Shown piece by piece: positions 1-37,833 of a stretch of DNA of 37,833 nucleotides; the stretch's first letter is position 1; every line of letters begins with the position of its first letter. The notes under the pieces are model-generated. The model worked only from the letters and a program-made list of their open reading frames with translations. It was not told the DNA's origin and did no database searches. This stretch comes from Octopus sinensis (Eukaryota), in assembly GCF_006345805.1 (NCBI RefSeq), contig NW_021835876.1, forward strand, positions 1-37,833, read 5' to 3'. Made by a program: the position numbers and the translations under genes.

Positions 1-304
1 TATGTAGTGTGGTGCCTCTTTGTGTGTGTGTGTATGTATATATGCATATATGTATATTTGTGTTGCAATTTTAAATAAGCATTGGGAGTAAATTCATAAT
101 ATTTGCCAATTGAGGCAAGTGGTTTAATAATTAAAGTCTAGTCAATTCCATAATTAGAGAATTTATTGTTTAATTAGTTTAGACTGGAAATGGTAGAATA
201 AAGCCTGATGACTTTATCAGCCTACTGGAGAAACCATCAGGTGAAATTTGGAGCCCCTTTTTTTTCATGATTTATAAATTTATTTTTTTTTGCTCGAGGC
301 TGTC

Positions 305-718
305 ATTTGTTTCAGTCATTTGACTGCAGCCATGCTGGAGCACCACCTTTAGTCAAACAAATCGACCCTAGGACTTATTCTTTGTAAGCCTAGTACTTAT
401 TCTATCGATCTCTATTTTGCCGAACTGCTAAGTGACGGGGATGTAAACACACCACCATCGGTTGTCAAGCGGTGTTGGGGGGGGGACAAACACAGACACA
501 CACACACACACACATACATACATACATACACACATATTTGTGTATATATATATATATATGATGGGCTTCTTTCAGTTTCCGTCTACCAAATCCACCCACT
601 CCCAAGGCTTTGGTTGGCCCTAGGCTTTAGTAGAAGACACTTGCTCAATGTGCCATGCAGTGGGACTAAACCCAGAATCATGTGATTGGTAAGCAATCTA
701 CTTGCCATACAGCTACAC
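305..718 (-). mobile_element. SINE family A (tRNA head, CORE-like ACCTTGGGCAAG segment, internal microsatellite), near full length
   Basis: Reverse complement matches the + copy at 7148-7562 along its length (gactgcagccatgctggagcacc ... cttctttcagtttccgtctaccaaatcc ... gggactaaaccc). Confidence 0.85.
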
Positions 719-1376
719 ACAACATACATACTGATGTTTTTAGGTCTATGTTCCCTATTTGCATCGCCAAACCTTTATATACACACACATATATATACAT
801 ACACACACATAACATGCGTGTGTGTGTATATATAATAATATATATATATACATATGAGAGAGAGAGAGATGTATATGTGTGTACATGTGTCTACACAACA
901 TCAAGGTATATAATAAATATATTGTATAGGTTCATGTGTGAGGAAGGAGTTAGTGCTTCTATCTTGCCTATCAATGTAGTCTCCCTAAGCAGTCTTTAGT
1001 TTATCTGGCACCTGCCAGGCCATGGCCGGAAGTGGAGTGTCAATATTAGTATGACAGTGGTGGTGGTGGTCATGGTGTTCAAATTTTTGTAACCTAGCAA
1101 CTGGTAATGGGGGTGTATAATCTTCCTGCTGGCAACTAGGTCACCAGATAACATGAATACACTACATGTGTAGATAATACATGTGGCTAGGATATATATA
1201 CAATACACACACACACACACACAGTTTGTACACAATTTTTTCATGTATACAAAATGTTATTATAGACTTAGGTATTGTGTGTATAAGCACAGAACAATAC
1301 AAATTATATATATGTATTTTAATGATTATATACATAATTATAACGAAGGATTGACTAGAAGCTTCACCATGCGTTG

Positions 1377-1493
1377 GAAAAATAGATGACAAAATACACT
1401 ATTACCAACTTAAAATCTCTGGAGATTATCAACCCTGTGTGTTATTCTCGGAGAATTTAAGGTGGTAATAGCATATTTTGGCATCTATTTTTC
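1377..1493. repeat. Imperfect inverted repeat (43-bp arms, 31-nt loop); MITE-like hairpin
   Basis: 1377-1419 gaaaaatagatgacaaaatacactattaccaacttaaaatctc vs the reverse complement of 1451-1493 gaaaaatagatgccaaaatatgctattaccaccttaaattctc; 5 mismatches. Confidence 0.8.
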
Positions 1494-1627
1494 TGGCACC
1501 TGGAAAGGCTTATAGCCAGTCTCTTATTATAATTATGTATATAATTAAGATATGTGTAAAATTTACCTATAAGGTTTATATTTCCACACTGTCCCCCTGG
1601 TAAAAATCATTAATGATTTTTATCCTT

Positions 1628-2030
1628 TCATCATCATTGTTTAACATCCGCTTTCCATGCTAGCATGGGTTGGACGATTTGACTGGGGGCTGGCTAACCA
1701 GAAGGCTTCACCAGGCTCCAATCTTGATCTGGCAGAGTTTCTACAGCTGGATGCTCTTCCTAACGCCAACCATTCCAAGAGTGTAGTTTATTATATATTC
1801 GAGCAACACTGGCATCAGCTACATTCGGATGGTGCTTTTTATGTGCCACCAGCACAGGAACCATTCAAGCAGCACTGGCATCAACCACATTCAAATGGTG
1901 CTTTTTACATGTTATTGGCACAGAAACCAGTCAGGCGACACTGGCATGGATCACATTCAGATGGTGCTTTCTATGTGACCCCAGCACAGGGGCCAGTCAG
2001 GGGTCACTGGCATCAACTACATGGTCTACA
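1628..2030 (-). mobile_element. SINE family C (RTE-type (ATG)n tail, internal degenerate tandem units)
   Basis: Starts catcatcattgtttaacatccgctttccatgctagcatggg, the reverse complement of the tail seen at 5840-5870; contains ctacagctggatgctcttcctaacgccaacc and repeated gcttt(t)atgtgccacc units. Confidence 0.85.
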
Positions 2031-2064
2031 TTAATATGTATCTACATGCACACATATACACAAA

Positions 2065-2220
2065 CATGAGTATGTGGTCCAGAGATTTGCTTCCTGACCA
2101 TGTGCTCTGTTAGTTCAATCCCACTGTGCAGTACCTTCAGCAAGTGTCTTCTACTATAACACTAGGTTAGCCAAAACCTTGTGAGTGGATTTGGTGGAAG
2201 GAAACTGAAAGAAGCCCATC
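2065..2220 (+). mobile_element. SINE family A, 5' half only
   Basis: gttcaatcccactgtg...caagtgtcttctactata...gtgagtggatttgg...ggaaactgaaagaagccc matches 7200-7305. Confidence 0.75.
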
Positions 2221-2608
2221 ATAAGTTCAGCAAGAATAGATAATCAAGTTACTTATGGATACCTTAGAACACGCATGCACAATATATATGTGTGTGTGTG
2301 TACTCACACATATATGTATATATACGTGTACGCATACGTATGCATACAGAACCACACATCCATAGAAGCATGTGGCTGTTTGAATCACATATGTAATGAT
2401 TTCCGTTATAACATGAGAAAAACATCCCAGTAATATTTCCGATTCTGCCAGGTGTTCTGATAAGACAAAGCTACATAAATATATATTATCAGCATCATCA
2501 TTATCACCATCATCACTATGCAAGGCAGCAGCAACACCATAATTAATTAAGCCATATAAATATCTGCTTTCTCTTTCTCATTACATATAGTGAAATATAT
2601 ATATATAT

Positions 2609-2642
<34 letters not shown>

Positions 2643-3297
2643 CACACACACACACACATATATATATATGCTGGAATAAACAGATATAGGCATAAGTTAA
2701 GGGGTAATTATGCGCCAGCGTTCATTAATGAAATTACTTACCGAGGAACCACATCAGATGAACGTAAGTTGTTTTTGTTTAGCACTCCACTCCCCACCCC
2801 CGCCACTACCCCTTGTCCACCTTGATTGATTAACTTGCTGTTCGGTTTATTCCAGCTTTGCATCATCCCATCTCTTTTTCTTTCTATATCTGTAATTATG
2901 TTGTCTGGGTCATTTAATTTTCTAGAACAGTTGTGTTGTCATTTGGGTAATTTGAGATTTGAGAGACATTTGGCTGTTTTTTCTTGCATGTTTAGTGTTT
3001 GCAGTCTGCTTTAATGCAAGCAAACCAGCAAGAAAACCAACAAAGTACCAACAAAAAACATGTATACTTACACATGTATAAATTGTGTGTGTGTGTGTGT
3101 GTGTGTGTATGTATCTGTATATATTAAGCTTATATGTACTTGTTTGTGTGTTTTTACTGTGTGCATTTCTTACATAGATATATTTCTGTATACACACACA
3201 TGTATGAACATGTGACCTTTATTAAATAGCTGTGCATGTATTTGGACGTAGTTATGTGAAATGTTCCAGATTGCCATAATGGGAATGAATAGGCAAG

Positions 3298-3712
3298 CTG
3301 GTGGTGAGCTGGCAGAAACGTTAGCATGCCGGGCAAAATGCTTAGTGGTATTTCATCTGCTGTTATATTCTGTGTTCAAATTCCGCTGAGTTTGACTTTG
3401 CCTTTCATCCATTCGGGGTCGATAAATTAAGGACCAGTTATGCACTGCGGTCGATATAATTGACTTAATCCGTTTGTCTGTCCTTGTTTGTCCTCTCTAT
3501 CTTTAGCCCCTCGTGGGTAGTAAAAAATAGATATTTCATCTGCTGTTATATTCTGTGTTCAAATTTTGCCGAATTTGACTTTGCCTTTCATCCGTTCGGG
3601 GTCGATTAAATAAATACTGGTTACGCACTGGGGGCGATGTAAATGACTTAATCCCTTTGTATGTCCTTTTTTGTCCCTTCTATGTTTAGTTCCCCTGTGG
3701 ACAATAAATAGA
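3298..3712 (+). mobile_element. SINE family B with internal tandem duplication
   Basis: gagctggcagaaacgttagcatgccgggcaaaatgcttagtgg head; the block atttcatctgctgttatattctgtgttcaaatt...gactttgcctttcatcc occurs twice (about 3350 and 3534). Confidence 0.85.
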
Positions 3713-4220
3713 AAATGTTCTTGAATAGGAAATAGCAACTTCCCCCATCACTAATACTAAGGAGAGAAGGGGTCAAACTAAAGCAGTTAACCTGAGCAAA
3801 AAGAAAAAAAAAGAAAAATAGTGCAATAGGTGTACAACAACATATAGTAAACAAATATGAAAAAAAAATGTGCATTGGCAATTGGGGTGGGGGGGTAGAA
3901 CTTGGAAAATTCATATCGGGAATGTTCAGAGTCCTCTCACCAATTCCCCATCCGTTGGCAATTTTTTTTGTTTATATTCGTTTACTAGACATTATTTTAC
4001 ACCTAGTACACTATTTTTAAAAATTTATTTTGTGACCTTGGGTGGGTGGGGTGCAGACTCAGAAAGTGGATGTTAAATGATGATGATGAACAGTGGCGAA
4101 CTCGTTAGTCAGAACTGGCTCAACCCATCCTGGTCGAGTGCCACTGCAAGTACATGTAAGTACATAGTCAATCAGGTAGCACAAACAAGTGCCATTTGTG
4201 GTGACTATGCTACCAATACC

Positions 4221-4547
4221 ACCATCAACTGCTACAAAGTTGAAAGAAATGCTTTCAAAAGAATCTTCTACAAAGGCATTAAAACTAAGGGTCAGAACTG
4301 TGGAAGTAGCAGAATTAAGCAATGGCTAATTAGCTCAGGTGAGATGTAGCTTGCATTTATGTCAGAAAAAGTCATCACAGATACTTTCTCACTAATGAGG
4401 CAACTTGCAGTTATTGATGTTGGATAAGCCTTTGATAGGGTGCTATGTTCAGTGACTTGGTGGTTGCTAAGGAAAGAAGGCGTGAATAATTGTTTTGTGA
4501 AATCTGTGTAAGTCAGGAGCAAAGATGTTGTTAGCAAGGTGAGTTAG
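4221..4547 (+). pseudogene. Degenerate RTE-clade LINE reverse transcriptase fragment
   Basis: One frame with stops reads TINCYKVERNAFKRIFYKGIK...GEM*LAFMSEKVITDTFSLMRQLAVIDVG*AFDRVLCSVTWWLLRKEGVNNCFVKSV. This follows the RTE RT pattern CYKGKGDAL..NYRGIKL...EMQFGF...TTDAIF..RQL...DLEKAFDRVPR..IWW.LRKLG. Confidence 0.85.
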
Positions 4548-4599
4548 CAGGATGTTCTATGAGGAATTTAATATATTATTAGTTAGGTGGTTATGGCTT

Positions 4600-5145
4600 G
4601 GTTCTCAGACCCCTCCCTATGTGTTTATGTGTGTGTCAACTTATGTTTATATGGACATCTCACTATGTCTCTCTCTCTATATGTGTGTGCATTTATATAT
4701 ATGTATGTGGGTGTGTATATATATGTGTATATATTTGTGTGTATGTGTATATATGTGTGTGTATGTGTATATATGTGTGTGTATGTGTATATATTTGTGT
4801 GTATGTGTATATATTTATGTGTGTTTGTGTATATATTTATGTATGTGTATATATTTGTGTGTATATGTTTGTGTGTATGTGTATATGTTTATGTGTGTAT
4901 GTATATATATTTGTGTATGTTTGTGTGTATGTGTATATTTGTGTGTATGTGTATATTTGTGTGTATGTGTATATTTGTGTGTATGTGTATATGTGTGTAT
5001 ATATGTGTATGTGTATATATTTTTGTATGCGTATATGTGTGTGTATGTGTATATATTTATGTATGTGTGTGTGTGTGTGTGTGCTCTTGTATGTATGTAT
5101 ATATGTATGTATGAAGCTGTGTCAATGTACGTATACATATATACT
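4600..5145. repeat. (TG/TA) compound microsatellite with an ~18-bp unit GTGTATGTGTATATTTGT
   Basis: Direct inspection; explains the C/V/Y/I-rich ORFs at 4552-5236. Confidence 0.95.
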
Positions 5146-5399
5146 CATTGATAATAACACACACTTACATTCTAACACCTATACACGCACATACTCACAC
5201 ACACACATTGTCTATCTGAATGACTTTATTTGCTGATTTCGTCTGCTAGTTGTTTCCATAGCAACAAGCAAAATCTGAAGGTAAATCCACAGAAACCTAT
5301 TCAAATATTTGCTGAAGATTTACATCTAGAGTTGTTTGGACTACTACTACTACTACTACTACTACTAATAATAATAATAATAATAATCACAATACAAAT

Positions 5400-5870
5400 C
5401 AAATTTGCTGACATGGCCGATGACAGCACTGCCTGACTGGCACCCGTGCTAGTGGAACATTGAAAGCACCATCCAAATCGTTGCCAGGGTTGCTGACTGG
5501 CTCCCATACCGGTGGCACATAAAAAGCACTATTCGATTATGATCATTACCAGCATCACCTTACTTGTGCCGGTGGCATGTGAAAAACAACATTCAAGCGA
5601 GGTCGTTGCCAGTGCCGCTGGACTGGCTCCTGTGCAGGTGGCACTTAAAAAACACCATTTGAGTGTGACTGATGCCAGCACCGCCTTACTGGCCCTCATG
5701 CCAGTGGCACATAAAAGCACCCACTACATACTCAGAGTAGTTGGCTTTAGGAAGGGCATCCAGCTGTAGAAACTCTGCCACATCAGATTGGAGCCTGGTG
5801 CAGCCATCTGACTCACCAGTCCTCAGTCAAACTGTCAAACCCATGCCGGTATGGAAAGCGGACATTAATA
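5400..5870 (+). mobile_element. SINE family C
   Basis: Internal gtggcacataaaaagcac units, ggaagggcatccagctgtagaaactctgcc, tail ggaaagcggacattaataataat. Confidence 0.85.
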
Positions 5871-7147
5871 ATAATAATGTTAATAATAATAGTTGTAATA
5901 ATAATAATTATAATGATGGATGGAATGCTCCTTGTTATGTGGTGGAGTGGCGGTGGTTAATAGCTGGAGGGGGATTTTCTAAGGCATATGTTGGATATTG
6001 TTTAGTCTGGTCACCTTCTAGCATGCAAACCCATGATCACAGACATCCTAGCCGTGACCTTTGATCTTCTTGTCATTTTTTTCCCTTTCTATCTCATTGG
6101 CATGTAAAACTGAATAATACTGTACCATATATGTCTTTTTTAAGTGAAGTGTCACTTCAGGGAAATTTTGTTACTATTTCTTGTAGATCAAGCATCCATG
6201 TAGGGGCTTCTTGCTGGTTAATTCTAATGGTTTGAAATTCTTGTAATGTTATTGTCTTTCTAACTCTTTTGTTCCAATTCATTCTTCACTGAGCAGACCT
6301 AGTATCAACGAAGACTTTGGTTGTTCTGAGGCTATAGTAGAAGGTGCCATGCAAGTGAGACTGAACTCAGAACCATGTGGTTTGGAAGCAAACTTCTTAC
6401 CAACGCAGCCATGCTGACGATGCCTATTTTTTCCAAAAAAAAGTTACAATTAAGCATGAGGCTAAATTACAAAATTTCGAAAATGAAATGAGGCTGTTTT
6501 TATCAAAGACCATAAAAATAAGAGGATGTAAAAAAAAAAAAAAAAAAACCTATAAAACGTAATAAAAAGAAAATAATGAACATCTTCATTTACTAGTAGA
6601 AAACTCTAAAATAGATCAAAGTGAAAACTGATTGAACACCTAAAGTAACTTTAACGTATGACCATTTATAGTAGACTCAATTAGTTGCATAACCCATCCT
6701 TTTCAAGATTAAAGCAGTGTTTGAATATTAAATTTGAGTGAATGAAGCGTGAAAGCTTACATTAACTGAATCAAAAATTATCTTGCAGAAGATAGAAAAG
6801 TTTAACTTTACATAAGTTATTAAAGAAATATTGTATCCTTTGAATATGTGTGAAATTAAAAATTAAAATCTGAAATTAATAAAATTAGTAAATTTTTTGT
6901 ACTTAGAAATAGAATTGCTTCTAGCAGATCCTCTTTCTTTATAAAATTCCTTAAATCAGATTTAATTATTTTCAGTGCACTAACCATTCTTATAAGTGGA
7001 GGTGTATGGCTTAATGATTAAGGTGTTGGATTCTTGATGGTAAGGTCATGGTTTTGGTTTCTGGGTCACGCAACGCATTGCATTCTTGTGCCAAAAACTT
7101 AATTTCATATTGTTTGAGTCTACTCCACTGGTAAAAATGAACAATAC

Positions 7148-7562
7148 AGGCGTAGGAGTGGCTGTGTGGTAAGTAGCTTGCTTACCAACCACATGGTTCC
7201 GGGTTCAGTCCCACTGCATGACACCTTGGGCAAGTGTCTTCTACTATAGCCTCTGGCCGACCAAAGCCTTGTGAGTGGATTTGGTAGACGGAAACTGAAA
7301 GAAGCCTGTCATACATATGTATATATATGTATGTGTGTGTGTGTGTGTGTGTGCATATGTTTGTGTGTCTGTGTTTGTCCCCCAACATCGCTTGGCAACC
7401 GATGGTGGTGTGTTTACGTCCCTGTAACTTAGTGGTTCGGCAAAAGAGACTGATAGAATAAGTACCAAGCTTACAAAGAATAAGTACTGGGGTTGATTTG
7501 CTCGTCTAAAGGCGGTGCTCCAGCATGGCCACAGTCAAATGACTGAAACGAGTAAAGGAGTA
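7148..7562 (+). mobile_element. SINE family A, full length (best copy in window)
   Basis: Head aggcgtaggagtggctgtgtggtaagtagc with B box-like gggttcagtccc, CORE-like accttgggcaagtgtctt, internal (TG)n, tail aaatgactgaaacgagtaaag. Confidence 0.9.
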
Positions 7563-8034
7563 ATTCTGCAATGGATTGTTGTGCCATTCAGGAAAGAATA
7601 TATACGCCAGAGTAACTGGGAAGCCGGCCCACTTAAACACCGAAGTTGATGAAATCGACTAGTCCCCTCCTTCTGAATTCAGCCCTTGTGGCAAATACAG
7701 AAAGGGTTATTAGTACTAGGTGTTTGTGTGTGTGCACTTCTATCTCCTTGTTGTGACATTGTGTGATACTTTTAAGTGAACATTTCCATTATGCAATGCA
7801 AGCAGCTTCATTCATTTCCACTTTTCCTTAAAAGCATGTCCTGGATATATTAGCTCAGCTTGGAATGGCTGGGACTTCATAACAGGGAGGGTATCTGGCA
7901 GAGAAAGATCTGCCTGAATGAATTCTCCTTGATCCATGAAAACCTTGAAAAATAGGCGTTCATTTAAATTAATCGTTCTCAACCAGAGTCCATACAACCC
8001 TTAGGGGTTCATAAAAGATTTTCTTGTTTATATG

Positions 8035-8429
8035 CAAGGAGTGGCTGTGTGGTAAGAAGATTGCTTCCCAGCCACATGGTTCTGGGTTCAGTTCCACTGC
8101 ATGGCACCTTGGGAAAATGTCTTCTATTATACCCTGAGGCTGATGAGTCTTGTTAGTAGATTTGGTAGACAGAAATTGAAAGAAGCCAATCGTGTATGCA
8201 TGTATGTATGTATGTATGTATGTATATATATATATATATATGTTTGTGTGTCTGTGTTTGCCCCCCCACACACGCACACATTTGCTTGACAACCAATGTT
8301 GGTGTGTTTACATCCTGGTAACTTAGCGATTCACCAAAAGGGACCGATAGAATAAGTACTAGTCTTACAAAGAATAAGTCCTGGGGTTGATTCACATGAC
8401 TAAAAGCAGTACTCCAACATGGCCGCAAG
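8035..8429 (+). mobile_element. SINE family A
   Basis: Colinear with 7148-7562. Confidence 0.85.
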
Positions 8430-8784
8430 ACTGTAAAGCTGGATGGGGAGCAGCTTCATGCTAAGAGATTAAAGGCTAAAATATGATAGAAAAGGGTCTG
8501 AAGCAGTTTCTTGTTGGAGAGCCACATGACAACTCACACTTCAGGAGAGAATGGATGGGAGTGATAAGATAGAGCCGGAAACAGAATCGGTCATACTTTA
8601 GCATCTACAAATCCAGGGCACTCTAACATCGCAAACCCCTGTCTTGCATTGGATTGGCTAATGTAGTCTTTTATACATGCGTGGAGTGTACCAGACTAAA
8701 ACAACAAAAGAAAAAGAAAAATGGAGACCATGACATTTGGTCTTTGAATGAAATTATCTGTGGATCACATTTACTTCAATTTTG

Positions 8785-9004
8785 GTGAGTTGGCAGAATT
8801 GTTAGCACACCGGGTGAAGTACATTGTGGTATTTCATCTGTTTTGAGTTCAAATTCCGCTGAGGTCGACTTTGCCTTTCATCCTTTCGGGGTCGATTAAA
8901 TAAGTACCAGTTAATCACTGCAGTCGATATAATCGACTTAATCCCGGTGTCTGTCCTTGTTTGTCCCCTCTATGTTTAGCTCCCTGTGGGCAATAAGGAA
9001 ATAA
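8785..9004 (+). mobile_element. SINE family B
   Basis: ggtgagttggcagaattgttagcac...gaggtcgactttgcctttcatcctttcggggtcgattaaataagtacc. Confidence 0.85.
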
Positions 9005-9476
9005 ATTTATGATTTTGCAATGGATCTACTCCGATAAAGAGGAACTTGGGCTAAATTACAACCACTACAATTGCAACCGTTTCAATTTGCGGTAGTTGCT
9101 GCTGCTACTACTACTACCATGACCACCACCACCACTACTACTACTATTACTACTACCACCACCACCACCACCACCACTACTACTAATATGTTTGAGGCTT
9201 TGAAGTGTAAATCCTTTCGTTAATAATTGTACCAGATGAAATCAAAAACAAAAGTTTATTACATCTTTTTTTTTTATTGAAAAATTATCCTTTTTAGTAA
9301 GTAATTTGGATATTATGTGCTTAACCCAGCTGGGTTTGAGACATCATCACATGCTGTGTGAGTCATGAGTTATGGGGAAAAAATAACCAACAATCAGTTA
9401 TATCTAAAAACTAAATGCATTATCAATAACTCTAAGTACACAGTATTAGATTTTGCTTTTAGATATTTGCAGATGG

Positions 9477-9532
<56 letters not shown>

Positions 9533-10194
9533 CGTATATACACACACATGCATACATATAATTAATATAGCTTTTTTTTCCTATGCTACAAAACAAGCCC
9601 TTTTAGCTGCAAAGCTTGAAAATGTATGTACAGAAACCTTTATCTATACAAAAGACTCGAAGCATCATGTGACTCCTTATTTTACCTTGTTCCTTTCATC
9701 CATTCTCACTTTTGTTGTATATGTTTATATAAATTATATATGCCCAGCTCGCATTTAGAACATGTATGCCAATGTAATTCCAGTCGAATTATGATACGAG
9801 AACATTTATTCTGTGAAAGCGTGTTTTTATAGCTAGATGTTTTTTGTACATTTAGCCACATAGAGTAAATTTATTCTCCACTTACATTAAAAAGTTGTTT
9901 TAATTACACAATAAATGGAAACACACAGACACGCACATATGTACACACACACACACACCACACACACACATTCATTGACATTGTTTTAATGTCCACTTTA
10001 GTGTGTTTGCATGGGTCAGAGGAATTTGTTGAGTTAGATGTTATACAGCTGGATGCCTTTACTGTCACCAACCCTTCCCAGTCTCCAATATAACCCTGTG
10101 CCTGGACATGCTTTGACTGCGTATTAGAAATACATAACATTACTTGAATGACAGTGAAAGTAATTTACAACTGTCGTTGTGCAATGTCAAAGCA

Positions 10195-10284
10195 AGGTGA
10201 CATAAATGTACACACTTTCACACCTATGTGCTTTTCTCAGGTGACATAAATGTACACACTTTCACACCTATGTGCTTTTCTCAG
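10195..10284. repeat. Perfect 44-bp tandem duplication
   Basis: aggtgacataaatgtacacactttcacacctatgtgcttttctc occurs twice back to back, followed by ag. Confidence 0.95.
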
Positions 10285-10458
10285 TGTTCATTTACCAAAT
10301 TCTCTTGCATGACTTTGGCTGGCCTGGAGCTGTAGAAGACATTTGCCTAAGGTGCCATGCAGTGGGATTGAATTCAAAACTGTGTGGTTAGGAAGCAAAC
10401 TTCTTAACCATGCAGCCACATAAATGTTGTATTTATTTATGTATTATATATATATATA

Positions 10459-10495
<37 letters not shown>

Positions 10496-10561
10496 AATAA
10501 AATGAGACAACAAAGCCAAGGCTGTGTGGAATTTTCAGGACATTTATAAAGAGAAAGTTAG

Positions 10562-10607
10562 TCTTACATCTGTTTCTGGGATATTAGGGATATCTCTTTA
10601 TCAGAGA
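10562..10607 (-). ncRNA. Degenerate type I hammerhead ribozyme motif (second family)
   Basis: Minus strand reads tct CTGATAA a gagatat-ccct-a-atatccc a GAAA cagatg TA aga. Core resembles CUGANGA with G8 changed to A; stem II, GAAA, a near-palindromic stem III, a GUA site and a 3-bp stem I are present. Confidence 0.5.
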
Positions 10608-10785
10608 TGATGTGAGATGGTCAAACAGAGGCAAATATTAGAGTTCAATATAAGGAGTTATTTGGGAAAAGGATGGAAAAAAGAAGTATAAAGGGAAATA
10701 AGAGAATAAAAATAAAAATATATGTAGGATGTTGTAGCTGTAGTTTCATTATCCAAGGAAAGTGGTGTACACACACACATTAGTG

Positions 10786-10960
10786 TGGTGTGGCTGTGTG
10801 ATAAGAAGCTTGCTTTCTAATCACACAGATCTGACTTCAGCCCCACTGTGTTACACCTTGGACAAGTGTCTCCTACGATAGCTTTTGGTCGGCCAAAACC
10901 TTGTGAATGGATTTGATAGAAAAAAAACTGAAAGAAGCCTGTCATGTATGTATGTGTGTG
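10786..10960 (+). mobile_element. SINE family A, 5' half
   Basis: gtggctgtgtgataagaagc...accttggacaagtgtc...gaaagaagcctgtc. Confidence 0.8.
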
Positions 10961-10968
10961 TGTATATA

Positions 10969-11013
<45 letters not shown>

Positions 11014-11020
11014 AGTTTTT

Positions 11021-11413
11021 TCTTTTACTTGTTTCAATCAATTGACTGCAGCCATGCTGGAGCACCAGTTTTAGTCGATGAAATCGACCCCAGGATTTAT
11101 TTTTTTTGTAAGCCTAGTACCTATTCTATTGGTCTCTTTTGCTGATCTACTAAGTTACAGGGATGTAAACTCACTAGCATCAGTTGTCATTTTGTAGTGG
11201 CAGGGGCAACAAACACAGAAACAAATATATATATATATATATATGTATACAAAGGGCTTCTTTCAGTTTCCATCTACCAAATCCACTCATAAGGCTTTGG
11301 TCTGCCTGAGGCTACAGCAGAAAACACTTGCCCAAGGTGCCATGCGGCAGGACTGAACCTGGAACCATGTGGTTGGCAAGGAAGCTTCTTACCACACAGC
11401 CACATATGCGCCT
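11021..11413 (-). mobile_element. SINE family A, full length
   Basis: Reverse complement is colinear with 7148-7562; ends accacacagccacatatgcgcct. Confidence 0.85.
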
Positions 11414-11779
11414 ATGTGTGTATGTGCACACATGTGTGTTTGTTTGCCCCCACCCCCAACACTCTGTCTGCCACCACCACTTGACAGGTAAAGTAAGTAA
11501 GGGATTGATTGATTCGATTAAAATTCTGCAAGGCACAGACTAATGACTGAATAAATAAAAGACAAAAGTAGCGCTGACCACATGTGTAGAGAAAGAATTA
11601 GGTTAACACCCATATTTACATAGCAACACAATATTCCGATCACTTTCTGTCATTTTAGCATCCTTTTTGCATACATTAATGCATCAGATAAAAAGTGTTG
11701 AAACAGGTTTTCTATGCCTAGATGCTCTTCCTGTCACTAACCCTCACCTACTTGCAAACATGTTTAATATTTCCCCAGA

Positions 11780-12282
11780 TGGCAAGCTGGCAGAAATGTT
11801 AGCAAAATTTTGGGCCTTGTGCCTAGAGTAGAAAAGATTATTTAAAGGCGGCGAGCTGGCATAAATGTTAGCACGCTAGGCAAAATGCTTAGTGGTATTT
11901 CATCTTCCACTGAAGTCAACTTTGCCTTTTAACCATTTTGGGGTCAATAAATTGAGTACCAATTGTGTACTGGGGTCAATCTAATCGACTGGCTCCCTTC
12001 CACCAAATTTTAGGCCTTGTTCCTAGAGTAGAAAAGAATATATTATTATATATTATTAGAAAAAGGTGGCGAGCTGGCAGAAACATTAGCACACTTGGTG
12101 AAATGCTTAGTGGTATTTTGTCTGTCTTTACTTTCAGAGTTCAAATTTTGCCGAGGTCGACTTTGCCTTTCATCCTTTCAGGGTCAATAAATCAAGTACC
12201 AGTTGCATACTGGGGTCGATCTAATTGACTGGCCTCCTCCTCAAAATTTCGGGCCTTGTGCCTAGAGTAGAAAAGAATATTC
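11780..12282 (+). mobile_element. Three head-to-tail SINE family B copies (first internally deleted)
   Basis: ggc(g)agctggca(g/t)aaa head at about 11781, 11848 and 12066; each copy ends ggccttgt(g/t)cctagagtagaaaaga. Confidence 0.8.
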
Positions 12283-12385
12283 CCCCATGACCTATGAACA
12301 CAATAGATTATATATGGCTGGATGCTCTTCCTGTTGCTAACCCTTGTTTTCATAGAGAGTTGCAAATGGATGACACCATTTCTAT

Positions 12386-12670
12386 GATGGAAGCAATGAC
12401 CAAGACCTTTGACGTTATGTCATGTTTAAGAAGAAGACCCATCAAGCTGAGCAAAATTGCAGTCGTGATGGATACAGTGCCATGCAAATTGGCACCCATG
12501 CCAGCGGCATGTAAAAGCACCCATTAAACTCTTGGGAGTGGTTGGTATTAGGAAGAGCATCAAGCTATAGAAAACCATTCCAAATCTGACAGGAGCTTCG
12601 TGCAACCTCCCAGCGTGCCAGCCAATGCCAGCATGGACAACAGACGTTAAATGACGATGATGATGATGAT
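12386..12670 (+). mobile_element. SINE family C
   Basis: gaagcaatgaccaagacctttg...ggaagagcatcaagctatagaaa...gacgttaaatgacgatgatgatgatgat. Confidence 0.8.
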
Positions 12671-13842
12671 GTTCTTTTACATTTAGTGTGTGATGTTAAG
12701 GCAAGGACACAACACACACATACTGACACATGACAGTTTTCAATTAAACTGTACTTATTCTCTAAATTTCAGGTCTTGTGCTTATGTTAGAAATCTTTGA
12801 TTGACTGTGTTGTTACATAGTTTACTCCTTAACCACACAGTTTTGGCTTCAATCCCACAGTGTGTACATTGGGCCAGTGACTTCCTCTGTATCCTCAATC
12901 CAGCTAAACGCTTGTCAATGGATTTGGTATATGGAAATTGAAAGAAGCCTGCCGTATGTGTATATATACACATATATATATCTCAGAGACATGCCACCTA
13001 GGTAGGCAAGATAGGCAGGGCCTACCTTGAATAAAATAGATCGATAGCAACATTTTCCTTTCATGGCAAAATATGTACCTAACTGAATAAAATTATAAAG
13101 GTTATTCAGATTGCTATGCATAAAATGCAAAATATTTAATTTTTTTTTGTAGATTAAGGTTGGCATAATTTGCCCCAGCTTTTCAATCTCAGTATTTAAG
13201 CTACACACAGTAATACTGTAGTATGTGTGCTGTGTACATTCCTACAATACTGTTTTCTTTACATGCTATAAAGGCAGAAGTAAATCTGTCTTCATGTCTG
13301 TGATGTGGCTGTGTTTCGCTTACTTTTTTTTTTTTTTACTACATAAATGTCACCAACTTCCTACCCTGAGTAATTACTGATATATATATATATATATATA
13401 TAAACAATTATAAATAAGGGCAAAACAGAAAAGATTTCTGTGCCAATATGCTGAGAATAGACTTTAAATTATAAATCACTACTTATAATATACATTACTA
13501 TGAATACACGGCATGCTGAAATCGAGGAAGGCAAGCTAATAGAATTTTTTTTTAAATGCGCTATCTCTATATTGAATCAATTTCAGGATTAATCCAATGG
13601 ATTTTTTCCCTCATCAGTAGAGAATATGATAAGAAATAAAGGAAATACTTACAAACACCCATGGAAAAAAGCAGAAGCAAGAATCATGTGTACACATAAG
13701 TACCCCAGTTATATCTAAATATAAAATTCCTTAGCGAGCCCCAGCACACGTCAGATCGGTCACACAAACCACAGCTTAGAGTGGTCACCAGTCTCGAAGT
13801 AATGGAATTAAGAAGTAAAGATATATATACACACACCACCAT

Positions 13843-14132
13843 GTGGCTTAGTGGATAGGGAGTTGCTCATGTGATCTACCATGTGTGATTTCAATTTCTA
13901 GACTGGGTGGTGTGTTGTTCTTGAGCAAAACATTTCATTTTGTGTTGCTATGCAATCATTTCGACACCTGACCTGTGGTTACACAGTATATCTGTTCAGG
14001 TGATGTCGATTTGATGGAGAGAGTGAGCTAATGTGTGGCACAGGCATTTGATCACTCTAAACAAATCATTTGTGCAGGTCGGTCAGCAAAAGCTGAACGC
14101 TCGTATATCGTCTTCGACGGGAGAGTTCGTCA
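13843..14132 (+). mobile_element. tRNA-head SINE (family D), diverged
   Basis: A box-like tggcttagtgg, degenerate B box atttcaatttc, CORE-like ttcttgagcaaaacatttc. Confidence 0.6.
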
Positions 14133-14843
14133 TGTTTGTGTGTGTGTTTGTTTCCTTGTCTTGACACGATGTGATAGTTCCAAGTACAGTGTGATCTCAA
14201 ATATAAACGCGTCCTCCCCGTCCCCTCTATTTGCATCTAAAAAGCAATAACGTATTTTATCCACACTTTATTTTTTTTTTGCTAGAGTGTAACACCATTC
14301 TCTTCACAAATTTTAACTCTTGATCTTTTGTATTAAATTTCTCACATTATACACAAACAAATAAGGTGGATATAAAGTCCTTCACACTGATGCGTACATA
14401 TTTACACAATATCTTTCAGATATTAATGACTATAATAGTTTGTAGTACAAAATATATTCAAATATTAGCTGTATACATAAAAAGAAACCTCTTCATTCAT
14501 ATAGTTATAGAGGGAGGAACACAATAACTTCTCAGAGATTGCCGGCTGTAATAGTTAATAAAATAATCTATATTAAAATATTACAGCACATCGATAGAAT
14601 TATATTTATTGATACGGGTACATAGCAACTGAGTTTCTTTCAGATGTTCTTAATACACAATATACTCAAAATTTGACCACAAATGTGAAATGTAATTTTC
14701 AGACCATAGGTACATAGCAACAGAATCTCTCTTTTAGATATCAGTGTGACTATAATAGTTTCCAGTATGAAATGCATTCACATATTACAGTTGTCAGTGA
14801 AAATATATTTTGCGTCTATTTGTTAACTTATTTACGTTATTTA

Positions 14844-15353
14844 CATATAAAGCTAGAAGAGTAACGGAAAGGGCAGGACATGCCCTTGTCCGTGAAAGGA
14901 TCCATTACAATCGTTGGAAAAAAACAGCAACTAAATAATTAAATCAAAGAGAGGTTATCTTAATTACTTAATGTAAATAATGTAAATAATGTACATAATT
15001 CCTCATCTCTTAAATATAGAACTGTATTATCTAAGTGGTACAAAGCCGACATTAGACTTCAATGGAGACTTATAGAGAAACTCCATCAAAAATTAGCTCG
15101 TCTTTCAAACCTTCTAACTTTCCTGTGTAGATGTAGCGACTCAAAGCTAATACCACCTTGAATATAAGGATGCCAGTGGATTCATATAAAGCTAGAAGAG
15201 TAGCAGAAAGGGTGGGAAATGCCCTTGTCCGTGAGAGGATCCATTGCAACTGTTGGAAAAAACATCAACTAAATAACGAAATCAAAGAGAGGTTATCTTC
15301 ATTACTTAATGTAAATAATGTAAATAATTCCTCATCTCTTAAATATAGAACTG
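14844..15353 (+). mobile_element. Two tandem non-autonomous Penelope-like (PLE) fragments, 14844-15025 and about 15031-15353
   Basis: Both contain catataaagctagaagagta...gcccttgtccgtga...atcaaagagaggttatct and end in the tail aatgtaaataatgt...ttcctcatctcttaaatatagaactg. Tandem arrangement is typical of PLEs. Confidence 0.7.
15033..15353 (+). pseudogene. N-terminal region of a Penelope-like ORF, frameshifted near 15158
   Basis: KWYKADIRLQWRLIEKLHQKLARLSNLLTFLCRCSDSKLIPP then LNIRMPVDSYKARRVAERVGNALVRERIH resembles the PLE N-terminal pattern (LAR..NHLTF..RC.D....P.GL.L..P.....A.RI..RA..ALLRERI), recognised from memory. Confidence 0.65.
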
Positions 15354-15359
15354 CACTTG

Positions 15360-15747
15360 TTAACTTTTAGCCATTTTGTTATCATTTTCCGTTAAAATAC
15401 ACTGCTTTTTTTTTCAGTTCATTTTGAAAAATAACAAAGAATTTGTTATAAAAAAATCTTTGTCATTATTTAAGCTCAAAACATGGAATTTTCATGAAAG
15501 GTTTTAATTTAAATTACTACCAAGATCACTATTTTAGTTAGCATTTGAACTGACCGTATCTGGCCCAGATATTCTATTTGTCTTAAGCTCAAAATCAACC
15601 AGATCCAATCTTCCACATTTATCCGACAATGTCATTCTACAAGTAAGCAATCACGTCTCAAAGCTACAAAATAATGCACGATTAATTCAAAGAAATGTCA
15701 ATAAATAAGAATTACATTTGACAGTAATCTGAGTGCTAAAGGATCAA
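15360..15747 (+). mobile_element. Two adjacent degenerate piggyBac-like MITEs
   Basis: 15360-15520 resembles the MITE at 32080-32307 (aataacaaagaattt...); 15538-15747 (ttagcattt...tgctaaagg) matches the split MITE at 16072-16555. Confidence 0.6.
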
Positions 15748-16071
15748 AACAAGTAGTTAATTTCATAGCACCAGGGGTGGTTGCAGGGGCTTTGTTTTTA
15801 AAGGAGTTAAATTATTGATTCCAATATTTTTCATCTCTGTTGTGATGGAATGCAAGAGGTGCAGGTGCACATCAAATGTCACTCTTGTATAATTCCTGTA
15901 TTAGTTAACCATTTATTTTAACATTCCTCTGTTAGCTATTCATAGTGTAAGTATGAAATAGTCTCAAGGCTATATTTTTCATCCTTATCTTATATAAAAC
16001 TCTTCACTGTTTCTCAATAAATAAATTTCCTGCAAATCGTACCTTTACAATCCTCTTGAAAAAGTGATACA

Positions 16072-16555
16072 TTAACCATCTAGCATTTAATCTGGCCATA
16101 TCAGGCTGAAATATTCTGCCTGTTTTATGTTCAAACTGGCCAGATCTGGCTTCTCGCACCTATCCTACAATCATCATCATATGTCCATGCTGGCATGCTG
16201 GAAGGCTGTGCCAGGCTCCAGTCTGACTTGGCATAGTTTTCTACGGCTGGATGCCCTTCCTAACACCAACTACTCTTATAGTGTAATGGGTGCTTTTACA
16301 TGCCACCGGCATGGGTGCCATCTGCATAACACAAGTATCTGCCGTGACTGATCTTGCTGGGCTTGATGGGTCTTATTAATGCCAAAGGTCTTAATCATTG
16401 CTTCCATGAGGCCCAATGCTCAAAAGGAACTCAGCCACTTTGCCTCTGTCTCACTAAAATATACAATCTCATTATCTGAAATCTTGAAGCTATGAGATAA
16501 TTCATGATTAATTCAAAACAATGTGAACAAATAAGCCTGAATGCTAAACGGTGAA
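16072..16555 (+). mobile_element. piggyBac-like MITE (TTAA-CC ends) split by a minus-strand family C SINE at about 16171-16455
   Basis: 5' part ttaaccatctagcatttaa...cctacaat; 3' part tacaatctc...gaatgctaaacggtgaa. TACAAT occurs at both junctions. Confidence 0.7.
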
Positions 16556-16898
16556 ATGATATAGTCCTTAATATACTATGTCTGAATAGAAAAGTTTTGG
16601 CAAAAACTCCTTTCATCAGAAGACCTCTGAATCAAGACTGACCTAGTATGAAACAACAATGCAGTTATTTACATTTGATGGATATTTGTCCTAATCTTGT
16701 TTGTGGGATGAAGTTAAAATAATAGAGAGAGAGCAGCACTGGAAAATATGAAAACTAAAAGCAGCAGCACATATGCTAGGACACAACAACCTCCTAAGCA
16801 AACCGAGTGCAGATATGAGCAGCATATGGGGACCGGTATTAAGAAAGGATGGGAAAATATTAGATTTATAAGCCCTAAACTTCACTCCATAATTGCCC

Positions 16899-17176
16899 AC
16901 GAGCATATGCTGTAGTAGTTAAGAGCACGGGCTACTAACCCCAAGATTCTGAGTTCAATTCCAGGCAGTGACCTGAATAATAATAATAATAATACCAACA
17001 ACATCGAAAAATACCTTAAGAATGAGAAACCCCGTTCGAAATTTCCCCCAAAACACCTGATGAAGGCTGGAGGGTATATCAGCCGAAATGCTGTGTTAAC
17101 AACAAACAAGATGAGGACAAATATCCATCGAATGTAAATAATGTTGATAATTCCTCTTCTCTTAAATATAGAACTG
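16899..17176 (+). mobile_element. tRNA-head SINE carrying a hammerhead motif and the PLE-type tail (copy 1)
   Basis: A box region gcatatgctgtagtagtt, anticodon-arm-like gggctactaaccc, B box gagttcaattcc, (AAT)n, hammerhead motif, tail at 17131-17176. Confidence 0.8.
17052..17097 (+). ncRNA. Minimal type I hammerhead ribozyme motif (probably inactive in this copy)
   Basis: aacac CTGATGA a ggctg-gagggtatat-cagcc GAAA tgct gtgtt: stem I aacac/gtgtt, intact CUGAUGA and GAAA, 5-bp stem II. Stem III reads TGCT where the 35028 copy reads CGTT. Confidence 0.7.
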
Positions 17177-17199
17177 AAGAATGGCAGTTTGAGTGATAG

Positions 17200-17475
17200 T
17201 TAAGTAGTGGTTACATAATAGTGGTGGTCTTGGTAGTGGCATAATCTAGGAAGTGATGGTGGAGGTGACGGTAGTGGTAGTTGTGTGATGGTAGTGGCAT
17301 GAGTGGTATGGGTAGTAGTGATAGTAGTTGCACAGGGGTGGTGGAAGTTAGATGGTGATGGTTGTGGTGGTAGTGGCAGTGGCAGCAGTTGGATGGAATT
17401 GGTGGCATCAGTAGTAGTTATATTCTGATGATGGTGGTGGTGGTGGTGGGGATGCTGATGATGGTGATAGATGAG
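17200..17475. repeat. Degenerate (GTG/GTA/GAT)n trinucleotide tract
   Basis: Direct inspection. Confidence 0.85.
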
Positions 17476-17699
17476 AATTTCAGTGATAGCATTTGTACTC
17501 TAAATCTAAGACGGAGCACCTGCTTATCTTTTAAGAGTCCCTGTTTAAAATGAATTATACACACTCATACACATGTGCACTGCACCACCACCACCACACA
17601 CACGTGCACGTTACAGTCAGATAAACGCACAAATCAGATAAGGGGCAAAATATCATTCCGTTGGTTAAGACTGTGAGGGTTTTAGTTGATTTGAATAAT

Positions 17700-17975
17700 G
17701 GACCCATCTGCTCATAAAATTAACATGCAAGTGGCTGAGCACTCCACAGACATGCGTTGCCCTTGATATAATTTCCAGGGAGATTCAGCATGACACAGAA
17801 TGCAACAATGCTGACCCTTTCCATAATGGGTACAGCTCAATCTTGCTAGCCGAGAGGATTGTAACAGTGTGAAGTAAAATGCCTTACTCAAGCACACAAC
17901 TCACATCCAAGAATTGAACTCCTAGCCTTACGATTGTAAGACGAATACCCTAACATCTAAGCCACACACCTTCAC
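17700..17975 (-). mobile_element. tRNA-head SINE (family E)
   Basis: Reverse complement begins gtgaaggtgtgtggcttagatg...gagttcaattcttgg; matches 32870-33182. Confidence 0.75.
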
Positions 17976-18064
17976 AGATAAGAGGCACACAGATGTTGGA
18001 AAACACACACATATGTGCATTCACAAACACACCTTAAGAAACACAGAAACATCACAACACTGGT

Positions 18065-18112
<48 letters not shown>

Positions 18113-18824
18113 TCAGAACATGTCATAGCCAAGGGGCATAACTCAGTATGATGAGACATTTTGGAAGAAGCGTGACTGCTTGCTCAACTTGGCAAATCAT
18201 ACCATGCTTATCTCCCTCCAGCATATAACAAGAAGGCCATCATCATTATAATTAACAGTTAATGTCCAATTTTGTTTGCATTGTATTGGCCAATTGGAAT
18301 TTTTGCTGATTTTTCTATGATTGAATGGCCTTCCTGTTGCCATTCTTCATTTATTTCCTTATAAAGTTAATTTCTTTGACATTCTTGTCAAAGCTATCAG
18401 GAATATTTGTAGTGTATTGAGAACTGCATAATCATATATACCTTTCTGTGCATATACCAGATTTAGAATAGAAACCCTCTGCATGTTTGTTGTAAGAAAC
18501 CACTAAAAGCTTTCACAACTCATAGGAGCATGCTGACCATAATACTACATCATAGAAAACCTGCCCATCACTTTCCAGTATGGAAAAGAACCATATGAAA
18601 ACAATAGTGTGATTTTAAGTAGATTTGGCTACCATGTCTTGCAGATAAGGTGGATCACTACTTAAAAGTCTCCATCACTCTCTAAAGGTTTATAATGTTT
18701 TGACAGCTTTCCTTGTCTTGTCTACTCTCATCCTTAATGTCATAGCTAAGGGACCATTGATGCATGCACCATCTCTGTCTATCAGTTCCTGTCTCTGGCC
18801 TTAGTTGTGCATTCTAGCACAAAA

Positions 18825-19333
18825 CTAAACTGTTAATATATGAATGCGAAAGAGATAGTTGAATAACTGTAAACCTACTTTGAAGCTCAAAGCATTTGAA
18901 ACATGTTACTGAAAAGAACTGGGATTAGCTGGACTGACCATCACACGAATGAGTCAGACTTGATGAAATGGGAGCTGAATAAGAATTTTTGGCAACTGTT
19001 AAGAAGAGAATGGAATATTATTTGGCATGTCATCAGGGCCAGGACCTTAGCACCCATATATATATATATATTCTAGCTAGAAGACTTCCTCTAATATATG
19101 GGTGCTAAGGTCCTGGCCCTGATGACATGCCCAAAATAATATTCCATTCTCTTCTTAACAGTTGCCAAAAATTCTTATTCAGCTCCCATTTCATCAAGTC
19201 TGACTCATTCGTGTGATGGTCAGTCCAGCTAATCCTCAGTTCTTTTCAGTAACATGTTTCAAATGCTTTGAGCTTCAAAGTAGGTTTACAGTTATTCAAC
19301 TATCTCTTTCGCATTCATATATTAACAGTTTAG
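18825..19333. repeat. Near-perfect long inverted repeat (237 and 240 bp arms, 32-nt loop) made of an RTE LINE C-terminal remnant
   Basis: 18825-19061 equals the reverse complement of 19094-19333 except for three 1-bp indels. The left arm translates KLKAFETCY*KELGISWTDHHTNE...HVIRA, like the RTE AFEMWC..RMLKISWTD..TNE...GHV.R motif. Confidence 0.9.
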
Positions 19334-20289
19334 ATCTTAATCATAAAAAAATTGAAACCATTATTCTATGCTAATTTAGTTAATTTTGTCAAGCTCCTTT
19401 TTCAGTTTGTAAGATACAGATTTAAATGTAATGTTTTTTTAAAAAGAAATTTAAAATGTCAATGCGATAACTGTAAATCTACTTTTGGGCCTGCATGTAT
19501 ATATACACGTGTGTATACGGGTGTGTGTATATATATATATAATATATTAATAAATAAAATAAAACATATGCATATATATAAACATATATGTATGTACCTA
19601 CCTCTACATGTACATATACACACATATATGAGTACAGGACACCAAAAAGGACGTCGAACACAATGAGAAACGAAAACATAGTCACAAACCAAAGGAACTG
19701 GACATTTGTTTAAAAACAGCAATATATATATACACACACATTGATGTATGTTTGTGTGTATATATACATATTCACACCTATGCATGCATATACACAAATA
19801 AGGTATATGGACTTCTGTTTGCATGTAGTTTCTGTTTTCCTTAAAGCTGATGTGTGTGTGTGTATATATATATATGTATGTATGTATATATAATAGACAT
19901 TTGCAATCTTGCTTTTTATGCTTTCAACTCTTTTCCCCTTTCAAGCACACACGGTTACATGGGTGGGTGTGTGGGTGCTTGTGTCATCATCATCATCGTC
20001 GTTTAACGTCTGTTCTCCATGCTAGCATGGGTTGGACTATAGTGTGCATCTACAAAATCCCCCTCCTCTACGAACTTACCCAAACATTATTTTTAAGTGG
20101 CTTCTGAAAAAATTTGAACTTTAGGTATTGCTTGCTGGGTGTGGCCAGTGTGTGTATTGGTGTGGGGGTGGGCAGGGTGATGAACAGTTCAAGGAGAGCA
20201 TGGTTTTAAAATATAAATTTCTCTTTCCCTCTTTCAAAGTAAATAAATAACTAAATAAATGAGTTTTATTATCAGGGCAATATGTATTT

Positions 20290-20632
20290 GCATGTGAGTG
20301 TGTGTGTTTGTGTATGTGTATATACGTGTGTGTATATGTAAGTATTTGTGTGTTTGGGTATATGTGTGTGCCTGTGCGTAAGTATTTGTGTGTGTGTGTG
20401 TGTGTGTCTAAGATTTTGTAAGTATTTGTTTTTGTGTATATATGTGTGTGTATATGTATGTATACACGTATGTGTGTGTGGCTTCCTATATATGAATATA
20501 GGTAAATGTGTGTCTGTAAATATGTGTGTATATATATATGTGTGTGTTTCTATATGTATATGTGTGTGTGTCTATATGTATATATATATATATATGTGTG
20601 TGTGTCTATATGTAGATATATATATGTGTGTG

Positions 20633-20685
<53 letters not shown>

Positions 20686-21086
20686 CTGTATATGTGTATA
20701 TATATATATATGTGTGTGTGTGTCTGTATATGTGTATATATATATATATGTGTGTGTGTGTCTGTATATGTGTATATATATATATGTGTGTGTGTGTCTG
20801 TATATGTGTATATATATATTGTGTGTGTGTGTGGCTTCATATGTATGAATATAGATAAATGTACGGCTGTAAATATATGTATATATATATATATATATAT
20901 ATCTGTGCGTCTGTATATGTATGTATATATATATATGTGTGTGTGCGTTATGTGTCTATATATATATGTGTGTGTTTGTGTATATAATATCTACATATGT
21001 GTATATATATGTGAGTGTGTGTATATATATATATATATATCTGCATATGTGTTCATATATGTGTGTGTGTCTGTGTGTGTGTATTT

Positions 21087-21125
<39 letters not shown>

Positions 21126-21623
21126 TACATACACACACATGCACACAGCCCTTTTCATTGCTAGTTTTTGGGTAAAAGATAGGAAGTGCCTGCTTAAAGA
21201 AGAAACTAAAAATCAAGATTAAAAAACATATAAAAGAGTCTAAAAACATTCTGAAAGTTGATGGGGTGAAGAGTAGGTGGTGGTGGGGCTTGTGGTAACA
21301 CACTCTATCTTTTCTTATGCAGATGCTGTGGGGGTGGAGAGCGAAGGGGGTGAAGGGAGAGATGGCTGGGTGGGGGTGGTAGTAAGTATATTTGGTGCTG
21401 CTTTATTTTTGTTGTGATAGGGGTTTGGGGGAGAAAGTGTGTGTGTGTGTGTGCTGTAAATGCAAAGTAAGGAGTAAAAGATAAGGGACATATATGTTGT
21501 GTCTGTATGTGTGTGTGTACATATGTGTATATATTTGTGAATATTTCTATGTATGAATGTGTATGTGTATATGTCTGTACGTGTGTGTGTGTGTGTATAT
21601 GTAAATATCTCTGTATATGTGTT

Positions 21624-21664
<41 letters not shown>

Positions 21665-21719
21665 AAATGTGTGTATATATGTGTTTGTGTATATGTGTGT
21701 GTTTAAATATATGTTTGGT

Positions 21720-21756
<37 letters not shown>

Positions 21757-21800
21757 GTGCATGCGTCTGTATGTGTATATGAATATATGTGTGTCTGTAA

Positions 21801-21841
<41 letters not shown>

Positions 21842-21876
21842 CATGTGTGGCTATGTGTATATATATGTGTGTGTGG

Positions 21877-21931
<55 letters not shown>

Positions 21932-22000
21932 TATATATATGCATATAAGTGTGTGTATGTATGTATATACATACATATCTATCTATATATATATAATGTT
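20290..22000. repeat. Large compound (TG)/(TA)/(CA) microsatellite block
   Basis: Direct inspection; source of many spurious ORFs. Confidence 0.95.
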
Positions 22001-22749
22001 AAAGGAAAGCCCCCAGCCTAAGAAGTGCAATTTAGTTTTCCCCCCTCCCCTCTATCTTAAAAAGCTTGATCCTCTCAGTTATTTTCCTGCTAACTCCCTA
22101 ACTACACTATCTTAATCTCTTCCACCTATGAAACTAAACAAACAAAATGCTGTAAAGGTTAGATTGCTGGGTCTGGTTTATGTGCCTGTCATCAGAACAC
22201 TAGATACTGAACCACCAATACCAACATCAAACACCACTACCACCACTACCAGAATAGGACTGTCTTCACTATCACCATTATCATCTCCATCTCCACACCA
22301 CCACCACCACCACCACCAAAATCATCTCCAAGACCAGCACCATTTTACCACCATCTCAGCTTTACAGTTTGACCTCTACAAAGAAATAGCAGCTAAGAAT
22401 GTTCCTTAAATCAAATTCTGCTGTCTTGAAGGAACTCACACACACACACACACACACACATATACATTCAATATAATGTACCCTTAACTTCTCTTCTGGT
22501 TAACCTTTCTTTATAAAACACTGCCCTCCAGATAAAAAGAAATATTTAAGAGCTTCTATAAATGTTAGTGCTTGTCTGGTTTATGAGCTGTCATTGAAAC
22601 ACTCCACCATTAAGTATAACATCACCACCTATACCACCACCACCACAATTTGTCATCAAAACATAAAATGGCAAACTAGTCACACAACTACCAAACAACC
22701 ATGTTAAGGATCCTCTTGCAAGAAATAGCAGCCAAATCTCTTTGAAATC

Positions 22750-23248
22750 AGGGTTGGCTGTGTGGTAAGAAGCTTGTTTCCCAACCACATGGTTCCAGGT
22801 TCAGTCTCACTGCATTGCACCTTGGGCAAATGTCTTCTACTGTAGCTTTGGGCCAACTATGTGTTTATGTAGATGCTTGTGTGTGTGTGTGTGTATATGT
22901 AGATGTGCGTGTGTATATGTAGATGTGTGTGTCTGTATGTAGATGTGTGTGTCTGTATGTAGATGTGTGTGTCTGTATGTAGATCTGTGTGTGTATGTAG
23001 ATGTGAGTGTGTGTGTGTATGTATATGTATGGGTTTGCGTCTGTGTTTGTATCCCCACCATCGCTTGACAACCAATGTTAGTGTGTGGACGCCCCCTCCC
23101 CGTAACTTAACAGCTTGGCAAAAGTGACTGATAGAATAAGTACTAGGCTTACTAAGAACAGGTCCTGGGGTCGATTTGTTTGACTAAAGGTGGTACTTCA
23201 GCATGGCCACAGTCAAATGACTGGAGTAAAAAACAAAAAAAAAGAATA
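22750..23248 (+). mobile_element. SINE family A with internal deletion and an expanded ~20-bp unit (GTAGATGTGTGTGTCTGTAT)
   Basis: Head and tail are colinear with 7148-7562; the aaagccttgtgagtggatttgg segment is missing. Confidence 0.8.
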
Positions 23249-23475
23249 CCATCTAAGTAAAGTGGAAAAAAAAATCTCAGAGAAGGACACAATGGAATAT
23301 GTAATCTTAATCATCATCATTGTCACCACATTCCTTAATGTCATCATAGAGGCATGTGTCACTTAAGTTTTCTGAGGCAAATGACCTGTTGTGTTTTTAC
23401 AAACACTGCAATAAAAATCTGTGGGTGTCTATGTGTATCCATAAATGTCTGTGTTTGGAAAAATAGAAAACAATC

Positions 23476-23815
<340 letters not shown>

Positions 23816-23821
23816 CTATAT

Positions 23822-23984
23822 AGGCATAGGAGTAGGTGTGTGGTAAGTAACTTGCTTACAAACCACATGGTTCTGGGTTCAGTCCCACTGCGTGGCACCT
23901 TGAGGGACTGTCTTCTACTATAGCCTCGGGTCGACCAAAGCCTTGTGAGTGGATTTGGTCGGTGGAAACTGAAAGAAGCCCATC
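23822..23984 (+). mobile_element. SINE family A, 5' half
   Basis: aggcataggagtaggtgtgtggtaagtaac...gggttcagtcccactgcgtggcacc...gaaagaagccc. Confidence 0.85.
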
Positions 23985-24374
23985 TCTCCAGACACAACAG
24001 TGTATATATATATATATATATATATATAGTTGTATTTGGAGATGGTCATGTTGCCAGTTTAGCCTCTCTCTCTCTAATATATATATATATTAGCATACAG
24101 GCAAGAAAGTATATCTATCTATATATAAAGTCAACATTTGTTTACCAAATTATCCTGATAACTCTATACGAAATTAATCTATTAAACATATTGATAAATC
24201 CTTAAGTAGTAATAATCACTGTATTATAAAAGATGTGTTTTTTCAATAGAACTTGAGTATTTCAAATATAATACAAACAGCAAATAATTCATGTGGATTT
24301 AGTGCAAACCATTATATATATCATACATTTCTTTATGATTATAAAGTTTATAATATATTCAGAGTACACTGTCT

Positions 24375-24545
24375 AATGTAATCCTTATTTATTCACATTG
24401 TTTTGGATTAATCATGCATTATCTCATAGCTTTGTGAGTTTGATAATGTGATTGTTTATTTGTAGAATGACATTGTAGGGTAGGTGTGAGAGACCAGATC
24501 TGGCCAGTTTGAACATAAACCAAGTAGAATATTTTTGCTAGATTA
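24375..24545 (-). mobile_element. piggyBac-like MITE fragment (same family as 16072-16555)
   Basis: Reverse complement contains atattctacttggtttatgttcaaactggccagatctgg...cctacaatgtcattc. Confidence 0.7.
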
Positions 24546-25384
24546 TATAACTTGGCAATCATCCTTTTAACATGCCGTTTCTCTGGTTTTATGGATTGGG
24601 GTGTTTATAAAATGGTGTCACATTTGAAAAGCTAGTATTAGAATTAAATAAGAAATAAAGCAAAAATAAAATGAAGTTCCATCTCTACTACTACTACTAC
24701 TACTACTACAATCATTGCCACTATGGCCTCCATCTTTACACTCATTGAGCCAATGAGGGAATATTTATGTTGGAGAAATGTCTGCCAAATTTCCCTTAAA
24801 TTATATGCTGTCTTTAAAAAGAAAGATGGCACATGAGATAATGTGGTTCAGGGTACATTATGCTTGAAAATTTGATGGGGTTTGACTCCCAAAGTATTTG
24901 TTATTCATTCTACATTACCAGCACTGTGTTTGAGATAAACATCAAGAGTGAAGAAGTCTAATTTGACCTGCTAGAAATAGCAATTAAGCTCCCGCGAATC
25001 ATGCCTGCTGAGCATACAAAAAAGACATCACATTAGATAGTGTACTCTTTAGTAGAATACGCCTGGAAATAAATGAGATTGCCATGGCTGGAATGCCTTT
25101 CATCAGAGTTGATCTGGTACTCAACAATGACACTAACACTTCATCTACCTCCAACTTATTTCTACAAAATTGATCAAATACTTTAAACATTGTCTTCTTG
25201 TGAGCTATTTCTACTACTCCATACTCCTCCTGTGCCAACACATTTTACAATGATCTCACAATATTTTTTGTAGCATCTTCAATGTTTAATGACTAGTCTG
25301 CTTCTCGTCTGGTATGTTTATTTCCGAGTCTCCTTTTCATTTAGATTATTCATCATCTAGATATTTACTTTACATTTAGTTCAT

Positions 25385-26030
25385 TTGATTTGTTCATCAT
25401 GCAGTCTGTTCATCACCTTGTCTGTTCATCATTCATGTTCATCATCCATGTCTCTTCATCATTCATATCTGTTCATCATCCATGTATGTTCTTTGCCCAT
25501 GTCTGGTCATTGCCCGTGTCCGTTCATTGCCCGTGTCCGTTCATTGCCCGTGTCCGTTCATTGCCCGTGTCCGTTCATTGCCCGTGTCCGTTCATTGCCA
25601 GTGTCCGTTCATTGCCCGTGTCCGTTCATTGCCCGTGTCCGTTCATTGCACGTGTCCGTTCATTGCCAGTGTCCGTTCACTGCTTATGTCTGTTCATCAT
25701 CCATACTTGTTCACTTGCCATGTCTGTTCACTCTCCATGCCTGTTCACCATCTGGTCTGTTTATTATCTTTTCCTCAGTCATTTGTGTCCTTTCACCACA
25801 TTTACCTTTTCACTATCTATTCTCCATCTGTATCCGTTCTCTGTCTATGTCTGTTTACTGTCTGTGTCTATTTACCGACCATATATGTTCATTGCCCAGT
25901 CTGATCGTTGTGTAGTCTTTTTTCCTTACAAGTCTGTTCACCACCTCATCAGCTTAAATCTAAAGAATTCTCTCTCTAGCCTATTTAACATATGTTCACG
26001 ATGTGTCCTGTTCACCATTTAGTCTGTTTC
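25385..26030. repeat. 17-bp minisatellite: 10 near-perfect units TTGCCCGTGTCCGTTCA (25510-25679) inside a degenerate array
   Basis: Unit read directly; the overlapping ORFs repeat every 17 codons (3 units). Confidence 0.95.
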
Positions 26031-26364
26031 TCATGTATGGAAGAATCATTGCCTGTACAACCTTTTTATGGCTTAACTTTTCATTGCATTACTTGCTTTT
26101 GATAAAGGCTTTTCTACTTCACATTATAAGTTTTTAAATTTTATATTATTGAAACAGGAAGTGTGTGTGTGTGTCAGAGGGAGAAAGAGAGAAAGTATCA
26201 GTTTGTCAGTGTCTCTTTCTGTGAAGCTATATGTCACAATATATCTTTATATTTGTCTCTAGGCCTATGTCTGTATCTATGATCTATATCAGTCTCAGTA
26301 TGTAATAGTATGTATATGCTTTATGTACTTGGGTACATTGTCAGTGTCTGTTCAAGGTAGCACC

Positions 26365-26398
<34 letters not shown>

Positions 26399-26736
26399 CT
26401 TGTCTGAGTGGGGGTTTTTTTTGTATAAATTCTCTGTTAAGTGTTTTCTGAACAAGCTCCTTTGATTTTGCTTTCTATGTGATGGCCTGAAGTATTGAGA
26501 TAAGATAGATGTCCTGCTAGATCAGATACTCAGAATGAATTCCATTATTAGAGGTAAAAGCATTCCATGATAAGTTGCTAGCGTTTTTGCCATTCTACTA
26601 AGAGTGAGGTGAGTGAAATCAAAAAGGTGTTGCTATCAATTCAAGAATAATTTTAATCTATTTTAACCAAAAACAGCTTACAAAAGAAAACCATTATATA
26701 GTATACCATTGTGCGTTTTTATACATATGTATATAT

Positions 26737-27070
26737 AGGTGCAGGAGTGGTTGTGTGGTAAGTAGCTTGCTTACCAACTACATGGTTCTGGGCTCAGTCC
26801 CACTGCATGGCACCTTGAGCAAATGTCTTCTAATGTGGCCTCAGGCCAACCAAAGCCTTGTGAGTGGATTTGGTAGATGGAAATTTAAAGAAGTATGTCA
26901 TATATATATATATATATGTTTGTGTGTCTGTGTTTGTCCCCCCAACATTGCTTGACAGCCATAACTTAGCAGGTCAGCAAAAGCGACCGATAGAGTAAGT
27001 ACTAGGTTTACAAAGAATAAGTCCTAGGGTCGATTTCTTCGACTAAAGCTAGTGCTACAGCATGGCTGCA
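26737..27070 (+). mobile_element. SINE family A
   Basis: Colinear with 7148-7562 with a short internal deletion. Confidence 0.85.
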
Positions 27071-27410
27071 TGGGTTGGATGGTTAGACTGAGAACAGGCA
27101 AGCCAGGCTCCAATCTGATTTGGCAAGGTTTCTACAACTGGCTGCCCTTCCTAACGCTAACCACTCCAAGAGTGTAGTGGGTGCATTTACGTGCCACCAG
27201 CACATGAGCCAGTCAGGTGGCACTGGCATCAGCCATGCTTGAATGGTGTTTTTTATGTGCCGCTGGCACAGTTGCCAGTCAGGCAGCACTAGCATTGGCT
27301 ATGCTTTAATGGTGCATTTTATGAGCCACCAGAAGGGGTGCCAGTCAGGTGGTACTGGCATTGGCCACAACTACGATTTCACTTGGTACAACAGGTCTTC
27401 ACAAGCATGA
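27071..27410 (-). mobile_element. SINE family C
   Basis: gcatgggttggatgg...ggctgcccttcctaacgctaaccac, followed by internal gccaccagca units. Confidence 0.8.
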
Positions 27411-27450
27411 CATATTACCCAACAATTGTAAGGTATCTTTCAATGGGTCA

Positions 27451-27536
27451 GTTATGGGGATGTAAACACACCACCATCAGTTGTCAAGCAATGTTGGGAT
27501 ACACGCACACACATGCACACACACGCACACAAACAT

Positions 27537-27583
<47 letters not shown>

Positions 27584-27733
27584 TGATGGGCTTCTTTCAT
27601 TTTCAGTCTACCAAATCCACTCACAAGGCTTTGCTCGGCCCAAGGCTATAGTAGAAGACACTTGCCCAAGTTGTCACACAGTGGGACTGAACACAGAACC
27701 ATGTGATTGGGAAGCAAGCTACTTACCACGCAG
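27451..27733 (-). mobile_element. SINE family A (tail truncated)
   Basis: Reverse complement matches the head and core of 7148-7562. Confidence 0.85.
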
Positions 27734-27927
27734 TAATATTCATTTTCGATCGGCCCTGTTATCAATCATGGGGAGATATTACAACCCTATGAAATTGGTA
27801 AGGGTTGCTGACAGGAAAGACATTTTACAATAGAAAAATTTGCCCCACAAGGTCTTTCTGACTCGTACAAGTAGAGAAAAATGGATGATAAAACAATGGT
27901 GATATCTATCTATCTATATATATATAT

Positions 27928-28312
27928 AAGTAGCTTGCTTACCAACCATATGGTTCTGGGTTGAGTCCCACTGCATGGCACCTTGGGCAAGTGTTTTCTA
28001 CTATAGTCTCGGGCCAACCAAATCCTTATGAGTGGATTTGGTAGACGGAAACTGAAAGAAGCCTGTCGTATATATATGTATATATATATATATATATAAT
28101 ATATATGTGTGTGTGTTTGTGTCTGTGTTTGTCCCCCCACCATAGCTTGAGAACTGATGTTGGTTTGTTCACATCCCTGTAACTTAGCAGTTCGGCAAAG
28201 ATACTGATAAAATAAGTACTGAGCTTACAAAGAATAAGTCCTGGGGTCAATTTGTCGACAAAAGGCGATGCTCCAGCATGGTGGCAGTCAAATGACTGGA
28301 ACAAATAAAAGA

Positions 28313-28314
<2 letters not shown>
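27928..28314 (+). mobile_element. SINE family A (slightly 5' truncated)
   Basis: aagtagcttgcttaccaacc...gatgctccagcatggtggcagtcaaatgactgg. Confidence 0.85.
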
Positions 28315-28363
<49 letters not shown>

Positions 28364-29439
28364 GAGTGGTTGTCTTGTGTGTGTTTAAGATTAACTAAGA
28401 AATACATAAGCCATCTAAGAATTAGTTTTAAGCTTTAAAACCAATAATGTTTGTCATTGAGACTAGACATAATTTATCAAACTGACAGGAATTTCTTTGT
28501 GAAGTCTTCATCAGCATCCCCTGGGAACCGGTGCTGTGAGTGGGCAGTATAGGTATTAGCTTGTATCAATTCCCTTGTTGTGTAATTATGTTATCTCCCT
28601 TTGTCTTCTGAGTTTGTATTCCACTGTGGTTTACATCATTCACTTGGTTGCTGTTGTGTTTTTTCTTATTTCTTACTTAACCCCGGGTCAGTCTTGATTG
28701 AACGCATCTATGATCAAAGGCATTGCAGCTGTGATCGTCTTGTCATATTCATTTCAAAATTTGGCACAAAGTTTCAGGTATGGTGGAGTAAGTTGATTAC
28801 ATTGACCCTAGTGTATCACTAGTACTTATTTTATCGAACCCCACTACTAAACAAAAAGTTATGAAAGGCAAAGTCGGCCTCGGCAGAATTTAAACTATGT
28901 ACATAAAGGTGCACAAAATGCCCCCATAAGCATTTTCAATGGTGTTCTAATGATTCTGTCAGATCACCACTTTCGATTATCTTGTCGCTGTATTTAACAC
29001 AGAAATATGGGTTTTCAAAGAAATTTAGCTGTTATTTCTAGCCAGTTGAGATGCGTTAGTTTCTAACTTTCCCTTTCATCTCACTGATTTTAGGAATTAA
29101 TTGTATTCTTTATCACCAAAATTTGTGGCTTGAGCCAATCATCTGATTATGAAGTTCATTTCACAACCATGTGTTTTCAAGTTAGAAGCAACTATTTTTA
29201 TTATTAGGAATTATTATAAGGTGATGTTAGAATACTAGGCAAGATGCTTAGCAGAGTTTCGTCCTTCAGTGTTCAAATTCCACTGAGATCAACTTAGTGG
29301 TTTTTGGCGGGGCTGATAAAATTTTCCTCATATAACGTTCATCATCCATGCTGGCATAGGTTGGAAATATGTGCTAGTTGTTTTAGTTTTCGTATTTTCC
29401 AGTGGTGTTCTCTGTCTATTGTTTTAACATCATCCTACT

Positions 29440-29508
29440 AACAAGATGACATATATCCATCAAATGTAAATAATGTACATAATTCCTCATCTCTCAAATA
29501 CAGAACTG
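29440..29508 (+). mobile_element. 5'-truncated 3' end of the hammerhead-SINE/PLE-tail family
   Basis: aacaagatgacatatatccatcaaatgtaaataatgtacataattcctcatctctcaaatacagaactg matches about 17106-17176. Confidence 0.75.
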
Positions 29509-30479
29509 AACTACTGTTGATGTGTTTATATCACTTTAAATTTAAAGCAAAGGTTGCGGTTGAAAACAGTAAATAAAAGTCAAGCAGAGAGGTTTAATGT
29601 AAGGCACTATAAACCTTCGCTACAGATGTGTGCTTGTTAAGAAACTATTGTGTTCCTTGCCTTTAGTTATTGTTTATAGGGATCAAAACCCTTGAAAAAA
29701 AATGGTGTGAGTCTAAAAATATAATCAATGATAAGGTCAGCTAAAGACTATTTTTTTTCTTCACTTTTTCTGCTTAAGAAAGGTTACCAAAATATTGATA
29801 AGAGTGTGCGGGGGGTCTTGTGAAGGTATGAGGGTTACTAAAACTGCTTACATTCCCACCATGGTATTTGTCCATCCTACTCCTTCACCTACACACATAC
29901 ATTAACATACACACACACGCACACACACTCACACATGTGCATATACACTTGCCTACCTTGTTTTTGAGTGCTTCCAGCCAAAGAAATGTCCTCAATTCAC
30001 AGTGTGAATCTCTGCTAGTCAACCAGATGTCGAGTATATATCATCCAAAATATGTGACTGTGTATGTTTATAATGTAATTTACGTGTGTGTGTGTATATA
30101 TATATATATGTATGTGTGTGTATGTGTACAGGTATGGCTTTGTACTAATGTATATTTAGAGATGTATGCTTAGTGATAATTATTATCTCTGCCTTAGAGA
30201 AGCAAATTACCTTGTGGTATTTAATTATAATCCTTTACATTTTGTGTTCAAATCCTTCCAAAGTACCTGTCAAGTACTGGTACTTAAAATAAACTTTTAC
30301 CCTTTCTGTTTACTAAATTCTTGTTTTATTCCTATGTAGTTAATAATAATAATAATAATGATAATCATAATAATTCTTTCTAATTTTGGCTGAAGGCCAG
30401 CAATTTCAAGAGATGGAACAACTTGGTTACATTGACCCTAATGCTTAGCTGGTACTTATTTTTATTGACCCTGAATGCT

Positions 30480-30805
30480 TGACTGGTACCTGTGCTGCCA
30501 GTTGCATGTAAAAAGCACCATTCAAGCATGGCCGATGTCTGTGCCACCTGAGTGGCACCCATACCAGTGGCATATAAAAAATATAAAAAGCACCATTTGA
30601 TGCCATTGTCACCTGAGTGGCTCCTGTAATGGTGCCACATAAAAACTCTCGCTACACTCTTGGAATGGTTGACATTAAGAAGGGCATCAAGCTGTAGAAA
30701 CTTTGCCAAATCAGATTGGAGCTTGGTACAGTTTCCCGGTTTGCCATTTCTCAGTCAAACCATTCCACCCATGCCAGCATGGAAAGCGAACATTAGATGA
30801 TGATG
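30480..30805 (+). mobile_element. SINE family C
   Basis: gaagggcatcaagctgtagaaac...gccagcatggaaagcgaacattagatgatgatga. Confidence 0.8.
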
Positions 30806-31327
30806 AAGGCTAAAGTTGGTCTCGGTGGAATTTGAACTCTGAACATGAAGACGGACAAAATACTGTTAAGCATTTTACCTGGCACACTAACAATTTTGCC
30901 AGCTCACCAACTCATAACTAATTAATTATCCTTTCTTATATAGACACAGGGCCTGAAATTTTAGGAGAGGAGTTAAGCTGGTTATTTCAGCCCCCACTGC
31001 TCAACTGGTACTTCTTTTATTGAAAAGCAAAGTTAACCTTAGCTTAATTTGAACTCAGAACATAAAGACAGATGAAATACCGCTAAGCATTTCACTCGGC
31101 GTGCTAACGTTTCTGCCAGCTCGCCGCCTTAAAATATTCTTTTCTACTCTAGGTACAAGGCCCGAAATTTTGGGGTAGGCGGCCAGTCAATTAGATCAAC
31201 CTCAGTGTGCAACTGGGACTTTATTGACCCCACCCCAAGGATGAAAGTCAACCTTGGCGGGATTTGAATTCAGAATGTAAAAACAGACGAAATACCACTA
31301 AGCATTTTACCCAGTGTGCTAACGATT
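30805..31327 (-). mobile_element. Three head-to-tail SINE family B copies
   Basis: The reverse-complement head (aagcattt..cc..gc.c.ctaac..tt.tgc.a.ctc) occurs at about 30870-30905, 31085-31128 and 31300-31340. Confidence 0.75.
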
Positions 31328-31362
31328 CTGCTATCTCACTGCCTTCTTAATAGTAATAATAA

Positions 31363-31690
31363 TCAGTCATCATTATCGTCATACGTCCATTGTCCATGCT
31401 GGCATAGGTTGGACGGTTTGACCACGGCTGGCAAGCTGGAAGGCTGCACCAGACTCCAGTCTGATTTAGCATGGTTTTATACAGCTGGATGTCCTTCCTA
31501 ATGCCAGCAACTCCAAGGGCGTAATGGGTGCTGTTATTTGCCACCGGCACGGATGCCATTTGCGTGACAGCGGTATCTACTACAACTGCGATTTTACATG
31601 GGTTGATGGGTCTTCTTCTCAAGCATGGCATAATGTCAAATGGATTCGGTCATTGCCTTTGTGAGGCCCAACACTCGAAGCCTGGCATAA
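31363..31690 (-). mobile_element. SINE family C
   Basis: tcatcattatcgtcatacgtccattgtccatgctggcatagg...gggtcttcttctcaagcatggcataatg. Confidence 0.8.
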
Positions 31691-31856
31691 TGCCAAATTG
31701 TCTCAGTTCAGACAAAAGCTAGTCAGAGTTGAATTTGCTGCTTCTATCTTCAATCACTGGTAAATAAATTCTAGTGTTAATCTGAGGTTGGCTTATTCTG
31801 TTGTAATTCTATCATGCAAAACTGCAGTAATACACCAACGTATGACTTATTTTTTA

Positions 31857-32307
31857 TTAACCCTTTCGTTACTGTATTTATTTGGAGATGCTCTGTCTGT
31901 CTTTCAATTACTTTAACCCTTTTATTAGCAATCCTACTGAAATCAGCTCTGGCTCTGAGTATAAATGTCTTATTTTCATAAGTTTTGAATTAAAATCTTC
32001 CACCAAACCTTAATCATAGTTTATGTTCCTAACACTAGCTGAATGATAACTAAGTTATTTTCCTAAATTCTTTGTTATATTAACCCTTTCATTACTGTAT
32101 ATATTTTGAGATACTCTGTGTTTCTTTCAATTACTTTAAATATAACAAAGAATTTAGTAAAATAACTTAGTTATCATTACGCTAGTGTTAGGAACATAAA
32201 TTGTGACTAAGGTTTAGTGGAAGATTTTAATTCAAAGCTTATGAAAATAAGACATTTGTACTCAGAGCCAGAGCCGGTTTCAGCCAGGTTGATAACGAAA
32301 GATCTAA
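31857..32307. mobile_element. Nest of three piggyBac-like MITE copies at TTAA sites
   Basis: TTAACCCTTT at 31857, 31913 and 32080; 31913-32080 is the opposite-orientation copy; 32080-32307 is a complete copy ending gataacgaaagatctaa. Confidence 0.8.
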
Positions 32308-32427
32308 GGTGATAGAGCAGAAAAGATGGTGGAGTATCAGTGATGACAATGGAGAATTATGTTCAATGTTTCTTACTAAATTAGGGTTATGAAATACAGA
32401 GTATACTTAATTGAAATTAAGATACAA

Positions 32428-32730
32428 ATCATCATTTAACGACTGTTGTCCATGCTGGCATGGGTTGGATAGTTTGACTGAGGACTGGCAAGCCAGGAGG
32501 CTGCACCAGACTCCAATCTGATCTGGTAAGATTTCTACAGCTGGATTTCCTTTCTAATGCCAACCACTTGGAGAGTGTAGTGGGTGCCTTTTACATTCCA
32601 CAGGCATGAGAGCCAGTCAGGTGACACTGGTATCGACCACACTCATATGGTACTTTTTATGTACCACTGGCATGGCAGTGAGTCAGGCGGCACTGTCTCG
32701 AATGGTGCTTCTTACATGCCACCAAACGTT
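32428..32730 (-). mobile_element. SINE family C
   Basis: atcatcatttaacgactgttgtccatgctggcatgggttgg...ctacagctggatttcctttctaatgccaacc. Confidence 0.8.
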
Positions 32731-32869
32731 TCACCATTGCTGCTTACGGGTACTCAACGCTGGATGTTTCAAGAGCATTTGAATGTTTTACTACAAGAGA
32801 TCCTTAGGGTTAAACTTTGTTTTCTGTTACAGAGAGCAAATGTTTGATCTTAATTTTCATTTCAGTTGG

Positions 32870-33182
32870 CCCTCATTTGGTTACGGCGATGAGGGTTCCT
32901 GTTGATTCAATCAACAGAATAACCTGCTCATGAAATTAATATGCTAGTGGCTGAGTACATCTTAAATGCACACATCCTTAACATAGTTCTGAGGGAGATT
33001 CAGTGTGACACAGAATGGGACTAGGCTGGTCCCTTTAAATTACAGGTACAACTCATTTTTGACAGCTGGACTGGAAATATATGAAATAAAGTGTTTTGCT
33101 CAAGGAAACATGAGGTCCGGAATTGAACTCATGACCTTAGAATCAAGAGCCAAATACCCTAACCACTATGCTGCACATCTTC
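32870..33182 (-). mobile_element. tRNA-head SINE (family E)
   Basis: gagattcagtgtgacacagaatg...aattgaactcatgacc...taaccactatgctgcacatcttcac matches 17700-17975. Confidence 0.75.
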
Positions 33183-33269
33183 ACATACACACATATAGAA
33201 TTAAAATGCAAACACAGTATTGTAACAATTTTAGGTTAGAAAGGTAAAAAACAAGATATTCATTACTGA

Positions 33270-33330
33270 AACACACACACACACACTCTCTCTCTCTTTC
33301 TCTCTCTCTCTCTTTCACTCTCTCTCTCTT

Positions 33331-33395
<65 letters not shown>
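33270..33395. repeat. (CA)n + (CT)n microsatellite with periodic TTTC interruptions
   Basis: Direct inspection. Confidence 0.95.
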
Positions 33396-33444
33396 ACGTA
33401 TATACAAACACACTCGTACATCCTATAGAATTCTGTGTACCAAA

Positions 33445-33476
<32 letters not shown>

Positions 33477-33854
33477 AGCAGTAGAAAGCAAAACAGATGG
33501 CATATGAAGTCCACATGTTGTAGTCTTTATTTTGATTCTCTGTACTTTCTCAAGTGTCTTCACATCAAACTGAGACTCCCAAGACTTTTCTTGTTGCTTT
33601 TGTGCTTCATGAACTCTTCATATCCTTTGTGTGTTTGTGTATGTCACTTTTAGAGAACCCCCCCTGGGTTAATAAGATCCCAGCAAAGCTCTGGGGTCAA
33701 TGCCATTGCCTAATTCCCTCCCCTCAAAATTCTTGGCCTTCTGCCTTAACCAGAAATCATCATCATCATCATCATCATCATTATTATTATTGTTATTATT
33801 ATTATTATTATGAAGATGATGATCATTCTTCTTCTATTATTATTATTATTATGC

Positions 33855-34130
33855 TAAGGCAGTGAAATGGCAGAATCATTAGCATGTCAGACAAAGTACT
33901 TAGCAGTAATTCGCCCATCTTACTGTTCTGAGTTCAAATTCAGCCGAGATTGACTTTGCCTTTCATCCTTTAGGGGGTCGATAAATTAAGTACCAGTGAA
34001 ACAGTGGGGTCGATGTGATCAACTAGTCTCCTCCCCCAAAATTTCAGCCCTTGTGCTTATAGTAGAAGGTATTATTATTGTTGTTGTTATTAATATTATT
34101 GTTATTATTGTTATTATTATTGTTATTATT
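33855..34130 (+). mobile_element. SINE family B with (ATT/GTT)n tail
   Basis: aaggcagtgaaatggcagaatcattagc...gagttcaaattcagccgagattgactttgcctttcatcc. Confidence 0.85.
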
Positions 34131-34133
34131 GTG

Positions 34134-34171
34134 CTAACATACTTTCTTTTTTTCTTTTCGTTTAGGTAAGT
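34134..34171 (+). promoter_or_regulatory. Candidate recursive splice site (3' splice site directly followed by a 5' splice site)
   Basis: Branch motif tgCTAAC (A at 34137), tract ctttctttttttcttttcgttt, AG at 34164-34165, then GTAAGT at 34166-34171; no other AG for about 95 nt upstream. Confidence 0.55.
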
Positions 34172-34885
34172 ACCATCTTTATTGAGGTTTGAAGTTAACA
34201 TGCTTGCTTTATTGGTAAGATATACATTTCCTCTTACATATTTTGCCATTTGATATGGCTGTATGAAAAAAAATTAGAGAAAGCACTGCAATAATGAAAT
34301 AAAGAAATGAATTATATCTGTATGTACATACAATGGAAACTGCTTACGATAATGAGGAATAATTTTATTGATGTTCGCCAGACCTAAATGCTTTATTTAA
34401 AACGTTTAACACATTGCCTGCCATGAGCCCCATTTGGGGATCCGCTAAAGACAGCCTCATTGCTAGTAGTCCGTTGTATTTAAAGTGAATTGCTTATGCA
34501 CATTGCATTTACAGAGGTGTGTTTAACAATATTTAACACTTAAAGTTTGTCCTTATTAGCTCTGGTTAATTCTAGAGGACATTTTATGTCATAAATCGCA
34601 ATTTTTGAAATACAAAAATATTGACTGTTTTGAAAACGTTTTTTTTTTTTTTTTTTTGCCTTTCCCATCTATATCATTTCCCATCTATATCTATTTCATA
34701 CACAATTGCATTTTATACAATAGTTTCAAATAAACTAAAATTTTTATTATTGGAATTGAATAGAAAAAGATAAATATACTTTTATTCAGTGATCACCATT
34801 TGGGACTTTTCCAAATATTTATCATAATTTCCACAATAATTCACATATGAAGAAAATTTAAATAGTATATATATTAAACAGTTCT

Positions 34886-35407
34886 ACGGGCATATGGTGT
34901 AGTGGCTAAGAGTGCAGGATACCAATCTCAAGATTCTGAGTTCGATTTCTGGCAGTGACCTGAATAATAATAATAATAATATCAAAAAATACCTTAGAAT
35001 GAGAACTCAGGTTCAAAATTTTCCCAAGACACATGATGAAGGCTGGAAGGTATATCAGCTGAAACGTTGTTAACAAGAAACAAAATGAGGACAATAATAA
35101 ATCTTAGAGCTAGTTATAAACAGTAGCTGCAACACATCATGACGTATATTTGCCATTTAAATATGGCTAACCCCTAAGGGTGGATGCTACTGTAGTTTGT
35201 AGCCACAGGAGGACATCTCCTCCAGCTTGCTATAGACTTCCCTTTGCAAATACTGATAGGGCACAGATAGTGTGTCTATAGCCAGCTGGAGGAGATGTCC
35301 TCCTGGGGCTACAAACTACAGTAGCATCCACCCTTAGGGGTTAGCCATATTTAAATGGCAAATATACGTCAAAATGAGGACAATATCCGTCAATTGTAAA
35401 TAATGTA
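34886..35407 (+). mobile_element. tRNA-head hammerhead SINE (copy 2) interrupted by a hairpin element
   Basis: gggcatatggtgtagtgg (A box), gagttcgatttc (B box), motif gacac ATGATGA a ggctg...cagct GAAA cgtt at 35028-35070; tail resumes at 35371. Confidence 0.8.
35141..35370. mobile_element. MITE-like foldback element with 97-bp terminal inverted repeats
   Basis: 35141-35237 equals the reverse complement of 35274-35370 with 2 mismatches; 36-nt spacer. Confidence 0.85.
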
Positions 35408-35708
35408 GTATATGTTATTTTAACTCCTAAAGCACGTGGCAAAGCCAAAAAATATGAATAAAAAAACATTTGGCAGTTATTGGGATAATCAATGAATTGT
35501 TGTTACTGAAAAAGGTTTCTTCCCTAAATTACCACAATAAGTAGTTTCCACCCTCACTGTGCATGTGCATTTGGCTGTAAAATTAGATCATTAATTTTCT
35601 CACCTGAAGTGAGATTCTCAGGTATACAGTTATCTCTTGCCATATCGTGGTTCACCTATTGTGCACTCAGTACATCATGGATTTTTCTGGCTAATAAATG
35701 TAAATTTA

Positions 35709-35870
35709 CAGTTCTATATTTAAGAGATGAGGAATTATGTACATTTAACCACTACACCATATGCCCACGGGCATATGGCATAGTGTTTAAGAGTGCGGGC
35801 TAGTAACCCCAAGATTCTGAATTTGATTCCAGGCAGTGGCTTGAATAATAGTAATAGTAATAATAATAAT
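35709..35870. mobile_element. Rearranged hammerhead-SINE family copy: inverted tail, inverted head, forward head
   Basis: cagttctatatttaagagatgaggaattatgtacatt (reverse-complement tail), then aaccactacaccatatgccc (reverse-complement head), then acgggcatatggcatagtg...gattccaggcagtg (forward head). Confidence 0.75.
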
Positions 35871-36989
35871 AAAATGAATATATATATATATATATATCAT
35901 ATCTACTATAATAATACTCTTGTGTTTTTCTCTGTCACAACATGAATGTGAAAGGAGAAGTGATAGATGAATAAGGAGGGAAGGGGTGAAAAATATTCAA
36001 ACAGTGTTTCAACTCTGTGTGAGTATATGTGTGTATGTGTGTGCATGTACAAGGGAAGTATGTGAATGTTTGCATTTGTGAACCTGCGTTCTTCCACTAA
36101 CAAATGATGATCAATGTCACATCTCAAAAGACAACCACTAGATAAAATTAAGAAGTGTATTAATGTGATTTACCGTCCATATTTATGTATAAAATACTAC
36201 AGTTAACTGTCATTATTTGACGGTACAGGGCCTGCTAGTATATACATAATGTGCATGTATTTTCTATGTCAGTATTGCCTTGTGTCTGTTTTCTGTGGTG
36301 GTTGGTATGAATTGGATGATTTGAGAGGATCTTATTAGTAGAAGGATGACATCATACTTCAGTGACTGCTTTGCCATGGGCTCTACAGCTGGATGCCATT
36401 CCTACTAACAATGGCTTTAAATCTTGCACTATAATATATATATATATATTATATATATATAATATATATATATATATATTATATATATTATATATATATA
36501 TAATACCATATCTTATTTATATAAATGTATCTTAATGTCACAACTGTTATATATATCTTGAAATCGAGTCAACACATATTTATGATTAAATGTCTGTGCA
36601 CCATATAATCTATAAACACAATAGATATGAAAAGGAAAAAAAGAAAAATCTATATGCGACTTCAAACTTTGACATCTCAAAGTTTCATGTGGAACATTTA
36701 TAATCATCAGCGGAGAAAAAGAGAACTTCTAATCATAGTTATTCATTGTGTTATGTATCTTTTGTAAATGAAATTCAAAAGAACTCAGGAGATGACCAAA
36801 AATAAAATATATGCTTCGTCACATCATCTCTTGGAGAATAAATAGAAATGAATTAATGCTGTGTTCTACTTCATTAAGAGGAGGATAACTATTAAATTAA
36901 ATCTTGCAGTATATACCATATTATGTCATAGTATTTATATGTATGAATGTTAATGCTTCAATGGTGGTCGATATCGTTAGTGAACGCTA

Positions 36990-37565
36990 ATTAAAATGTG
37001 TGTGTCGTTAAACATCTAGTTAAGCTGGAAACTACATAACGTATGTGTGAAGATATGTGTGTATCGATAGGTATGCATATGTGTGTGTGGGTGTATGTGT
37101 GTGTGTGTGTGCACGTATATGTGATGTATGTGTGTATATATGTGTATGTGTGCGTGTGTATATATATATGCATGCATGTATATATACTTGTGTATATATA
37201 TATATGTAAATGTATATGTGTATATGTAATTGCATGTGTGTATACGTATGTGTATATATATGTATATAGATATGTGTAATTGTGTGTGTGTACATGTGAT
37301 TGTATGAGTGTATATATATGTGCATGTGTGAGATTGTATTTGTGTTTGTGTGTGTGCACTTGCTTGTGTATGTGTGTGCATATATATTAATTAATTGGAT
37401 GTGTGAGTGGAAGACAATATGTTAATGTGACTGAATTGATAAGAATATTGATGGACGTGGGTGTGTGCATGTGTGTGTGTGTGTGTGTGTATTCATGTGA
37501 GATATTTATATATGTGATTGAAATAATGCGAGCGTGTATGAACACTAATATGTATGTATGCATGT
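36990..37565. repeat. Degenerate (TG)/(TA) microsatellite block; (CA)n also at 37790-37830
   Basis: Direct inspection. Confidence 0.95.
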
Positions 37566-37787
37566 GGATGTAGTGATTCATGTAAATATACTTTAGAACA
37601 ACACACTTGATATTACTAGACATTTAATAATATAGATTGGAATGTTTCCTCCGTGTATTTAAATGTACACTGGCACACACATTTAAATAAAATCTATTGT
37701 CTACAAAATTGTTTACAGTAATGAGTCATATGTCCGAAGCATTTATATATCGAATAGGTGTAATCATTGACTCCAGTAGACAAAATT

Positions 37788-37831
<44 letters not shown>

Positions 37832-37833
37832 AC

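What the first reader, a model, noticed from the sequence alone, without database searches (positions are those of the whole stretch)
34134..34220. Consensus-like recursive splice site with a 49-nt poison RS-exon
Seen: branch motif CTAAC 28 nt upstream of the AG, a ~22-nt pyrimidine tract, a ~95-nt AG-free zone, then AG|GTAAGT. A second donor TTG|GTAAGA follows at 34215, defining a 49-nt segment (34166-34214) with a stop in all three frames (TAA at 34167, TGA at about 34183 and 34190). Established: this is the architecture of ratchet points in Drosophila long introns and of vertebrate RS-exons. Inference: the window is inside a very long + strand intron removed stepwise; I know of no description of this in cephalopods. 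It directly follows a SINE (ATT/GTT)n tail, which supplies the AG-free zone.
Basis: partly seen in the sequence, partly recalled or inferred. Interest (0 to 1): 0.7.

Follow-up and report, generated by a model that had tools for sequence, protein, structure and literature searches.

The report
Unproven recursive splice-site motif in octopus
The octopus DNA really does contain a textbook-looking "recursive splice site" followed by a 49-base decoy exon, but nothing available here shows that the cell uses it, and it could equally be a chance motif.

Summary

The octamer AGGTAAGT alone is at chance level: 1 seen, 1.5 expected. The combination of a very strong acceptor with a perfect donor is rare. 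It is the best of 338 AG|GT sites in 125 kb of octopus strand sequence, and about 0.0002-0.002 are expected per window. A 2.7-Gb genome should still hold roughly 15-110 such cores by chance, and about 1-10 once a second donor and a branch motif are also required.

The architecture matches fly ratchet points and vertebrate RS-exons, including the stronger first donor. It misses the fly TT rule at -5/-6, where -6 is G.

I could not establish + strand transcription, a host gene, conservation or any RNA evidence. The window has no recognisable exon and no strand skew, and no orthologous DNA was retrievable.

Rough estimates:
- fortuitous and unused, about 0.5
- genuine recursive site, about 0.27
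- ordinary non-coding or poison exon, about 0.18

Verdict on the interpretation: cannot tell. Interest is modest.

The parts
33856..34067 (+). SINE-like short interspersed repeat, + orientation, immediately upstream of the site
   Evidence: Self-BLAST finds about 10 copies in the window at 70-83% identity. The alignment fixes the 5' end at AAGGCAGTG. Copies also occur in O. bimaculoides locus L001. Neither ARAGORN nor Rfam recognises it as a tRNA.
34070..34132 (+). (ATT/GTT)n tail of the SINE; forms most of the present 95-nt AG-free zone (34069-34163)
   Evidence: TRF reports period 3 and period 21 arrays. The last upstream AG is at 34067. Putative target-site duplication: ATTATTATGCT (33845-33855) against ATTATTGTGCT (34125-34135), 10 of 11 identical.
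34134..34138 (+). CTAAC branch-point-like motif; A34137 is 28 nt upstream of the AG
   Evidence: An exact CTAAC in the -16 to -42 window occurs at 1.8% of random positions, and YTRAY at 20%. The motif straddles the end of the putative target-site duplication, so it predates the SINE insertion.
34140..34163 (+). Polypyrimidine tract, 22 of 24 pyrimidines, with G at -6 and T at -3 relative to the junction
   Evidence: Only 0.36% of 25-nt windows in this DNA have at least 22 pyrimidines. The acceptor score ranks in the top 5 of 6558 AGs.
34164..34171 (+). AG|GTAAGT: acceptor dinucleotide abutting a consensus donor (candidate ratchet point; junction between 34165 and 34166)
   Evidence: It is the only AGGTAAGT in the window on either strand, against 1.53 expected. 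GTAAGTA gives 7 contiguous base pairs to the U1 5' end; the U1 sequence is my own knowledge.
34166..34214 (+). 49-nt candidate cryptic or poison RS-exon (not a multiple of 3; stops in all three frames)
   Evidence: 18% of random 49-mers from this window have stops in all three frames.
34215..34220 (+). Second donor GTAAGA (TTG|GTAAGA), weaker than the first (6 against 7 or more U1 base pairs)
   Evidence: A GTRAG within +25 to +105 occurs at 12% of random positions.

Best explanation
The most likely single reading is a fortuitous, unselected splice-site-like module in repeat-rich, non-coding octopod DNA. A T-rich tract just 3' of a SINE tail happens to end in TTTAG and to abut GTAAGT, and another GTAAG lies 49 nt further on.

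In this reading the site is either not in a + strand intron at all (intergenic or antisense) or is used only as splicing noise. The sequence itself is shown. Non-use is inferred from base rates, not demonstrated.

If the + strand were transcribed as an intron, the same letters would be expected to act as a cryptic recursive site:
1. U2AF and U2 bind the pyrimidine tract and A34137.
2. The 49-nt segment is defined as an exon by the donor at 34215.
3. The upstream exon is joined to G34166, which regenerates a GTAAGT donor.
4. That donor out-competes GTAAGA, so the 49 nt are removed with the rest of the intron.
For: - The defining octamer is at chance frequency: 1 seen, 1.53 expected.
- A core as strong as this is expected about 0.0002-0.002 times per window. 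That is about 15-110 per 2.7-Gb genome.
- Adding a second donor (12%) and a YTRAY motif (20%) still leaves about 0.4-3 per genome, before allowing for post-hoc choice of features and for possible amplification by an unrecognised repeat family.
- Only about a quarter of random positions would lie in a sense-strand intron, because introns and intergenic DNA are roughly 1:1.
- The window shows no exon, no strand skew and no second RS-like site; the other two AGGTGAGT have no pyrimidine tract.
- 44% of the window is repeats, and a SINE inserted 1 nt upstream of the branch A, within CTAAC.
- G at -6 breaks the TT rule met by 196 of 197 fly ratchet points.
- In human, only 3,022 of 1.67 million motif-passing intronic AGGT sites have read support.
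Against: - The full composite is rare by chance, about 1e-5 per window or fewer than about 10 per genome.
- It reproduces the published architecture in detail: a cryptic exon of about 50 nt, a first donor stronger than the second, and an out-of-frame segment with stops.
- RP-type motifs are 4-22 times enriched on the sense strand of large introns in all five invertebrates tested, including a sea urchin.
- Octopods do have giant introns: the Argonauta caskin-2-like gene spans 335 kb for 1346 aa.
- If octopus has even some tens of true sites, true and chance sites of this quality would be about equally numerous.
Confidence: 0.5

Rival explanations
1. Genuine recursive splice site. The window lies in a long + strand intron, and the site is a ratchet point with a 49-nt cryptic RS-exon.
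- The upstream exon is spliced to 34166.
- The regenerated GTAAGT donor is then used in preference to GTAAGA at 34215.
- The 49 nt therefore never reach mRNA; if they are included, they trigger nonsense-mediated decay.
For: - Sequence architecture matches fly ratchet points and vertebrate RS-exons.
- It is the best AG|GT of 338 by a wide margin, and the core is seen in only 1 of 4500 locally shuffled windows.
- The donor hierarchy fits the competition model.
- A branch-like CTAAC lies 28 nt upstream.
- The 37.8-kb window has no recognisable exon, and 335-kb octopod genes exist.
- Sense-strand enrichment of such motifs is seen in all invertebrates tested.
Against: - There is no evidence of + strand transcription, a host gene, conservation or RNA intermediates.
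- G at -6 violates the fly TT rule, and -3 is T rather than the preferred C.
- No other RS-like site is present in 38 kb.
- Large, repeat-rich genomes (vertebrates) show no motif enrichment, so the number of true sites in octopus may be small.
- The chance expectation is non-negligible genome-wide.
Confidence: 0.27
2. Ordinary expressed exon. 34166-34214 is a real 49-nt cassette, poison, 5'UTR or lncRNA exon on the + strand that merely begins with GTAAGT. This is the 'expressed RS-exon' class, in which the exon junction complex normally suppresses the regenerated donor.
For: - A strong acceptor and a good donor flank a 49-nt segment.
- Thousands of annotated mammalian exons, and fewer than 50 fly exons, begin with a donor-like sequence.
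- Stops in all three frames fit a non-coding or NMD-inducing exon.
Against: - Stops in all frames exclude a constitutive coding exon.
- The first donor is stronger than the second, which favours skipping.
- No transcript or homologous ORF was found.
- By my rough count, few real exons would combine all of these features.
Confidence: 0.18
3. Minus-strand origin. The pyrimidine tract is the complement of a decayed poly(A) tail of a - strand retroposed sequence, with AATAAA at 34183-34178 lying 14 nt upstream of the A-rich tract 34163-34140. The splice-like motif would then be a by-product, as in antisense-Alu exonisation.
For: On the - strand the order is AATAAA, then 14 nt containing ACTTACCT, then AAACGAAAAGAAAAAAAGAAAG. 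A second A20 tract lies at 34640-34660 on the same strand.
Against: Only 1 of 20 A-rich tracts in the window has such a signal, which is what chance predicts. No other copy of 34133-35000 exists in the window or in L001, and no target-site duplication was found. This reading explains origin only and does not exclude use as a splice site.
Confidence: 0.05

Closest known systems
Drosophila intronic ratchet points with cryptic RS-exons (Ubx, kuz, Bx; Hatton 1998, Burnette 2005, Duff 2015, Joseph 2018/2021)
   Same: - A strong acceptor juxtaposed with a GTAAGT donor.
- A downstream cryptic exon of about 50 nt with its own weaker donor.
- An exon body that is out of frame.
- A prominent pyrimidine tract.
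   Different: - TT at -5/-6, found in 196 of 197 fly sites, is not met here (-6 is G), and -3 is T rather than C.
- Fly sites are ultraconserved islands in the longest 3% of introns and have junction, lariat and saw-tooth evidence. None of that is known here.
- The organism is a mollusc.
Vertebrate RS-sites and RS-exons in long neuronal genes (Sibley 2015; Blazquez 2018)
   Same: - YAG|GTRAGT motif.
- An RS-exon defined by a downstream 5' splice site.
- Premature stop codons if the exon is included.
- Competition between donors.
- A large, repeat-rich genome context.
   Different: Vertebrate sites were defined from RNA-seq or iCLIP data and conservation in genes longer than 150 kb. Here the gene, the transcribed strand and conservation are all unknown.
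Pseudo-exons and cryptic splice sites born next to retroposon tails (e.g. antisense-Alu exonisation; DMD pseudo-exons)
   Same: A T-rich tract beside a SINE tail supplies the acceptor context, and splice-like signals sit in otherwise repeat-rich non-coding DNA (listing of PMC7175933).
   Different: The branch motif and pyrimidine tract lie outside the SINE, and the SINE is in sense orientation, not antisense. A retroposon-tail origin for the tract itself was not supported.

Membership tests
Drosophila-type ratchet point (0-nt recursive splice site) | [quoted passage not shown] | tested here: met
   CTTTCTTTTTTTCTTTTCGTTTAG|GTAAGT. It is the top-scoring AG|GT of 338. Position -3 is T, not C.
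Drosophila-type ratchet point (0-nt recursive splice site) | TT at positions -5 and -6 (196 of 197 fly sites) | tested here: not met
   -5 is T and -6 is G (G34160). This rule may be specific to flies.
Drosophila-type ratchet point (0-nt recursive splice site) | Downstream cryptic RS-exon (about 50 nt) whose donor is weaker than the ratchet-point donor | tested here: met
   The segment is 49 nt. GTAAGT(A) scores 4.7 and GTAAGA scores 3.2 on positions +3 to +6. This is a sequence-level test only.
Drosophila-type ratchet point (0-nt recursive splice site) | Lies in a very long intron, on the transcribed strand | tested here: inconclusive
   No Pfam-recognisable exon on either strand in 37.8 kb and no consistent TA or GC skew. 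The host gene was not identifiable.
Drosophila-type ratchet point (0-nt recursive splice site) | Motif conserved well above flanking intron in related species | not testable with these tools
   No orthologous DNA was retrievable. The ORF over the site has no homologue and both metagenome scans were empty.
Drosophila-type ratchet point (0-nt recursive splice site) | RNA intermediates: exon-to-RP junction reads, recursive lariats, saw-tooth coverage | not testable with these tools
Vertebrate RS-exon (Sibley 2015) | YAG|GTRAGT site followed by an exon-defining 5' splice site, with premature stop or frameshift on inclusion | tested here: met
   TAG|GTAAGT with a donor at 34215. The 49 nt is not a multiple of 3 and has stops in all three frames.
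Vertebrate RS-exon (Sibley 2015) | Located in a long (more than 150 kb) gene, typically brain-expressed | not testable with these tools
   The host gene is unknown. The only indirect datum is that an octopod gene of 335 kb exists.
Ordinary cassette, poison or UTR exon | Present in mature transcripts | not testable with these tools
   The ORF across the site is absent from the protein collection. No transcript search by nucleotide sequence was possible.
Octopod SINE with microsatellite tail (upstream neighbour) | Short (about 210 nt) dispersed repeat with many diverged copies and a simple-repeat 3' tail | tested here: met
   About 10 copies in the window and copies in O. bimaculoides L001. The tail is an (ATT/GTT)n array. 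A tRNA-like head was not detected by ARAGORN or Rfam.

The most novel reading that the evidence does not exclude
This is a working recursive splice site in an octopod. That would make it the first described in any mollusc or lophotrochozoan: a ratchet point plus a 49-nt poison RS-exon that lies just 3' of SINE insertions inside a giant intron. It would imply that stepwise intron removal is used for the very long introns of cephalopod (probably neuronal) genes.
Probability: 0.25. Interest if true: 0.55.

Novelty: new member of a known kind. Interest (0 to 1): 0.33.

Why it matters
Recursive splicing is documented with RNA evidence in flies and vertebrates. In a few other invertebrates it is inferred only from motif enrichment. 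The paper library holds no report for molluscs or cephalopods.

Octopods combine an invertebrate lineage with vertebrate-like, repeat-rich genomes and genes of hundreds of kilobases. They are therefore a good test of whether recursive sites accompany intron expansion or are replaced by other mechanisms.

A single unvalidated motif does not answer that question. It does point to a cheap genome-wide test using public octopus assemblies and RNA-seq. If the site is only a chance motif, the finding has no further importance.

Tried and rejected
1. U1 snRNA pseudogene on the - strand. ACTTACCT is the complement of the donor, but there is no similarity beyond the 8-mer and no Rfam hit anywhere in the window.

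2. Retroposed poly(A) tail as the origin of the pyrimidine tract. AATAAA lies 14 nt upstream of the A-rich tract on the - strand, but 1 of 20 A-rich tracts with such a signal equals the chance expectation. No target-site duplication was found.

3. Site as part of a repeat family. There is no second copy of 34133-35000 in the window or in L001. A low-copy family in the rest of the genome cannot be excluded.

4. Finding the host gene or an exon.
- ORF lists were uninformative.
- Pfam on 8.9 kaa of non-repeat ORFs from both strands gave no hit.
- Eleven window ORFs are not in the protein collection.

5. Orthologous or transcript sequence. The protein search with the - strand ORF over the site gave none, and two metagenome DNA scans gave none.

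6. Strand of transcription from composition or motif asymmetry. There is no consistent skew, and the donor-motif excess on + is largely due to TG-type microsatellites.

7. Small sense-against-antisense enrichment test in octopus introns. This was not feasible.
- Older O. bimaculoides models are not on record.
- The only cephalopod genomic hit is a 335-kb gene for which no DNA is served.
- L001 is a 4.9-kb gene.

Full report
**Observation**

Reading the sequence and a script confirm every element at the stated coordinates.
- CTAAC lies at 34134-34138, and A34137 is 28 nt upstream of G34165.
- The pyrimidine tract 34140-34163 has 22 of 24 pyrimidines, with an unbroken run of 18 nt.
- The last upstream AG is at 34067-68, which leaves 95 AG-free nt.
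- TTTAG|GTAAGT has its junction between 34165 and 34166.
- A second donor, TTG|GTAAGA, starts at 34215.
- The 49-nt segment 34166-34214 has stops in all three frames: TGA 34190 and TAA 34196, TAA 34167, and TGA 34183.

**Context**

The window is octopod DNA.
- Its dispersed repeats match SINE-derived tails of Octopus bimaculoides protein models at 68-92% identity.
- It gives 160 BLAST matches at about 70-88% identity to a 25-kb O. bimaculoides locus, L001.
- 44% of the window is self-similar repeat, plus many TG/TA microsatellites.

Directly upstream of the site lies a SINE-like element in + orientation (33856-34067), with about 10 diverged copies in the window. Its (ATT/GTT)n tail spans 34070-34132.

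The flanks ATTATTATGCT (33845-33855) and ATTATTGTGCT (34125-34135) look like a target-site duplication. Joining them gives an empty site that already contains CTAAC and about 68 AG-free nt. The SINE therefore lengthened the acceptor context but did not create it.

The branch motif, the pyrimidine tract, the AG|GT junction and the 49 nt are in DNA that is single-copy within the window and L001.

**Is it more than chance?**

The octamer AGGTAAGT is not: 1 was observed against 1.53 expected, and 75 of 100 shuffles have at least one.

The combination is unusual.
- I used a rough position-weight score built from generic metazoan frequencies recalled from memory, so it is approximate.
- The acceptor side ranks in the top 5 of 6558 AGs, and the donor in the top 1% of GTs.
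- The site scores 14.0, against 9.7 for the next best of 338 AG|GT sites in 125 kb of octopus strand sequence.
- Factorising these frequencies gives about 0.002 such cores per 100 kb of strand, or about 0.0016 per window.
- Shuffles that preserve local composition gave 1 core in 4500 windows.

- A GTRAG within +25 to +105 occurs at 12% of positions.
- YTRAY in the branch window occurs at 20% of positions, and exact CTAAC at 1.8%.
- Stops in all three frames occur in 18% of random 49-mers.

For a genome of about 2.7 Gb (my own knowledge), this means roughly 15-110 chance cores. With a second donor and a branch-like motif, about 0.4-3 remain. Post-hoc feature choice and possible amplification by an unrecognised repeat family would raise that figure, in my estimate to about 5-13.

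Shepard et al. found a similar background, about 0.1 looser RP-motifs per 100 kb, on the antisense strand of large introns in all animals.

**What could not be established**

The interpretation needs the + strand to be an intron of a long gene.
- I found no recognisable exon on either strand. This rests on the ORF lists and on Pfam run over 8.9 kaa of non-repeat ORFs.
- There are no RNA families or tRNAs.
- There is no consistent TA or GC skew.
- There is no second RS-like site. The other two AGGTGAGT, at 4537 and 26607, lack pyrimidine tracts.
- ORFs of the window are not in the protein collection.
- The - strand ORF spanning the site has no homologue.
- Two metagenome DNA scans were empty.

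Conservation and expression are therefore untested. One indirect datum makes an exon-free 38-kb intronic window plausible: the Argonauta hians caskin-2-like gene spans 335 kb for 1346 residues. An exon-free window fits intergenic DNA equally well, and introns and intergenic DNA are about 1:1 in animal genomes.

**Comparison with known systems**

Fly ratchet points are juxtaposed acceptor and donor sites with a cryptic RS-exon of about 50 nt.
- The exon's own donor is weaker than the regenerated one.
- The exon body is poorly conserved and usually out of frame.
- The core motif is ultraconserved.

Vertebrate RS-exons follow the same logic and carry premature stops. The candidate meets all the sequence-level criteria, including donor hierarchy: GTAAGTA gives 7 contiguous U1 pairs, and G|GTAAG gives 6.

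It fails one fly hallmark. TT at -5/-6 is present in 196 of 197 fly sites, whereas here -6 is G. Position -3 is T rather than the preferred C.

RP-motifs are 4-22 times enriched on the sense strand of large introns in fly, mosquito, bee, beetle and sea urchin, but only about 1-1.5 times in vertebrates. No mollusc was tested.

In human, only 3,022 of 1.67 million motif-passing intronic AGGT sites have strong read support. Lungfish giant introns show no wholesale shift to recursive splicing.

The library holds no paper on recursive splicing in cephalopods or molluscs.

**Weighing**

A flagged site of this quality is drawn from three pools.
- Chance sites: about 5-13 per genome by my rough accounting, of which only about a quarter would sit in sense introns.
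- True recursive sites: unknown in octopus. With vertebrate-like numbers, a few of them would show all these features; with insect-like numbers, tens would.
- Ordinary non-coding or poison exons that happen to start with GTAAGT: a few.

I applied a mild penalty for G at -6. The resulting estimates are about 0.5 for fortuitous and unused, about 0.27 for a genuine recursive site, about 0.18 for an ordinary expressed exon, and about 0.05 for other readings. These are inferences from base rates, not measurements.

**Rejected side ideas**
- A U1 pseudogene on the - strand is ruled out: similarity stops after the 8-mer, and Rfam finds nothing.
- A retroposed poly(A) tail as the source of the pyrimidine tract is not supported. 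AATAAA does lie 14 nt upstream of the A-rich tract on the - strand, but 1 such case among 20 A-rich tracts is what chance predicts.

**Verdict**

The interpretation cannot be decided with these tools.

If real, the site would be a new member of a known kind (a recursive splice site) in a phylum where none is described. That is of moderate interest and is testable directly with public octopus genomes and total RNA-seq.

Noticed in passing
window 18825-19333: Near-perfect large palindrome. The arms 18825-19061 and 19094-19333 are 98-100% complementary with a 32-nt spacer. Both arms encode a non-LTR reverse-transcriptase C-terminal-like peptide (ISWTDHHTNESDLMKWELNKNFWQLLRREWNII). It is either a very recent inverted duplication or an assembly fold-back artefact.
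   Followed up: partly
window 25391-25752 (core 25488-25697): Minisatellite of 17/34/51-nt units (GTTCATTGCCCGTGTCC), about 6 copies of the 34-mer at 91-92% identity. It creates long spurious ORFs on the + strand.
   Followed up: no
window 10195-10284: Perfect tandem duplication of a 44-nt unit (2.0 copies, 100% identity), so presumably very recent.
   Followed up: no
window 4678-5110, 20293-21131, 21491-21995, 37042-37387: Long degenerate (TG)n/(TA)n-type microsatellite blocks. They account for most of the + strand G and T excess and for several extra GTAAGT hits (20338, 20378, 20418).
   Followed up: partly
proteins P0002-P0005 (O. bimaculoides models) against window SINE ORFs, e.g. 7185-7505 and 1645-2031: Older Octopus bimaculoides protein models (caskin-like, liprin-alpha, a UBC E2, a coiled-coil protein) end in or contain peptides translated from the same SINE families (68-92% identity). 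This reflects either SINE exonisation or gene-model artefacts.
   Followed up: partly
window 34640-34660: A run of 20 T on the + strand (A20 on the - strand), preceded on the - strand by a 16-nt tandem repeat. It may be the tail of a - strand retroposed element about 480 nt downstream of the site.
   Followed up: partly
L001 5147 (O. bimaculoides CM046624.1, sense strand of a Myb-like gene at 3642-8917): This is the second-best AG|GT in the 125 kb scored: TTTTTTTTTTTATGTGGCACAG|GTGAGG. It is probably an ordinary exon start. I did not check it against the gene model.
   Followed up: no
Argonauta hians GCA_054771915.1, caskin-2-like gene (P0006): The gene range is 335 kb for a 1346-aa product, which shows that very long introns exist in an octopod with a comparatively small genome.
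   Followed up: no
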